From sequence record OZ240615.1: a stretch of DNA of 64,000 bases. The stretch is one strand, 5' to 3'. The notes under the pieces are model-generated. The model was not told the DNA's origin. It searched no databases and saw only the letters and a program-made list of their open reading frames with translations. The first letter of the stretch is position 1. Each line of letters opens with the position of its first letter. The translations under genes and the position numbers were made by a program. Positions 1 to 64,000 of this stretch are shown in pieces.

Positions 1-89
1 TTCAATGGAAATAGATTTTACGCCATTGGTAAGCTCTTTCATTTCCACTTTGAAAAGATGACTTAAGTACGTAATCAAGATAGCCTCTC

Positions 90-1259
90 TTAAAGAAAAC
101 TGGTTTTGGTCAATTTTGCCATTTCAACGGTATTTTCCCAGTTGAGTGCTTCCGCCAAAGTAACGTCCTTACGACCGTTAAAATCTACAGGTGGGTAATT
201 TACAGCAGCGCGTGCACGGTTGGCTTCTTCTGGGGACAGTGATCTGAATGGCAACGCTTTAAATAATCGTCCGGGACGAATAATCGCATCGTCTACGCCT
301 TTAAGGTTTAGAATATTAGTCGAGATAATAAATTTGACGTTACCAGAAGTAATCCCTTCTACTGCGTTCAATAACCCAGACATCAGGCTATTACCACTTT
401 CACGTCGTTCAAGCATAACTTGTTGGTCTTCGGTAATAAACCACGAACCATCATCGAGATCATGAAGGTAGGGAATAAGACCGGGAGAAGTCAGAACATC
501 GGTCGTGTCTGCGACGACGATGTTGTCTTGCTTTTGTTGGTTTTTCCAACGTATCATTTCTCGAATGAACTGGCTCTTACCCAAACCAGGCGCACCATAT
601 AACACCAATACATTGTTATTGGATTTATCAAACGCCTCCGCTAATTCCGCCGGGGAAGTTGAGAAATAAGGCCAAAAGCCGATATAATCACTTATCGTTC
701 TTTTTGACTCTAGGCGTTTATTACGGCCTATCACCGCTTTATTAACATTTAACGAAAGACGCCCTACGGTTTCCGGGAGAGGGGCAGTAAAGAAAGCAGA
801 GACAATGTCGACAAACCCCTGGCATATCTCCTCAGGGCCATAACAGTTTACAAAGTTTTCTGAAATACCCGATCCGAAATAAAGCATTCCGATAATTTTA
901 CCACGATTATTCGCAAGGAGAAAACTCCCTGGTATAATTTCGGTGTGCGTGAAAACATTAAACTCCTTCAAGTAATCTTTTAACGGACCGCCAATAAGAC
1001 TATCTACTGCGCAATTTAATTCGCGTTGATTACCAACCAGCCAAAACCCTTTTCGCGAGAATGCCATCGGGCGGTTATTGACGCCTAAGAAAAGACGTAT
1101 TGCCTTTTTAACAGCTTCATTGGAGTTACGTACATCAGCAGAAATACGACAAAATATATCGAAGAATTCCATCATCTCTTCTTTGAGTTTACCGCTATCT
1201 GCATGAGAGTTAGAGGAAAGACTTTTGGTGAAGATGTCGTTTTTACTTTCATTGGCCAT
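90..1259 (-). CDS. AAA+ ATPase, paralog 1
   Basis: Walker A GAPGLGKS, Walker B FITED, sensor-1 FIISTN, SRH DDAIIRPGR; SD AAGGAG upstream. Confidence 0.9.
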   Translation of the reverse strand: MANESKNDIFTKSLSSNSHADSGKLKEEMMEFFDIFCRISADVRNSNEAVKKAIRLFLGVNNRPMAFSRKGFWLVGNQRELNCAVDSLIGGPLKDYLKEFNVFTHTEIIPGSFLLANNRGKIIGMLYFGSGISENFVNCYGPEEICQGFVDIVSAFFTAPLPETVGRLSLNVNKAVIGRNKRLESKRTISDYIGFWPYFSTSPAELAEAFDKSNNNVLVLYGAPGLGKSQFIREMIRWKNQQKQDNIVVADTTDVLTSPGLIPYLHDLDDGSWFITEDQQVMLERRESGNSLMSGLLNAVEGITSGNVKFIISTNILNLKGVDDAIIRPGRLFKALPFRSLSPEEANRARAAVNYPPVDFNGRKDVTLAEALNWENTVEMAKLTKTSFL

Positions 1260-1366
1260 TTAAAGAACTCCTTAGTGTATTAGATTAATTTATTGACAGG
1301 TACAACCACCGGAGAAAATGCTCTGGTAGCATTTCTCACAAATGACATCTTCTATTTTCAGAATGA

Positions 1367-1708
1367 TCATTTCTTCCCTCGCGTCGAAGGTTTCTTACCG
1401 CCGATGACCGTGACCGTAATCTCTTTACCGGAAAGATAGTTATCGACGTTCGCCATCTCTTTAACCAGATCTTTATCGGAACCTGCAGATACCCGTGCCG
1501 TTTCTTTGTCGTAAGCAATCACGGCATCGACATCATCCACGGGACATTCAAGGACAAATGCAATCTCTTCATTAGAGAGTCCCCTACTACGTAATACGGT
1601 CGGGGAAACGGGCGCGCTGAATGCAGGGAAAAGTGATTCGCGTTCCAGAGAACGCGCTAGGTTATATGCTTGCCGATCGAGTGAATTAAAATACGTCTTT
1701 CGTGCCAT
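1367..1708 (-). CDS. small HTH (sigma70 region-4/LuxR-like) protein
   Basis: LRSRGLSNEEIAFVLECPVDDV HTH pattern; start moved to MARKT (1708) after SD AAGGAG; early promoter upstream. Confidence 0.7.
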   Translation of the reverse strand: MARKTYFNSLDRQAYNLARSLERESLFPAFSAPVSPTVLRSRGLSNEEIAFVLECPVDDVDAVIAYDKETARVSAGSDKDLVKEMANVDNYLSGKEITVTVIGGKKPSTRGKK

Positions 1709-1740
1709 TTCATTAAGTCTCCTTAAGTTCATTCACTGTT

Positions 1741-1768
1741 GTGATATAGACGTGAAATAAAAACGAGA
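1741..1768 (-). promoter_or_regulatory. putative early (virion RNAP) promoter
   Basis: TATATCAC at 1741-1748 (minus strand) with hexamer TCTCGT 14 nt upstream. Confidence 0.65.
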
Positions 1769-1788
1769 GGAGTACTCCTCTCGTTTTT
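1759..1788. terminator. intrinsic terminator, perfect 30-bp palindrome
   Basis: aaaaacgagaggagtactcctctcgttttt just downstream of the AAA paralog 2 stop. Confidence 0.8.
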
Positions 1789-1792
1789 TCAA

Positions 1793-3061
1793 TTAGCGGC
1801 TGATGAAACCGCCTTGTTTGATTTCGCTCTGCAGCGCTTGATACGCCTCCCAGTTTAGCGCTTCTGCTAGGCTGAGTTTGGGCACGCTACCGAAATCAAT
1901 CGGGGGATGACCGACTGCGGCACGCGCGGCATTCGCTTGGTCAGGCGTTAACGATTTAAACGGAATGACGCGTAACGTGCGACCAGGGCGGTACAATGCG
2001 TGATCAACGTCTTTCAGCGTGGTGATGTTAGTTGAGATAATAAACTTGACGTTACCGGAAGTAATTCCTTCGGCAGCATTCAAGATCCCTGCCATCAGAC
2101 TGTTGCCTATGTCACGTGCTTCAATCATCTCGTGAGCATCTTCGGTCACTAACCAACTGTTACTGGCCATTTCATGAACGTAAGGTGTAAACTGTGGGGA
2201 TTTGAACACCGGGTTATCATCGCAGACAAATACCGTACCGTGAGAGTTCTCGTCTTTCCATTTGATCATCTCAGCGATATATTGGCTCTTACCTAACCCT
2301 GGCTCACCGTAAAGAATCAGTACGTTGGAGTCACTGGCTTCAAACTCCGCTGCCATCTCACGGGGTGGTTTTGGTGCGAAGGGCCAAAAGGCTTCTGGGT
2401 CAGTCACAGGGCGCCGCTGTTTCAGTGTTTTATACTGACTTTGAACACCTTTGTTACTGCTTAAATAGAGTCGCCGGATAGAGATATTCTTCTCTTTACA
2501 CTGGAAACTACAGAAGGTATCCTTGAGGATTTCCCCGATCGATAAGTCACCAACGTAATAGAATTGTTGTTGGTTACCGCTATCTTCTATTCGACAGGCG
2601 CCTACAATTTTATCCTCGCGAAAGATAAAGAAACTCCTGTGACTTAATGACTCAGTATAGATTCCGTACCGATTCATTTTGTCCAAGAAGAGTTTCAGTA
2701 ATTCCATTTCAAATTGAAAGACTGCGTCGCCAAAAGGACGTTCGTAGTTAATGAACGTGTAAATACGTACCGCTTCCCTTTCAACCAGTTGAAAGAAACG
2801 CATTAATAGTACCTGGTTATTTAAATTATCGCTAACACGTTCTGGACTAGGGTAAAGTCCTTTAAAAACAAGACTGTGGAATCGTTTAATCTCTTCGTAC
2901 TTTTTAACGCGAGACGTTTCACTGAGCGGTGGGTAATCGAGTAACAGCTCATGGAAGATCGCGGTGCGAGAATCCAACTCAGCATCATTCCCTTCTTCGA
3001 TTTCTTCTTCCCATGGCGCTGGGACTTCTTCTAATGCTTCACGAGTAACTTGTAAGGACAT
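1793..3061 (-). CDS. AAA+ ATPase, paralog 2
   Basis: GEPGLGKS, LVTED, FIISTN, DHALYRPGR; C-terminal half clearly alignable with 90..1259. Confidence 0.9.
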   Translation of the reverse strand: MSLQVTREALEEVPAPWEEEIEEGNDAELDSRTAIFHELLLDYPPLSETSRVKKYEEIKRFHSLVFKGLYPSPERVSDNLNNQVLLMRFFQLVEREAVRIYTFINYERPFGDAVFQFEMELLKLFLDKMNRYGIYTESLSHRSFFIFREDKIVGACRIEDSGNQQQFYYVGDLSIGEILKDTFCSFQCKEKNISIRRLYLSSNKGVQSQYKTLKQRRPVTDPEAFWPFAPKPPREMAAEFEASDSNVLILYGEPGLGKSQYIAEMIKWKDENSHGTVFVCDDNPVFKSPQFTPYVHEMASNSWLVTEDAHEMIEARDIGNSLMAGILNAAEGITSGNVKFIISTNITTLKDVDHALYRPGRTLRVIPFKSLTPDQANAARAAVGHPPIDFGSVPKLSLAEALNWEAYQALQSEIKQGGFISR

Positions 3062-3089
3062 TTATTGACTCCTTGGATAGAAAATAGAA

Positions 3090-3725
3090 TTATTTAATGG
3101 GGACTAATACGGGATGATTCTCTACTTTGCTGATTAACTGCGCTTTCGTTTTCTTATTGCCTATCATAGCGTTTCCTTTACCGGAAACAAACTTCACAAA
3201 TCCCTCGCCTGTTCTCAACTGGTTGAATATTACCCTGCCTTGTCTTTCGATAAAACGACGGTCTTCCCCTAAGGCTTTATTATCGAGTTCACCTGCAACG
3301 AATTGTAACCCAAATTGATTCCCTTTGAATAATTTATTGTTACCCGATTTAAGATAAGGAGAGTCCCCGCCGAATCCCGTTTCATCGACGTATTTAATGG
3401 AAGAAATAATGACTCTAGTAGCACGTCCTTTGTCGACTGCTTTATGAATCAATCGCACGATGTCATCAGCGAGCGTTTTCCAATTGTAAGGGTACAAGTT
3501 TCCGTGGAAATAAATCCCGATTAACTGCGACAACTCCCCTTGAGTATTGATCGCCATCAATCCGTCAAATTCACGGACTTTGTGCATATCGCTGGTAAGG
3601 CTGACAATCGGTCTTTCGCCGAAGTACATACTCGCCTGGGTCAACTCCCCGTGTTTCCCTACCGACCCAACCAACGTTTGTTTCTTATCCGTGTAACAAA
3701 AGTTTGTACTCAACACTCTTGACAT
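3090..3725 (-). CDS. hypothetical protein
   Basis: 211-aa ORF with SD, in a tightly packed minus-strand run. Confidence 0.7.
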   Translation of the reverse strand: MSRVLSTNFCYTDKKQTLVGSVGKHGELTQASMYFGERPIVSLTSDMHKVREFDGLMAINTQGELSQLIGIYFHGNLYPYNWKTLADDIVRLIHKAVDKGRATRVIISSIKYVDETGFGGDSPYLKSGNNKLFKGNQFGLQFVAGELDNKALGEDRRFIERQGRVIFNQLRTGEGFVKFVSGKGNAMIGNKKTKAQLISKVENHPVLVPIK

Positions 3726-3740
3726 TCCTTCCCTCCCGAT

Positions 3741-4112
3741 TTAAAACAATAACCCTAACGCAATGCCAACAACAGTACCAGCAACACTACCAATGACTAT
3801 ACCGACTAATACAGGTCGGAATACCTTTTTCAAAGCATTAGAACGCGCTCTATTGCGCTCTAAGCGTTCTTTCTCCGCCTCCCTTAGTTCTTCCTGTTCT
3901 TTCGCATTTAACCTATCAGCGTGAGCCTGAGCGTCTTCTGCGGACTCATAGATCGTGATAGTCCGACAGCCGAATTGGTCGGTCTCACGGGTATAACGAT
4001 ATTCGTCATCGTACCACGTAGACTTTCGATCCATCGGTAGATCGTTAATCGACAAGAGGTAGTTATCGTACATCACGACATAGCCATTTTTGTATCGATC
4101 GATTCCGTACAT
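3741..4112 (-). CDS. hypothetical membrane-anchored protein
   Basis: charged coiled-coil segment followed by C-terminal hydrophobic helix PVLVGIVIGSVAGTVVGIALGLLF. Confidence 0.75.
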   Translation of the reverse strand: MYGIDRYKNGYVVMYDNYLLSINDLPMDRKSTWYDDEYRYTRETDQFGCRTITIYESAEDAQAHADRLNAKEQEELREAEKERLERNRARSNALKKVFRPVLVGIVIGSVAGTVVGIALGLLF

Positions 4113-4122
4113 TTTATCTCTC

Positions 4123-4473
4123 TTAATGTTTTCTTAGGGAGTTTGGCTGAGGGTCCGCGTATTTAAAAACAAGTAATTCCTCACCGTCGCGTTTAAAGAA
4201 GGGACGGAGAACCATAGTCCCTTCTTCATTATTCACCACAGTGAAAATTAACGCTGAAATTCCCCTCCCGCTAATAACTATTGCGGTAATACAATGTTTA
4301 AAAGATTCCTCATTCAATTCCTGAAAAGGAATGAGTAGGTAAGATCCTTCTTCCTCATTAATGGAGATGATACTCTCTCCTGTTTTAATTTCCTCGTATG
4401 TATCAGGGTTGTAAAAGTGAAAATCTCCAATTGGTGTACTTATCGAGATGTCTTTTGTTCTTTCTTTACTCAC
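4123..4473 (-). CDS. hypothetical protein
   Basis: ORF in operon-like run. Confidence 0.65.
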   Translation of the reverse strand: MSKERTKDISISTPIGDFHFYNPDTYEEIKTGESIISINEEEGSYLLIPFQELNEESFKHCITAIVISGRGISALIFTVVNNEEGTMVLRPFFKRDGEELLVFKYADPQPNSLRKH

Positions 4474-4505
4474 TTTTCTTTTCCTCTAAAAACGTCTGAA
4501 ACTGT

Positions 4506-4865
4506 TTACCAAGGAATGACAGACGGATCTTCCGCTGTGTCAAACGCTCGGTATTGCGTAATGAACTCTGAAATCCCTTTTGCTACCCTGGCGTTAAAGG
4601 TAGCTCTGTCCAGCGAATGATACAGGATGATACTGTCGTCATGCCACCCCTCTTTACTTTTCCGTAACCAATCGATAAAGAGACGCAACCCTTCCGCTTT
4701 TTCAGACGCCTGAATGAAAACCGTATACTGATCGATGTCTACCGGTTTTTCTTTCTTTAAACGTAAGAGGTCTTTTTGCAGACGGTCTACGATAAGGTCG
4801 TAACGCATCGCAAATTGATCTTCTTGGCTCAATCGATTAAACTCTAGATAAAGTGAATTTCCCAT
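4506..4865 (-). CDS. hypothetical protein
   Basis: likely start MGNSL (4865) after a purine-rich SD; ORF track starts at 4910. Confidence 0.65.
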   Translation of the reverse strand: MGNSLYLEFNRLSQEDQFAMRYDLIVDRLQKDLLRLKKEKPVDIDQYTVFIQASEKAEGLRLFIDWLRKSKEGWHDDSIILYHSLDRATFNARVAKGISEFITQYRAFDTAEDPSVIPW

Positions 4866-5320
4866 TGTACTTCCCCTTTTCGCACTGGATAATGTTTCGA
4901 GAAATTCCAATCGATTTCCCTTAAAGGAAATATCGCCGGGTTCTTAAGGTGGTGACTAATAGGGTCGCAGTACTCAACGACTAAACCCTGTATTTCGTCT
5001 AACGCCGGTTTGATCACTTCTAAAAAGATCTCGGCGCAGATGCTGTAACTTAGTGACGTGTCGATCCACAACTTCAATGTTTTTCGATCAAAGGGTTCTA
5101 ATAGATCAGCTCTGTTAGTGACGACAACAATACGCTCCAAGACTTTGAATTCATTAACGTCAAGTTCAACGTGTTCTTTGATCAGTTGGATCCCTTTATC
5201 CAATTCCCAATTACGGGAATAAAACCCTCGTTGAGTCAGGCGATACTGCAGAAGAGTTAAAATCTTACTTTTCCCAGTCCCGGGCGCACCTACAATTTTA
5301 AACGTTACTTTGTCTTTCAT
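4844..5320 (-). CDS. small P-loop-containing protein
   Basis: N-terminal KIVGAPGTGKS Walker A; no clear Walker B. Confidence 0.65.
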   Translation of the reverse strand: MKDKVTFKIVGAPGTGKSKILTLLQYRLTQRGFYSRNWELDKGIQLIKEHVELDVNEFKVLERIVVVTNRADLLEPFDRKTLKLWIDTSLSYSICAEIFLEVIKPALDEIQGLVVEYCDPISHHLKNPAIFPLREIDWNFSKHYPVRKGEVQWEIHFI

Positions 5321-5330
5321 TCCACCCTCC

Positions 5331-5933
5331 TTATTCCAAAAAGACCCCGAAGAACCAGCGCTGCTGCGGAGCAGCGTACTGCCCTCTCACTTTCAGGACA
5401 GGGACAGAGAATCCCTTTTCCTCAGCCACTGATTTCACTGTTTGAATTATATTTTCAAATGAGGCTTTCAGGTTCTCGCTTTCCTGCACCCCGTGTTCTG
5501 AATTAAACCCTAATACGGAAAGATCCCTTTTAAGAAACTCATCCAGTTTCCAAACCTTATCCACATTACCTGTCCCTTCTAGCACCGGTAGATCCTCGGT
5601 ATTCCGACGACGGATAAACGAGAGGTTCCAGTTCTCTCCTTCCGAGTAGGGGAGACTTACGTAATGTGATACGAATATCTCCAGACGGTCTGTCTGTACC
5701 CTGGTTATGATTCGTTTCTCAACAACCCGCTTGATCTCTTCGACGTCATCCTGTCGATTGATAAACGCCACCCCAGTACTCAGGATCTCTTCGTTGTAGA
5801 GAAACCCTGCTTTCTCAAACACTAACCCCAACCCAGCCACTGTCATCTCTTTCTGGCAGAAATTCGCAATCAGTTTCTGTTCTGCCAATAAACGGTAAAC
5901 GTTAGCAGCGTACTCAATAGCGTCTTTGTCCAT
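5331..5933 (-). CDS. hypothetical protein
   Basis: 200-aa ORF with SD GAGG. Confidence 0.7.
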   Translation of the reverse strand: MDKDAIEYAANVYRLLAEQKLIANFCQKEMTVAGLGLVFEKAGFLYNEEILSTGVAFINRQDDVEEIKRVVEKRIITRVQTDRLEIFVSHYVSLPYSEGENWNLSFIRRRNTEDLPVLEGTGNVDKVWKLDEFLKRDLSVLGFNSEHGVQESENLKASFENIIQTVKSVAEEKGFSVPVLKVRGQYAAPQQRWFFGVFLE

Positions 5934-5973
5934 TCTGGAATTCCTCTAGGTTAAATTGAAAAACGTTAACGAA

Positions 5974-6276
5974 TTATTTCAACCATTCAACTTTTGTTTT
6001 CTTCAGCAGCTGACTGATCCTGGCTTCAGAGAGACCAAAGTCAACGGCAATCGCTTTATTCGGTACTCCTTTAAAATGGAGTTTCAATATCTCCAATTCT
6101 TGGTAGACTTTCAATCCTACTTTAATCTCTTCAAGGAGGTTTTGTTTCTCCTTGGTTGACAGTTTCTTGTTCTGAAGATCATTCACTGCTTCAGCTACCT
6201 TACTCAATAGCTTAGCAGAACCTACCACCAATTTATTCTCAATCTTATTCATTTCCAATTGATACGTATTTTTCAT
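5974..6276 (-). CDS. small protein with C-terminal sigma70 region-4-like HTH
   Basis: LHFKGVPNKAIAVDFGLSEARISQLLKK; start moved to MKNTY after GAGGAGGGAG. Confidence 0.7.
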   Translation of the reverse strand: MKNTYQLEMNKIENKLVVGSAKLLSKVAEAVNDLQNKKLSTKEKQNLLEEIKVGLKVYQELEILKLHFKGVPNKAIAVDFGLSEARISQLLKKTKVEWLK

Positions 6277-6637
6277 TTCTCCCTCCTCAAGATGCATAAT
6301 CCCAGAGGAGAGTGTAGAACTCTCTCTCCAGGAATGTTGATTCGTTCTCTTCACGGATAATGTCAAGGTCAACGACTAACGTAATCTTCATTTCAATCAG
6401 ATTACTTGAAGGAGTATTACTCCCTTACGCTACTCTCTTTACCTTAACCGTTTCAGTCACTCTGTTCCTTCACTCTAAGGAAGAGTAGCTGCAGTACGTA
6501 ATAGTCACATGTGTTCGACTGGATTAACTTAAAACCCCCCTCCCCAAATCCGTCTTAATTTAGTAGAGTATTTCCAAGCCAATTCCAGTCAATTATTTCG
6601 TTACGATTCACATACTAATGACATAAGTGAAAAAAGA

Positions 6638-7594
6638 TTAATCGGGTAACTTCTTAGTAAATTGGTAACGGAAAAGTTCCGTTTCAATAATGGGGAAGTA
6701 AGAACGATTCCGATATTCCAACAAAATCAGATTATGGTAAAATATCGCTTTCTTAAACTCCGCATCTGATTGTTTACTGGTACGAAATTGATACAGAGAA
6801 GGGCGATCGTTATACCCTCGACCCAAGGAAACAATCAGATTAATGAGCTTCTCTTGAGTGTCTATTCCGTCCAGAGATTCACAATGATCAAAATAGCTTT
6901 TATAAACATTATCAGACGGATCTAAGACGAACCGATAGAAATTAAATCCCGAATGTCTAATGGTCAGTTGGTATTGTTCTGGGCATTTAAAAACCTCTTG
7001 AACTGAAACTCCCGTAAGGAATTCTTCGTCTACTGAATCAGCATCAGTAGTGAGTAGCTCAACAACAGATTCTTCGGGTGATAAGGCTGCTAACTGACGA
7101 TCCTTAGTCCCTTGAATATTAGCAATGACCGCCTCCAGTTCAGGGTCTTTTGGTCGTGCCAATAATCCCACATCGATACCAGCCCCAGAATGAATCCCTC
7201 CCCCTGTCTTTAACTCGAGAATCATATTTTTTATCTGCTGTCGTGAATACGCCGTTAATGTCGTATCATCGTAAAACAACTGCCTATGACAATATTCCGC
7301 TTCAGCAAAAGCGTTAAGTAAACCAATGAGAGCATTGATATTCTCCTCATTTTTGTCAGTAGCGTTGAACGGTGCTGATACCACGATATTAGGGCGAAAG
7401 AAAAGGTCGCCAGGTAACCGCACCAATGTTCCGCTATTCAGTCCATTGAACTGTATACCTAACCGATCAAATCGGTTTATCCAAGGACACCCCTTGGCAT
7501 TGGTCAATGCAATTCGGAGATTTTGTTCCGGGAAATAATGGTCTAATGTTTTACCGTCAGAGGTGTCTACGACCCGATACAGAACTTTTTTCAT
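6638..7594 (-). CDS. hypothetical protein
   Basis: 318-aa ORF, start overlaps the previous stop. Confidence 0.75.
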   Translation of the reverse strand: MKKVLYRVVDTSDGKTLDHYFPEQNLRIALTNAKGCPWINRFDRLGIQFNGLNSGTLVRLPGDLFFRPNIVVSAPFNATDKNEENINALIGLLNAFAEAEYCHRQLFYDDTTLTAYSRQQIKNMILELKTGGGIHSGAGIDVGLLARPKDPELEAVIANIQGTKDRQLAALSPEESVVELLTTDADSVDEEFLTGVSVQEVFKCPEQYQLTIRHSGFNFYRFVLDPSDNVYKSYFDHCESLDGIDTQEKLINLIVSLGRGYNDRPSLYQFRTSKQSDAEFKKAIFYHNLILLEYRNRSYFPIIETELFRYQFTKKLPD

Positions 7595-7854
7595 TTCCTA
7601 TCTCCCCCACCCAAGTACTTCAAGTTAGCAACAAAACCGCTCTTGGCTAATGATGACAAATCCTTCTGACCGATCAGACGAAGAAAGGTACGGTTAACTA
7701 CCGCGTTAGCTCGTATACCTACCGGGAGTTTACCTATCTCCCGTAAAGCGAGTTTGATACGCGTACGGAACGTTTTACACAGATTTTCATCAAAACGTGC
7801 AATAGCCTTTACTTCTGCCTCAATGACTTTCATGTTCATTCTCTTTCTCCTCAA
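7591..7854 (-). CDS. small basic hypothetical protein
   Basis: K/R-rich 87-aa ORF with GAGGAG SD. Confidence 0.65.
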   Translation of the reverse strand: MRRKRMNMKVIEAEVKAIARFDENLCKTFRTRIKLALREIGKLPVGIRANAVVNRTFLRLIGQKDLSSLAKSGFVANLKYLGGGDRK

Positions 7855-7864
7855 ATTATTGTTA

Positions 7865-8230
7865 TCAGTGTTTCGTTAATAAAGGTAAAAGTTCCTCTGG
7901 GAACTCTGCTAAGGGGCGTTTCTCGCCGTCACTTCTCATGGCCACGGGAAAACCTTGTTGACTATATCCCACTACCTTAACGAGGCAAATACTTGAAACG
8001 TGCCCTGCTTCAAAAACGGTTCCGTTCTTCGCCAACCAATACTCGATAATCGTTTTCTCAGTAAAGAAATCTTTAGCCGTTGTGAGAAAACACTCAGGCG
8101 CCTCCGTATGCGTTTTAAATACTACAAGGTAATATTTATCGATTAACAGCTGATCGATGCTTAGAGAGACGTTCAGAAACGATTCAGGCCGTTTTAACTG
8201 TGTCTCGGTAATGTCAATGGAAACTTTCAC
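7865..8230 (-). CDS. hypothetical protein
   Basis: ORF in operon-like run. Confidence 0.65.
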   Translation of the reverse strand: MKVSIDITETQLKRPESFLNVSLSIDQLLIDKYYLVVFKTHTEAPECFLTTAKDFFTEKTIIEYWLAKNGTVFEAGHVSSICLVKVVGYSQQGFPVAMRSDGEKRPLAEFPEELLPLLTKH

Positions 8231-8245
8231 ACGGTGTCCCCTTGG

Positions 8246-8692
8246 TTAGAAATACAAATGAATATCCACTAAAGATGCCCCTAAAACCTCATCGGTCATA
8301 CGACGAACCGTTACCGGGTCTAACTTCCCATTCCCGCACCCCAGATGCGACATCGCCAATGTATTAATCCCGTAACGTTCTATTGCTACGGCAATGTGTT
8401 CCAAACAGCTTTTAACCCATTCGTACCGAGAAGGGTAACGCCAATGGTCTTTAGTGGCGACGAGTAATAATTTTGTACCGTCTTTCGCGGTCGTGTACCA
8501 GCACATACCGGGTTTCCAATACCCTTTCCCGCATTGTTCTTTGTACTTAGAAAACACCTCAGGATGTCGTTGTTTGGCCTCCAGTGCAATGCCTGTACCC
8601 ATCACCCCTACGCAGTTTACCGTTACGACCTTGACGGAATCTTCTACTTCGTCTTCGAATAGATTTCCTTTGCGTAATAATATTACCGCCAT
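8246..8692 (-). CDS. macrodomain ADP-ribose hydrolase (TARG1/DarG-like)
   Basis: KGNLF...VTVNCVGVMGTGIA...TKDHWR...LGCGNGKLD motif order. Confidence 0.88.
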   Translation of the reverse strand: MAVILLRKGNLFEDEVEDSVKVVTVNCVGVMGTGIALEAKQRHPEVFSKYKEQCGKGYWKPGMCWYTTAKDGTKLLLVATKDHWRYPSRYEWVKSCLEHIAVAIERYGINTLAMSHLGCGNGKLDPVTVRRMTDEVLGASLVDIHLYF

Positions 8693-9169
8693 GTATTCTT
8701 CCCCTTACGCTTTCTGAAATTTTAGAGCATAAATCGCAGCCCTTTACGGACTACGCTAAATAAAAAATTATTTAATACATAAAAAATGATTGCCATAAAA
8801 GAATAGGTCAACCCCGGGTAATCGGCAAGGATGTCGTTCGGTCCACACGTTCTCGCTCCGTTCCGTATCCTCTCCCTCTACGAGTGTGAGTCTACTACAC
8901 TACTCTCGCTCGTGTTCCCCTCTCTCCTCTCTTCTTGCCGATTCCAATTTTGTTCATAGAAATATAAGGAATAATTTTTTAAATTTCCAGAGAGGAATGG
9001 TAATGACTCTCTCTGAAATCTATCAGATTGAGTAAGCGATTTCTTTACAGGTTAAATGTATTTTAACAGTAGAAATAAACTATGTTAAATTTCGATTAGA
9101 AATTTTCTCTACACTTACCGTAAGGCATAAGCTTCGCTGTTCGGTATATGTGAATAGGCGGCGAGGTGT

Positions 9170-9634
9170 TTAGCGCGGGCGAGCGAGGCCGCTGGCGAGG
9201 AGTCGATGGCAATCCGCCAACAGCGATAAACGATAAGGTGTAAAGTTAGCTTCAGTCAATACACCGTTATCGATTAACCGTTGGAAGAAGATACCCGAGG
9301 CAAAATCCCAAGGACACCAAAATGTTTTCCGTTCATTTGCTAATGCTAATGCCTCAGTCACTAAACGCTGCGCGATTCCTGTACCACGTAGCGACTTCTT
9401 AACGTAGAGCATTGCCGTGTAGACAAAATTTACGCCATTTCCATCTGGTATTAAGACGCACACCGCCTGATAGCTATTCTTCCCTTCCGGAGAATAGAAT
9501 ACCGCTTTACACGGCCATTCCCCAGTACGCTGCTCATAGATTCCCTCTAGCATTTTCCCTTTCAGTAGATACAGTTCATGCTCTAAACACAAACGGTAAA
9601 CTTCATTAGTCCCTTCAATAACACTGTAACCCAT
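9170..9634 (-). CDS. GNAT-family acetyltransferase
   Basis: acetyl-CoA motif A LYVKKSLRGTGIAQRLV; later FFQRL. Confidence 0.8.
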   Translation of the reverse strand: MGYSVIEGTNEVYRLCLEHELYLLKGKMLEGIYEQRTGEWPCKAVFYSPEGKNSYQAVCVLIPDGNGVNFVYTAMLYVKKSLRGTGIAQRLVTEALALANERKTFWCPWDFASGIFFQRLIDNGVLTEANFTPYRLSLLADCHRLLASGLARPR

Positions 9635-9752
9635 TCTAAAATCCCCTGTACGCCATTCTCAGCGATTGAATAGTATAATCCACCTACTTAGTCACCTAAA
9701 CGATTCAAAGCAGTTAGCGTGAGTTATACTCAGCCATAGGGCTATCAATAGA

Positions 9753-9780
9753 GTGATATATACTTCAAGTCCAATCGAAA
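9753..9780 (-). promoter_or_regulatory. putative early promoter
   Basis: TTTCGA-N14-TATATCAC. Confidence 0.75.
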
Positions 9781-9813
9781 CTAGAGCTAATTCCTCCCTC
9801 AACATTGGCACAG

Positions 9814-9844
9814 ACAGAGGAGAGGGTAGTCCCCTCTCCTCTGT
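9814..9844 (-). terminator. intrinsic terminator after helicase
   Basis: acagaggagaggg-tagt-cccctctcctctgt hairpin. Confidence 0.7.
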
Positions 9845-9857
9845 TATGTTTTAACGG

Positions 9858-11387
9858 TTAAATGATCTGATCTAAATGTGCGGTTCGGGTACTTAACACG
9901 CGTCCTCTGAATAAGGCTTCTTTACTCCGCATGTAATCGAGGTGTTTATCGATATTCATGCAAACAAAGCAGTGATAACTTTGAGGAACCTTTTTCTCCC
10001 CTTTCAATTCACGCAATCGTCCTAGCGCTTGAATGTTTGCGTTCGGTGAATCGATCGCAACAGTTAAATACGCCTGAGTCAGATTGGGAATGTCTACGGC
10101 CGTACCCGATTTACCTATAGTACTAAAGATAATATCTGAGTCGAGAAGAATTTGGTAATCATCACCAGAAGTAAAAGAATTAATCACTAACCCCGGTTGA
10201 CGTTTACGAAAAGTTTCCGTCAAACGTGTACACATCTCTATCGTTGCTGAGAAGATCAATAGCTTGTGTTCAGGTTTCCGAGTACCAAGCCAGTTACTTT
10301 CCGTGTACGAATACAACGCTTCGTGCCATCTTCGCTCTCTTTCTTTATCCGCCATGATCCAAGCTTCATACGTCGTGTGACTGTAAGAACCTTGACCACC
10401 AACCACTTTCGCTTTCTGCCAATCTTTCAAGTTATATTGAACTTTAACCAGATCGACGTAGACGTTGATCTTCCCTCCCTCCTTACGACATCGTTTAGGA
10501 AGGAACGTTTCGTAGATGAATAGTTGGAAATCCATCTTAGCGAAAAGCGTTGCTGTCAGATAGATCTTTTTAGGAACATGAGAATAAAGATCACTGATAA
10601 AGTGTAGATGAGTTTCTTTGTGCGCTTCATCAGTTATGACTAGCCCTATACCAAGAATCTCCCATAAATCGCGAGGGTGTATATCTTCACACCCCGACCC
10701 CACAACTTTTCCGTTACTCCAGTTTTTATAAAAATCCCTTAAGGTTGCAGTGGATATGAATATTGCTTTAACCTTGTCAATCCCTTTGTCTTTCACTTCT
10801 CTGAGCAGCCGGTAGAGTTTAGTACAACCGCAACAGGAACGAACTTCTTCGGGTTTGAGATTGAGTTTCTCGTAGAATTCAGGAATCCATCGATCTTCGT
10901 ACCCGCCTAATGTAACAACAGCAAAACGCGTACCGTTATTTTTAGCCATCGCTAATGAACAGGCGGTCTTACCAAAACCGGCTTGAGCAGTGATAACTTT
11001 TTGAATCCCTGGCTCCGAACCAAAATCGATAATGGGAACTTGGTTTTCCCAAGGCGTGAATTCCATTTCGAATTCTACCTTGACAGGCTCGAACATGGGG
11101 ACGTCTATGATCTCAACTTCGCACCCGTTCCATTGGTATTTTTCCGCCTCTTTTAAGAACCGTTCCAGTGCGTTGATGTGAAATGAAACGCATTCCGTTT
11201 CGAGATCGCGACGAGCATAAACTTTCGTGGGTTCCATTCGAAAACGCCCGTGTTTCTTTACTAGCGATTTCTCAATAAAATGTTCAGTGAATTGTCGACG
11301 GAATTGTCGACCTTTCGCGGTGGGTGCAAAGACCTCGAAATAATGGCTGTACTTAGTAATACGCAGATCCAATGTCTTAGCCCTCAC
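9858..11387 (-). CDS. SF2 (DExH-box) helicase, phiKZ gp75-like
   Basis: AQAGFGKT, ITDEAH, LTAT, GTAVDIPNL, QALGRLR; syntenic after the nvRNAP genes. Confidence 0.9.
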   Translation of the reverse strand: MRAKTLDLRITKYSHYFEVFAPTAKGRQFRRQFTEHFIEKSLVKKHGRFRMEPTKVYARRDLETECVSFHINALERFLKEAEKYQWNGCEVEIIDVPMFEPVKVEFEMEFTPWENQVPIIDFGSEPGIQKVITAQAGFGKTACSLAMAKNNGTRFAVVTLGGYEDRWIPEFYEKLNLKPEEVRSCCGCTKLYRLLREVKDKGIDKVKAIFISTATLRDFYKNWSNGKVVGSGCEDIHPRDLWEILGIGLVITDEAHKETHLHFISDLYSHVPKKIYLTATLFAKMDFQLFIYETFLPKRCRKEGGKINVYVDLVKVQYNLKDWQKAKVVGGQGSYSHTTYEAWIMADKERERRWHEALYSYTESNWLGTRKPEHKLLIFSATIEMCTRLTETFRKRQPGLVINSFTSGDDYQILLDSDIIFSTIGKSGTAVDIPNLTQAYLTVAIDSPNANIQALGRLRELKGEKKVPQSYHCFVCMNIDKHLDYMRSKEALFRGRVLSTRTAHLDQII

Positions 11388-11493
11388 AGGTGAATAGTTG
11401 AATCACGTAGATTCTATCGTCTATTTATTGTAGGTGTCTATAGTAAATATCCCTTAAGTTTTTACTGATTGGTTAAATAGAGAACAAAAAAAT

Positions 11494-11519
11494 AAAGAGG
11501 GGACAACCGTCCCCTCTTT
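11494..11519 (-). terminator. intrinsic terminator after nvRNAP operon
   Basis: aaagaggggac-aacc-gtcccctcttt with U-tract on the minus strand. Confidence 0.8.
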
Positions 11520-11528
11520 TCTGTACCC

Positions 11529-13496
11529 TTAGAAACGCCGTTTTTGCATCTCGCTTTCGACATCCAGTAGCAGATGATCAAAAGGATGGTTTTCTTTTAT
11601 CGGGTCATACGAGCCCGGAGAAAGCATATTTTGATACTGCTTCTCGTAAGCACATTTCACCGATAGACTACGTCCGGACATGATATCGGATTTCGTCGCA
11701 AAATATCTTCCGGTACCCTTTTTAGGTAAACGGAAATCGCCGTTCTTCGGATCTCTCGACATCATGGCATAAAGTACAATTTCGACAATCGCCAGGTTGA
11801 CCGAGAATTTACGGTTTGTCATTTCAGAGATGTCTTTCAACGCCATCGCCAGAATATCAGGGTCGGTCAGGTCGTAACGCAACCGTTCCTTCGATTCTTT
11901 ACTGGACATGAAAATGTTGGATTTTAACTCCATCATCATTTCCAGCGTTGAGCTATGACGTTCCGGGAATTTCAGAATACTTTCCGAAGAATCCCAGTTC
12001 TTTAAATCCACCCTGATTTTACGGCCAAAATTCTGGAACCCATAATCTTTCATGTGCTGAATAAACGCCGCAGTCAGATAAGGTTTGTAGGAAGAGTGAC
12101 TTGTCGCAATCAATTCCTCTTTGATCGTTCCTTTCTCATCGCCCTGATGAACAATGATTGTCACGTCCTCTACACCAGAAATACGCATCAGGTCCTGCGG
12201 ACGGAAATCGGTCATCGCATGGATATCGGAAAGACGCGGCAGATAAGCCATATCGATCTCAATTTCCACGTGATTGTTCCAGATGTTTTCCGACAACATC
12301 AATTCCGAGATATCTGATGCGTTAACCATATAGTCCTTGTAGAAGGGATCAATTTCAAACCCTTCCGATTCCGCTGAGCGCAATAAGTGCTTAGTGGAAA
12401 TAACGTCCTGTGAAACTTTTTCGTTCTGGGTAACTGTCGCAGCGTGACCGAGGTTCGTCCCTTTTTGAACCGAACGCCCCAGTTGCCCCATACAAGTTGT
12501 ACAGACTACCCCGTCATCCGGATGCCAACAACTAGCGACGTTCCTTAACTGGATAGTTTTACCCACCAGGAAAGTATCCCCCGCCTTGATCGCTTTCAAC
12601 TCCCCTTTTTCCGTTACGTAGATTTTCCCCGGAAGAATGTTATCCAGTTCATTCTTTTTCACCGTCCAGGGAATCGTCTCAGTACTCCCACAGTCCCCTT
12701 TCCATATTTCCTTGACAACGTAGGTAAAGAGCTGAAGTTCTCGGTTATAATACTCGGTTTGTTTTACAGGGTCGTCCGTAGCCTGTAACGCTTTCGAAGC
12801 ATCTCGAGAAATCATGGCGAAGAAACTAGCCCGGTGTATCCCTTCAAAGAAGCCCGCATTGACTACGTTAGGGAAAATGGTTTGATCTACTTCAGAGCAA
12901 AGCCCTCGTTTCCCCAGTACCTGATGGAACTGCGCCATCTTGGTTTGCCCAATATGACAGGCCAGCGCCATACTGTTACCGCGTAAGGCGGGGTCAGTTG
13001 CAATGACCCGTGAGATCACGCCGTATGCCCGGTTTACACCAGCCGGCGATGGTTCCATGTCGGCCAATGCATTTTGTATTTCCGGTCGATCGTAGATATC
13101 GAGTAAAGTCAATGCGTCTACCGTGTCAAGATACGCTTCACCTTCCGTAGTAAAAGCATTATGCAAACGGTTATTACCGCGATAGATGGCTGCCTGGATG
13201 TTTTCGATATCTTCATCGGGATAGGTTTCGATAACCGCTTCCTTCATGCGGTTTAAAATCTTAAGCTCTAACCCGGGAGAATCAAAGTCATCCCAGAGAT
13301 GATGACGGATACTGATTTTTGCGTCTGGATAATCACGGAAGACCTCCCAAAAATACCAACTTACGATAGTCTGTGACCAATCCGTTTCAATCTCGCCGTC
13401 GTCGAAGATAAGACGAAAACGGTCAAAGTCATTTTCTTTGGACCAAATTTCCTTTTCTGTCCAATGTGCAATATCTTCAGCCCATTCAACGCGCAT
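11529..13496 (-). CDS. non-virion RNA polymerase beta-prime C-terminal subunit (phiKZ gp74-like)
   Basis: Zn motif C-G-S...CW...VCTTCMG, QDVISTKH trigger-loop region; synteny. Confidence 0.88.
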   Translation of the reverse strand: MRVEWAEDIAHWTEKEIWSKENDFDRFRLIFDDGEIETDWSQTIVSWYFWEVFRDYPDAKISIRHHLWDDFDSPGLELKILNRMKEAVIETYPDEDIENIQAAIYRGNNRLHNAFTTEGEAYLDTVDALTLLDIYDRPEIQNALADMEPSPAGVNRAYGVISRVIATDPALRGNSMALACHIGQTKMAQFHQVLGKRGLCSEVDQTIFPNVVNAGFFEGIHRASFFAMISRDASKALQATDDPVKQTEYYNRELQLFTYVVKEIWKGDCGSTETIPWTVKKNELDNILPGKIYVTEKGELKAIKAGDTFLVGKTIQLRNVASCWHPDDGVVCTTCMGQLGRSVQKGTNLGHAATVTQNEKVSQDVISTKHLLRSAESEGFEIDPFYKDYMVNASDISELMLSENIWNNHVEIEIDMAYLPRLSDIHAMTDFRPQDLMRISGVEDVTIIVHQGDEKGTIKEELIATSHSSYKPYLTAAFIQHMKDYGFQNFGRKIRVDLKNWDSSESILKFPERHSSTLEMMMELKSNIFMSSKESKERLRYDLTDPDILAMALKDISEMTNRKFSVNLAIVEIVLYAMMSRDPKNGDFRLPKKGTGRYFATKSDIMSGRSLSVKCAYEKQYQNMLSPGSYDPIKENHPFDHLLLDVESEMQKRRF

Positions 13497-15769
13497 TACT
13501 CATCCTCTTCTGTCGCATCGCTGTCCTCTTCCGGAATTTCAAATTCATCTTCCAGTTCGGGATCTTCAATATAACCTTCCCCATCCGATTCTGCTACATC
13601 GGAGAAATCGTCTTTGTAGCCCGGTTTACTTCTGGTCGCTGCACGTATTTTTTCCTCCTCTTCTAAGGTAATATTATCCACGTCCATGTACGCCATTTTA
13701 ACCCCGGAGCAATACAGCGTGTTATTAAGGTAATTCAACGCCATGCTGTTACCCAACGGGATTTTCTCTCTGTCGATGCTCTTATCCAAATCCACCGGAT
13801 TTTCAGCAGAGATAATCTTACTCCACATGTACTCCTGAGCTTTCGGATTATTTGCCCGATCCAACATATCCGCTGCCCATTTGCCACCAACGATCCCGAC
13901 GTAGTTACGAATCTCCGATTCACCAAAAAGCCGGAACGGAATCTTACGGAATGGTAAGTTGTACCGCTCACGTCCAGATGGTTTGGTAGGAACCCCATGA
14001 ACCTGGCGTTTGGCAATATCGACCGCACCCCAGTCATGACCCGTTTTCTCTAGCACGATAACTTTGATTTCACCAATCATCGTCGGTTTCGTACTAGTGA
14101 CTCGTTTCCCTAAGTCATTAATCCAGGTGACGTGCTCAACAGGTTCCGGGAAAGCGGCCCGTAAACGCCGACACTGCTCTGCCCCCAGTCCCGGGGTATA
14201 CGGCGGCATATACGCAAAGATTGCGTCTTCCGCTACCGCATCGACATGCTGTTTAATGCGTTCAAAACCCCAGTTTTGCTCGTCGATTTTATCGAGATAA
14301 ACAGGAGTCGCAGCACGATAATAACGTCGAAGTAGTTCGTAACATTCCAGATAGGTTTCTTTGGATCGACTTTCCGCCAACATTGCCCGAATCGGTTTTT
14401 CTACGCGCTGTTCTGCAACGTAATTACAGTACTGCTCGATAAACATACTCGGGTTCATGCGGTTAGCGATACTGAAACCGTCCACAATTAAATCGGCAGT
14501 CGTCCCATCTGCATATTGTGGCATCTCTGCACGCGGTTTCTTCGCACAAATGACCCCTTTCATCCCATAGTCGGTTGACAACTTGTAACCGATGGTTGGC
14601 GTGATATCGTACATGAAAGAAATCTTCACGTAGAGTGTTGGGATACTTTGTTTCTTCATGCGAAAACGTCGTTTCCCTTCTGGGGCAGAAGTGAAAACTA
14701 TGGCGTCGGTAACTAGCCGATGGAGCTTTTTAGACAACGCTGGTTCTTTCCCTTGACCAGCCGAACGACGAAGTTGACGATAGACTTTCACGATACTTTC
14801 CATGTAACGCATTTTGGCTTTCCAGAGTCGAGTTATCGCGTCGTCTTCACCGTATTCACGTCCTGTGAATTCTGGCATCAGATCGAGTTTATCGCCATCG
14901 GACATCCAGAGATCGATGTCTACGACCCGCGCATCTTCTACACCCGCTTCGATGAAATACTTCTCGTCGAAATAATAGTCGTACTCCTGCATTGCAGTAG
15001 GCGTCATTTCTACTGCCCCTAACATATCGTCATATTCGCGCAAGGCCATCAGAAGACCATCTTTACGAATAAGCTCCCCGGGCAGCGGTAAAGGACGATA
15101 CCGTTTATCGTTACCGTAGGTATTGATCGGGTACTTCCCTTTCGGAATGATGATGGTCACTTCCCCAAAGCCAGTGGTCTGATTTTCCTTACACCATTCT
15201 TCAGAGACCAAGAAACCGTCCTCAGTCACCGCGTGGTGACTTTGAAAGGTTGTTTTGGTACGCGTAGAATAGATATAATCCCCTTCTGGCGTTACCCCTG
15301 GAGAACGGTTTAAACGCACCCCTCGCTGTAGAACCTCTCCTGGCCGCATCAGTTTTTGATTCTCTATGACCGGGACAAACTTAAAACCAAAACTGGTGTG
15401 GTGTGAGCAATAGGTGTCGTATTCGAGGTAATCGTACTCCTTCGTTTCGAGGTTTTTAACGATCAAAATTTTCTTCGGGTTTTCCTTGAAACTCTCCTCT
15501 CCACGGCCAACGTCAAATTTATCGATCACAGCGATGACTTCACAAGGGAATTCAGTTTTGCATCCGAACGTATATTTCGCGTATTCCTTTTCTACCCCGA
15601 CAAAGAACCTTGGACGATTGATTCCTTTCGTGATTAATTTCTGTTGAATCTGAGACGCTAACATGACCAAACGCGATGGTGAAGTACACACTGCCCAGGG
15701 ACCAAGATGAGTCGCTGTCCCTATTAAATCAACATCCATTTGATGTTCATTTGCTAACTTTTCTTTCAT
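13496..15769 (-). CDS. non-virion RNA polymerase beta C-terminal subunit (phiKZ gp71-73-like)
   Basis: TSPSRLVM, TEDG, GYKLSTDYGMKGVIC, RMNP, RLFGESE motifs; uninterrupted ORF. Confidence 0.9.
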   Translation of the reverse strand: MKEKLANEHQMDVDLIGTATHLGPWAVCTSPSRLVMLASQIQQKLITKGINRPRFFVGVEKEYAKYTFGCKTEFPCEVIAVIDKFDVGRGEESFKENPKKILIVKNLETKEYDYLEYDTYCSHHTSFGFKFVPVIENQKLMRPGEVLQRGVRLNRSPGVTPEGDYIYSTRTKTTFQSHHAVTEDGFLVSEEWCKENQTTGFGEVTIIIPKGKYPINTYGNDKRYRPLPLPGELIRKDGLLMALREYDDMLGAVEMTPTAMQEYDYYFDEKYFIEAGVEDARVVDIDLWMSDGDKLDLMPEFTGREYGEDDAITRLWKAKMRYMESIVKVYRQLRRSAGQGKEPALSKKLHRLVTDAIVFTSAPEGKRRFRMKKQSIPTLYVKISFMYDITPTIGYKLSTDYGMKGVICAKKPRAEMPQYADGTTADLIVDGFSIANRMNPSMFIEQYCNYVAEQRVEKPIRAMLAESRSKETYLECYELLRRYYRAATPVYLDKIDEQNWGFERIKQHVDAVAEDAIFAYMPPYTPGLGAEQCRRLRAAFPEPVEHVTWINDLGKRVTSTKPTMIGEIKVIVLEKTGHDWGAVDIAKRQVHGVPTKPSGRERYNLPFRKIPFRLFGESEIRNYVGIVGGKWAADMLDRANNPKAQEYMWSKIISAENPVDLDKSIDREKIPLGNSMALNYLNNTLYCSGVKMAYMDVDNITLEEEEKIRAATRSKPGYKDDFSDVAESDGEGYIEDPELEDEFEIPEEDSDATEEDE

Positions 15770-15845
15770 GGCAGAGTAAGCCCCTTTCTTTCACGATAGC
15801 ATAAACGTAAGTCTAGACAAAAGCGTCTAGACCACCCTCATTTAA

Positions 15846-15873
15846 GTGATATATTCATTAACAGTTTTGGAGA
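15846..15873 (-). promoter_or_regulatory. putative early promoter for nvRNAP beta/beta-prime
   Basis: TCTCCA-N14-TATATCAC. Confidence 0.7.
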
Positions 15874-15882
15874 AGACGACTG

Positions 15883-16233
15883 ATGGCTGAACCGCTTGTT
15901 ACTAAACTACGTAACCCGGGACAACCGGCCTACTATACTTTTGGCTGGATTAATTGCGTAGAAGATCACCTTACTTTCTTACAAGACCCAGGAAACGGAG
16001 ATGTTTACCGTCCTACTGGGATGGAAAGGTCTCGATATCAGGGTCGCTTTTATGCCTTTTTACGCGACGTGGCAAAAATGAATCAACCGCAGTATTTTTA
16101 CCCTTATCTCAGGGCCAACAACATGACGTCACCTGACCAATTTGGTGAAAAACATGATTTGTTGATTTTCCCTGACATTAACAAAATAGAACAAATTTAT
16201 ACGCGTTATACTGCGTCCCTTCCAACGCAATAA
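15883..16233 (+). CDS. conserved small chimallivirus protein (possible LysM-like virion/baseplate protein)
   Basis: FYAFLRD...YLRANNMTSPDQF...LLIFPD pattern; family assignment from memory; lone plus-strand gene in the block. Confidence 0.6.
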   Translation: MAEPLVTKLRNPGQPAYYTFGWINCVEDHLTFLQDPGNGDVYRPTGMERSRYQGRFYAFLRDVAKMNQPQYFYPYLRANNMTSPDQFGEKHDLLIFPDINKIEQIYTRYTASLPTQ

Positions 16234-16286
16234 GACCGACTATACTATAGCTTTCTGGCGTGGAAAATGAGGGTTAAGACAAAAAA

Positions 16287-16317
16287 ATAAGAGAAGAGGG
16301 AAAACCTCTTCTCTTAT
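16287..16317. terminator. bidirectional terminator between convergent genes
   Basis: ataagagaagagg-gaaaa-cctcttctcttat. Confidence 0.8.
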
Positions 16318-16325
16318 GCATCGAG

Positions 16326-16565
16326 TCAATTAGGCTCAAAGACGTCCGGAGAATACGTAAGAAAGTTATCTACGTTCTCGACCGGGATTTCCAAAAAGGC
16401 GGCAATTTCTTCACCGGAGTAACCTCGCTCTGCAGCAGAAATAACCAGACGATGAAGATGGTTATCGATAGTGGTGCGAAATAGATTTACTTGCGCCTCA
16501 ACGTCATCAAGAATCAATTTCACACCTAAATCACCACCTTCGTTCCAGGGTCTTTTCATGTTCAC
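16326..16565 (-). CDS. small HTH protein, paralog of 1367..1708
   Basis: AAERGYSGEEIAAFLEIPVENVDNFLTY; probable start ATG at 16559. Confidence 0.7.
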   Translation of the reverse strand: MNMKRPWNEGGDLGVKLILDDVEAQVNLFRTTIDNHLHRLVISAAERGYSGEEIAAFLEIPVENVDNFLTYSPDVFEPN

Positions 16566-16586
16566 CTCTCAATTAAGACAAATAAA

Positions 16587-16614
16587 ATTGAGAGGGCCGT
16601 TAAGCCCTCTCAAT
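16587..16614 (-). terminator. intrinsic terminator after gp70-like gene
   Basis: attgagagggc-N6-gccctctcaat plus U-tract. Confidence 0.75.
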
Positions 16615-16618
16615 GAGA

Positions 16619-17845
16619 CTATCGACGATAACGACCAAAGTCATTACGACCCCGACCAAAAGCACTGCGACGGTCGCTGTAATCGTCACGACGCTCTAAG
16701 AGGGAACGTGGACGAGATTCGCGACGATCATCATCGTAATCGCGGTCGTCTCGATCGCCTAAACGACGCAATAAACTTCCTTCGGTACGACGGTCGTAAT
16801 CACGATCATCACGGCGAATCAGGCTTCGCGGCGCATCACGGTCATCATCGACTGCGCGCAGAACATGTCGACGACCGCTAGAGACTTCACGGCGTTGTTC
16901 CCGTTCTTCACGAACCCGCTCACGGTGCTCTGCTTTTGCCTTTGGTTTAGCCAACTCATCTTCATTGGCTTCACCCTCGTTACCTTCCAGTGGCGGGATG
17001 TCATTACGGTACTCTGACAGTTCCGCCATGTTTTTCACCCAGTTGGTACCGATCAAAAGACCTTTTACTTCTTCAAAATCGTCAATGAAGGTTTTGGTCA
17101 CTTTATTGAGATCAAAGGCCAGATTCGCAAATGACATCATTAACGCATGGAAGTTCGGCGCCACCGAAGATCGACTACCATAGCTATATTCATCGATCGA
17201 TTTGTCGAACTGCGGGAAGATGTGACGAATCAGGTTGAACAGTGCCGCACGATCACGTACACGGAACGTCACGTCGAAGATTTTCTTATCTTCGTTATGT
17301 TCCTGATCAGCGATAGGGAAGGTCGCCACTGCTACACGAGAATACTCCTCTCCTTTCCAGACGCCGCCACGCTTGATGAAGATGTTGATAAACGCATTGT
17401 CGCCTTTAAAGGTCAGCTTTGCTTTCATCAATTTGCGCGTGTCTTCAACGGTGCGCTTGTCAGCGTCCGGGATTAAACGCAGGTAATCTCGCTGCTCAGG
17501 AGTCAACTTTGCGTGTTTATCCGTATCAGCCGCCAATTCCATTAAGAAGCAAATCAGCGTTGTACCAACCTGATACAGACGATTACAAACGCAAAGCGTC
17601 AGACGCTCCAGCACTTCAGATTTCTTACGTTGGGTATTTTCCGAAAGAGGATGGAAGGGAATTGTGTTTTCCCAATCCGGATTTTTCAACCACTCGTCGG
17701 TCGGCAGAACCAACTGACGTTTGTTCATCGTGAACGGCGCTTTCACGCCGACCTCTTCGAAATATACCGCGCCTTTTTCATCGACCTCAAAACCCAGTGC
17801 GGTCATGATCTCGCGATAAATCGTCGTTAACTTTTTCTTACTCAT
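16619..17845 (-). CDS. conserved core protein (phiKZ gp70 position) with R/D-rich C-terminal tail
   Basis: synteny between PicA and nvRNAP; IPFHPLSEN motif; low-complexity tail. Confidence 0.75.
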   Translation of the reverse strand: MSKKKLTTIYREIMTALGFEVDEKGAVYFEEVGVKAPFTMNKRQLVLPTDEWLKNPDWENTIPFHPLSENTQRKKSEVLERLTLCVCNRLYQVGTTLICFLMELAADTDKHAKLTPEQRDYLRLIPDADKRTVEDTRKLMKAKLTFKGDNAFINIFIKRGGVWKGEEYSRVAVATFPIADQEHNEDKKIFDVTFRVRDRAALFNLIRHIFPQFDKSIDEYSYGSRSSVAPNFHALMMSFANLAFDLNKVTKTFIDDFEEVKGLLIGTNWVKNMAELSEYRNDIPPLEGNEGEANEDELAKPKAKAEHRERVREEREQRREVSSGRRHVLRAVDDDRDAPRSLIRRDDRDYDRRTEGSLLRRLGDRDDRDYDDDRRESRPRSLLERRDDYSDRRSAFGRGRNDFGRYRR

Positions 17846-17874
17846 TTCTTTTCCTCAAGGAAAGGGTTATATTC

Positions 17875-19398
17875 TTAGAAACGACTGTTCCCGCCCCAGC
17901 TAAAATTCGACAAAGCATCATCGATCGGTTTATCATCCATGGAGAACTGACTGTCTGCCAGCTCTTGGATAGTTGTCTGGAAATCGTTGGTGATTTTACT
18001 GGCGAGATCGAAATCGTCGGTTTTCTGTGGCGAAATCAGACCATCACAATACATCGGAATAACGTAGAGTTCCTCAGGTTGTCCGTCTAATGAAAGGTTG
18101 ATTTTAATGTCAGTAATTGCAGAACAGTCGATACTGCAAGTGACGATAATATTGCCGTTATGCGAGATCGGGTTTGCGACCTGATACTCAATCAGTTGTC
18201 GCACTGCGCTGATATTCGCGGACACGTTAGCACCGGGAATTAATGGTCTTTCCCCGTAAACCTCAACGTGCATTTCTCCGAGCGGATTATCGTTACTGAA
18301 CACTACCATCGCATCAGAAATGTGGTTAGTCATCAGGATACTGGGGACCGCCTGAGAAATAATACGCACCGCTACTGCCTCTGCGCCAGCGCCGCCCAAA
18401 CTTGCCCCACGACCACGTTCGTAGCTCTGATACCCGCGTTCTTCAACTTGTTTAGGGTTGATAAAACGAGTTACTGGCTCACCATGATACGTCTCAGGCC
18501 AATCTACCATCCTTGCCATATCGCGAAGACGAATGGTCCCTTCCTGATAAAAATCACACTCTTGCAGGAACTGAGTAAACAACGGATTATCTTCCGTTTT
18601 ACTCACGTTAACCGCGCCAGCTGCCAGCTCAGATTTTGACATCTCTTCCCCAGCGAAACTGGAATCCGGGTTCCATGAAGGTTGCTCCATAGTTTCCGCC
18701 AATACCCCTGCTTTCAGTACCGTAGAGATGTAGTCGGAAGCATTGTTCTCACGACGAGAACCCATTTTGATATCACCTACAAGATCTGCGCGAGTGTCGA
18801 TGATCTGATCACCACCGGAGTGATAACGTTGATAGTCGCGGATACCGACATCGTTAAAAATGTCGTGTGGACGAATAAGGCGTTCGCCTTTATCGCGGCG
18901 TAAGCCAACATGACCTTCACCACGACCACGACCACGAATGATATATTCGGAAGATTCGATACGAGGACGCAATACTCGGCCCCGACCCGTATCCAGAATT
19001 GTATCGCGAATAATCACACTGTTGTTGATAAACATCTCCATGTTATCGTCTAAATCCCCGCTGATCGTACTGACGCCGTTATAGTCAGTAAAACCTGTGA
19101 GGACCTGGCGCTGAGTGGTGCCGTTATAGTCCGAGATTAAAAAGGTGATAATAAAACTTAACCGTTTTTCACCCCAACCTCCCGGAATCTCGATCAACGA
19201 CCCACGTTTTGAGGTCATGGAGATAGCGTCATTAACCATGGACGATAATGTAATCGAATTGATATTTTTACCATGGTCTGTCGCTTTAAGAATGCGGTCT
19301 TTAACACCATTATCGAAATGGGTCGTAAATGAACTTCCGTACTGATCGTCGTAGTTAGAAGTAGTAAAGAAGATGGCGCTAATGACAGTTGGTTTCAT
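17875..19398 (-). CDS. picA: phage-nucleus protein importer PicA/Imp1 (phiKZ gp69-like)
   Basis: 507 aa directly downstream of the gp68-like gene; IPGGWGEKRLSF, LTGFTDY motifs; call rests on synteny and recall. Confidence 0.75.
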   Translation of the reverse strand: MKPTVISAIFFTTSNYDDQYGSSFTTHFDNGVKDRILKATDHGKNINSITLSSMVNDAISMTSKRGSLIEIPGGWGEKRLSFIITFLISDYNGTTQRQVLTGFTDYNGVSTISGDLDDNMEMFINNSVIIRDTILDTGRGRVLRPRIESSEYIIRGRGRGEGHVGLRRDKGERLIRPHDIFNDVGIRDYQRYHSGGDQIIDTRADLVGDIKMGSRRENNASDYISTVLKAGVLAETMEQPSWNPDSSFAGEEMSKSELAAGAVNVSKTEDNPLFTQFLQECDFYQEGTIRLRDMARMVDWPETYHGEPVTRFINPKQVEERGYQSYERGRGASLGGAGAEAVAVRIISQAVPSILMTNHISDAMVVFSNDNPLGEMHVEVYGERPLIPGANVSANISAVRQLIEYQVANPISHNGNIIVTCSIDCSAITDIKINLSLDGQPEELYVIPMYCDGLISPQKTDDFDLASKITNDFQTTIQELADSQFSMDDKPIDDALSNFSWGGNSRF

Positions 19399-19425
19399 TT
19401 CAAGGTTCCTTTTCAGTAGTGCGGT

Positions 19426-20967
19426 TTAGGGTTTAGCAATTACGGAGCGTGTGTTGATAAAGATAATGAATTCCGCTAACAACTGCTTAAAGTTAGGCGG
19501 TACCATCATCCCACGATCGCCGTCTTCAATCATGGTACTTTTCTCAGCAATGACGTCTACGATGTCGCGTTGCCAATAGTTGTTCGCAAATTCATTGTAG
19601 AAAGCGTTAACGGCGATTTCTCCTGGTGTCTTCAACGAAGCTTTAGAACGGGCTGTTCCTAAAGTCGTGTAACGACGATACGGATAGATCTCATTGAAAA
19701 CGTTTAATTGCTCCTCTTTAATTTGGCCAGCATTAAAGATGGTTTGAATCCGTCCCTTTTGCGTGGCGCCAATTAAATCTGCTAATACAGAAAACCCATT
19801 TTGATGCAGATAGACTTGAGCGATCGAAATCAGACCAATCGCACCTGTCCGATCAGTATGTGGTAACGCACGCGTGACGCTGTGTTGATGCAATGTCACC
19901 GCTACCAGCTTTAACTGACATTCAATTGGATTAAAGAACTTACGGGCGTTATTACGGGAAATGACGGATACTAATAAACCCCGGTCATAATCGTCACCTA
20001 AAATACGACTGGCTTTATTACGAAGTTCATGAGCCCAATAATCAAAGGCAATACGCTCGCCGTCAGATATACTTTCTCTGACTTTGTAGCTCTCAGCCGT
20101 AGAAAGATTATCTTCCTCTCCTCCGGAATCTTTAACCATCGTTTTTGGACGTACCTCATCTTTACCGCTACGCCCGCCATCACTCGGGAGCTGAGTTTTA
20201 ATCGCGCTCCACATCTTACTGATCAGATTAACAGTTTCAATCTGGTCATCATCGTCATTGTGACTGAGTTGAATCACGGATAAACGACTTACCACCAAAT
20301 ATGCCAGCATCCATTCCGGGATATCGGCAGAACCAATACCAAAAATAATGTTCTTCATACCGGGCGTGGTTCCTGCCACCACGGCATCAACGAATTCCCG
20401 AAAGCGCTCCATCGGTTGAGATTCCATAATCTCAGTCCGCCGCAATAACTGTAACGCATAAATTTCTTTATTCGATTCAGCCATTGCCGATTCCATCGCC
20501 AAAAACTCAGTCCATACCGGCACCATCGCTTTCAAGGCAATCGACATATACGTCAACTGTCGGTAGTCGGGTTCCAAATAAGTCTGTTCTGGCCGATCGT
20601 CTTCCAGTAATGTTGTTTTCAAATCGGGCGGTAGGCGAATATCCGAATAATGCCGCATCCAGTGCTCAATTAACGCTAACGGAATAAAACGATACAGTTC
20701 GATAACGTCTTCGTTCACAAGACGACTTGTAGTGTTGAACTCGTAGGCGTTATCGAGTTTATCCCGGATATTGCGATAAGCAAGGAAAATCTTTTCTTGA
20801 ACGTCTTCGTCCAAAAAGGCGAAAAAACGATTAATGTCACGAAACGTTGTTTCGTTCCACGATAATTTTTTCATCTCCCAGAACAAAACGTCGTACGACC
20901 CGTGACCCATGCAAAGTACACGTGTTTTTGTTCTTCCGCCTAAACTTTCATCAAAATAAAATTGCAT
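19426..20967 (-). CDS. nvRNAP promoter-specificity (sigma-like) subunit, phiKZ gp68-like
   Basis: 513 aa; core-block position; TYLEPDYRQL...LKAMVPVWTEF, ESYKVRE motifs. Confidence 0.8.
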   Translation of the reverse strand: MQFYFDESLGGRTKTRVLCMGHGSYDVLFWEMKKLSWNETTFRDINRFFAFLDEDVQEKIFLAYRNIRDKLDNAYEFNTTSRLVNEDVIELYRFIPLALIEHWMRHYSDIRLPPDLKTTLLEDDRPEQTYLEPDYRQLTYMSIALKAMVPVWTEFLAMESAMAESNKEIYALQLLRRTEIMESQPMERFREFVDAVVAGTTPGMKNIIFGIGSADIPEWMLAYLVVSRLSVIQLSHNDDDDQIETVNLISKMWSAIKTQLPSDGGRSGKDEVRPKTMVKDSGGEEDNLSTAESYKVRESISDGERIAFDYWAHELRNKASRILGDDYDRGLLVSVISRNNARKFFNPIECQLKLVAVTLHQHSVTRALPHTDRTGAIGLISIAQVYLHQNGFSVLADLIGATQKGRIQTIFNAGQIKEEQLNVFNEIYPYRRYTTLGTARSKASLKTPGEIAVNAFYNEFANNYWQRDIVDVIAEKSTMIEDGDRGMMVPPNFKQLLAEFIIFINTRSVIAKP

Positions 20968-21001
20968 TCGATTTTTCCTCGGTTGTACTGCCTTCAGTAA
21001 G

Positions 21002-21029
21002 GTGATATATACACGAAAACAAATGGAAC
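21002..21029 (-). promoter_or_regulatory. putative early promoter for gp68/PicA operon
   Basis: GTTCCA-N14-TATATCAC. Confidence 0.7.
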
Positions 21030-21069
21030 CGAGTGAGTCCGCGGACTCACTCGGGTAACCCTATTTTGT

Positions 21070-21873
21070 TTACCAAGGAACGTCGTTATCGAAGTCGCCT
21101 TGCGCTGCAGGCGCTGAGGCCGGAGCAGAAGCCCCGCTGTTGTTATTCCAGCTATTTTGTTGAGACTGCTGACCACCGCCGTTCCAGTTCCCGCCACCTT
21201 GACGTTTCGCAAAGTTTTGTTGGTTCTGTTGTTTGTTACGATCTTTCGCTTCCTGGAGTTCCTGATCGGACATGTAACCCGCTTTTAGCATAGAGTTGAC
21301 ATGATCCCACCAGATATCGGCGCGTGCGCGAGCGGAAAGTTCAGATACGTAACCGTTAGTAAGAACTTCACCGGACGCTAAACGCAACTGTGTCATCTTC
21401 GGCGGAACAAAATAGAACTTGATATTGTCCCGACCTTTCATACTGAGACCGATAAAGACACCTTCTTGGTCTTTACCGACAACCACCATCACTTCGGTCT
21501 CTGGGCGATCCAGTTTTTTACCGAACATGAAAGTCGACATACTTTCCAGTTTCATGATGTTATCGGGTAGGCGACCCAACGCCGCGTCCTCGATAGCCAT
21601 GGTGATCATTCTGAATTGACTGATGGTAGGGAAGAAATCGATTTTCCCTTCTCGTCCCTGTTTACGCAAGTTAACGCCCATTTTGATATCGCGGACTTTA
21701 ACGTGGTTACCGTCAACTTTGTGATAACGGAAATCGACAAAAAGAAACGGTTCTTTGCCATCGCTGCTTGCAGTAGCGGGTGCACTCAGCCGGCAATCCC
21801 AGGCATCCATTGCACGTAACGGACGACCAAGGTCAAAGTTGTTATTGTAAGCCATAGCTAGCCTTATTTTCAC
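21070..21873 (-). CDS. chmC: ChmC-like nucleus-associated nucleic-acid-binding protein (Whirly-type; phiKZ gp67 position)
   Basis: two genes upstream of PicA; beta-rich core plus Q/N/G-rich tail; likely start MAYNN at 21855. Confidence 0.7.
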   Translation of the reverse strand: MKIRLAMAYNNNFDLGRPLRAMDAWDCRLSAPATASSDGKEPFLFVDFRYHKVDGNHVKVRDIKMGVNLRKQGREGKIDFFPTISQFRMITMAIEDAALGRLPDNIMKLESMSTFMFGKKLDRPETEVMVVVGKDQEGVFIGLSMKGRDNIKFYFVPPKMTQLRLASGEVLTNGYVSELSARARADIWWDHVNSMLKAGYMSDQELQEAKDRNKQQNQQNFAKRQGGGNWNGGGQQSQQNSWNNNSGASAPASAPAAQGDFDNDVPW

Positions 21874-21925
21874 GGTTAAGAAAAGGGTTATCGTATTAAC
21901 TGTCTGACGCGTAAAAACCGAGTCT

Positions 21926-22786
21926 TCAGAGCAGTCGTTTCAAATGCTCAGCGGTGTAACGGTCGCTCATCCAACCCAGATTTAGTTTGATTTTGTCTGT
22001 GGTGGTCATTGTGGTCCATTTAAACCGTTCTGCCAGTTCAAGGACTGCTTCACGAACAGCTTTGGGGTAACGCATAAAAAGAATGTTTCGATCTCCAAAG
22101 ACCTGAATGGTGAATTCGTTGAAAGGTATCCGTGGATAGAGTTTCCCGTCTGTCAGTTTAGTGTTCCATTGACTCTTCGATTTAATTGCACCGGAGTAGG
22201 ATTCGATCAATCGAAGTTGGGTGAACGCGGTGCGCGAGAGTAGATCAACGGGGTAATGCGTGAGAATTAAAGCTTTCACAGGTTCGCCTTTTAATTGGGA
22301 ACCTTTATCGAAGTCTAAATACTGACCAATCGGCCTGCGAAGTACCTCATCAATTACATTGTCCATGAGAAAATGATATGTCTTTTGTAACGGAGTTTTA
22401 GGTGTAAATAGAATAGCACCAGGGAAACGCCGTAAGAGATCTCCGTACTCTCGATGGTACAGTGTAACTTTGTCCAATTTCCCTTGTCCATATTGCAGGA
22501 TTTGTTGAAGTTCTTCCTCGAGGGTATCAGCAAATCCCACAACAGTTTCTCGCATAGTTCGGTTACTTTTATCTTGCCCTAACGCCGAGACTAATGCCTT
22601 TCGGTCTTCTCCGTCCAAAGCGTCGTAAATATTACGATACAATGTACGAGTGTTTATCCAGAGCCCGCCATAGCGTTTATTAGGCTCCAGCGTTTCCATG
22701 GCCAAGCTGGTACCGATGCTGAGCGGGAGTTCCCCTACCGCTCTGCGGGCAAGGATATCATAGACGTTCATGGCAAATTCCCTCAA
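21926..22786 (-). CDS. conserved core protein (phiKZ gp66 position)
   Basis: PLSIGTSLA, WINTRTLYRN, LTHYPVDLL, QVFGD motifs; synteny. Confidence 0.75.
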   Translation of the reverse strand: MREFAMNVYDILARRAVGELPLSIGTSLAMETLEPNKRYGGLWINTRTLYRNIYDALDGEDRKALVSALGQDKSNRTMRETVVGFADTLEEELQQILQYGQGKLDKVTLYHREYGDLLRRFPGAILFTPKTPLQKTYHFLMDNVIDEVLRRPIGQYLDFDKGSQLKGEPVKALILTHYPVDLLSRTAFTQLRLIESYSGAIKSKSQWNTKLTDGKLYPRIPFNEFTIQVFGDRNILFMRYPKAVREAVLELAERFKWTTMTTTDKIKLNLGWMSDRYTAEHLKRLL

Positions 22787-23010
22787 TTAGGGTCAAGTTT
22801 ATTTTTCCGATGTTCGACGATCTCATTAATAATCGCAAGTGTAGTGCGCGAAATGAGAACGATGAAAAAGGCCACTGTAGTGTGCAGTGTAACGTTGTAA
22901 GGACCCGTGTGCAGGAGACTCGCAAAACTGGCCAGAAACCACAGCCCGAACCAAATTATGGAAAAACGAATTATCTCTACCGCGATACCCTCAGCCGATT
23001 TTTGTAACAT
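22783..23010 (-). CDS. small two-TM membrane protein
   Basis: two hydrophobic helices and basic C-terminus; coupled to both neighbours. Confidence 0.65.
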   Translation of the reverse strand: MLQKSAEGIAVEIIRFSIIWFGLWFLASFASLLHTGPYNVTLHTTVAFFIVLISRTTLAIINEIVEHRKNKLDPN

Positions 23011-23012
23011 GA

Positions 23013-24134
23013 TTACTCCTCAATCAAGTCTTGTAAAAGTCGTAATGCGTGGTCAATTTTCTCTGATGGGATTTGTTCATTTTCCCAACGTTGTTTGAAT
23101 AACGGGCTGACGCTCGACGGTGTCAATGCAGTAAACTCATAGCGCTTTTGAGTAAAAGTACTACCCGTCGTAGTCGCGGTTTTCTTCCCTCGCCGTATCT
23201 CGGAAAGCTCTAACGCAGGGAATGTCGACTTAAGAATTTCCATCCACGGTAATACCGGGTCATCCGCCATAAATTCAATGCGTAAGGCCGACCCTTCAAC
23301 CAGATCGGTTTGTTGGTCAATAAGGTCGATTATTTCCGGGAAATCCAACCCTATGGCAGAAATAGTCCGATAAATTTTAGCCTTCGTATTAATTTTTCTT
23401 TTGAAATTAATTTCTTTTCCATTCAGAAACGTAATTTCAATAACACCCTTTGGCTCCTCTTCTCCGTGCCCTAATCGGTTAAGAGATCCTACCGAAATCC
23501 ATTTCATAAATCGGCTGTGATTGTGGATATGGCCGGATAGAATAGCCAGCGAGACCAAATCGCTCCATTTAGCAGCATCGTGTAATGCAGGAGAATGTAT
23601 CCCAGGTAATTGATAGCTGCATCCGCCATGTACAATTGCAATATCGACCTTTTCCATCCCTCTGGAGTGAATAAGATCTTTAACTTGTTGATAAGTTAAT
23701 TCTGCATTATGCGTCCATTCATCCGGGAGATAGAGAATGTTTATATCCCATTCCTCTAGATACTCAATGCTTAACGCATCGATATATTTCAACTTACACT
23801 CAATCCCTTCTCCGGTGTTAATAAAATCAAAGATTTGACTTTGCTTTCTATCATGGAGGTTCGTCCCTTCCAATACCCGCAACAAAATGTCCCACTTTTT
23901 ACAGTAACGAAGAAGATGTCGCGCGCCTTCCATGGCGTAGTAAATGTCAGGGTCATTGAAACTTACTAAGTGATCGAAGTAATCACCGGAGACGGTGAGA
24001 ATATCTAATTCTGGTTTTTCTTCCATGGGGTAGAGCCTACGGATGTCCGCTAACATCCGTGGTGATTTGGTTCGTTTATGGAAGAAGTGAATGTCGCTGA
24101 TGGCACCAATTGTGAGCTTTTTATCAGTAATCAT
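23013..24134 (-). CDS. Mre11/SbcD-like metallophosphoesterase nuclease
   Basis: SDIHF, GDYFD, GTNLHD, VHGG, GHIH motifs. Confidence 0.92.
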   Translation of the reverse strand: MITDKKLTIGAISDIHFFHKRTKSPRMLADIRRLYPMEEKPELDILTVSGDYFDHLVSFNDPDIYYAMEGARHLLRYCKKWDILLRVLEGTNLHDRKQSQIFDFINTGEGIECKLKYIDALSIEYLEEWDINILYLPDEWTHNAELTYQQVKDLIHSRGMEKVDIAIVHGGCSYQLPGIHSPALHDAAKWSDLVSLAILSGHIHNHSRFMKWISVGSLNRLGHGEEEPKGVIEITFLNGKEINFKRKINTKAKIYRTISAIGLDFPEIIDLIDQQTDLVEGSALRIEFMADDPVLPWMEILKSTFPALELSEIRRGKKTATTTGSTFTQKRYEFTALTPSSVSPLFKQRWENEQIPSEKIDHALRLLQDLIEE

Positions 24135-24681
24135 ATTCGTCCGGTTGAATTAGAGAAGTCGTTGTAGTTGTACTGGCTCCTCCCGGAATAGGTTCAATTG
24201 ACGTTTGCCCAGGGTAAGGATAGCCGCAATGGACGCGTATTTCATGTAAGCGTCGCTGCCACATTTCTTTGTCGATGGTATCCAGAGTCAAAGAGGCGTA
24301 AATCTTTTCACTCATTGCCTCCCCTTGTTTCCGTAAACGGTTTGTGATCGTTTTTATTTCCATGGTAATGGAGAATAACGAATGTTCGCCGCCAGAATAT
24401 TTAGGCTGAAAATCACCCAGAATAGGCGGGAAAATCCAGTTGATCACCCCTTCTGCATTATAGATAAAAACGGGCTTATTTCTTCCGAACGCGATGAGAC
24501 GTTCCCAGTCGTCTAACGCTTGTTGTTGTACGCTCGCTTCGGTATTAAAAAAGCGCGGAGCCCAGTTTGTCTCAAATTCTTTCATGCTTATTTTGCTCAG
24601 CATATCTGCGGAGTAGTTGATAACGTCGTTGAGATCTCGGGTTAAATCAACTTTAGTTAATTCAGGCGTTTTTTCAGTCAT
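24124..24681 (-). CDS. conserved hypothetical core protein
   Basis: overlapping start/stop in core block; FPPILG motif. Confidence 0.7.
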   Translation of the reverse strand: MTEKTPELTKVDLTRDLNDVINYSADMLSKISMKEFETNWAPRFFNTEASVQQQALDDWERLIAFGRNKPVFIYNAEGVINWIFPPILGDFQPKYSGGEHSLFSITMEIKTITNRLRKQGEAMSEKIYASLTLDTIDKEMWQRRLHEIRVHCGYPYPGQTSIEPIPGGASTTTTTSLIQPDEYDY

Positions 24682-25072
24682 TGTCTAAAATCCCCAACAC
24701 CGCTTTAATGACACCGTTGTAGTATTCGATAATACGAGAGAAGTCATAGCTTTTCCCGTCACGTGTAAATCTAACTTTGAAGATCACCCCAAAGGTATCT
24801 TTTGTCTCGTCTATCTCTGGCGTGACTAACACTTTGACGTCTGAAAAATGGGTACTGAACAATGTAGTATATTTCTCGGTCATTTCAGTACAAAGTGCAT
24901 TTGGGTCTTCAGAGTACAATTGAATCATTGCGTCGAGTGAAACGATTTGTCCGTTGTAAATATCCGATTGACTAGACTTTGCCCAAATACTAGACGCGAA
25001 CAATTCGTCAGCGATGACATAAGGGTTTTTTGTGTATCCGTGCCCATTTAAACTTGGATGTACTGTAGCCAT
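24674..25072 (-). CDS. conserved hypothetical protein (possible gp25-like baseplate wedge fold)
   Basis: SQSDIYNGQIVSL motif with C-terminal beta-sheet pattern; fold is a guess. Confidence 0.6.
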   Translation of the reverse strand: MATVHPSLNGHGYTKNPYVIADELFASSIWAKSSQSDIYNGQIVSLDAMIQLYSEDPNALCTEMTEKYTTLFSTHFSDVKVLVTPEIDETKDTFGVIFKVRFTRDGKSYDFSRIIEYYNGVIKAVLGILDND

Positions 25073-25122
25073 GGTGGTTATTCTCGCTATTTAGGGTCTA
25101 CAGAAATACAGAATAAATACAA

Positions 25123-25156
25123 AAAAGAAAAGGGCACACAATGGCCCTTTTCTTTT
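25123..25156 (-). terminator. intrinsic terminator
   Basis: aaaagaaaagggc-N8-gcccttttctttt. Confidence 0.75.
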
Positions 25157-25164
25157 ATTTTACT

Positions 25165-25785
25165 TTACAGCTTCTCACCTAAAGGATTGAATGGGTCAAT
25201 TCCTTCATCAATGGTGTCGTTGATAACGTCAAAGGTCGCAATCAATTCCATTTGCTGCTCCATAGTGAGATGTTCCTCTCCCTCTACGTCACAGGCGCCA
25301 TAAACGTATTCGCTCCACCATTCACCTTTCTCATTCTTTTCAGCTACGCCGTTTCGGATTGCTGTCCAGTAAGGATCAGGAGTACCTGGGTCGTTAAACA
25401 CAAATGCATCGCGTTTAGCTCCCCACGCATGAGTAGACTGACGATTCCAAAGAGATCGTGTACGTGGACTGCTCAGTAACCAACGACGCATGGCCATAGG
25501 CGCCGTTGCCACTTCTTCCGCAGAATCCAAGAACTGAATCACGTTATCGCGATACAAACCGCGTTTACTCCGATTCAATCTTTTCAGCTGGGTACGTACA
25601 GTGTCGTCGTATAACGACGAAATCATCGTTTTCGCTGAATTCAACATCCCTTTCGCACGATCAGACAGATTAGAACTGAATCGTTCCAATCTTTCGTAGG
25701 ACCGCTGGATATCTTCCCTGTCAGGTATTCCGAAAGCTGCAGCTCGAAAGACGGACTCTCCGCCGTCGATGATTGCTATTTTCAA
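25165..25785 (-). CDS. conserved core protein (phiKZ gp59/Imp3 position)
   Basis: immediately downstream of gp55-like gene; APMAMRRWLL...DPFN end; assignment by synteny. Confidence 0.6.
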   Translation of the reverse strand: MKIAIIDGGESVFRAAAFGIPDREDIQRSYERLERFSSNLSDRAKGMLNSAKTMISSLYDDTVRTQLKRLNRSKRGLYRDNVIQFLDSAEEVATAPMAMRRWLLSSPRTRSLWNRQSTHAWGAKRDAFVFNDPGTPDPYWTAIRNGVAEKNEKGEWWSEYVYGACDVEGEEHLTMEQQMELIATFDVINDTIDEGIDPFNPLGEKL

Positions 25786-27236
25786 TGGTGTCTCCCGTAT
25801 AAGAAATTGTTAATCGTGGAACGCACCGGTTTTCCGATTTCCATGTTGTTATTCAAACTCAGAGGTTTATTGAGATCGAAAGTTCCCGTATGCGGAGAAA
25901 GCTTACGTATAGCAATAAAGTCCTCACGTGAAAGAATAGGCATCCCGGCCAACTGATCCCCGTCGAAGTCACAGTTAGGAGCCTTAAGAATCAACAGACT
26001 AAGGCCGATTGTGTTATCGTGTGGATCTGTTTTGAACTTTGTTACAAACAGAGATTGAACCGAACGAAGGTTCAATGTCGGGTTACGGCCCAGGATTTGT
26101 GGTAGGCCACGTTTACCCTGAAGCGTCGTGTATGGCGACCGTTCGATTAAACGATTGAGCATATCGTGCATATATGGATCATACTGCCCGACACAGTCAA
26201 TGATAAAGCGCTCGCTTTGCGCCAGAGTTAAACCGTCCCGCATCAACATACCGAGTAAGTGCGTGTGATACAAGGTTACACCCATACCCCACGGCATGTG
26301 CATTTCCTCATAATCGTGAGCACCTGACAAAGAACTTACTACACCACGATAAGTGGGGCCGGTACGCGAACCGAAGATTTGCTTACGATACCACCCTGGC
26401 TTCGATCCCAAAACATTTTTGTCAACAAATTCACGATACGCAATCAACATAGTCAGTGCTTTGAATGTGTTGTGCTCTCGTGTATTTTGATAACGCGGTT
26501 CTTCTTTTCCCACCAAACCATAAATCGCTCTGGCTGCATCAATAACGTTGACATAGCCTTCCGCGCAAAAACGCGTTTTGTTAGAAAGTTCAGTGATAAT
26601 ACTACGCCGTGAGGGTAACGGCAGGTATTGCGAGAACAGCAAATGTCTGTTGTTTCGCATGAAATCATAAACTTCCGTACGCTTTTGGTCTGGTTTGAAA
26701 ACCGGCGCCGTCATCAACGTTTCCAGTATCGCATCGAAGTTATCAATGAAATGGTTATACCCACGGGGAATTTCCAGTTTCTTGAATCGTTCGTAGATAA
26801 CGCTATTGCGGTTCTTTGGTTCGTAACGCGTATTACAAAGCCATTCGATAGCGCTGAAGTCATCTTGCTTAAAAGCGCGTATCAGCATATCGAGAGCATT
26901 AATACGCATAAATGCTCTGACCCCGTATGGGACGCGTATCCATACGCTTGATTCAAACCCGCGATCAATCGGCGACATAACCTCGGTGTCACAATGTGGA
27001 CAAACCGTGTTGGGGGTGTCAGGTTGCGTAGAGGTGTTATACCGACCAGTGGTCATCCCGCATTCGCAGGACGGTAGTGTATCAATGACGTCCCCTTCGT
27101 ACTCCGTCATGGTAAGTTCCCTGACGGGGTCAATCAATTCATACTCATCCGACCGGATTTCATTGAGAATAATCGGCGGGCGTTTAAGCCGTTGGATATC
27201 TCTGTCGTAGTCAGGTAACGCGTAATAAATGCCCAT
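25782..27236 (-). CDS. non-virion RNA polymerase beta-prime N-terminal (catalytic) subunit, phiKZ gp55-like
   Basis: Zn finger CECG...CPHC, GWYRKQIFGSR, GRNPTL, catalytic NCDFDGD. Confidence 0.93.
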   Translation of the reverse strand: MGIYYALPDYDRDIQRLKRPPIILNEIRSDEYELIDPVRELTMTEYEGDVIDTLPSCECGMTTGRYNTSTQPDTPNTVCPHCDTEVMSPIDRGFESSVWIRVPYGVRAFMRINALDMLIRAFKQDDFSAIEWLCNTRYEPKNRNSVIYERFKKLEIPRGYNHFIDNFDAILETLMTAPVFKPDQKRTEVYDFMRNNRHLLFSQYLPLPSRRSIITELSNKTRFCAEGYVNVIDAARAIYGLVGKEEPRYQNTREHNTFKALTMLIAYREFVDKNVLGSKPGWYRKQIFGSRTGPTYRGVVSSLSGAHDYEEMHMPWGMGVTLYHTHLLGMLMRDGLTLAQSERFIIDCVGQYDPYMHDMLNRLIERSPYTTLQGKRGLPQILGRNPTLNLRSVQSLFVTKFKTDPHDNTIGLSLLILKAPNCDFDGDQLAGMPILSREDFIAIRKLSPHTGTFDLNKPLSLNNNMEIGKPVRSTINNFLYGRHH

Positions 27237-27267
27237 AAATCCCCTCTAAGCATTAAACTCAAGACAA

Positions 27268-27297
27268 AAAAAGAAAGGACCGAAGCCCTTTCTTTTT
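27268..27297 (-). terminator. chimallin terminator
   Basis: minus strand AAAAAGAAAGGG-CUUCGG-UCCUUUCUUUUUUUU. Confidence 0.85.
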
Positions 27298-27320
27298 ATT
27301 TATATCACCGTACTACTTGA

Positions 27321-29222
27321 TTAACGGCCGAAACCGTAAGAAGCGCGAGAACGCGAACGGAAACCACCGCCGTCGTAACCGTTAGACTCGTAGCGGGAAG
27401 TGTAACCACGACGAGACGTACGGTTGTCCTGAGAGATACCATCGGCGGTTACGACCATACCAGCTTCGGACAGTGCGCGGGTCAGACCAAACAGCCAGTT
27501 GGCGTTCAGTTCAATCACGTCAGCACGGTCAGTGATCTGGTATTGACCACCGGTGTAGTCTTCGATGATTTTCTCGATCTGGTCCATACGGACAGCCAGA
27601 TCAATGCCATCATCGTTCAGGCAGCGGTCGAAGTCGGCGACAACCTGCGGGGATTTCAGGCCGAAGTTGGTCAGGATTTCGTAGTAGCCGATTTCACGCA
27701 GGTCGCGCTTATGACCCTGTTCGTCAACCCAGGTACCGAGCATTTGCGGCATTTCGCGGATGATACCGACGTCGTACAGATCGTTGGTGTTCATGATCGC
27801 AGAGAAGCGCTTACCGGACACGTTATCTGCCGCATCGATCAGAAGATCGACCGCGTCTTTACGGTTCGGGTTGCTCATGTCGCAGGCATCCAGCAGCAGG
27901 TTCAGCATCGGCGTTACGATAGAGGTGCGCGGCACCTGAATCTGAACGATTTGGCTGTTTTCGCGGATGACGTTAGACACCAGATCGGCCCACTGGCTGT
28001 CGCTCAGAACTTCCGGTAATTTATCGAACTCGCCTTTCAGTTCGTAGGTCAGCGCATCCGCAGTACGGAGCGCGCCTTTACCGGCGATCGGACGAAGACC
28101 CTGAATCAGTACCGGCTCAGTCATCAGTGCAGAGACCTGCGCCAGAGAGAACATCAGGTATTCCGGGATCGGGTGACATTTCAGCTCGCTGATAACCAGA
28201 GCGGCGCCATAGATACGGGTATCTTGGTCTTCCGGTTTTTTGCTACGGGAAGTGAAGAAGCTGTTGCTCGGCTCTTCTTCGCCTTTGTAGTACAGATCGA
28301 CATGGCTAACAATGCCCGCCAGCTGAGTGGACTCACGCTCAGAAAGAACGTTAACCATACCGCCACGACGTTCGTCACGCGGAGCGACCATCAGATCAAC
28401 GACGATATCTGCGCGGTGCGGCAGGTCAGTGATGTCGTCAGCGATGTCGCCCTGGTGGAACGCGATGTTCGCCAGCAGATCGTTGTTTTTCAGGTCCAGC
28501 GCCGCGATGCTGAATTCGTTCGTGTTCAGCAGGCCGTTAACCGTATAGATGATCTGGTTGAATACCGCGCTGGCGATAGTTTCCAGTTCACTGTCGGTCG
28601 GTTTATCGTTCAGGATCGGAGAAGCAGCCAGATGCTGTACCGGACCTTTGAACGCCGGGTTGGACGCTTCGATCAGTGCGTCGAGAGAGTCTTTGTAACC
28701 CTCAGCTTCGTACTGGTCGTTTGCCGTAGTGGTGTAACGCACGGTCAGATCGCGGCTAACGGTTACGGCCTGTTTCGGCATGACGGTATTGCCAACGAAG
28801 ATTACGGTAGAAGCGAACACTTCACCGGTATCTTTCATGCGCGCCGCAATAACAGCCGCATCCAGTTTCATCTGGGTTTCTTTGCCGATGGCCGGGGTTA
28901 CGGTCCATTCTACCGCGCCGTTCAGGCTCAGGGCGGCGGCGTGTTGTTTCTGAATTTCTTTCGCCAGTTCGACGAATTTTGCTACGTCGCCTGCCGCAGA
29001 ATTGAGAGACAGTACCGGCGCATCTTTACGGAAGTTATAAGTAGAATTCACTTTTCTCTCCTGAGTGTTGGAAGAATCTTGGTTGGTGGTAGAACGGTTA
29101 TAAGTACGGCGACGCTGATTCTGATCGCTACCGGCAGATTCGTTACCTGCGGTGTTACGCGCTTCAGCTGCTTCAACAACGGTGTCTTTTTCTTGGTTGT
29201 GATCGTCATCACGTAAAGCCAT
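27321..29222 (-). CDS. chmA: chimallin, phage nuclear shell protein
   Basis: 633 aa, LPHRADIVVDL motif, disordered termini, strong high-expression codon bias, upstream of gp55-like gene. Confidence 0.9.
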   Translation of the reverse strand: MALRDDDHNQEKDTVVEAAEARNTAGNESAGSDQNQRRRTYNRSTTNQDSSNTQERKVNSTYNFRKDAPVLSLNSAAGDVAKFVELAKEIQKQHAAALSLNGAVEWTVTPAIGKETQMKLDAAVIAARMKDTGEVFASTVIFVGNTVMPKQAVTVSRDLTVRYTTTANDQYEAEGYKDSLDALIEASNPAFKGPVQHLAASPILNDKPTDSELETIASAVFNQIIYTVNGLLNTNEFSIAALDLKNNDLLANIAFHQGDIADDITDLPHRADIVVDLMVAPRDERRGGMVNVLSERESTQLAGIVSHVDLYYKGEEEPSNSFFTSRSKKPEDQDTRIYGAALVISELKCHPIPEYLMFSLAQVSALMTEPVLIQGLRPIAGKGALRTADALTYELKGEFDKLPEVLSDSQWADLVSNVIRENSQIVQIQVPRTSIVTPMLNLLLDACDMSNPNRKDAVDLLIDAADNVSGKRFSAIMNTNDLYDVGIIREMPQMLGTWVDEQGHKRDLREIGYYEILTNFGLKSPQVVADFDRCLNDDGIDLAVRMDQIEKIIEDYTGGQYQITDRADVIELNANWLFGLTRALSEAGMVVTADGISQDNRTSRRGYTSRYESNGYDGGGFRSRSRASYGFGR

Positions 29223-29295
29223 CTTTAATTCTCCTAGGAGTTTAAATCAATTATAATCGCGATTTCCGAAGATACTCATTATCTTCTTCATTATA

Positions 29296-29323
29296 GTGAT
29301 ATAGACGTTAAAAAAGTTTGAAA
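29296..29323 (-). promoter_or_regulatory. putative early promoter of chmA
   Basis: TTTCAA-N14-TATATCAC. Confidence 0.75.
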
Positions 29324-29508
29324 TGGGTTATTTTATCATTGAAGATATAATAAGCCCTTCTTAGCAGAGAGTTCTGTTGAATAATCAACAATAACTTTCT
29401 ACATATAATAGATTACTACGCCCAGTTGGGCTGTTCCTTCGTTATGAAGGATTTCTTTCATAGTATAGACTACTAACCTAAAAAAAGATTTTATACCGGA
29501 GAACGTCA

Positions 29509-30603
29509 ATGATTTCAGCTTTTGAACTTCTCAACCGCCAGTCCGTTAAAACGTTCTTCCCTGGTCAACTTACCGTCCTTCGAGGGAATGCCGAATTAAA
29601 CTTAAGAAACATTAAACGACATTACCTTAACAGTATTCGCGCAGTAGAGAGTGACCATATCCTGATACAGATACTGCAACATCTTCCTACTCGATTAGAT
29701 CTTGATGACGAACAGTATTATCGTTACTGTCATTCCGCCAGTAAATTGACTCATCGTGCGCTAAATTTAAACACCGAAACTGTCTTGTCGGGGCGAGCCA
29801 GTAAAGCCTGGTTTTACGGTCAGGGTATTACCGAGTTTTACATTGTAGAAGAATCCGATTTACCGTATCGATTCGACGCTAAAAATTACTGGCGTGCCCT
29901 GACCCCTGTACGGGTGCTTTCCCATCCGTTAACCGGACTCTCGTTCAATGCGCGTGACGGAAGTCCGTTCAGTAAAGAGAAAGGGTTTGCATTTATCTCG
30001 ATCGACATCGGCCTTTTGGCTGTTCAGTACCGGCATTGGGAACTTTACAACAACGGTACGGAAACTCAACAACACCCTGTCTCCATTAACCAATTCATTT
30101 ACCAGTATCCTTTGGTCAACATGATTGAAGGAGATATGGATTTTTGTTTCTTTAACCGGTTAAGATTAAAGAAAGGTTTCATTGAAGAAAATGATGACAA
30201 AGCACGACATGGTCTCGCTATCATGGATTTACGACCGATGACGGACCGGGTATGGGATGACTGGTTACAACGTGCTCAAACTGCGCCTAGAAGATTTATA
30301 GATCTCCCGGCACAAATCCCAGAACTGTTTGCAGATACCCTACTGGAAAGGATTACCTTCCCGGACATTTTGTTTAACCGTCAAAACTTGGGTATTTACA
30401 CGCTGGCAAATTTACCATACCTAAGTACCCTGTCCCGCCTTTCCGGCGAAACAGGGTCAAAGGATAACGGGTCAGTTCAAACCCAACTAGAACGATGGTA
30501 TAACCGTTTTGTAAACGGTAACTATTTCCTTCCTATTCATGGCATCAATCCTCAAGGTACTCTACAGGTTCTTTTGGACGAAGTGCTGACTCCACTTCGT
30601 TAA
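29509..30603 (+). CDS. conserved virion-associated protein (phiKZ gp52 position)
   Basis: divergent from chmA; VRVLSHP, INQFIYQYPLVNM motifs. Confidence 0.7.
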   Translation: MISAFELLNRQSVKTFFPGQLTVLRGNAELNLRNIKRHYLNSIRAVESDHILIQILQHLPTRLDLDDEQYYRYCHSASKLTHRALNLNTETVLSGRASKAWFYGQGITEFYIVEESDLPYRFDAKNYWRALTPVRVLSHPLTGLSFNARDGSPFSKEKGFAFISIDIGLLAVQYRHWELYNNGTETQQHPVSINQFIYQYPLVNMIEGDMDFCFFNRLRLKKGFIEENDDKARHGLAIMDLRPMTDRVWDDWLQRAQTAPRRFIDLPAQIPELFADTLLERITFPDILFNRQNLGIYTLANLPYLSTLSRLSGETGSKDNGSVQTQLERWYNRFVNGNYFLPIHGINPQGTLQVLLDEVLTPLR

Positions 30604-32761
30604 AGTCCGAGAAAGCATCCTCACGAGGGATTTGATCGAAGATCAGTTTACTCTGGTCTTTATCGAAGAGATAATACTCCAACGATTCCAACACCAGGTA
30701 GAACGGTGACATGGCGCTACCAATGATTTTACGGATATTAGTCGCCTCTAGGATGTCGCTTGGAATACCGATTGACATGACGATACTTTCTGGCAGCAGA
30801 ATACGCCCGATATAGGGTTTATTTTTTGCTGCCAGAAATCTCCGCATCCGTTCCGCCATCTGCTGGTCTTTCCACTGAGTCAACCACTTCTCTGTTTTCT
30901 TTTTCGTGTCATGTACGATACTAAACGCCAAGGCCGAATATGGCGGCGGCTCGATTCGTCCAAATCGGGGCGCAAAAACTTCTTGCCAAAGTTCGTAGTT
31001 TAAATACGGTGTGTTTTGGTCTTCTGTTTTCTTCGTGTACCCATCCTCTTCTTTAACACGTGCCGCTTTCAGGTAGGTTGTTTCCCCTCTACGTATCGAT
31101 TCGTAAATCGTATACTCCCACCGCGCCACCCATCTTAAATACTTCCCTAACTCTAACGTTTCTCCGGCAGTTACTTTGTCAACAATTTCCTCAATCATCA
31201 AATCAAGGTCCTTACGGACGCCAGCCGGGGAGTTGGAAGCAATTAATTCCACGCCTTTCTTTTCACGGTCATGAATATAAACCCCTTCTTGTACGCGTTT
31301 ATTAGCAGCGTAGTGTTTAGCGCGACTAGTGAGCATGAAGACAGGGAAAAGATATTCGTTCTTCATCGAGAGACGGAAGACTTCTTTTTCTTCCTGTACA
31401 CCCATGTTAACCGTCATTGTGGCGAGGTTATGGGTGGTGGTCTGTGAAACCAGGAAAGCAATCCCCTCAGCAAGAACGATATTTTCCGGCGTTAAGAGAT
31501 CGTTGTCCGAGTACCAACGAATCCAGTCCTGCACCGTAAAAATCGCAGAGTCGGTATCAGAACCAACACCAGCTCGTCGAACCGCATGTGGGAAATCAGA
31601 AATCAAGAAAGGGATATTTCTTGACATCAAGAAGGTGTCAATGATTTCTTTATATTTGTCCAAGGTATAGTAAATCGTGGCACAAGTTGATCCCAATTTC
31701 CAATAATCAGGATGTGCCTTAACATCGTCATGCCAAGGGTTGTTCTTCCCTATAATTTCAGGAAACATAACGGTGATCTGCGCCATGGTATCTTCATCGA
31801 CGTGTTTCATCCAGCCAATGTAGTCCTCAACAGGTTCACTGGCTGGCGTTACCAAACCCCGAACAAGGTCTCTTACGAGCGCATCGTTAAACTGACGCAG
31901 ATGGTAGAGATCGCCCATGTAAACGAAAGCCGCCCGTTCGTAATCGCTACATCCTCTAAGAAAACGACGAAGATTTTTATCGCCTCCTTCCGAACGCCAG
32001 TAGAGGTCAGAAGAATACGACAACACGTCCATAGTTTCTTCTAATGTCGGGATATGTAGCTTAAATTTGTCCACAGTTTCTTTTACTTTCGTCCAGTCGG
32101 TCAGTTCAAGAATACTGCTTAAATTTGCGTACAATACGTCAGGTCGCCAATAATGACGACTACCAGATAGCAGGCGGTCATTATTCGAGTTTGCAATCCC
32201 ATTAGCGATACGACAACAACTGGTTAATACCGGGTGCGTTGACCTGTCGTATAACGGAGAATGCTCAGAACGGTGGTTGCCGGAGATGGCGTTATTCAGG
32301 ATCTTTTTGTTGTTCTGATTATTGTTGTGGAAAGTGGCTTTGATCGTGTTACCTACTTTCTTTGCTTCAAACATCTCGTGCTTTTCAGCAGAGCGCTTCT
32401 TTAAGTTACCTTTAATGTATTCAGACAGCAATGATAATTTTTGGTGCGGTGGCAATACCACGGTAAAGGTTGGTGCCATTAACCATTCATTCTCTAAAAT
32501 ATCCGAGAGGTATTTAGAGAACGGAATCATAATCGGTGATTGGTCTAAATTCTCGTCTCGCTCCAACATGCAGAAAGTCGGGTCAACTAATCCTGTCTCT
32601 GGATTGTTTAATTCGTCGATCACAAACTGACGACATTCTTCAAATGGACGACCCGTGCTTCTCTGGATGAATAAAGCAGTTTGAATAACGTATGATTCAT
32701 GTACGCCAAGATCGCGTTTATAATCTTTTGCTGTGCGAGTAAAAGGGTTGGCTACTTTCAC
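30545..32761 (-). CDS. family-B DNA polymerase catalytic subunit (phiKZ gp50-like, split polymerase)
   Basis: KKILNNAISG, GSDTDSAIF, KNEYLFP, KHY; start reset to GTG 32761 after AAGGA. Confidence 0.9.
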   Translation of the reverse strand: MKVANPFTRTAKDYKRDLGVHESYVIQTALFIQRSTGRPFEECRQFVIDELNNPETGLVDPTFCMLERDENLDQSPIMIPFSKYLSDILENEWLMAPTFTVVLPPHQKLSLLSEYIKGNLKKRSAEKHEMFEAKKVGNTIKATFHNNNQNNKKILNNAISGNHRSEHSPLYDRSTHPVLTSCCRIANGIANSNNDRLLSGSRHYWRPDVLYANLSSILELTDWTKVKETVDKFKLHIPTLEETMDVLSYSSDLYWRSEGGDKNLRRFLRGCSDYERAAFVYMGDLYHLRQFNDALVRDLVRGLVTPASEPVEDYIGWMKHVDEDTMAQITVMFPEIIGKNNPWHDDVKAHPDYWKLGSTCATIYYTLDKYKEIIDTFLMSRNIPFLISDFPHAVRRAGVGSDTDSAIFTVQDWIRWYSDNDLLTPENIVLAEGIAFLVSQTTTHNLATMTVNMGVQEEKEVFRLSMKNEYLFPVFMLTSRAKHYAANKRVQEGVYIHDREKKGVELIASNSPAGVRKDLDLMIEEIVDKVTAGETLELGKYLRWVARWEYTIYESIRRGETTYLKAARVKEEDGYTKKTEDQNTPYLNYELWQEVFAPRFGRIEPPPYSALAFSIVHDTKKKTEKWLTQWKDQQMAERMRRFLAAKNKPYIGRILLPESIVMSIGIPSDILEATNIRKIIGSAMSPFYLVLESLEYYLFDKDQSKLIFDQIPREDAFSDFNEVESALRPKEPVEYLED

Positions 32762-32834
32762 GTTACAATCCTTAGATAGAGGTTTCTCTACAGGAATAAT
32801 CCGAACACTGAAAAAAGAAAAAAAAAGACGATAA

Positions 32835-32870
32835 CTTTCTCTCTGCAACCGAAGGGTTGCAGAGAGAAAG
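32835..32870 (-). terminator. intrinsic terminator, 16-bp stem
   Basis: ctttctctctgcaacc-gaag-ggttgcagagagaaag with long U-tract on the minus strand. Confidence 0.85.
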
Positions 32871-32872
32871 GT

Positions 32873-33295
32873 TTAACTCGTGGTGATTGTGAAGTTATTG
32901 AAACCTGCTGCGCTGATGGCCAACCGAATCTTCTCAATGTCACCAGTGCCAATACCAGGAATAAGCACAGTAGCATTGACGGTGTCCACAACAACGATAG
33001 TATCGACTTTGATCCACGGAAGACCAATAACGCGCTCGGTACCGTCTTCAAGCGTCAGTACTAACCAGTTGTAAGAGCGAGCATTGTCTTCTACTGTTCC
33101 TGATGGAAGAAGCGGGTAAACTTTAGCGTGTTCCGCTTCTGGATCAATACCGAATTTACTTGCACCCCGTGCCGAAACGATGTCGGTAGGAACGGCGTTT
33201 CTGAAGACGTCGCCGTATAAGGCCGAAGGATAAACTTGGAATGTAACGGTCGCGTTTAACGTGAATTTACCGAGTATCAAATCAGACGTCGCCAT
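32873..33295 (-). CDS. conserved core protein (phiKZ gp49 position)
   Basis: FQVYPSALYG, AEHAKVYPLLP, IGLPWIK; start MATSD. Confidence 0.75.
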   Translation of the reverse strand: MATSDLILGKFTLNATVTFQVYPSALYGDVFRNAVPTDIVSARGASKFGIDPEAEHAKVYPLLPSGTVEDNARSYNWLVLTLEDGTERVIGLPWIKVDTIVVVDTVNATVLIPGIGTGDIEKIRLAISAAGFNNFTITTS

Positions 33296-33656
33296 GTGCA
33301 TTTCCTTTTGTGTCAAAAGTCAGAAGAAGGGACAGAGAATCGTAAAACTCAATGTCTACATAACGAAGGTTGGTTCGCTCCGTTAATTCGGTACATAACT
33401 CGGCCAGCGCAATCCCTGTCTGGTAGAGAGCACCGGTAATACTAACATATTCAATGTTTGGCTTACCGGTACGTAACACTGTGTCGAGTATTTCTAAGAC
33501 CGACTTACGTGCTTCCTCTTTGACGAATTCAACATCTACCACCTCATCGTCGTCATTCTCCCCCTGCGTCTCTTCCAATAGTTCCTGGTAAAAGTAACTA
33601 TAGATAATAGGTAGACGTATAGGGGAGGAGAGAACTTTTATTTTCATGTTCTTCAA
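33282..33656 (-). CDS. array member 10, hypothetical
   Basis: 124 aa, overlapping neighbours. Confidence 0.7.
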   Translation of the reverse strand: MKNMKIKVLSSPIRLPIIYSYFYQELLEETQGENDDDEVVDVEFVKEEARKSVLEILDTVLRTGKPNIEYVSITGALYQTGIALAELCTELTERTNLRYVDIEFYDSLSLLLTFDTKGNAHGDV

Positions 33657-34026
33657 TCCTTAAAGCAAGAGAATGACTCCCGGTGTAAAGGAACAAATTC
33701 TCCAGCGTGTATGAATCAGTCAATAGGAAAGGGAGGGTCTTCTCAAACTCTCTTAATAGACGCCGGTGTAGGCAATCGTAGTTTTCGAGTATCAATTCCA
33801 CCGCATAATCAATAGACGCGCTATCGCTGGAAACGATTCGGTTCCGCAATATGTCAGGATGCATCACCATCTCTAATGGCTGTAAGATATCTTCAACAAA
33901 CAACGATGAAAACTCCCTCGGCGTAACCCAAGCACTTTTCGGAAAGTTATCGAGTATAGCTCCCATCCCCGAGTAAAAGGTTCTGCAAGGCAAGACGGCC
34001 AGAACAGAGGGAGGTTTTGTTACCAT
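33598..34026 (-). CDS. array member 9, hypothetical
   Basis: 142 aa, overlapping neighbours. Confidence 0.7.
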   Translation of the reverse strand: MVTKPPSVLAVLPCRTFYSGMGAILDNFPKSAWVTPREFSSLFVEDILQPLEMVMHPDILRNRIVSSDSASIDYAVELILENYDCLHRRLLREFEKTLPFLLTDSYTLENLFLYTGSHSLALRIEEHENKSSLLPYTSTYYL

Positions 34027-34484
34027 GTCTCTCTCTCCAAATCATTCAGGACAAAAGAAACTGTGTCATTACGTAACAGAACGTCATCGATCATTGTGTT
34101 GTCGTTATAACGCAGCTCACGTGACTTAAATGTATTGAGTAGGTCGTAAGCAATCACTTCGGCCATATCTTCAATATAACATGTGAGCTTGTACCGATCT
34201 GACGCCGAAAGGAGATGAATTTCGTTGTCCGTATCGTCTCTGTTGACAAAGTAAAGATCAAGGAAGTCATCTAAACGCTCCGCGGCTTCTTGGTGCGACA
34301 AAAAACGTGCGTCCAAGACAAAAGTAATGACCGCCAACATAAAGTCCACTACCTCAAAACTGATCGTCTTGTCTGATTTCCCTCGTATGAGAGGAGAGAT
34401 GTAGCGGTCGTAGTAAAGGAAAAGGTTTCGTGCAGGCCAATCTTTCACATTGAAGATAACAATCGTGCGATGATATTTGCCCAT
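34020..34484 (-). CDS. array member 8, hypothetical
   Basis: 154 aa. Confidence 0.7.
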   Translation of the reverse strand: MGKYHRTIVIFNVKDWPARNLFLYYDRYISPLIRGKSDKTISFEVVDFMLAVITFVLDARFLSHQEAAERLDDFLDLYFVNRDDTDNEIHLLSASDRYKLTCYIEDMAEVIAYDLLNTFKSRELRYNDNTMIDDVLLRNDTVSFVLNDLERETW

Positions 34485-34492
34485 GGTTGTGT

Positions 34493-34945
34493 TTACCCTA
34501 AAAATGTTGTAACGCGAAAAAATATCCCGAACGATTTAACTTCGAAATAATCTATTCTCGGTGACGCTTCAAAGTGGTCCCGAATTTCATGTCGATAATA
34601 CTGATAGAATAACAAAGAAAGTTCTTCAGCGCTTTCAATCAGTTCATCTGTAGTGAGATCTGATAACCTCGCATTCGGGTAACCCCGAATAAAATCCTTT
34701 ATCTCACGCTCCCAGAAAGGTGTAAACTCGGAGATTATCACCGTGCGTTTATAGTCAATGATCAAATCAAAGATCAGTTGAATAATTAAACGCCGATATA
34801 AAATATCGCAGTATGATAGTTCGTGTAAAACCGCCGCTACCTTCGTCCGATAAGGGAGAACAAAGGTTCGTAATTGGGTCTGACGGAATTCGTCGCCGTT
34901 AATGAACGACTGTGACATACAACGTCCTCCCAATGAGCTTAACAT
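34493..34945 (-). CDS. array member 7, hypothetical
   Basis: about 140-150 aa (probable start MSQS). Confidence 0.7.
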   Translation of the reverse strand: MLSSLGGRCMSQSFINGDEFRQTQLRTFVLPYRTKVAAVLHELSYCDILYRRLIIQLIFDLIIDYKRTVIISEFTPFWEREIKDFIRGYPNARLSDLTTDELIESAEELSLLFYQYYRHEIRDHFEASPRIDYFEVKSFGIFFRVTTFLG

Positions 34946-35312
34946 TCTTGAGTTGATTCGGATGTTCGATCAAAGAACTTAATTCACGCGTTTTAAACGA
35001 AAGTCGCGATGCCAATAACTGAATGTCAATATAGAACATAGCTCCCAGATCGTCCTTAAACGAAGGGTCTAAGTACTCCATTCCATCCGAGGAAAAGATA
35101 AGATCCAATATTTTTTCTGTTTCTTCGCCCGCCTTGAAAAAGAATGGCATTGAATACCCGCCCCGCAAGCGAGAAAGAGAATATAAAAACACCGGGAGAA
35201 TAATCTCCCGGCGGTCAGTAGAATAGCGTTTTTCTATCTTATTCAGATCGGGAGTGTTCCAATTAAGATCGTAAACAAATGTCTTTGAACAAACTGATGG
35301 ATCGTTGATCAC
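34899..35312 (-). CDS. array member 6, hypothetical
   Basis: 137 aa. Confidence 0.7.
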   Translation of the reverse strand: MINDPSVCSKTFVYDLNWNTPDLNKIEKRYSTDRREIILPVFLYSLSRLRGGYSMPFFFKAGEETEKILDLIFSSDGMEYLDPSFKDDLGAMFYIDIQLLASRLSFKTRELSSLIEHPNQLKNVKLIGRTLYVTVVH

Positions 35313-35676
35313 TACTGACCTCCCATTGATAGTAATCGATTAGTCGGTCAGTGAGCCTTACTTGTAAAAAATCACTGACCGTTGACTGAACCGACGAGAG
35401 AAACGCGTCGGTATCCGAGACGCTTAATTCCGGGGAAGAAAAGTATTGTAACATTCTCCCTTCCGAACTGGAATAACCAAAGATGATTTTTTCTAATACG
35501 TGTAAAAGCAGCATCGGGAAAGCTTCCCCGAATGTCATGGGTTCGAAGCCTTCTTCAAAAAAGCGATAGTAAATGTTCCTTAGCTTCCCGCGGAGTTGTT
35601 CGATGTCAATAATAACTCGCACGAGCCTCACGTTTCTCTCGCTGAATTCGTTCCCAGTCCCGGATTCGCCAATCAC
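35263..35676 (-). CDS. array member 5, hypothetical
   Basis: probable GTG start at VRLVRVIIDI. Confidence 0.7.
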   Translation of the reverse strand: MIGESGTGNEFSERNVRLVRVIIDIEQLRGKLRNIYYRFFEEGFEPMTFGEAFPMLLLHVLEKIIFGYSSSEGRMLQYFSSPELSVSDTDAFLSSVQSTVSDFLQVRLTDRLIDYYQWEVSSDQRSISLFKDICLRS

Positions 35677-36109
35677 CCATATTCTCCAAAATTAAACAGT
35701 TGCTCCTGACTTCCAGTACACGAATCTCTTCCCAGTGCTTATCCTTACGAATCTCACAGTCTTTAAAATACTCCAGACAGAAGATAATAAAAACATCAAT
35801 GACTTCACGGTAAAGTTCTTGAGAAGGTTCGTCGCAGATTTCTTCGTTATTCTTACCGAACCCTATCGGTTCCAGTGTATAACCCTTAAACCATGTTCTG
35901 ATTGCACCATCATCGTCCCAACATTCCCATGGGAAGAGAGCTTCTCGGTTGATGGCGTTCCAGAAGATACGTAAAGCACTTTCTTTTAGATCTTCTACTG
36001 TGACTCGTTCATTGGCATGGACGTCAATTATACGATAATGCTCGCGCGCATAACGTAAGATTGATGAGAGTCGTCTCGCAAGGTAATCAATGTCAATAAC
36101 ATAACGCAT
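35606..36109 (-). CDS. array member 4, hypothetical
   Basis: 167 aa, MRYVIDI...ENMGDWRI. Confidence 0.75.
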   Translation of the reverse strand: MRYVIDIDYLARRLSSILRYAREHYRIIDVHANERVTVEDLKESALRIFWNAINREALFPWECWDDDGAIRTWFKGYTLEPIGFGKNNEEICDEPSQELYREVIDVFIIFCLEYFKDCEIRKDKHWEEIRVLEVRSNCLILENMGDWRIRDWERIQREKREARASYY

Positions 36110-36120
36110 AACGGTCGCCT

Positions 36121-36525
36121 TTATTGATAAACAATGTATTTACGAGAGTCAATCATTTCCGTAAAGAACTCGCCCGGATAAATATAGTTTTGCCACTGTT
36201 CACGCAATTTGCGTAAAATAGATTCCATCGTACCATTTTTAGTCATGAGCGTAATTTCTTCCTGTAAAGCCATGTAGAACGTAAGCTGGTCCCTGTAGTA
36301 CGGGTCATCGGGAATGGTTTCGAAATCGTTTTCTAACGGGTCGATATAATTTTGGTAATAAACTTCAATAAAGAGGGTTCGATAGTCAATCTTACCCCCC
36401 TCCTCCCAATGGTAAGCTGTTGTTAAAAACGTCTCAATAATCTGGTTTCGCCAGATGCCCTGATACCCGTCCGAGAAGAGTTTGAGTGAGTAAGGTATCT
36501 CGAAGACGTATTTTTTAGTGTGCAT
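36121..36525 (-). CDS. array member 3, hypothetical
   Basis: 134 aa, SD GAGGA. Confidence 0.7.
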   Translation of the reverse strand: MHTKKYVFEIPYSLKLFSDGYQGIWRNQIIETFLTTAYHWEEGGKIDYRTLFIEVYYQNYIDPLENDFETIPDDPYYRDQLTFYMALQEEITLMTKNGTMESILRKLREQWQNYIYPGEFFTEMIDSRKYIVYQ

Positions 36526-36839
36526 AGATCGGGATTCCTCTGATAAAACTCGTCATCGTCGACCCAGATAAACAAGGCCCGGTTCCTTAGGTCCAATGAT
36601 AAGACGTTTAAAATATTAACAGGAAGTTTAAGAGGAATCCCACCGTATTCTTTCTCGAGCATTCTTGCTACCTGCCATACTTTGTCGGTTTCAAGCGTAT
36701 TGTTCTCTAAGATATAGTGTTCCGGTAGAACGACCCCGTATACTCGATCCAACCAGAAAGACAAAACCTGTTTCCGGTAATAATCGGCCATCGTAGGGGT
36801 CATCTCCAGAAATCGATTAATGTCTACGATTATCAACAA
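36423..36839 (-). CDS. array member 2, hypothetical
   Basis: 138 aa; last 103 nt overlap member 3. Confidence 0.7.
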   Translation of the reverse strand: MLIIVDINRFLEMTPTMADYYRKQVLSFWLDRVYGVVLPEHYILENNTLETDKVWQVARMLEKEYGGIPLKLPVNILNVLSLDLRNRALFIWVDDDEFYQRNPDLCTLKNTSSRYLTHSNSSRTGIRASGETRLLRRF

Positions 36840-37229
36840 TTACCGTTCCTCCAGAATAATTTCAAATTCGTCTTGATTGATTCTAAAATCCTGCACTTGA
36901 TAATACCCTGGGATTTGGCCCATAGACTCAAATAACACACTGAGCTCTTCCTCCTTATCGTTGACTCGGTTGAAGACGTCATGAATCATTGTTTCAAAAT
37001 CGAGCGTTTTATCTACACTGATTCTGTTCGTCGGACATACCCGGTCCGTCAAGAAATAGATACCCCTGGCCCAATGTTCGCGGTTCCGGTAATGGAACCA
37101 TGTCATCCATGTTGCATAGAAGATTTCTGCCTGAGTGAAGAGAAATGGGTAGGGGGCGGTTATCCAGAAAAAAACTTTTGGTATCGTCCCTTTAATTTTG
37201 ATTGTCGATTCTGGAGTCCTGTAATTCAT
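36840..37229 (-). CDS. array member 1, hypothetical
   Basis: 129 aa, first gene after the early promoter. Confidence 0.7.
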   Translation of the reverse strand: MNYRTPESTIKIKGTIPKVFFWITAPYPFLFTQAEIFYATWMTWFHYRNREHWARGIYFLTDRVCPTNRISVDKTLDFETMIHDVFNRVNDKEEELSVLFESMGQIPGYYQVQDFRINQDEFEIILEER

Positions 37230-37330
37230 TCTAAGCCTCTTTTTGCTTCAACTATACATTCCCCTTCAAATAAATAGAAAAGCTCGTACAAAGCGATTAT
37301 AGGAGCCTTATGCGACATCTTATCAATAGG

Positions 37331-37358
37331 GTGATATATACTTTACTGAAATTCGACA
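37331..37358 (-). promoter_or_regulatory. putative early promoter of the ten-gene array
   Basis: TGTCGA-N14-TATATCAC. Confidence 0.75.
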
Positions 37359-37401
37359 AACATAATCTCTCTGGACTTACGCCCAGAGAGAAAATAAAAA
37401 G

Positions 37402-37426
37402 ACGGAGTGGGAAACCCCCACTCCGT
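37402..37426 (-). terminator. PhuZ terminator
   Basis: acggagtggg-aaacc-cccactccgt plus U-tract; second hairpin at 37367-37390. Confidence 0.75.
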
Positions 37427-37475
37427 AGATGACTTAAGCGAATGAAGCAGCTAAAAATGTCGTACATAGAATGGA

Positions 37476-38444
37476 TTAGAATTCCATTCCATCGCCTTGC
37501 GTGTCACCCTGAATAAAGCTCTGCACTGCGACTGACTTTTTATCCCTTGCCATCCGGCGTTGTTCAAAGTCGTCGTAGGTTTTACGGAGGTCCGTCAGAA
37601 TTTCATTCAAACCGTGAGTATGGATGAGGAAGTAAAGGGAATCTTCCCCTGACCGTTTACGTGAACCGTAGGTGTTGTAGTCAGCAGGAATAGTCCCGGT
37701 TGTGGGTTTATTGTCACCGTAAAGTTCCGCAACTGAGATGGGGGCGGTTACCTCCAATGCGTCTTCTCGGTCCTGGAAAACTTCCAACAGTCCCAGCTCC
37801 GGTCGTACGCCTGCGCCAATCACTGGGCGCGCCCAAGTGAGGACGTCTGCTGAATCGAGGCCGTGGTGTTTACCTGAATAGAGATCGAGGACTGCGCGAA
37901 TGGTGGCAATCATAATCGCATCGACTTCTGCATTACGAACGTTGTTTTCGTTACTTTCAAACGCCACGTTCGCAAACTGATTGTTTTTGATCGCGATATT
38001 ACGAATAGACGAAATAGTCTTCATCGTGTTTTCGGTTGTTTTCGCCGATTCGGTAGATCCCACTAAAAAGACCAGAACGGCTTTCCCTTGGGCATAGAGC
38101 CCCTCGATGAGTTTAGGGCCAATTACGGAGCCCGATCCACCGGACGCTGAAAAGATCAGGATGTTCAGTTCTGAAGGTTTGAGTTTCAGAAGAATGTCGC
38201 TGATACTACGATCGGTAACGTCATAGTTAGTTTTACGGATTTTACCCGCGCCATCAACCCCTTCCAGAAAATACCATTTATCTTGATCGACAACGGTGCG
38301 CTCAGAAACATTAGAACGGCTACCGTCAACGTAAGCCTCTCTTACGTTTGCCAGATCCGATAGATCAGTACGCATCAGCTTGGTGAGGATGTCAATTCCC
38401 GCCCCGCCGGCACCGTAGATAGTTACTGTGTTATTCGACGACAT
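37476..38444 (-). CDS. phuZ: phage tubulin PhuZ
   Basis: GAGGAG, DGAGK, tubulin signature SASGGSGS, GLDSAD, C-terminal GDGMEF knuckle. Confidence 0.95.
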   Translation of the reverse strand: MSSNNTVTIYGAGGAGIDILTKLMRTDLSDLANVREAYVDGSRSNVSERTVVDQDKWYFLEGVDGAGKIRKTNYDVTDRSISDILLKLKPSELNILIFSASGGSGSVIGPKLIEGLYAQGKAVLVFLVGSTESAKTTENTMKTISSIRNIAIKNNQFANVAFESNENNVRNAEVDAIMIATIRAVLDLYSGKHHGLDSADVLTWARPVIGAGVRPELGLLEVFQDREDALEVTAPISVAELYGDNKPTTGTIPADYNTYGSRKRSGEDSLYFLIHTHGLNEILTDLRKTYDDFEQRRMARDKKSVAVQSFIQGDTQGDGMEF

Positions 38445-38529
38445 AATACAGATACTCCTTATGTTAAGCCAAAATAGCTCTTGTCATAATACCTTATACG
38501 ACGTCGTAAAATAATCGAGGGAGAAGAAA

Positions 38530-39360
38530 ATGGTATTGCAAAAAGTCATTTCAGATATTCGCTTTAATATCCCAAAAGAAGTCTTGGAAATCGCTTTCCT
38601 CGGAGACTTGGGGTTAGAGCGGCGGAAACCGGGCGCCCTTGACTGGGAGATTCGGAACAAAATTATCGATGCTAAAGTTCGCCCTGACTGTAATTTATTA
38701 GGGGCTTTAGAAATGAATATCCCATTAGCCAACGCGGAAGTCATCTACGACGCTACTGGACTGTACCGTAATACCGTTCGTATACCTAAGTCACTCACTC
38801 AAGGTAGAAGTATTGTTAGCGTTTCTTATTTTAACTATTACTACTACACTGGCGCTATCGGTCAAGTCGGCGGATACATGGCCAATAACTTTTCCAGTAA
38901 TACCTGCGGCAATTCCCCGATGATGGCGCAAGCATCTCGTATATTGCAATCTGCGGCCAACTCCGATTCCACAGGGACAGCAGCTGTTCGTCTTATTGGG
39001 GAAAACACGATCGTTGTTAATGACTACATTGGGTCATTACTTCAAGGGTCGTTGGTTTGTCTTGTTAGCCATGATTCTGAAATGAACTCGATCGGTCCTA
39101 AAGCGGTTCCTCAGTTCTCCAAACTCTGCCAATTAGCTTGTAAAGCATATATCTACAATACTTTAAAAGTTAAACTCAACGGAGCTTACTTAGCCGGCGG
39201 CGCCGAACTGGGGGAAATACAAAACTTTGTTGATAGTTACTCGGATGCTGCGGAGCAATACGAGGAGTATTTCCGTGAAGAGTGGTCGGCGGTTCAGTTT
39301 GCAAATGACGACACACGTAATTCCTGGTACTTACGTAACCTGATCGGCGGCGGCGCATAA
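38530..39360 (+). CDS. conserved virion structural protein (head/neck candidate)
   Basis: IRFNIPKEVLEIAF, KAYIYN, GAELG...VDSYSDA...Y; divergent from phuZ. Confidence 0.7.
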   Translation: MVLQKVISDIRFNIPKEVLEIAFLGDLGLERRKPGALDWEIRNKIIDAKVRPDCNLLGALEMNIPLANAEVIYDATGLYRNTVRIPKSLTQGRSIVSVSYFNYYYYTGAIGQVGGYMANNFSSNTCGNSPMMAQASRILQSAANSDSTGTAAVRLIGENTIVVNDYIGSLLQGSLVCLVSHDSEMNSIGPKAVPQFSKLCQLACKAYIYNTLKVKLNGAYLAGGAELGEIQNFVDSYSDAAEQYEEYFREEWSAVQFANDDTRNSWYLRNLIGGGA

Positions 39361-39369
39361 GCGATTATA

Positions 39370-39400
39370 AGACTGGGAGTGACTTAGTCACTCCCAGTCT
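39370..39400. terminator. hairpin between convergent genes
   Basis: agactgggagtgact-t-agtcactcccagtct. Confidence 0.75.
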
Positions 39401-39404
39401 GTAT

Positions 39405-40238
39405 TCAGTGGCACCTTATAACTACGCAGTCCGCATCAAGATCTATTACCGCTGTGGCATCATTCTCTTTGTCAGTGATCGATAGCCGGTACGTTTCCAC
39501 TGCATTGATATCCTGCATCAAACGATTGGTGTAACTGGTTTCTTCTATTTCCGTCACACCCACTACAAAACTGTAACCGCTCACTGCCCCATAGCACATG
39601 GCCAAGATTGACCCTACTACATAATTCCACTCGTCCAGCTTCCAATCGCCGTGGCTGTAAACGGAAAAGAGAATGCGCGTATTCGTTTCATTCTCGATCA
39701 GTAAGAAAGCATCTTTACCAATGAAATGAGGGCTTTCCAGACTGACTACTTGTACGTATAAGAGCGAGACCCCGGTTAAAGAATCCCTGACTTCAAATCC
39801 GTCCTCTATATTCCAGAAGACAAAATAGTCTTTATTGTTCTTCGCCATCATTTCGTAGTAAGTGATCACTCCATCCTCGTCGAAATAAGGACGAACGTAC
39901 ACCTCTTCGTTACGTAATGGGAAAACCGACCCCTCAGTAATCTCCTTGACTTGGAAAACGCTTACGATAATCGCGCTTTCGGGTAGGACGCCCATATCTG
40001 TTAATAGTACGGAAATTTCCAATAGGGACAGAGATTCAGTATCTATTCCATCGACGTCTTCAAGGTGTAAAGTCCATACTGAGCTGGTGCTGTCAGGAAA
40101 ACTCAACGTGATTAAAATGGTATTTGCCCGGAGCGAATCTTTAGTGGGTTGTCCGTTGATACGGACAACCGCCCCTTTCTTTTCTTTTTCTTCATCGACT
40201 GCATCAGTACTTATCTCGGTTTCGCTCATCGCCTGCAT
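39405..40238 (-). CDS. acidic hypothetical protein
   Basis: 277-aa ORF. Confidence 0.7.
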   Translation of the reverse strand: MQAMSETEISTDAVDEEKEKKGAVVRINGQPTKDSLRANTILITLSFPDSTSSVWTLHLEDVDGIDTESLSLLEISVLLTDMGVLPESAIIVSVFQVKEITEGSVFPLRNEEVYVRPYFDEDGVITYYEMMAKNNKDYFVFWNIEDGFEVRDSLTGVSLLYVQVVSLESPHFIGKDAFLLIENETNTRILFSVYSHGDWKLDEWNYVVGSILAMCYGAVSGYSFVVGVTEIEETSYTNRLMQDINAVETYRLSITDKENDATAVIDLDADCVVIRCH

Positions 40239-40266
40239 AACTACCCCTCAGAGAAAGAAACGTAAA

Positions 40267-40725
40267 TCAATTCACGACCGTTTGTAACACCGCGCTATCA
40301 CGCACGCTTTCGAAATAAGTTAATAATGCGCTACTGTCTGGGTTAGCGATTTGAAAGTTATTCAGGGTATCCTGGAAACCTGCTGAGAAATTACCTAACT
40401 CATCAATAACCAGAAGCTCATTCAACATCCACCAATAACGCCCTTTAATTCGGGCGATAGCGGGTTGCCCCCAAATTAAACCTTTCATTTCAAAATTATA
40501 ATGAAGTAAAAGGTTTTCCTCTACTTGATTTAAGAGGGTTCGAATAGGCCCAGCTTCTTTATTCTTCCTGAGAATACGGTAAACCACTAACTTACCGTCA
40601 ATAAATAAAACCACGCAGTGACGAATATTTTTAGCCGTCAAAGAAAGTGTCAATAAAACATCCGTGTCGTTGGTTAACGAAAGATCAAGAAGTTGGCCAT
40701 CGGTAAAACGAACAATAGTTGTCAT
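40267..40725 (-). CDS. hypothetical protein
   Basis: 152-aa ORF with GGAGG SD. Confidence 0.7.
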   Translation of the reverse strand: MTTIVRFTDGQLLDLSLTNDTDVLLTLSLTAKNIRHCVVLFIDGKLVVYRILRKNKEAGPIRTLLNQVEENLLLHYNFEMKGLIWGQPAIARIKGRYWWMLNELLVIDELGNFSAGFQDTLNNFQIANPDSSALLTYFESVRDSAVLQTVVN

Positions 40726-40753
40726 CTACGCCTCCGGTGGCCGAAAATTGTAA

Positions 40754-41386
40754 TTAGATTAGGTTCCAGCGTTTTTCCATCAATTCGCTAATACGATTTT
40801 TAATCTCGTTACTTTTAATCCAAGGCGGATTAATGAGGTCAGAGATAACGATCCCGATTTTAGGAAGGTTTTTCAGTAGGGCGGTAATTTGCCCCGGTCG
40901 TAACCCTTCTACTGGAGTATTGATGTCCAGCTTACAATAATAGCCGAAGTCATTTAACTCCTTGTCGAAATACCAGTCCAGTTCCCCGACAAAACCATTC
41001 CCTAAATCCACCGCGTAACGTCTTTTCTGATAAAGGCGTTCTCCGAAAGGTAACGCCATTTCATATTCTTCCTGAGTGATAACCTTTTCCAATTCGATAC
41101 AACGAGAAGTTAGGGTATTAGGATCATACGGCAGTCGGTATTTTGTCGCCGCCTCGTAAAGTGTCACATTTGCTGAATTTTCTAAATCACCGTTAAAAGT
41201 TTCAGTACGACGAACACGTACCGTCAGACGTGTGTTATTTTGCGTCATCGCATTCGTTTCAGATTGCGTGATTTGTAAATAATTTGTCTTGACATCCTTT
41301 AATCGGAGATAGGAAGCATCATCGAGTTTAAAGAAGATGGCTACCTCGTTTTCGTTACTTTTCTTCTTCCCCATCATGATTCTCAT
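40754..41386 (-). CDS. CYTH-like triphosphate tunnel metalloenzyme
   Basis: ENEVAIFFK, VRVRR, ATK, IELEKVI, KRRY, GELDWY in CYTH order. Confidence 0.7.
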   Translation of the reverse strand: MRIMMGKKKSNENEVAIFFKLDDASYLRLKDVKTNYLQITQSETNAMTQNNTRLTVRVRRTETFNGDLENSANVTLYEAATKYRLPYDPNTLTSRCIELEKVITQEEYEMALPFGERLYQKRRYAVDLGNGFVGELDWYFDKELNDFGYYCKLDINTPVEGLRPGQITALLKNLPKIGIVISDLINPPWIKSNEIKNRISELMEKRWNLI

Positions 41387-41882
41387 TGATCAAATAAGCT
41401 TCGTACTCAACGTTCAATTTTGTCAGTAGACGCGGAACAATAGCTTCAATTAATAAGGTCACTGACAAAGGATCAAAAAGCGGATCTTTTGTCAGCAGTG
41501 CATAAATAACGTCAGCGAAGGAACTCTTCTCAATTCTGCTGCGAATATTCGCCCCATCACTCAAACGGGTATTTGAAATGTCTATTCCGGTTATACGTAA
41601 TCTTCCGTTCTCAGAGATAGATAGGGACAAAAAAGAAAGACGCTCCAGTAACCAAGGCAGGTACGCGCTGCGTACCTGCCTATCGACAATCTTCATTTCC
41701 TCCACTTCAAAAATCAAAGGGAAATCAAACTGCTCTGCTTTGACTGGGCAATAACCCCTCGCCTCCTTCTTCACAAATACATCAGAAAGGGTTTGATTGC
41801 GATTGCCCAGAAAGCCGCTAAAACGCAGCGGCTTTTTCAGAATTTCCATGGTAGGGAGGACTACGAGACTCTGCGTTTTCAT
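41355..41882 (-). CDS. hypothetical protein
   Basis: 175-aa ORF. Confidence 0.7.
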   Translation of the reverse strand: MKTQSLVVLPTMEILKKPLRFSGFLGNRNQTLSDVFVKKEARGYCPVKAEQFDFPLIFEVEEMKIVDRQVRSAYLPWLLERLSFLSLSISENGRLRITGIDISNTRLSDGANIRSRIEKSSFADVIYALLTKDPLFDPLSVTLLIEAIVPRLLTKLNVEYEAYLINENHDGEEEK

Positions 41883-41942
41883 GACAGTTCCTTTTTAACG
41901 TATTCAGACAAAAAGTTCATTATCAATAGACGCAGGATTAAT

Positions 41943-42497
41943 TTAAGAATACATCGCGATCAGTTTTTCTACAGGGGTAGACTCGAGCAGGTATTTCGCA
42001 ATAGGCGCCGCCTTAAGTTGCAGCTCCAGTCTTGTGGGTAACGTAATCTTCTTCCTGATTTGACAACAATCAGTATCGAATGACGCGTAAAGGACAATCT
42101 TTCCGAGCTCGATACGAAGCCCCGCATTAATCGGTTTGATTGGAAGGTTACTTACGTGAGGGAGCGTATTCCATTGATCAACAAACCCTCGGACATTTAA
42201 GGTATATCCATTATCCGACGTTAAACGCTCAATATCGTGCCCCGTTATCGCAAGATAAAGATCGGCGATGTCTACGCCTAATTGCGTCATGCAAAAACGC
42301 CGACCAGGCTCTTTCATCGCGTATCGCAATACCAGTGTACAGTAATGCTCTTTGATGATATTAAATACATCAGTTTTCGCTTCACGCGTTTTAAACGACG
42401 TGACTAATGACCCATAATGACGCAACTCATGAATCACTACGCCCTGAGTGACGTAACTCTTCGCACGTAATTTCCCGATATCAACGTTATAGTACAT
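41943..42497 (-). CDS. hypothetical protein
   Basis: 184-aa ORF. Confidence 0.7.
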   Translation of the reverse strand: MYYNVDIGKLRAKSYVTQGVVIHELRHYGSLVTSFKTREAKTDVFNIIKEHYCTLVLRYAMKEPGRRFCMTQLGVDIADLYLAITGHDIERLTSDNGYTLNVRGFVDQWNTLPHVSNLPIKPINAGLRIELGKIVLYASFDTDCCQIRKKITLPTRLELQLKAAPIAKYLLESTPVEKLIAMYS

Positions 42498-42515
42498 GTG
42501 GGTTCCTTTTATCGT

Positions 42516-42989
42516 TTAAGCAAAAGCAAAACAAGGAGTGCCGTTAAGGGTGAATGTATTCTCAACGACAGTCCGAATGATTTTTTCATCCAGATCAGCG
42601 CGACACGTCGGTGACGTGATTCGACGTTTATTTAAGCCGTGAATTACCAGTCCCGGGTCGAGGTCGAATGAAAGATAATCGATCTTTTCTTTTTCATCCT
42701 CTAACCACCGGTATTCGTAGTCATATTTTCTCTCGTCGTACTTAACAGGGTGCCGAGAGGTAATCCTGAATGTCCTCCCAGTAAAGCCATCCTGAAAGGT
42801 GTTGTAGAGCTTAAAGATTTCCGTTCTGGCTGTTTCAGGACTGGTCGACTTGTAGTTGTTGGGGTTAAGGTCAGCTAATAGACGACCGCCTGCTGCGATG
42901 ATGATGTGACCTTTGTGGATAGTGATTATTTTACCGTCGTCGGTCCGTTGCTGCAGACCGCCACATCCTGTTAATTCAAATGTAATCAC
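42516..42989 (-). CDS. hypothetical protein
   Basis: 157-aa ORF. Confidence 0.7.
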   Translation of the reverse strand: MITFELTGCGGLQQRTDDGKIITIHKGHIIIAAGGRLLADLNPNNYKSTSPETARTEIFKLYNTFQDGFTGRTFRITSRHPVKYDERKYDYEYRWLEDEKEKIDYLSFDLDPGLVIHGLNKRRITSPTCRADLDEKIIRTVVENTFTLNGTPCFAFA

Positions 42990-43494
42990 TTAATAACCCT
43001 CTAATAAGCTTGAATAGTTCTGGTTGATATCCAACTCCCTCGATTACGTCTGAGGGACTGAGGAGGTAAAATTTATTTACTTCGTCTTCTTGCCAGAGAA
43101 TATGGTCACGATAATCTAATAAACCATCCGGATAGAGTACGTCGTAATACTTCTCCCCAACCTTCAGTAAAGAGTGGGCAAAGTTCAATTCAGTCGGCAG
43201 GTTACTGTCGTAATAAACCTCCTGGAAATAAAATAAACATACCTCAGGGGAATCGGTACAAAGCTCGACTCCTAGATCAGTAACAGCCAGACAACACCCA
43301 GAATAAACTTCACCACAACCTTGATCGACCGAGGCATAGATCCAGATCGCGAAGTCGTCATCCGCTCGAAACGAAAGTTCTTCAGCACGCCTTCTCATCC
43401 AATCGGCAGTGAACTCATCGACATCTAAACTGTTTACCAAGAAAAAGTCTTTGTAGACTTTTCGCACTAAGTGTAAATACTCTGATACGGTCAT
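42976..43494 (-). CDS. hypothetical protein, possible transglutaminase/papain-like Cys-His-Asp enzyme
   Basis: QGCGEV...FAHSLLKVGEKYYDVLYPDG. Confidence 0.55.
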   Translation of the reverse strand: MTVSEYLHLVRKVYKDFFLVNSLDVDEFTADWMRRRAEELSFRADDDFAIWIYASVDQGCGEVYSGCCLAVTDLGVELCTDSPEVCLFYFQEVYYDSNLPTELNFAHSLLKVGEKYYDVLYPDGLLDYRDHILWQEDEVNKFYLLSPSDVIEGVGYQPELFKLIRGLLSDYI

Positions 43495-43495
43495 G

Positions 43496-43837
43496 TTATT
43501 CTATTCTGTCAGTATAATTACCATACCACCATCCGTCAGGGGCAAGAGTGGGTATCACTCGACTTCCGCCTTCTGTTGGAATCCAGTCCAGATTGAAGAC
43601 CAGCTTAGAGGGCCAAGACGCTTCGTTAGCCCGTACCTTTCTTCCGACCGGTTCTTCTAATGGGTAAAAACGAAATCGAAACATCTCTTTATTTTCTAGT
43701 TTTTCAATCACCACCTTTGCATCTGCCCAGCGCTTTCCTTTTCGAATCGCCCGTGAAAAGGTCGCCGTAATTACTTTACCCTTGCGACGAAATTTCACAC
43801 AGGGTGTGGTTTTAATTATGCTAATAGGTAATGCCAT
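43496..43837 (-). CDS. basic hypothetical protein
   Basis: 113-aa K/R-rich ORF, SD AAGGAG. Confidence 0.7.
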   Translation of the reverse strand: MALPISIIKTTPCVKFRRKGKVITATFSRAIRKGKRWADAKVVIEKLENKEMFRFRFYPLEEPVGRKVRANEASWPSKLVFNLDWIPTEGGSRVIPTLAPDGWWYGNYTDRIE

Positions 43838-43866
43838 TAGAAAATCTCTCCTTAAAAATTATAGAA

Positions 43867-43894
43867 CCTCTAGAGACGCGTCCGTCTCTAGAGG
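43867..43894 (-). terminator. hairpin after transglycosylase
   Basis: cctctagagacg-cgtc-cgtctctagagg. Confidence 0.6.
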
Positions 43895-43906
43895 GGAGTA
43901 TTTTAT

Positions 43907-44587
43907 TCAGCGATGTGAATGGTTATCCGCAATAGTTATTGGCAGTTGATTTTGGAACGCGTATAGCGTGACTTCCTGCTTATAAGCCTTGCGATGATTT
44001 GAAACGACGGTGTTGACGTATTGCTTGAATCCGGCAACTGTGCGGGGTTTACCTTTTTCAGTGTAGAAGAATGCGCGATTACCTGCTGCACCTCCTGCCA
44101 CCCTTACCGCTAACCGATCGTTTCTTGCCTTCAGTATTTTCACTGCACCGCCGGGTCCTAACAGATGGGCCATGTAGATTTCATTGATCCCGACCTGACG
44201 TTGCAGTGAACGCTCTAAAAACTCTTTGTTCTCCTTCATGTACGCAACAGCCATCAAGGTATTTGCGCGCGGATTTTTAACACTGGTTCCGGGTTTAACC
44301 CCGTATTCTTTACCGTACTTCTTAACCGTGGTACGCCACGTTCGATCCGTGAATCCGAATAACCCCTTTGCTGAACTTCGTTTATTTTTCATACCCGCGC
44401 CCATTGTACTTTCAATGGATGCCATGGTAACCAGATCAATCATTTTGACATCGGTTTTTTGAGAGACTCGATATAAGGTATCGCTATGCTTTGCAAAGCC
44501 TACGCTATTGGTCGAGACAGATGCGGTTGCTGAGGTAGCGAAAACGCTAACGACGCAAAGGACAAGCGCCCAGAAATAGTTTGGCAT
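43907..44587 (-). CDS. SLT-family lytic transglycosylase (phiKZ gp144-like catalytic domain) with N-terminal signal peptide
   Basis: ASIES catalytic Glu, SSAKGLFGF, IYMAHLLGPGGA; hydrophobic N-terminus ending SATA-S. Confidence 0.88.
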   Translation of the reverse strand: MPNYFWALVLCVVSVFATSATASVSTNSVGFAKHSDTLYRVSQKTDVKMIDLVTMASIESTMGAGMKNKRSSAKGLFGFTDRTWRTTVKKYGKEYGVKPGTSVKNPRANTLMAVAYMKENKEFLERSLQRQVGINEIYMAHLLGPGGAVKILKARNDRLAVRVAGGAAGNRAFFYTEKGKPRTVAGFKQYVNTVVSNHRKAYKQEVTLYAFQNQLPITIADNHSHR

Positions 44588-44681
44588 TTCTAAAGTTTCC
44601 TATTCAAATCAAAAGAAAGTCGAGGTGACCAAGTTACGTATCTCAACGTAACCCATCGAACCCCGACTATAGGAAAGTGTC

Positions 44682-45347
44682 TTAATGAACACTTCCAACC
44701 CGCTCTTTCATCAGCGGGAATTCCAAATTAGTTCTGAAGTCAGTAATTTCGTGATCGAAGAAACTAACATAGACGCGCTGAGTATCTAAGAGATTCCCAA
44801 CCACAAAACGATAACTCCCGAGACGAATATGTTCTGCAACAATGCTGAATGCATAGAGGAGCTCGCCTGGGTTGAATGGCGTGCTGTTAGAGGCAGCGAC
44901 ATTGAAAGGGACTTCGCTCGCCACTTCAGCAGCCACGAACACTTTACCTTCACCCCGGTGCCACCATGCGTATTTCCCTTGCCCGTCTTTTACAGTTAAC
45001 AGTACGGAAGGGTTTTCCGGGCGACTGAGATCAATCGCAATTTGTTGAACGGACGGGAACGTCGCGCATAGTTCAAAAAGATACCAAAAAAGGTCTTTGT
45101 GCGCTTCACCTACCGCTTCATTCAACTGCTCAATTTCCGTCGCTGAACCGTATTGCCCAATAACACTACTGAACACAACGGGCTCATCTGTTAAGTTCTG
45201 ACCGGGGTGCGATACACCCTCAAAGACCTGTTCTTCATTTGCGCTGATCGGAACGGTTAACGAAAGGAGATTGTTTGATTTATCGTGAGTAAAGGTACCT
45301 GCTTGATAAATACGAATAACCGGTTTGCTCATTGTTTCTATTCTCAC
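44682..45347 (-). CDS. hypothetical protein
   Basis: probable start MSKPV (45332). Confidence 0.7.
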   Translation of the reverse strand: MRIETMSKPVIRIYQAGTFTHDKSNNLLSLTVPISANEEQVFEGVSHPGQNLTDEPVVFSSVIGQYGSATEIEQLNEAVGEAHKDLFWYLFELCATFPSVQQIAIDLSRPENPSVLLTVKDGQGKYAWWHRGEGKVFVAAEVASEVPFNVAASNSTPFNPGELLYAFSIVAEHIRLGSYRFVVGNLLDTQRVYVSFFDHEITDFRTNLEFPLMKERVGSVH

Positions 45348-45542
45348 TCAGTGAAGAAAAAGGAAGTACAAAAGAAGAGACTACTTCGTTAAATTCAAAA
45401 TAAAAGGTCAAGGTCAACTACTTCACCGCTGTACTCTTAAAGAGTACAGCTCTAAGGATGGTGACTACGTCACCTAATACGCACAGGGCTTCGCCGTGCG
45501 AACGTCAACATAAATAAGTTTAAATAATTAAAAAATGATAAA

Positions 45543-45953
45543 CTACTTCTCGTAAAGCGCAATCACTTTCAGGATCTCACTGACCATGGAAGTAGGCAAC
45601 TTAAAATCGTTGTTAATCATTTTTTCTTTGAACAAGCGAACATCCTTATTTCCTCGATCGACAATCAGACCAAAATGCCCATTAAGCCACTCCAGTTTAG
45701 GATTTTTGAGTAGCCGCTTTAGTAACCGTTGTTCCGGTTCGTTAAGTTCCGAAAAGGTTTTTCGTGCTTTAGTGCGGATAAAGAGCGGCCGCCGGCCGGG
45801 GTCAGACAGATACTCAGTTAGGAAATCGAAAAGTCCATTCTCTGATAGATGTTTTTCTTCGTGACGGTATTCGATAATTTCATCGACACGATCGGGTCTT
45901 AATCCAAAAGTCCGCAGAAACATTCTCGCGACATCGTAATGGCGTGCTGGCAT
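45543..45953 (-). CDS. hypothetical early protein
   Basis: 136 aa, directly after an early promoter, SD AGGAG. Confidence 0.7.
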   Translation of the reverse strand: MPARHYDVARMFLRTFGLRPDRVDEIIEYRHEEKHLSENGLFDFLTEYLSDPGRRPLFIRTKARKTFSELNEPEQRLLKRLLKNPKLEWLNGHFGLIVDRGNKDVRLFKEKMINNDFKLPTSMVSEILKVIALYEK

Positions 45954-45989
45954 ATTTTTTTCTCCTGTTCATTAGGGTGATTCAATAAG

Positions 45990-46017
45990 GTGATATAGTT
46001 CTCTAAATAATTCGAAA
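45990..46017 (-). promoter_or_regulatory. putative early promoter
   Basis: TTTCGA-N14-TATATCAC. Confidence 0.75.
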
Positions 46018-46022
46018 CAAAA

Positions 46023-46052
46023 AAAAAGAAGGAGGAAAACCTCCTTCTTTTT
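46023..46052 (-). terminator. intrinsic terminator
   Basis: aaaaagaaggagg-aaaa-cctccttcttttt. Confidence 0.8.
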
Positions 46053-46416
46053 ACACTATAGGCAAGAAAGAAAGAAGGCGTTCTGTCACCACTAATGGCG
46101 GCTTACGTTTCTTCTCCAATTCCCTTTCCAAAAGAGCCCGCAATTTGATAGCCTGGATGCGGGTCAGTTCCCAAACAATTTCATTTCGGGTCACGCATTT
46201 CCAGAAGCCCCAAAAGGAATTTGTGGAAACGTATACGATTTCTTCATTATACGCTCTCAAACGATCAGAGAGCGTATTTAAACCCAGGGTCAATAAATGA
46301 CCCTGGGTACCGTTGTTATCGCCTAGACGATCATTGAGGGCGTTATAAAGCAACCTCATTTCTCTTGGGTCGATAACCAGATCTCGATAACCGAACACCT
46401 GATAGTCATTTGGCAT
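46051..46416 (-). CDS. hypothetical protein, paralog of 46406..46771
   Basis: LVIDPREMRLLYNAL / WELTRIQAIKLRALLE repeats. Confidence 0.7.
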   Translation of the reverse strand: MPNDYQVFGYRDLVIDPREMRLLYNALNDRLGDNNGTQGHLLTLGLNTLSDRLRAYNEEIVYVSTNSFWGFWKCVTRNEIVWELTRIQAIKLRALLERELEKKRKPPLVVTERLLSFLPIV

Positions 46417-46771
46417 TTTTATTCACCGACATCAAATGAATCTGTAAGTACCGAACCTGATCAAGGCTCAACGTCAAACGCTTGTTGGATTTTTTCGACA
46501 AGAATGCTTCTAGTCTCAATTGTAACCGGAAAGCCTGACTCCGGCGAAGTTGCCAGTAATGTTTTTGGCCCAGCCAAATGTTCAGCAAACCGTCGTCAAC
46601 GTTATAAACCCGCATGAGAATGTCTTCGCCGCGATTAGTCTCAATATCCGCTTCCAACGCATGATAAAGCTTCTTAGCGTAGTAACGGTTTAAAACTAAT
46701 TTAGGAGGGGTGGAGTTTTCTACCGGAAGTGAATCTTCCCATTCTTTTACAACGTTTTCAGTCATGTTCAT
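46406..46771 (-). CDS. hypothetical protein, paralog of 46051..46416
   Basis: LVLNRYYAKKLYHAL / WQLRRSQAFRLQLRLE repeats. Confidence 0.7.
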   Translation of the reverse strand: MNMTENVVKEWEDSLPVENSTPPKLVLNRYYAKKLYHALEADIETNRGEDILMRVYNVDDGLLNIWLGQKHYWQLRRSQAFRLQLRLEAFLSKKSNKRLTLSLDQVRYLQIHLMSVNKNAK

Positions 46772-46817
46772 TTTGGATCCCTTACATTAGAATTAGTTTA
46801 GAAGGACATAGGACGGG

Positions 46818-47207
46818 TTATGCAGCAACAGCCATTTTGGCGCGGATCTCAGAAGGAAAATCAAAGAAAATTTCTTTTCCTGGACGTAAAGCTTCTTGGC
46901 GAGAAGCTACTTCAATGCGCACTTTACCACGAATCTGAATACCGATACCAAGTTCGGTTTTATAAAACTCGATGTCCTGGTATTTATCGTTGGACGTTTC
47001 AATAGCGTTCAGTAAGAGCCATTTAATCTCACCTTTACGATTGAAGGAAAGGTCCTGTAGTTGGGAGTACAGAGGGAAGTATTCAGTTTCCAGCAATGTT
47101 TGTGCCGGAGTATCAACGAACTCAGTTTCGTGATAAAGTGCCCGCAATAAACCGGCGATACGTGCAGCAGTGATTGCGAGAGTTTGTTTTTCATTGAAAG
47201 TGATCAT
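46818..47207 (-). CDS. hypothetical protein
   Basis: 129-aa ORF. Confidence 0.7.
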   Translation of the reverse strand: MITFNEKQTLAITAARIAGLLRALYHETEFVDTPAQTLLETEYFPLYSQLQDLSFNRKGEIKWLLLNAIETSNDKYQDIEFYKTELGIGIQIRGKVRIEVASRQEALRPGKEIFFDFPSEIRAKMAVAA

Positions 47208-47247
47208 GTTAAATACTCCGGTAGAATGATTGAGGTGAAATGAAACC

Positions 47248-47580
47248 TTAGGAAATGTTTTTAACTAACCGTTTGAAGACGGCCGCATTGATAGTGAAGC
47301 AAACGATGCTCGCGGGTTCGACGTAATGATTGGTCAGCGTGAAGATGTAGTCGTCGTAGGTTTGCAATATCTTCAATGCCGCCTCGTAGACGCTATGGTC
47401 TGCTGTACGAACTAACACAACGGTGTTGTACGAATTCCCGGGTAGAAGAAGACGATCTCCCAGCGCGTTCGCGTCGTTGTGGGAAAAGATCAGTTCAATA
47501 CTGCGAACGTCGTTTGATTCGATGTCTTTGTCGAGAAATATCACGGAGTTCATTTTTGAAAAGCGCATGGTTAACCTCAA
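47248..47580 (-). CDS. hypothetical protein
   Basis: about 105-110-aa ORF abutting the upstream gene. Confidence 0.65.
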   Translation of the reverse strand: MRLTMRFSKMNSVIFLDKDIESNDVRSIELIFSHNDANALGDRLLLPGNSYNTVVLVRTADHSVYEAALKILQTYDDYIFTLTNHYVEPASIVCFTINAAVFKRLVKNIS

Positions 47581-48255
47581 TTAGTTGAAAACAGAAACAA
47601 AGCGACTTACAACGCGAGTGCGGCCTTTACCCGGACCACGTTTAATTGGGCTCGACAGCGTGAGACGATATGCTTTTATTACATCACCATCGAAATCTGC
47701 AAAGCCTGGCGCGGCGGGTCCTTTATTCCCATAAAGACTAATGACCGGACTGCCGGAAATACCATAACCCTTATCGGACTCCGTAGAGAACATAACGTAG
47801 TTATAAGGTTGCCCTGTGCGGGCAAGTGCCGCGAGTTCATATTTCTCGCTGATTGTATCGGCATCTTCAAAAACAACAACTTTAGAGATATCAGGCGAGC
47901 CATAAATATCTGCAGGAGGATTATCTTCGAGACGAACTACTTCAAAAGGTTCTTCTGAAAGCTTGATGATTTCCAACAGACCGTCAACGATCGAAGACGT
48001 TGTAATATACGCACGTACTTCGCCAGCGGGCGTCAGATCGTGGATACATTGACGGGCCGTCATTATAGAGAGTTGCATATCCCTTACTTTAGGACTTCTG
48101 GTAAGAGCCTCAGGTAATATCATGTCGTAGAAAGGCTCAGCACGATGGGACAACTGATAGGCAATTTTCTTTTTGTTTTCTGCCGTGGGGCTAACTTCGT
48201 TATACCAATCTAAAATGTTTTTGGCCATATGTACGATTGTTTCTAAGTTAGTCAT
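47581..48255 (-). CDS. hypothetical protein with degenerate P-loop-like core and C-terminal ADFDGD
   Basis: KVVVFEDAD, YVMFST, GFADFDGDVIKAY; SD AGGAG. Confidence 0.7.
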   Translation of the reverse strand: MTNLETIVHMAKNILDWYNEVSPTAENKKKIAYQLSHRAEPFYDMILPEALTRSPKVRDMQLSIMTARQCIHDLTPAGEVRAYITTSSIVDGLLEIIKLSEEPFEVVRLEDNPPADIYGSPDISKVVVFEDADTISEKYELAALARTGQPYNYVMFSTESDKGYGISGSPVISLYGNKGPAAPGFADFDGDVIKAYRLTLSSPIKRGPGKGRTRVVSRFVSVFN

Positions 48256-48356
48256 TTAAATTTCTCCTAAGTTTAGTTATTAGAAAAGACCTTTCCTTTC
48301 TTATTTCACTGTAGCAATATATACATCAAACAAACTGCATTTCGATTTTTAGAAGT

Positions 48357-49634
48357 TTGTATGTTAACTGCCCTTTGAAGGAAACTATTGTGGAAATCAA
48401 AAACCTTTTTGACGACCGTTTTAAGAATGTCGTCTATGATAGTCGCTTTGCCAGAGAAATTGCTGTTTTCACGAAGACCTTCGAGAACAAAGGTGATCAT
48501 GCAAATTTCTTTGGTAGCGGATTACTCGGTACAGTACGTATCAGATGGACCAACACTGAGACCAACGGCTTTTTCGACGATATCTTAAAAATAGACCCAG
48601 ATGATCTCAAAGCCGATATCGACGAACTTGATTGCATTGATCCGTCCCATATCGTTACCACTGACGCTTTTAACTTGATGATTGTCTATTGCGTACATCG
48701 CGTGATGACAACCGGTAAGTTATCCGCACCGCAACGAAAAGAAGTCGCCATCAATTTATTGAGAATTCTCCATTTCAAATTTATTTGCGGTATCATTACG
48801 CGTTATTTCCCCCACGGCACAGATGTTCAAATCGCCCTACGAACGTACGAAGCCATGACTAACCGTTTTGATCTTAAGATCTACAAGACTTGGGGGAAAT
48901 TAATTACTGCCCGTGCCCAGTCAATCCTTGAGCCTAACGGTATCCACGCGAAAACTATCCAGACTTTCGCTGATGACGACGCAGTCAAGTACATGTTGTC
49001 CGATATCCAAACACGTATCCGTACGGTAATTAAGACGTTAACTGCGCTTTATTACCAAGTCAGGGAAACAGACGGTCGCGTCATTTCGGTTTCTAATATG
49101 GTCGAAGTAGAAGGGACAATGGAGATCCGCGATATCAAACGCGCGTTCCCGAAATATCGTCGCTATCTCTTTGAACAAATGGTTGACCCGGTAAGTTTTA
49201 TTCGGTTAGAGTTAGTTGATATCCTAACGAAAAACGCCCCGTCGCAGAAAAAAGCTCTGATTGCCACGCTGCAATACGTCAGTCTTCACGTTATCAACCC
49301 GGAAGCGGTTTTCAGCGGGAAAGAACCTAAACAGAGTAAAGAAGCGAAGAAACTGATTGAGTTCACAGACAGGACGTTAGAGTATACGTTTGATTTTATT
49401 CATGGTAAGGGAATTAATCCACGGAACCTGGCGGAGCTGATCGGTAGTATTAAAGCTGTTCTCAACGCCTCACGAAACAAAGAACCTGAGGTCATGTACT
49501 TACGTACAGAGGGTGACAAAATTGTCAGGACTGCCACTGGGAAACGCGAACCTACCCCTGTTTCCGCAGAGAGAACGTCTTTCATTTTATACCTCATTCT
49601 ACGGACGTTGACGATGTCCTACTACCAAAGCTAA
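48357..49634 (+). CDS. conserved virion structural protein (phiKZ gp32 position)
   Basis: HANFFGSGLLG, TTDAFNL, YMLSDIQTRIR; probable GTG start at 48390. Confidence 0.75.
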   Translation: MYVNCPLKETIVEIKNLFDDRFKNVVYDSRFAREIAVFTKTFENKGDHANFFGSGLLGTVRIRWTNTETNGFFDDILKIDPDDLKADIDELDCIDPSHIVTTDAFNLMIVYCVHRVMTTGKLSAPQRKEVAINLLRILHFKFICGIITRYFPHGTDVQIALRTYEAMTNRFDLKIYKTWGKLITARAQSILEPNGIHAKTIQTFADDDAVKYMLSDIQTRIRTVIKTLTALYYQVRETDGRVISVSNMVEVEGTMEIRDIKRAFPKYRRYLFEQMVDPVSFIRLELVDILTKNAPSQKKALIATLQYVSLHVINPEAVFSGKEPKQSKEAKKLIEFTDRTLEYTFDFIHGKGINPRNLAELIGSIKAVLNASRNKEPEVMYLRTEGDKIVRTATGKREPTPVSAERTSFILYLILRTLTMSYYQS

Positions 49635-49642
49635 AACAAAAA

Positions 49643-49670
49643 AAAAGAGAGGGCAAACGCCCTCTCTTTT
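49643..49670. terminator. bidirectional terminator
   Basis: aaaagagagggc-aaac-gccctctctttt. Confidence 0.8.
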
Positions 49671-49679
49671 GTGCCTTAG

Positions 49680-50726
49680 TTAAAGGCCGATTTGTTTCGC
49701 TAAACGACAATAGCCGCGATAGAAGGCATCGATCAGAAGATTCTCCAACAGCGGAATACTAGGAATACTCTGACCAAAAACGTTATAGTTCCAGGTTACG
49801 TGTTTCCGGATAGCACAGGTATTTTCTGGCGTAGGGCCTTTGACCATATAAGCGATGTCCCCTACACTGGAGGTTAAAACCCAACGATCTTCGTCTTCGC
49901 GGTATTCTACATCAGTAATAAAACGGTCTGTTTTAAACTCCGCGTCGCTCAAAGGTCCGCCGATAATGTCCTCAATAGCGTGCCTCATGTATTTGTCAAT
50001 CAACGGGATCTTTTGAATGTTCCCGTCGATATGGTACCCGAACCCCTTACCTAAAATGGTCCCAACGTAGAAACCTTCACAACTGTCCTTGTCATTAGAG
50101 CGGTTGATCAACTTCAGTACCAGGTCAGATGTACTGTCGAAGAACAGCGCTACATTGGGGAGAAACTGATATTCCCCCCGGCGTTGACAGACAACCTTAT
50201 GCGCCCACGCCAACTCAAACTGAGAACGCATATACAAAATGAAATCAGCCCCGAGCTGCCGCTGCCACGTCCGGCCGTAAAAGTCCCCAACCCACGACGA
50301 CTTATCGTCGGCCATAGTCCCTGAAGCAACAGGTCGACCGTTCATTAGCAGCGTACGTTGCATGACATGAATTTTAAAACGGCAGTTCAGCATAAAACGA
50401 ACCCTGGCCTTTTCACCCATGTAATGTTGGAAGGCGTGTTGGATCGCAAGAAGGCTAAACGGTTTTTCATTTTCCTGAGTAAAATGGTAACGCACGGTGT
50501 CGCCATGCAGCGTAACAAACACGAGATGTTTCATCTCGAGCGTTGGGGTATTATCTAGCCGAATAAGAATATTTTCATTTTTATCGGTGAAGATATAACC
50601 GTGTTCATTTTTGTATGCGAAGACCGAATTGTTTTTATCAAGGGTCATTACCCCGTCGTAATTAAAATTAGAATCGGTCTTTTTATCGTAAACGCTGGCG
50701 TAAACAAAAGTTTCAATAGTGGCCAT
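49680..50726 (-). CDS. hypothetical early protein
   Basis: 348 aa after an early promoter; SD AAGGAGG. Confidence 0.75.
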   Translation of the reverse strand: MATIETFVYASVYDKKTDSNFNYDGVMTLDKNNSVFAYKNEHGYIFTDKNENILIRLDNTPTLEMKHLVFVTLHGDTVRYHFTQENEKPFSLLAIQHAFQHYMGEKARVRFMLNCRFKIHVMQRTLLMNGRPVASGTMADDKSSWVGDFYGRTWQRQLGADFILYMRSQFELAWAHKVVCQRRGEYQFLPNVALFFDSTSDLVLKLINRSNDKDSCEGFYVGTILGKGFGYHIDGNIQKIPLIDKYMRHAIEDIIGGPLSDAEFKTDRFITDVEYREDEDRWVLTSSVGDIAYMVKGPTPENTCAIRKHVTWNYNVFGQSIPSIPLLENLLIDAFYRGYCRLAKQIGL

Positions 50727-50803
50727 GTTGATCCTCCTTAAGGGTTAGAGAATAAGAGGAATGTCAGCAATAACGCCGACATTCCGTATCGATGTTCAAT
50801 AGG

Positions 50804-50831
50804 GTGATATATACACCACTATCTTTTGACT
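50804..50831 (-). promoter_or_regulatory. putative early promoter
   Basis: AGTCAA-N14-TATATCAC followed by CCTATTG. Confidence 0.7.
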
Positions 50832-53004
50832 ACCTATAGTAATTTGTACCCATGTATTTTTGGAACTCCGCGTGACGATTGGAGTTGATCTCTTCAATCT
50901 TCCCGGTGACGTTAATCGGTTCAGCACCCGCCTCTTCCAGACATTCGTTAAGGTAATTCAAACGTCTTTCTAGCTTCATAGCACTGATAGGATTATCGGC
51001 AGTTTCCATTGCGGTTAAAAGTTTCTCGATCTCCCGATGGAGGAAATCAATCTCTTCTTGTTGCTCATCAATCTCATTCGCATTCCCCGCCAATACGTCC
51101 ACTGCCCCGGTCAGTACCCGTCTTGAGTCTAAACCATAATAGTCTAAATTCGCCCCGTAAATCAGTAAATAGACGGTCAGAAGATAAGCGATCACGGTGT
51201 CATCGTGACCACCTGGCGGATGGTCTATTTTACCGTTCTTTTCAATCAACCCGGTCAATTCTGCAATCAGGATTTTATCGTGTATCCGAGTAGCACCTTT
51301 CAACATTGCAATTTTCAGCACAGTTTCATAAAGCTGTCTGCGCGTGGTAGTGCCTGTACAGAAACCAAATTTGGTTTTCCGTCGAATGTAAAAGGCGTCG
51401 TCACGGCGATTCATGTCTCCTTGGATTTCCATGTAAGAAGCCGTATCCACTGACTTATTATCAACGATCGAGTTGTAAATTCGTTTAAACGGGTCGATGC
51501 CTTTGCTGTGCAAAATCAAGCACAGGTAGTCGATGAACGTCTGCCCAGTAGATTTCCTTTCGGGGATAAAGACGGCTTTTGGATAAGAGATCAACAGATC
51601 GCCTAAGAACTCAGCGTATTTAGGGATCAAAGCTTCATTGATCACTGAAACCCCGATAACGTCTGCGCTATACGGATCGAGGAAGACCAATGACAACGCA
51701 TCTCGTCCCCCGCCCTCTGAGGTATCTGCCCCGATAATAAAGGTCATCGTTTTCCGGTGTTCGTCGATATATTCTTTCGGAACATACCAGTGAACGATGT
51801 AGCCGTTACGGAAAATCTCGGAGTAATCAGAATAGCGTTGGGAACCGATGGCTTTCGCCAATAATTCTTTGTCGATCGGGTTGTTGGTCCCGGCTGCTGT
51901 CCAGATATTAAAGAAGTCTCGGTCTGCTTCTGGGCCGCGTGCCATTGCGCGACGCATGTTTTCGTAGTGCTGCTCATCAGAAACACCGACCTGATTATGG
52001 CTCCAGGTTCCGTTAATCAAAAGTTTAGCGTCTTTCGACTTAAGGTTGCGCTGCACCACCTCACGAAGATTAGCCTGCGAACCAGCATCGTAAAAATGGT
52101 CAGACCACCGAGCTGCTTCGTTCCACATTTTGAAGACGAAGCGTCCGTCGCGGCTGGTTTGGTCACCCGCAGTTGTGGTCATGATACTTCCCCACGGCAT
52201 GTTTCTTGCTTTGGCTTTTTCGATCGCGGCGTTCATACCAGGCATCGCAGCTTTGAACGCAATCTCGATATAGTTGATGAAGGGGGTTTCATCCCACCCT
52301 ACCGTCGGCGAGGTGTTACCACGACCGACCTTATTGGCACCGCCTGGGTCAGAGCGCGAAACTGCCACTGCAAACAAGTTACCACGGGTGTTGTAAGTGA
52401 CCTTTTCGTTTGCGATCGTATCGGAGCGGTCAGTTACTGTTAAGTACGGCGGGAGATACTCACGAATGCGTCGTATCATGGTGGTGGTTTCGGAACGGAG
52501 TTCGTCTGATTTAGTCACCAGTGAAATACGGGCTTTAGTATACCGCATGTACAACAACCACGAGTACAAGCAATAAGAGATAAGCGATTTACCGGTCTGA
52601 CGGGGCTGTATCAGAAGATAATCGATGTGGTTCATGTACGACCAAATAAGCGACATATTCGCTCGGTTCGCACGTAACAGATCGCCTTCTTCACCGACGA
52701 CAGGTGGGACACGCAAACATTCTCTGAGGTAATACCAAATATTATATTCGGCCTCTATCTTAATCGCTATCATCTGATCTTCAGTCAAATTTGGACTGAA
52801 AGGGTCAACACCAACCAGATCAGGGTTTAAAAGCGCCAGTGGCCAATGGTGATTTTTGATCCCCATTTTTTGCAATACCCCGACAAAACGGGTAAACTCT
52901 TTGTTTGGCGTATCCCAATCGGGTATAGCGCTGGGATGGTAGTCCCAGTCCTCAAGGTGGAGTATCGGCCGTGAATCATTTTCCATCGTATTGTGTATCG
53001 ACAT
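50830..53004 (-). CDS. terL: terminase large subunit (phiKZ gp25-like)
   Basis: PRQTGKS Walker A, GWDET Walker B, TTTAG, IGADTSEG nuclease Asp, GHDDTVIA. Confidence 0.93.
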   Translation of the reverse strand: MSIHNTMENDSRPILHLEDWDYHPSAIPDWDTPNKEFTRFVGVLQKMGIKNHHWPLALLNPDLVGVDPFSPNLTEDQMIAIKIEAEYNIWYYLRECLRVPPVVGEEGDLLRANRANMSLIWSYMNHIDYLLIQPRQTGKSLISYCLYSWLLYMRYTKARISLVTKSDELRSETTTMIRRIREYLPPYLTVTDRSDTIANEKVTYNTRGNLFAVAVSRSDPGGANKVGRGNTSPTVGWDETPFINYIEIAFKAAMPGMNAAIEKAKARNMPWGSIMTTTAGDQTSRDGRFVFKMWNEAARWSDHFYDAGSQANLREVVQRNLKSKDAKLLINGTWSHNQVGVSDEQHYENMRRAMARGPEADRDFFNIWTAAGTNNPIDKELLAKAIGSQRYSDYSEIFRNGYIVHWYVPKEYIDEHRKTMTFIIGADTSEGGGRDALSLVFLDPYSADVIGVSVINEALIPKYAEFLGDLLISYPKAVFIPERKSTGQTFIDYLCLILHSKGIDPFKRIYNSIVDNKSVDTASYMEIQGDMNRRDDAFYIRRKTKFGFCTGTTTRRQLYETVLKIAMLKGATRIHDKILIAELTGLIEKNGKIDHPPGGHDDTVIAYLLTVYLLIYGANLDYYGLDSRRVLTGAVDVLAGNANEIDEQQEEIDFLHREIEKLLTAMETADNPISAMKLERRLNYLNECLEEAGAEPINVTGKIEEINSNRHAEFQKYMGTNYYR

Positions 53005-53050
53005 GAGGGACTCCCTCTACTGTAAATATTATCATAGAGAAAGTATAGGG

Positions 53051-53081
53051 CACAGAGAGGAGGGAAACCCTCCTCTCTGTG
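53051..53081 (-). terminator. hairpin terminator
   Basis: cacagagaggaggg-aaa-ccctcctctctgtg. Confidence 0.7.
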
Positions 53082-53092
53082 TGCAAAACGAC

Positions 53093-54802
53093 TTATGATA
53101 AGGTATGACGAATAATCATCCCAGCAGTAGCCAGTTGTAGATCTACGCCGTTCACCGTACGTACCCAGTGGAGCAACGCCAATTTCCCAACGGTACCGCC
53201 TGTCGCGATCGTGAACGTGGTATTCCACGCAGAAATCGGTTGACGGACACGAATGTTGTCTACCTGGAGGATAAAGTGCGTAGGTACCAGCGGTTCGCTT
53301 TCGGTTTCGGTATCGTACAACGGATGTAGACGGTAGTACAATCGATCAAGCCATTCGCTTTGCGTTTGTGCACCCATACTCATATCCGTCGACCAAACCT
53401 GGGACGAGATATACTTCAAACGACACTCAAGTGATCCGCCGTAGTCCTCGTCACCTATTTCGAAGTTGACAAACCAAGGAGATTCGACACCGCTCTCACC
53501 ATCAGCCATTAACGTAATGTCGTTTTTCTGAACATGACGATAACTACTAAAAGAACTGGACACTTTTGAAATATCCAGTGCAAAGGCCATATGTTGTTTG
53601 GTGTTATAGAGCGTCGGATCCCAGACCGCCGACCCAGGCGCCGCTTCGAGAAGATCCGTTACTTCGTACATCGCTAAACGATCGAGGCTTTGCATGAAAT
53701 GACGAAGCTTGTAACCATTACCATTGCTCTGCCACTCTGGGAACATGAAGAGTTTCACCGAATAAGCATTCGGGAGCGTCACTGATTCAATGGTATACGC
53801 TACGGTAACAGTGCCCGAGGCAGTGGTTGTGCCCTGATAACTTTCGGTACTGTCCAGTTGATAAAACAGGGTCAGTGGACTGGTCTGCCCGGATTGAGTC
53901 GGGATGAACTCGCTCAAACCGGAAAGATAGATTTTACTACCATCAACCGGCTTGATCACTGAACTACCGTCGGTATAAGTCACCCTTACACTAACGTCAA
54001 TCGATGTCATCAACAGATTAACAGGTACGTTGAGACGGTTCGGGTCGGTGGCGCTTAAATAACTGCTGACCAGTGCAACAGAATCGATAGAGCGTTTTGC
54101 CGAGTTAGATTGACGAATAATTCCTGAATCTACCACGGTCATGGTAAAGCGACTCGTCGGGAGCCCTGCCGCATCGTAGAAGATAACAAGAACGATTTCA
54201 CCGTTCTCAATTTTTCTCGTCGCATTAGCTGTAACAGGAATGCGGTAATTACCCGTCGTGTCACCCTCAATGGTCATCAACGGGATTTCGTCACTCTCCA
54301 GTTGACCAGATTGGTTGTAATACGCGGACAACACTTCCAGGTTACCGGTAGTGGATGTGTTAGAGAACACACGAACCTTTGTCGCGGTCGGCTGATAGGC
54401 TCTCAATAAGCTGTCGAAAGCCATCTCGGGCGGAGAGACAGTGTTATCAACGTAAACAAAGAACCCAGGTTGCGGGTAACGACTCCCGACCCCTAAAAGA
54501 ATATCGATGGAGTTATCGATAGTCGTAGGGACGTTGTACGCGATCCAGGTCGATAACAGCGTCGACGTATCTACTTCAGTAACGATATAAAACCCGGAAT
54601 TTTTATCGAAGATACGATCCCCTACTTTAGGGACGAATCGTCCGGTGTTCCCCGAACCTATTCCGGCGGGACCGACATAAATTTCAGAGCGCGCCCACTC
54701 TTTGTACAACCCGTTCGGGTTCCAGATAGGTACATCAGCTGGCGTATCGTCCGTTAACACCAGCGCGTATTGTACTCCACTTGTAGTGGTCGATGTGGCC
54801 AT
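53093..54802 (-). CDS. virion structural protein (phiKZ gp26 position)
   Basis: 569 aa, beta-rich; synteny upstream of terminase. Confidence 0.75.
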   Translation of the reverse strand: MATSTTTSGVQYALVLTDDTPADVPIWNPNGLYKEWARSEIYVGPAGIGSGNTGRFVPKVGDRIFDKNSGFYIVTEVDTSTLLSTWIAYNVPTTIDNSIDILLGVGSRYPQPGFFVYVDNTVSPPEMAFDSLLRAYQPTATKVRVFSNTSTTGNLEVLSAYYNQSGQLESDEIPLMTIEGDTTGNYRIPVTANATRKIENGEIVLVIFYDAAGLPTSRFTMTVVDSGIIRQSNSAKRSIDSVALVSSYLSATDPNRLNVPVNLLMTSIDVSVRVTYTDGSSVIKPVDGSKIYLSGLSEFIPTQSGQTSPLTLFYQLDSTESYQGTTTASGTVTVAYTIESVTLPNAYSVKLFMFPEWQSNGNGYKLRHFMQSLDRLAMYEVTDLLEAAPGSAVWDPTLYNTKQHMAFALDISKVSSSFSSYRHVQKNDITLMADGESGVESPWFVNFEIGDEDYGGSLECRLKYISSQVWSTDMSMGAQTQSEWLDRLYYRLHPLYDTETESEPLVPTHFILQVDNIRVRQPISAWNTTFTIATGGTVGKLALLHWVRTVNGVDLQLATAGMIIRHTLS

Positions 54803-54803
54803 G

Positions 54804-57362
54804 TCACGATTCCTTTATAAAGAAATAATCGTTAAGAGCAAGACGATTATTGAGATAGTAAAGATTGATGTTCTGTAAGAACTGCCAGCGTTTCGTCGTG
54901 ATTCCGACAGCGGATGAAAACGGGTGCGCATCGATGAAGATATAATTTGTGTTCCACGTACTCCTGCACGGGTCGATGTCTAAATACGCAGTGTACTTAG
55001 CCATGATCTTATCCAGAGCGACCTTATCGTTAACACTTAGAGGCTCACTGATCGTCCCGTTTTCAAGATCAAAGAGTAAACGGGTAATGACAACAGAGAA
55101 CATTCTGTATCGTTCATTGATCGGGTTCGGTCCCGTTAATTCTTTCTCCGGGAATTTCAACGTCATGTAATCATTAACGCGCTTATCGGACTCCGTGCCC
55201 ATTTCAATCAGTTCCGCGTTGGCATTACTGGAAATACCATAAAGCGGGACATAAACCATTTCTTCAGAATAAGCCAGCCCATTAGGGAGTAACGGAATTT
55301 GTTTTTCATCCGCATCTTCGATGAACGGGACAGTACTGGGGTCTACTAATTTCCCATCGATGACAGTCCGAATAACTTTGTCGTCTCGTACATCAAAACG
55401 CCCGTTAACACTGACATAACCGTGGTCAACAAATCCAATGGTTTTCGGAGGAGAATGGGTGACAGTGGGCGTTTCCCAACCTAAACCAGCAAACGTGAAT
55501 TTTTGCATCGAGCCGAGCGATTCGTCGTAATAACGATTAGTGATCAAAGTACCCTGATTACCAGAAAGAATAAAATCAAGTCCTTCAATCAACGGATGAC
55601 CGTTCATCCAAACACGTAATTGACGTGGTCGAATAGGCAGTACAGTTCCTGCGGTTTTACTGTAGGTCAAGGTGAAACGATAAATACCGTCCGAGCTGTC
55701 CACTAACTGATCGTAAACCAACGCATCCTTACTAGTGAGAATTAATCCCATGTTTCGTGCTTTAACGTGAATCCAGGTCACAACGTTATTCAGGACAGTA
55801 TAGTGCGTTCCTTCGACAGCAGGCACCCATTCACCGGTTAAGACACCATTGTTAATAGGGCAGGTGAAGAAGTAGTATTGATACTTATCGTCCAATGTGG
55901 CGTTATCATTGCTCGGTGACCAAGTAATGGCTTTCGTCCCCCAACCAATAATCCCTTCCACCAACGCCGCCGCTTCATCTTTCACGAAATACCGCTCTGC
56001 ATAACCGTGTTTATGCCAACCCAGTAAAAGACCGTTCTCGTCGTACTCAAAAAGCGTTGAGCAAAGCGACAGACCAAAAGGAACGTCGACGTAACCGCCG
56101 TTAGAGGAGGGAGTAACTTTCGTCGGGTTTAATGCAAACAACGTAGCCAACGCATTGTAACCGTACGCATTGATTACGTCGGTCGCTGTGAAGCTCGCCC
56201 AGAAGTTTCTCATGATGGCGGTATAAAGTGAATTTTCAAGATTTTCAACACGCCATTCTGTCAGCGTGGAATCAATCCCGATCATCGCCCTTAAAATGTC
56301 GGTATCGCTTAAGCGGTAAAGGGTTTCGATTCGGTTGACTTCGTGAATCAACGGACGATTGTAACCGGACTCCCTCAGGTGCAGACGAATATAACAGTTT
56401 TCATACGACGTCCAGCCGTCATTGATGTAAGCAGAGACGTAACCGGTGGGGATACTGTAATCGGCATGTGTGACGTTCCGTAAGCTGTTTTCTTTATTAC
56501 GGTGGTAATAACGTCCGCTCAATGCGCTGGCACTGTCGACTTTGTAAAGGTAAAGATCGATGTCGTCAACGTAATAAATTTCGTTGTCGTGGGTATTTTT
56601 ACTCGGGTGCAGTAAATATTTCTTCAGATTATCCAGTGTTGACGTATAATCGTATAACGATGAGATTTTAAAATCAACCACATGACTAACCGCAGAGTCG
56701 TAGAACGCCTCGATAAGATCCCCAATGGCAATGTCCGTGGATTTGATCTCAGGTTTCCAAACCCCATTGTGAAAGATGTTCACAACGCCCGTTAACGCTT
56801 GCAGCGGTCGCAGTGCTGTAATAAACGTCGCAATATCGCTTTGACGGACGATTTCTCGTCCGAGATAAGCAATCTTTTTCCCGATATTGTTACTGCGATC
56901 CGAACGGAAAAAAGCGTTGTTGTAAATACGAAGATATACTTTTTCTTTCGCCAGTTCCCAGCGTGTCGAATAGTCTTTGATCGCGATGATTAAATTGTCG
57001 TCGTAGGTCCGAAGAACGTAACTCGAAAACAAAGGGAGTTTGATCCCCGTTTCCAAATAGAGGTCAACAACTAAATCGTTGACCTCAGCGTAAGGCCCTA
57101 ACGCCATCCATACCCCGCGTTTATCGGGGAGTCCTGTACGCCATCTGCTGTTATTCCCGATCTGATAAAGATGGTAGACGTCGGTTTCTGTGGGTAATGG
57201 GGTGTCAACCCACAGAATGGAATGAGAGACTTTTACCCCGCTGTCTTTCGTGATTCGTGTTAAGTCCAGGATTACTTGCCGATCTTGAATAGGCGCGCAC
57301 CAGAGATTTGTACGTGCATGATCGAGAAGGAAACTTTCAGTAACTGAATTCATTACACGCAC
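54804..57362 (-). CDS. virion structural/baseplate protein (phiKZ gp27 position)
   Basis: 852 aa; HARTNLWCAP, YVDDIDLYL, THADYSIP; synteny. Confidence 0.75.
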   Translation of the reverse strand: MRVMNSVTESFLLDHARTNLWCAPIQDRQVILDLTRITKDSGVKVSHSILWVDTPLPTETDVYHLYQIGNNSRWRTGLPDKRGVWMALGPYAEVNDLVVDLYLETGIKLPLFSSYVLRTYDDNLIIAIKDYSTRWELAKEKVYLRIYNNAFFRSDRSNNIGKKIAYLGREIVRQSDIATFITALRPLQALTGVVNIFHNGVWKPEIKSTDIAIGDLIEAFYDSAVSHVVDFKISSLYDYTSTLDNLKKYLLHPSKNTHDNEIYYVDDIDLYLYKVDSASALSGRYYHRNKENSLRNVTHADYSIPTGYVSAYINDGWTSYENCYIRLHLRESGYNRPLIHEVNRIETLYRLSDTDILRAMIGIDSTLTEWRVENLENSLYTAIMRNFWASFTATDVINAYGYNALATLFALNPTKVTPSSNGGYVDVPFGLSLCSTLFEYDENGLLLGWHKHGYAERYFVKDEAAALVEGIIGWGTKAITWSPSNDNATLDDKYQYYFFTCPINNGVLTGEWVPAVEGTHYTVLNNVVTWIHVKARNMGLILTSKDALVYDQLVDSSDGIYRFTLTYSKTAGTVLPIRPRQLRVWMNGHPLIEGLDFILSGNQGTLITNRYYDESLGSMQKFTFAGLGWETPTVTHSPPKTIGFVDHGYVSVNGRFDVRDDKVIRTVIDGKLVDPSTVPFIEDADEKQIPLLPNGLAYSEEMVYVPLYGISSNANAELIEMGTESDKRVNDYMTLKFPEKELTGPNPINERYRMFSVVITRLLFDLENGTISEPLSVNDKVALDKIMAKYTAYLDIDPCRSTWNTNYIFIDAHPFSSAVGITTKRWQFLQNINLYYLNNRLALNDYFFIKES

Positions 57363-57370
57363 CTTTTCGT

Positions 57371-58309
57371 TTAATAAGATTTCTCTTGATGATTAGCCGT
57401 CATGGCGATGAGGTCATTGACGCGTCCAATAAACTCGTCGCTCTTCAACCCGCGACCTTCGCGGTCAATCAATTGGGTCAGCCACGCTTTACGGTATTGT
57501 TTTTCCCCTGCGCAGGAAGAATAGATCATCGCGATAAACATCGGCGGATATTCCAAAGCAACAGCGAGCCATTCACGGACTTCTGAACTACCAAACCAGC
57601 TAGTAGAGGTCAGCGTCCAAAGAATACGTTTGTCCATTCGTTTCAAGGACAAACTCTCGCCAAATTCCGCCAACGCTTTGCAATAATCGTCCAAGTTGGC
57701 CATGTAACCGACCGGGCGCAGCCAGAGATCGAGTTTTTGAAAAGGGATATTCAAAATACGACTGATCTTGATACAGAAGACTTCGTGACGACGTTCGTTG
57801 AAATCCGCCTCTGCGCAATGCAGACAGTAATAATAGTAGGCAGTGATAGCCTTTACTTTTTCACTGGTCATTTCGTTGAGGTTGAGTTTATTCTTTAATA
57901 AACCAGTCAACCACTTGGCGAAAATCGCCAGCGGTACATCGATATTGAAATAGAACGCATCAGTGTTTCCTTCGGCCCAGGCCATTTCTAACACTGCTCT
58001 GCGAAAAACAATCCCCGCTGAACCTTCATTATTAAAGTCAACAGTCCCATCGCTGTTGAGAGTGAGCACATTACGGTAAGGACGTAAATCAATGTATGTA
58101 TAAGGGACACCTTGAACATCCTGCGCAAACGGATGACGAAAAATAGGGATACTCTCTAACTGCGGACTCTTTTCAATGGCGGCCAGCAACCCTTTAAAAC
58201 GGTTAACTGGGGTCAGCGCTCCCTCGGCTTTTGCGATCAAAAGTTTCCCCGGTAAGCTACTTGGGAAAACAGAACTACCCGCTGAAGTTTCGAAACTGTG
58301 TTTAAACAT
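57371..58309 (-). CDS. virion/minor capsid protein (phiKZ gp28 position)
   Basis: 312 aa; VALEYPPMFIAM; divergent from sheath. Confidence 0.7.
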   Translation of the reverse strand: MFKHSFETSAGSSVFPSSLPGKLLIAKAEGALTPVNRFKGLLAAIEKSPQLESIPIFRHPFAQDVQGVPYTYIDLRPYRNVLTLNSDGTVDFNNEGSAGIVFRRAVLEMAWAEGNTDAFYFNIDVPLAIFAKWLTGLLKNKLNLNEMTSEKVKAITAYYYYCLHCAEADFNERRHEVFCIKISRILNIPFQKLDLWLRPVGYMANLDDYCKALAEFGESLSLKRMDKRILWTLTSTSWFGSSEVREWLAVALEYPPMFIAMIYSSCAGEKQYRKAWLTQLIDREGRGLKSDEFIGRVNDLIAMTANHQEKSY

Positions 58310-58472
58310 TACTTAATTCTCCAATTATGGCCATACCCTACAGAATGTTAATATGACGACTTACCCTATTTACCCGTAAACTATGGTTTACAAATCCCCA
58401 AGCTTGGGACTAGCGTCACTATGACTGTACATAATTTATGCGGTACCTACTCTTTTTAAGAGGCAAAAAGAC

Positions 58473-60542
58473 ATGTCTGAACAAATCACGGGATCAACAC
58501 CCAGAATTTATTACCGTGGTACGAAGGATAGTTCAGTAACTCGTTCTACGGGTTCGACGACTACCCTTCCGCTCCATCGGCCCTTAATCATGTTCTTCGG
58601 CCAAAAAGGCCCGACCGTTCCGACATGGATCGATCCGGTGAAATTCGAAGACATCTACGGCAGCGAAACCACCAATCTGTCCGGTGTTTACTGCACCCAC
58701 TCCACCCCTTTCATCAAAGAAGCGATTGCAGCTGGTAATCAGTTCATGGCATTGCGTCTGGAACCGTCCGATATTCCAGATGTAGCAACCCTTGGACTTT
58801 CTGTTGATTGGGTAAAGACCAAGATTGACGACTACGAACGCAACGACGACGGTACTTATAAGCTGGATACTAACGGCGATAAAATTCCGCTCGCCACGCA
58901 AATTGACGGGATAAAATTCCGGTTCGTTCTCGAGAAAATCGAAACCAACGAATCCGGTGTGAGCCAGTATAAAAAACGTACGGCTAAAGCCGGGACCATC
59001 GGTACCGAAGCGACGCCGTCAACGATTACTCCGCTGGCCGATTTCCGTTGCCGTTTCAAATCGTCGCTGGGCGCTAACACTGCGCTGCGAATCTGGGCAC
59101 CTACGATTAACTCCGCGCAGGCTGCTGACGCCGATTTACAGGCTCGTATCAAATCCTTCCTGTATCGCTTCCAGATTCTGACCCGCGCAGATAAAGCAAG
59201 TTCACCGACGATTTTTGAGACCATCTATAATGAACCATCATTATCGGTCGGTTTCGGGGAAAATCTGGTTGATCCACAGACCGAAGTGGTCTACGACTTC
59301 GTTGAACGAATCGACAGTCGCTATAACGATGAAGACCCGTCCACTTACCTGATGTCGCCGCTGGATACGCCGTATCTGTATCAAGCCAACATCGATACCG
59401 TTCTGACCGCCATCCAGGAACTGGAAGCGCCGTTCGACACAGTTTCTGCCGACGAAGATGATCTGTATCAGATTAACCTCTTCGGGGCTCAAACCGTAGA
59501 AGGCGTCCCGTACCATGCGGTGCAAATCCTGGGTGTACTCGATGGTGGCGTTACGCTGACCGAAACGGCGACCAATTACCTCCAGGGTGGCGGTGACGGT
59601 ACACTGGGTAACGACAGCTTTAACGCTGCAGCGTATGCGGTACTGTCGAATCTGAACAATAACGCGGCGTTCAATATCACCAACTATGCGCGTTATCCGT
59701 TCAACGCATTTTGGGATTCCGGTTTCGACCTGAAAACCAAACAAACTATTCCGCAGCTGATCGGTTTGCGTGCAGACACCTGGATCGCGCTGTCCACGCA
59801 GGATATTTCGTCGGACTTTAACTCCAACGAAGAAGAAGAGTCTATTGCGCTCTCCTTGATGTCTCGCGTCTCTGCGTTCCCGGACTCCTCTGACTTTGGT
59901 ACCCCGGCATTCCGCGGTATGATTGTCGGTGGTGCAGGGTACTACACCGAAACCACCCGTAAGCTGCCGGTACCGTTGACACTGGACCGTTTCCGTGCCT
60001 ACTGTCGTTATGCAGGCGCATCTGACGGAGTGCTCAAACCTGAATACGCTGTCGACGAAGGTGATGCACGTAAGGTCCAAGTTGTGAAAAGTATCAATAA
60101 CCTGGATAAATCGTGGCGTGTCCGTCGCGCGCAATGGAATAACAACCTGGTCTATGTGGAAGACTACGACACCAACTCCCAGTTCTATCCGGGACAACAG
60201 TCGTTCTACTCCGAACAAGGTTCTGTTCTCAAAGCAGCAATTGTCGGTTTGTGCGTAGCCAACCTGAACCGTTTCGCGTTTGAAGCATGGCGTGATCTCA
60301 CCGGTACTCAGAAACTGACCGACGACCAACTGATCGAACGGTCTGATGACGCTGTGAGTACTCGCGGTACGGGCGCGTTTGACGATCGCCTGATCTTTAC
60401 CCCGCATTCTGAAATCACTCAGGCGGATAAAGAGCGCGGTTACAGCTGGTCTATGCGTATTGACTTCGGTGCTAACGCATTCCGCACCGTGATGGATATG
60501 TCTTCTGTCGCATACACCAGAGAGGAATTAGCAAATGGCTAA
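58473..60542 (+). CDS. tail sheath protein
   Basis: 689 aa; PLHRPLIMFFGQKGP, YLQGGGDG, YPFNAFWDSGF; recalled as near-identical to phiKp24 sheath. Confidence 0.93.
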   Translation: MSEQITGSTPRIYYRGTKDSSVTRSTGSTTTLPLHRPLIMFFGQKGPTVPTWIDPVKFEDIYGSETTNLSGVYCTHSTPFIKEAIAAGNQFMALRLEPSDIPDVATLGLSVDWVKTKIDDYERNDDGTYKLDTNGDKIPLATQIDGIKFRFVLEKIETNESGVSQYKKRTAKAGTIGTEATPSTITPLADFRCRFKSSLGANTALRIWAPTINSAQAADADLQARIKSFLYRFQILTRADKASSPTIFETIYNEPSLSVGFGENLVDPQTEVVYDFVERIDSRYNDEDPSTYLMSPLDTPYLYQANIDTVLTAIQELEAPFDTVSADEDDLYQINLFGAQTVEGVPYHAVQILGVLDGGVTLTETATNYLQGGGDGTLGNDSFNAAAYAVLSNLNNNAAFNITNYARYPFNAFWDSGFDLKTKQTIPQLIGLRADTWIALSTQDISSDFNSNEEEESIALSLMSRVSAFPDSSDFGTPAFRGMIVGGAGYYTETTRKLPVPLTLDRFRAYCRYAGASDGVLKPEYAVDEGDARKVQVVKSINNLDKSWRVRRAQWNNNLVYVEDYDTNSQFYPGQQSFYSEQGSVLKAAIVGLCVANLNRFAFEAWRDLTGTQKLTDDQLIERSDDAVSTRGTGAFDDRLIFTPHSEITQADKERGYSWSMRIDFGANAFRTVMDMSSVAYTREELANG

Positions 60543-61410
60543 GAAAGATCCTAACACGATCATGAGTGCTAATAGTTCGTACGCTAACGGGGCCAATGGT
60601 TCCGTTACTAACCTGGAGATCCCAGCAGCGTTCGGCTATACGCCTGATTTTCGTTACTACCATGCTGCGGCCGATTATACACGTCGCCCAACAATCGCGT
60701 TCCTGATGGAACTCCCCAACTGTTTCAAAGACACCGATGATGCAGCGAAATGGGGCGGTTCCCTGAAAGCGTTAATCGAGATGCATTCTCGTACAATCGA
60801 TGGTCTCGACTATACGCTGGAAGTGGAACACGTTGAAACGCCATTCGGTGGCGGCGGCGAAATGATGCAGACCTTGTCTAAGGTTCGTCGTGCTCGCTCG
60901 GTCCCGGTGTTTACCTGGGTGGAAAAAATCGGGATGCCTGTTTCCCGCTTCTGGAACAACTATATCCTCTACTTCATGGGTGAACCTAACTCTAACGTAG
61001 CGGGTATTATCGGTAAAGGTGGAATCACTCCGGCCGCAACTTATCCGGATTATAACACTTTCTCCGTACTCTTCGTTGAACCGGATCCTACCGAACGTTA
61101 CGCACTGCGTTCTACGTTGATCACCAACATGCAACCGACCGGACAAGGTCCGGAAATGCGCATGTCGAAAGACCAGACTTCTTCGCCAGAACAGCTTCAA
61201 ATCTCTCAGACCTTTACGGGTCTTCAGATGGTCGGTCGCGGTGTTGACAAACTGGGCCAGATGATGCTCGATCGCGCATCACAAACCGGTATTGACCTGA
61301 ATGCTCAACCGGCATTCCTCTCAGACCGTGAAGCCGACGTCGCTGCACGTACTGACGGTTATATCGATCAGCTTGTCTCTTCGTTATCCAAACCGGGCGT
61401 GGCAATCTAA
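60535..61410 (+). CDS. tail tube protein
   Basis: 291 aa, coupled to the sheath; KALIEMH, FVEPDPT motifs. Confidence 0.9.
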   Translation: MAKKDPNTIMSANSSYANGANGSVTNLEIPAAFGYTPDFRYYHAAADYTRRPTIAFLMELPNCFKDTDDAAKWGGSLKALIEMHSRTIDGLDYTLEVEHVETPFGGGGEMMQTLSKVRRARSVPVFTWVEKIGMPVSRFWNNYILYFMGEPNSNVAGIIGKGGITPAATYPDYNTFSVLFVEPDPTERYALRSTLITNMQPTGQGPEMRMSKDQTSSPEQLQISQTFTGLQMVGRGVDKLGQMMLDRASQTGIDLNAQPAFLSDREADVAARTDGYIDQLVSSLSKPGVAI

Positions 61411-61421
61411 TAAGACATACT

Positions 61422-61449
61422 CCTCAGAGAACCTTCGGGTTCTCTGAGG
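61422..61449 (+). terminator. sheath-tube terminator
   Basis: cctcagagaac-cUUCGg-gttctctgagg then tttattttg. Confidence 0.9.
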
Positions 61450-61540
61450 TTTATTTTGCTGAGATAAAACGTTTGACTAAATGACCAAATAAGGGTATTC
61501 TTGAAGTGGTAAATATGACTCGTTAATTAAGAGGTGAATT

Positions 61541-62185
61541 ATGTTTGATAAAAACTCAGCGCTTAAGTTACAACAGTCCCTTAAAACCGCGGGTTTCGAC
61601 CCTAAAGGAATCGACGGTTTGTGGGGTACAAATTCCCAAAAGGCTTTAGATGCATCGTTCGCTAAATACGACATTGCATGGAGTAAAAGAGTCGCCCCTG
61701 AATTTGTGGCAAAAGTAAAAGACATTGTTTCGAAAATTGGTGGAGATCCCAGCCACTTAATGTCATGTATGGCATTCGAAACCGGTCGTACATTTAGCCC
61801 CAGTATTCAGAATGGAGCCGGTGCTCCTTACTACGGACTTATTCAGGGCGGTGCCGCATTCTGTAAGGATGTAGGGATTACGCTGGATCAGTGGAGAGGT
61901 ATGACAGCCTTACAACAGCTTGATTACGTCTATAAATGGTATCTTCCGTACAAAGGAAAACTTGAAGACCTTCCATCATGGTACATGCGCATACTCTGGC
62001 CGGTCGCAGTTAACAAACCCGACACGTACGTGTTATGGGACAGTAAGACACGACCAACCACATACGCGCAGAATAAAGGACTGGATGTGAACAAGGATGG
62101 TGTTATTACTCGAGCAGAAGTATCAAAAGTTATTTACAACATGTATGCGGAAGGTTGTTTGATCGAGAACCGCCGACCGCTTTAA
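61541..62185 (+). CDS. modular endolysin: peptidoglycan-binding domain + lysozyme-like domain + EF-hand-like loop
   Basis: LQQSLKTAGF..GIDGLWG; MAFETG, YGLIQ, QQLDYV; DVNKDGVITRAE. Confidence 0.85.
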   Translation: MFDKNSALKLQQSLKTAGFDPKGIDGLWGTNSQKALDASFAKYDIAWSKRVAPEFVAKVKDIVSKIGGDPSHLMSCMAFETGRTFSPSIQNGAGAPYYGLIQGGAAFCKDVGITLDQWRGMTALQQLDYVYKWYLPYKGKLEDLPSWYMRILWPVAVNKPDTYVLWDSKTRPTTYAQNKGLDVNKDGVITRAEVSKVIYNMYAEGCLIENRRPL

Positions 62186-62195
62186 GCGAGGCGTT

Positions 62196-62309
62196 ATGGG
62201 AGCAACTACCCTGTCGGGTGGAGATGTATTGATTATTTGCGCCGGAATCCTTATTACCATGGCTGCAACAGCATTCGTTCTTTCACTCTTGTTCGACGAT
62301 AAAAAATAA
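62196..62309 (+). CDS. 37-aa single-TM peptide not in the ORF track
   Basis: GAGG SD; MGATTLSGGDVLIICAGILITMAATAFVLSLLFDDKK; 10 nt after the endolysin stop. Confidence 0.6.
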   Translation: MGATTLSGGDVLIICAGILITMAATAFVLSLLFDDKK

Positions 62310-62323
62310 AAAGATAAAGTACA

Positions 62324-62353
62324 CAGAGGAGAGAGCCTAGGCTCTCTCCTCTG
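62324..62353. terminator. bidirectional terminator, perfect 30-bp palindrome
   Basis: cagaggagagagcctaggctctctcctctg. Confidence 0.8.
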
Positions 62354-62363
62354 GTTTTGTCAC

Positions 62364-62960
62364 TCAACTTAAATGCTTAATTGCGAGATCAAACATTTTT
62401 TGCTTTACATCATCGAACCCGTAAAGGCGTTGATAGGCGGTTTGGTTTTGATTCCAAAGTTTGTCCATTAAGAAGACATTGCTCACTTCAGAAGCGTCAG
62501 TACCGCCCCAATGCGGATTATCATCAAAGAGATAATAATCATACCCTTTTAAGTTGGCGTCTAACCAAGTCTTTTTACAGGGGACTTTCTCAGGGTCTAA
62601 GAAGACCCCTTCCATTTCAACGCCAAGGCGGTCAAACTGCCGCTGCGTAAATTCAGCAGCGCGAGGGTGATACCCGCGGTGCGTAGCGAACATCGTTTGT
62701 AGGCGCGCTCCAAAGACCGTTTGCATTTCTTTAATCAAAGCAGGAAGAGCTTCAAAACCAGGCACCCAGTCCGCGTGTTCCATGAACGAACCGTCTTCTA
62801 AAACCGCCTTGAGGAAAGGAGCCTCAAACGGATCCGTACGCGAAAGTCGATTTTTCCAAACCAGCCCGCAGTTAAACGTATCGTTAATCCAGCGTGTCAT
62901 GGCTTTTTCGGTTTCAAACTTGGTGTCATCCAAGTCAAACACGAACATTACTTTTTTCAC
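62364..62960 (-). CDS. HAD-superfamily 5'(3')-deoxyribonucleotidase-like phosphatase
   Basis: FDLDDT motif I, ATHRG, K, LFDDNP motif IV. Confidence 0.85.
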   Translation of the reverse strand: MKKVMFVFDLDDTKFETEKAMTRWINDTFNCGLVWKNRLSRTDPFEAPFLKAVLEDGSFMEHADWVPGFEALPALIKEMQTVFGARLQTMFATHRGYHPRAAEFTQRQFDRLGVEMEGVFLDPEKVPCKKTWLDANLKGYDYYLFDDNPHWGGTDASEVSNVFLMDKLWNQNQTAYQRLYGFDDVKQKMFDLAIKHLS

Positions 62961-63460
62961 GATTTAAGTTTCCTTTGCAGATAAAGATCCAGTGAATCTT
63001 TGAGTTTTTCCAAATACTGCTGACAAGAACTGGATAACGTGATTTTCCCACTGGGCCCGGAAATTGTCAATAGACCGTAGGATAGGGATAACACGTTAAA
63101 CGCAGCCAGATCCACCAGAATCGTGTGCGCACCCCAAGACACAATAATCTCCAAGTCTTGTACAAAACGCGTTTTGGGGGCTTCTGAGGAGTTCTCGTAG
63201 ACATTCTCGTGAAGTTTGTAGTCACTCCATTGTGCAGTGATGTACTCGTACACAGTTTCCGCTTCAAAGATGTCATCAGTTTCGATATTGATATTAACAT
63301 CATCGTAGTTACGTACATTGACGTACGTAGACGGACAGACAAGACCTACGCTCTGGCCTTTTTTAACAAACTTGATCTTTTCCAGATCTACGTAAAACGT
63401 CCCTTTAGCCGTTGTGATAAACAACGTAGTATTATTGATTCTCTGGAGTATCGAATTCAT
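62957..63460 (-). CDS. hypothetical protein with internal duplication
   Basis: GTFYVDLEKIKFV / HTILVDLAAFNVL. Confidence 0.65.
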   Translation of the reverse strand: MNSILQRINNTTLFITTAKGTFYVDLEKIKFVKKGQSVGLVCPSTYVNVRNYDDVNINIETDDIFEAETVYEYITAQWSDYKLHENVYENSSEAPKTRFVQDLEIIVSWGAHTILVDLAAFNVLSLSYGLLTISGPSGKITLSSSCQQYLEKLKDSLDLYLQRKLKS

Positions 63461-64000
63461 TGTTACTTACCTTATTGATGTTTTGGAGAATAAGTGCGTG
63501 TAAAATATCAAACGAAACAGGGTAATCAAAGACTCCGCCAGCAGCGTCAGGGTGTCCACCGCCGTTAAAGACGTGCGCGAGTCTTTGCGCCCAACCCGTC
63601 CCTTTACGAGAACGGAAAGAAAGACCTAAACCTTTTTTGTTTAACGTTACGTTTACAACGAGGTCTACGTCATCTCTTTTTGCTAACAGCATCGAGGCTG
63701 CCTCAGATGCGTAATAGTACGGTGCTGAAAGATAAACCGCAGTAAACCGGAAAACGCCATTTGTTTCCACCGGGAAACATACTTTTTTATCGAGATGAAA
63801 CGTGATATTTTTATTTCTGGATTCGATGAGTAAATCAACGACAGGTCGGATTTCCGCCTCCACTCTTTCTTTGCTATACTCTAGCAGCGCGTTGAACGGC
63901 GGGAAGATATCTTCTTTGTTACCCTTCTTCAGGAAACGAACGAAGTACTCGTGATATTCCCGTTCACTGTCCGTAGCAATCCACAAATCTCGATTGTTAA
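63432..64000 (-). CDS. DHH/DHHA1 phosphoesterase, C-terminal part (runs off the window)
   Basis: LSFRS...FNGGGHPDAAGG DHHA1 motif; frame open to the window edge. Confidence 0.85.
   Translation of the reverse strand, partial: NNRDLWIATDSEREYHEYFVRFLKKGNKEDIFPPFNALLEYSKERVEAEIRPVVDLLIESRNKNITFHLDKKVCFPVETNGVFRFTAVYLSAPYYYASEAASMLLAKRDDVDLVVNVTLNKKGLGLSFRSRKGTGWAQRLAHVFNGGGHPDAAGGVFDYPVSFDILHALILQNINKVSNNEFDTPENQ

Follow-up and report, generated by a model that had tools for sequence, protein, structure and literature searches.

The window analysed here, a stretch of 64,000 nucleotides from sequence record OZ240615.1, encodes the ChmC/Imp6 ortholog of an FBKp24-like nucleus-forming Klebsiella jumbo phage, and the extreme C-terminus of this protein carries a conserved tip, DFDNDVPW, that resembles the tip of bacterial SSB. 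By analogy with SSB, we lean towards the view that the tip acts as an SSB-Ct-type docking peptide, either for ChmC itself or for phage-encoded partners.

The identity of the protein is supported by several kinds of comparison. It is 100% identical to ChmC of the Klebsiella phages FBKp24 and Centimanus, and the enterobacterial clade to which it belongs aligns by hhalign with the Pseudomonas ChmC set (PhiPA3, PhiKZ and 201phi2-1) at a probability of 99.4% (E 2.2e-21, 185 columns). A distant homolog, P0016 (29% identical, word search), matches by tblastn PhiKZ gp67, PhiPA3 gp61, 201phi2-1 gp123 and Goslar gp176, which are the proteins named ChmC (PMC11077065) and Imp6 (bioRxiv 10.1101/2024.03.27.586873); PhiKZ gp67 also matches the window protein directly (tblastn, E 6e-4). 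PhiKZ gp55, gp65, gp66, gp67, gp68, gp69, gp70, gp71, gp73 and gp74 have collinear tblastn matches on the minus strand of the window, in which the conserved order gp65 (SbcD-like), gp66, ChmC, gp68 (nvRNAP) and gp69 (Imp1/PicA) is found. The hhalign match, this collinear PhiKZ block and the Whirly fold described below bear out the label "ChmC-like" that a preliminary description of the sequence had given to the protein. A Pfam search gave no match at E up to 1, a sequence search of the PDB returned only spurious low-complexity matches, and the PHROGs match, phrog_3284, is a family of unknown function. Two GenBank annotations look wrong: the ChmC homolog in phage MJ359 of Klebsiella appears as "attachment protein" (PQ182779.1), and in Serratia phage PCH45 the gp66 homolog adjoining ChmC goes under "unclassified head-tail protein" (MN334766.1).

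Two of the neighbouring genes (Table 1) have published connections with ChmC: PhiPA3 gp62, the homolog of the gp68-like neighbour, was co-purified with ChmC, and Imp1/PicA is the only direct binder of ChmC/Imp6 to have been published (bioRxiv 10.1101/2024.03.27.586873). Elsewhere on the minus strand of the window, a 185-aa ORF beside the SbcD-like gene (24124-24681) finishes in a short run rich in Thr followed by ...LIQPDEYDY, an end both acidic and aromatic and a possible tail motif, but without a D-x-P-aromatic tip, and a 322-aa ORF (37476-38444) ends in ...QGDTQGDGMEF, which is acidic with a terminal Phe.

Table 1. Features of the chmC/imp6 locus and its neighbours in the window
Feature	Coordinates	Strand	Evidence or remarks
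PhiKZ gp69 homolog (Imp1/PicA nuclear import factor)	17875..19398	-	tblastn E 2e-32; phrog_3141
PhiKZ gp68 homolog (non-virion RNA polymerase subunit), downstream neighbour	19426..20967	-	tblastn E 2e-35; phrog_3209
Terminator-like hairpin	21029..21054	-	begins 15 nt past the chmC stop; consensus scan and fold
chmC/imp6 CDS	21070..21855	-	261 aa from ATG 21855 (probable start); stop TAA 21070-21072
Tip DFDNDVPW, SSB-Ct-like short linear motif	21073..21096	-	residues 260-267
Disordered Gly/Asn/Gln/Ser/Ala-rich linker	21097..21198	-	residues 226-259; low pLDDT, hypervariable
Whirly-fold nucleic-acid-binding core	21199..21837	-	residues 13-225; AlphaFold2 model and structure matches
PhiKZ gp66 homolog, upstream neighbour	21926..22786	-	tblastn E 3e-29; phrog_3229

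The longest chmC reading frame (21070..21873, minus strand) opens at GTG 21873 and gives 267 aa in the ORF translation, and residue numbers in this text refer to this frame. The true start is probably the ATG at 21855, because AAGG lies 7 nt upstream of it (21862-21865) and this start is common to all homologs; the six residues that the 267-aa reading has ahead of this ATG (21855-21873, minus strand) are likely untranslated. The hairpin beyond the stop codon consists of an 11-bp perfect stem, a tetraloop and a U-rich tail, and folds at -30.3 kcal/mol (z -3.5), with none of 200 shuffles equally stable. It precedes the gp68-like nvRNAP gene, an arrangement that fits expression of chmC far above that of its downstream neighbour.

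An AlphaFold2 model of the window protein, for which 17 sequences were used, is confident from about residue 20 to residue 225 (core pLDDT 78-96), and the core as modelled is a Whirly/PUR-type fold. Its best structure matches by VIA-align are StWhy2 (Z 8.9), PBF-2 (8.6), MRP1/2 (7.8) and Pur-alpha (6.4), followed by the next match at 4.8, and Foldseek likewise places only Whirly/PUR folds at the top, with weak scores (best E 2.8e-3). The linker is disordered (pLDDT <50); the tip is modelled somewhat more confidently (pLDDT about 56) and includes a short helix over 261-264. ChmC proteins are known to have 50-70 disordered, N/G-rich residues at the C-terminus, and pLDDT and composition indicate such a region in the window protein too; the linker contains G8 N6 A6 Q5 S5, as against G17 Q11 P9 A6 in the linker of E. 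coli SSB. The net charge of ChmC is +4 to +9 in the core and -3 to -4 in the last 12 residues.

The protein ends ...QGGGNWNGGGQQSQQNSWNNNSGASAPASAPAAQG-DFDNDVPW-stop, exactly as the preliminary description had read it, with a linker followed by the tip and the stop codon. Conservation of the tip was surveyed in 35 ChmC sequences, namely 17 homologs and 18 named orthologs; the latter were taken from GenBank phage records since a search of viral contigs for related loci gave only three ChmC and two PicA loci. When the C-termini are aligned across homologs, a check that had been suggested for this observation, the tip is found to be kept in these 35 sequences, which come from phages of at least eight host genera. 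Among the 17 homologs, with identities down to 29%, D262, D264 and P266 are invariant and F261 is nearly so, and the linker is rich in substitutions and indels. In this set the tip has a mean pairwise identity of 0.64, compared with 0.51 in the core and 0.31 in the linker, and the corresponding values for the 14-member enterobacterial clade are 0.71, 0.62 and 0.33. Across all 35 sequences, a hydrophobic or aromatic residue is always present in the last two positions, and at least two of the last nine residues are acidic in 33; Pro occupies position -2 in 23 and falls within the last four residues in 29.

The tips are fixed within clades and different between clades. Erwinia phage PhiEaH1 has DFDSDIPF and the enterobacterial-phage homolog P0015 has DFDNDIPF; further tips are YDEDIPF (PCH45), FDDTLPF (SPLA10), SEDLPF (FLC9), SDDIPW (RP31 and FLC4-3B), DDDIPM (LucasX), FDDDVPL (DT01), DDLPDSF (Xoo-sp14), FDEDMPSF (PhiKZ), FDDEIPNF (PhiPA3), FDSVPDFG (Phabio), FGD[VA]MAF (Psa21 and RVTF4), DFDDFVM (Noxifer), VAFDGLAF (Goslar), ELASFDW (201phi2-1) and YDDDVWG (Eowyn). 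A terminal W is found throughout the Klebsiella/Serratia clade, and outside it the end varies: some tips finish in M or L, PhiKZ and PhiPA3 have P-x-F, and coliphage Goslar lacks Pro. Degenerate tips without Pro occur in several lineages (Goslar, 201phi2-1, Psa21, Noxifer and Eowyn), which speaks against docking. Whole-genome counts were made on the FBKp24 record, which is near-identical to the window: among its 858 ORFs of at least 60 aa, eight have an aromatic end with at least three acidic residues in the last 10, and among these only ChmC combines Pro at -2 with a long low-complexity linker ahead of its end. Judged from these alignments, the ChmC tip acts like a short linear motif under purifying selection and is more constrained than the folded core, and it is probably the handle by which ChmC holds partner proteins.

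E. coli SSB (MG1655) ends ...QQSAPAAPSNEPPMDFDDDIPF, in which a Gly/Gln/Pro-rich linker leads to the tip DFDDDIPF. Without gaps, DFDNDVPW is identical to this tip at five of eight positions and has a terminal W instead of F. The linker and tip arrangement of bacterial SSB is present in ChmC and conserved, which upholds the SSB-like layout proposed in the preliminary description. Bacterial SSB (PF00436) and ChmC both have an oligomeric core that binds single strands, a low-complexity disordered linker and an acidic Pro-aromatic tip at the C-terminus. Tail-dependent condensates have also been published for each of them, and condensation of E. coli SSB requires the linker and is enhanced by contacts between the tip and the OB fold (10.1101/797431). 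However, the ChmC core is of the Whirly type whereas that of SSB is an OB fold, and ChmC has no Pfam SSB match; ChmC therefore lies outside the SSB family, and the likeness is one of the tail and the overall layout. In blastp with composition-based statistics, the tail of E. coli SSB has no significant similarity to ChmC tails; end-to-end matches (about 28-46% identity) are obtained only if composition is left uncorrected, and shuffle z-scores for the linkers alone are mixed (0.1-5.3). The ChmC tail may have been captured from an SSB gene or may be convergent.

The bacterial tip varies far less than that of the phages, being exactly DFDDDIPF in 74 of 80 SSB loci (Enterobacterales, Vibrionales, Aeromonadales and others). 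The six loci with other ends are divergent or truncated copies: five (L076, L098, L102, L115 and L123) are SSB relatives ending ...A[IL][YH][AGS][IL][SL], and the sixth (L091) stops early at ...SAPATV; all six may be accessory SSB copies. The ChmC tips that have been studied (FDEDMPSF, FDDEIPNF, VAFDGLAF and ELASFDW) are less SSB-Ct-like than the F-D-N-D-V-P-W of the window clade. In the ChmC papers searched, the tip is never called SSB-like and the term "SSB" occurs 0 times, and a literature search found no paper relevantly pairing ChmC with SSB.

Other nucleic-acid-binding proteins offer further comparisons. The best structural likeness to ChmC is that of plant Whirly proteins (StWhy2 and PBF-2/Why1) and T. 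brucei MRP1/2, with Z from 8.9 to 7.8 at sequence identities of only 7-11%. Plant Whirly proteins are tetrameric ssDNA binders with an SSB-like part in organellar genome maintenance, and they possess an acidic/aromatic autoregulatory motif at the C-terminus. In the phage SSBs T7 gp2.5 and T4 gp32, an acidic tail covers the surface with which the same protein binds nucleic acid and also makes contact with partners. The RNA chaperone Hfq has an acidic tail too, by which its RNA-binding face is autoregulated (PMC5606850). These three proteins share an acidic tail with ChmC, but their folds are unrelated and the comparison implies no D-x-P-aromatic tip of the bacterial SSB type.

Published work has shown ChmC of PhiPA3 to form homotetramers, which bind ssRNA at 58 nM and, less tightly, ssDNA at 184 nM; its C-terminal region has been described as N/G-rich and then S/D/E-rich, the latter part being an "electronegative cluster", and deletion of the region abolishes ChmC condensates (PMC11077065). 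The published deletions took away linker and tip together, never separately. ChmC is among the most abundant early proteins, is partly cytoplasmic in PhiPA3, and was detected when UvsX, the nuclear recombinase, was used for proximity labelling; a ChmC pulldown, in the part that is quoted, names ribosomal proteins and host RNA polymerase and no SSB partner. In Goslar, ChmC forms puncta in and on the phage nucleus, and its knockdown gives small nuclei with less DNA. When Goslar ChmC is supplied without its C-terminal region, the nucleus still grows but the titre is not rescued, and the region is therefore essential; puncta of the truncated protein nevertheless persist along the nuclear perimeter, which makes the tail an improbable anchor to Imp1 or the shell in this phage. 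PhiKZ gp67 (Imp6), which tolerates no transposon insertions, binds Imp1 directly at about 2:1 in a complex stable on gel filtration (bioRxiv 10.1101/2024.03.27.586873), and given this gel-filtration-stable 1:2 complex the Imp1:Imp6 contact looks more like one mediated by the core. ChmC/Imp6 belongs to the Imp system, which imports a host topoisomerase. When GFP-tagged Rhc (RNase H-clamp), which is a subunit of the DNA polymerase, is pulled down, ChmC comes with it, as do subunits of nvRNAP and DNA polymerase, although co-purification of ChmC with polymerases could be due to bridging by RNA or DNA; in a published AlphaFold2 screen that paired PhiKZ Rhc with every PhiKZ protein, gp67 is not listed.

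Docking by the tip and the identity of its partners are both inferred. The motif, which in this clade takes the form F-D-x-D-[VILM]-P-W at the extreme C-terminus, would be presented as a tethered tip whose acidic residues, Pro, terminal aromatic and free carboxylate could fit a hydrophobic pocket with a basic rim. One candidate for this pocket is the positively charged nucleic-acid-binding face of ChmC itself, reached in cis or between tetramers; such self-docking could lead to autoinhibition, to competition with RNA or ssDNA, and to the multivalency behind condensates, as in SSB and Hfq. Phage-encoded nuclear factors would be the other kind of partner and would be brought by the tip to ChmC-coated single strands, the candidates being the Rhc-DNA polymerase complex, the non-virion RNA polymerase, Imp1/PicA, and recombination or nuclease proteins. 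A 559-aa open frame of FBKp24 with an N-terminal RNase HI domain (G001:C1:274210-274845, minus strand; PF00075, E 2e-20) is presumably the ortholog of Rhc. In E. coli, RNase HI binds the SSB-Ct, and the Rhc-like frame is for this reason a candidate partner of the tip.

The S/D/E-rich end of ChmC has been read in the literature as a generic electronegative cluster, and the loss of condensates upon C-terminal deletion (PMC11077065) agrees with a tail whose charge serves solubility, lowers non-specific RNA binding and tunes condensates with no pocket or partner involved; acidic residues also persist in the degenerate tips of some lineages. We regard this explanation as unlikely, in that the window tip has only three acidic residues in eight, that F261, P266 and the terminal aromatic are among the invariant or near-invariant positions, and that a hydrophobic residue in the last two positions is common to the whole survey. 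A need for charge would neither pin the motif to the C-terminus nor conserve it above the folded domain. Since the most conserved residues of the tip include F, P and W/F besides the charges, a pocket is favoured over a generic acidic cluster. It is very improbable that the tail is a low-complexity sequence with a chance resemblance to SSB and no function: the blastp result obtained with composition-based statistics is what such a resemblance would give, but the tip is conserved across the 35 sequences and their host genera, such an end occurs in one of the 858 FBKp24 ORFs, and the C-terminal region is essential in Goslar.

The partner might also belong to the host. If the tip mimicked that of host SSB, it would dock in the SSB-Ct pockets of enzymes such as ExoI, RecQ, PriA, Pol III chi, RNase HI, Ung and topoisomerases, which would then be titrated from host SSB or recruited to the phage nucleus, the recruitment version being suggested by the binding of ChmC/Imp6 to the importer Imp1. 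The tips of enterobacterial phages are chemically near-identical to the host DFDDDIPF (PhiEaH1, P0015 and the window), and both the great abundance of ChmC, with its partly cytoplasmic location in PhiPA3, and the import of a host topoisomerase by the Imp system agree with mimicry. However, ChmC tips drift between clades whereas the host tip is constant in nearly all loci, Goslar ChmC is intranuclear, where most host proteins are excluded, and the quoted part of the ChmC pulldown list is without an SSB partner; host mimicry thus appears quite unlikely. The contrast between a frozen host tip and clade-drifting ChmC tips favours docking onto ChmC itself or onto co-evolving partners on the phage side.

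Docking of the tip onto ChmC or phage partners would bear on a gap in the replication machinery of these phages. In phiKZ-like phages no SSB has been found, and non-orthologous displacement has been suggested (Kazlauskas et al. 2016, PMC4889955); the FBKp24 genome likewise has no match to the SSB families PF00436, PF08804 or PF10991. It is plausible that ChmC serves as a phage analogue of SSB. A bolder proposal, which we put forward only tentatively and hold to be rather doubtful, is that ChmC is the long-missing SSB of phiKZ-like phages (Chimalliviridae), a Whirly tetramer that replaced the OB-fold SSB non-orthologously and uses the tip as a recruitment hub. If this were true, the ChmC tip would recruit the Rhc-DNA polymerase, UvsX, an SbcCD-like nuclease and the non-virion RNA polymerase in the phage nucleus, and the recruitment would be to ssDNA and nascent RNA, on top of the published role of ChmC in mRNA biology.

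Nucleus-forming phages conserve ChmC/Imp6, an essential and abundant protein whose assigned roles are in mRNA export, protein import and the formation of condensates. The analysis contributes the contrast between host and phage tips in their variation, the conservation of the protein region by region, and the placing of the ChmC tip in the context of the missing SSB and of the published deletions and interactions. Reading the end of ChmC as an SSB-type tip would provide a precise and cheap experimental handle of eight residues, and it would join two questions, namely why no SSB has been found in phiKZ-like phages and what the essential C-terminal region does for ChmC apart from condensation. 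Should the pockets of host SSB partners accept the tip as well, it may represent a new route by which these phages recruit or neutralise the DNA enzymes of their host.
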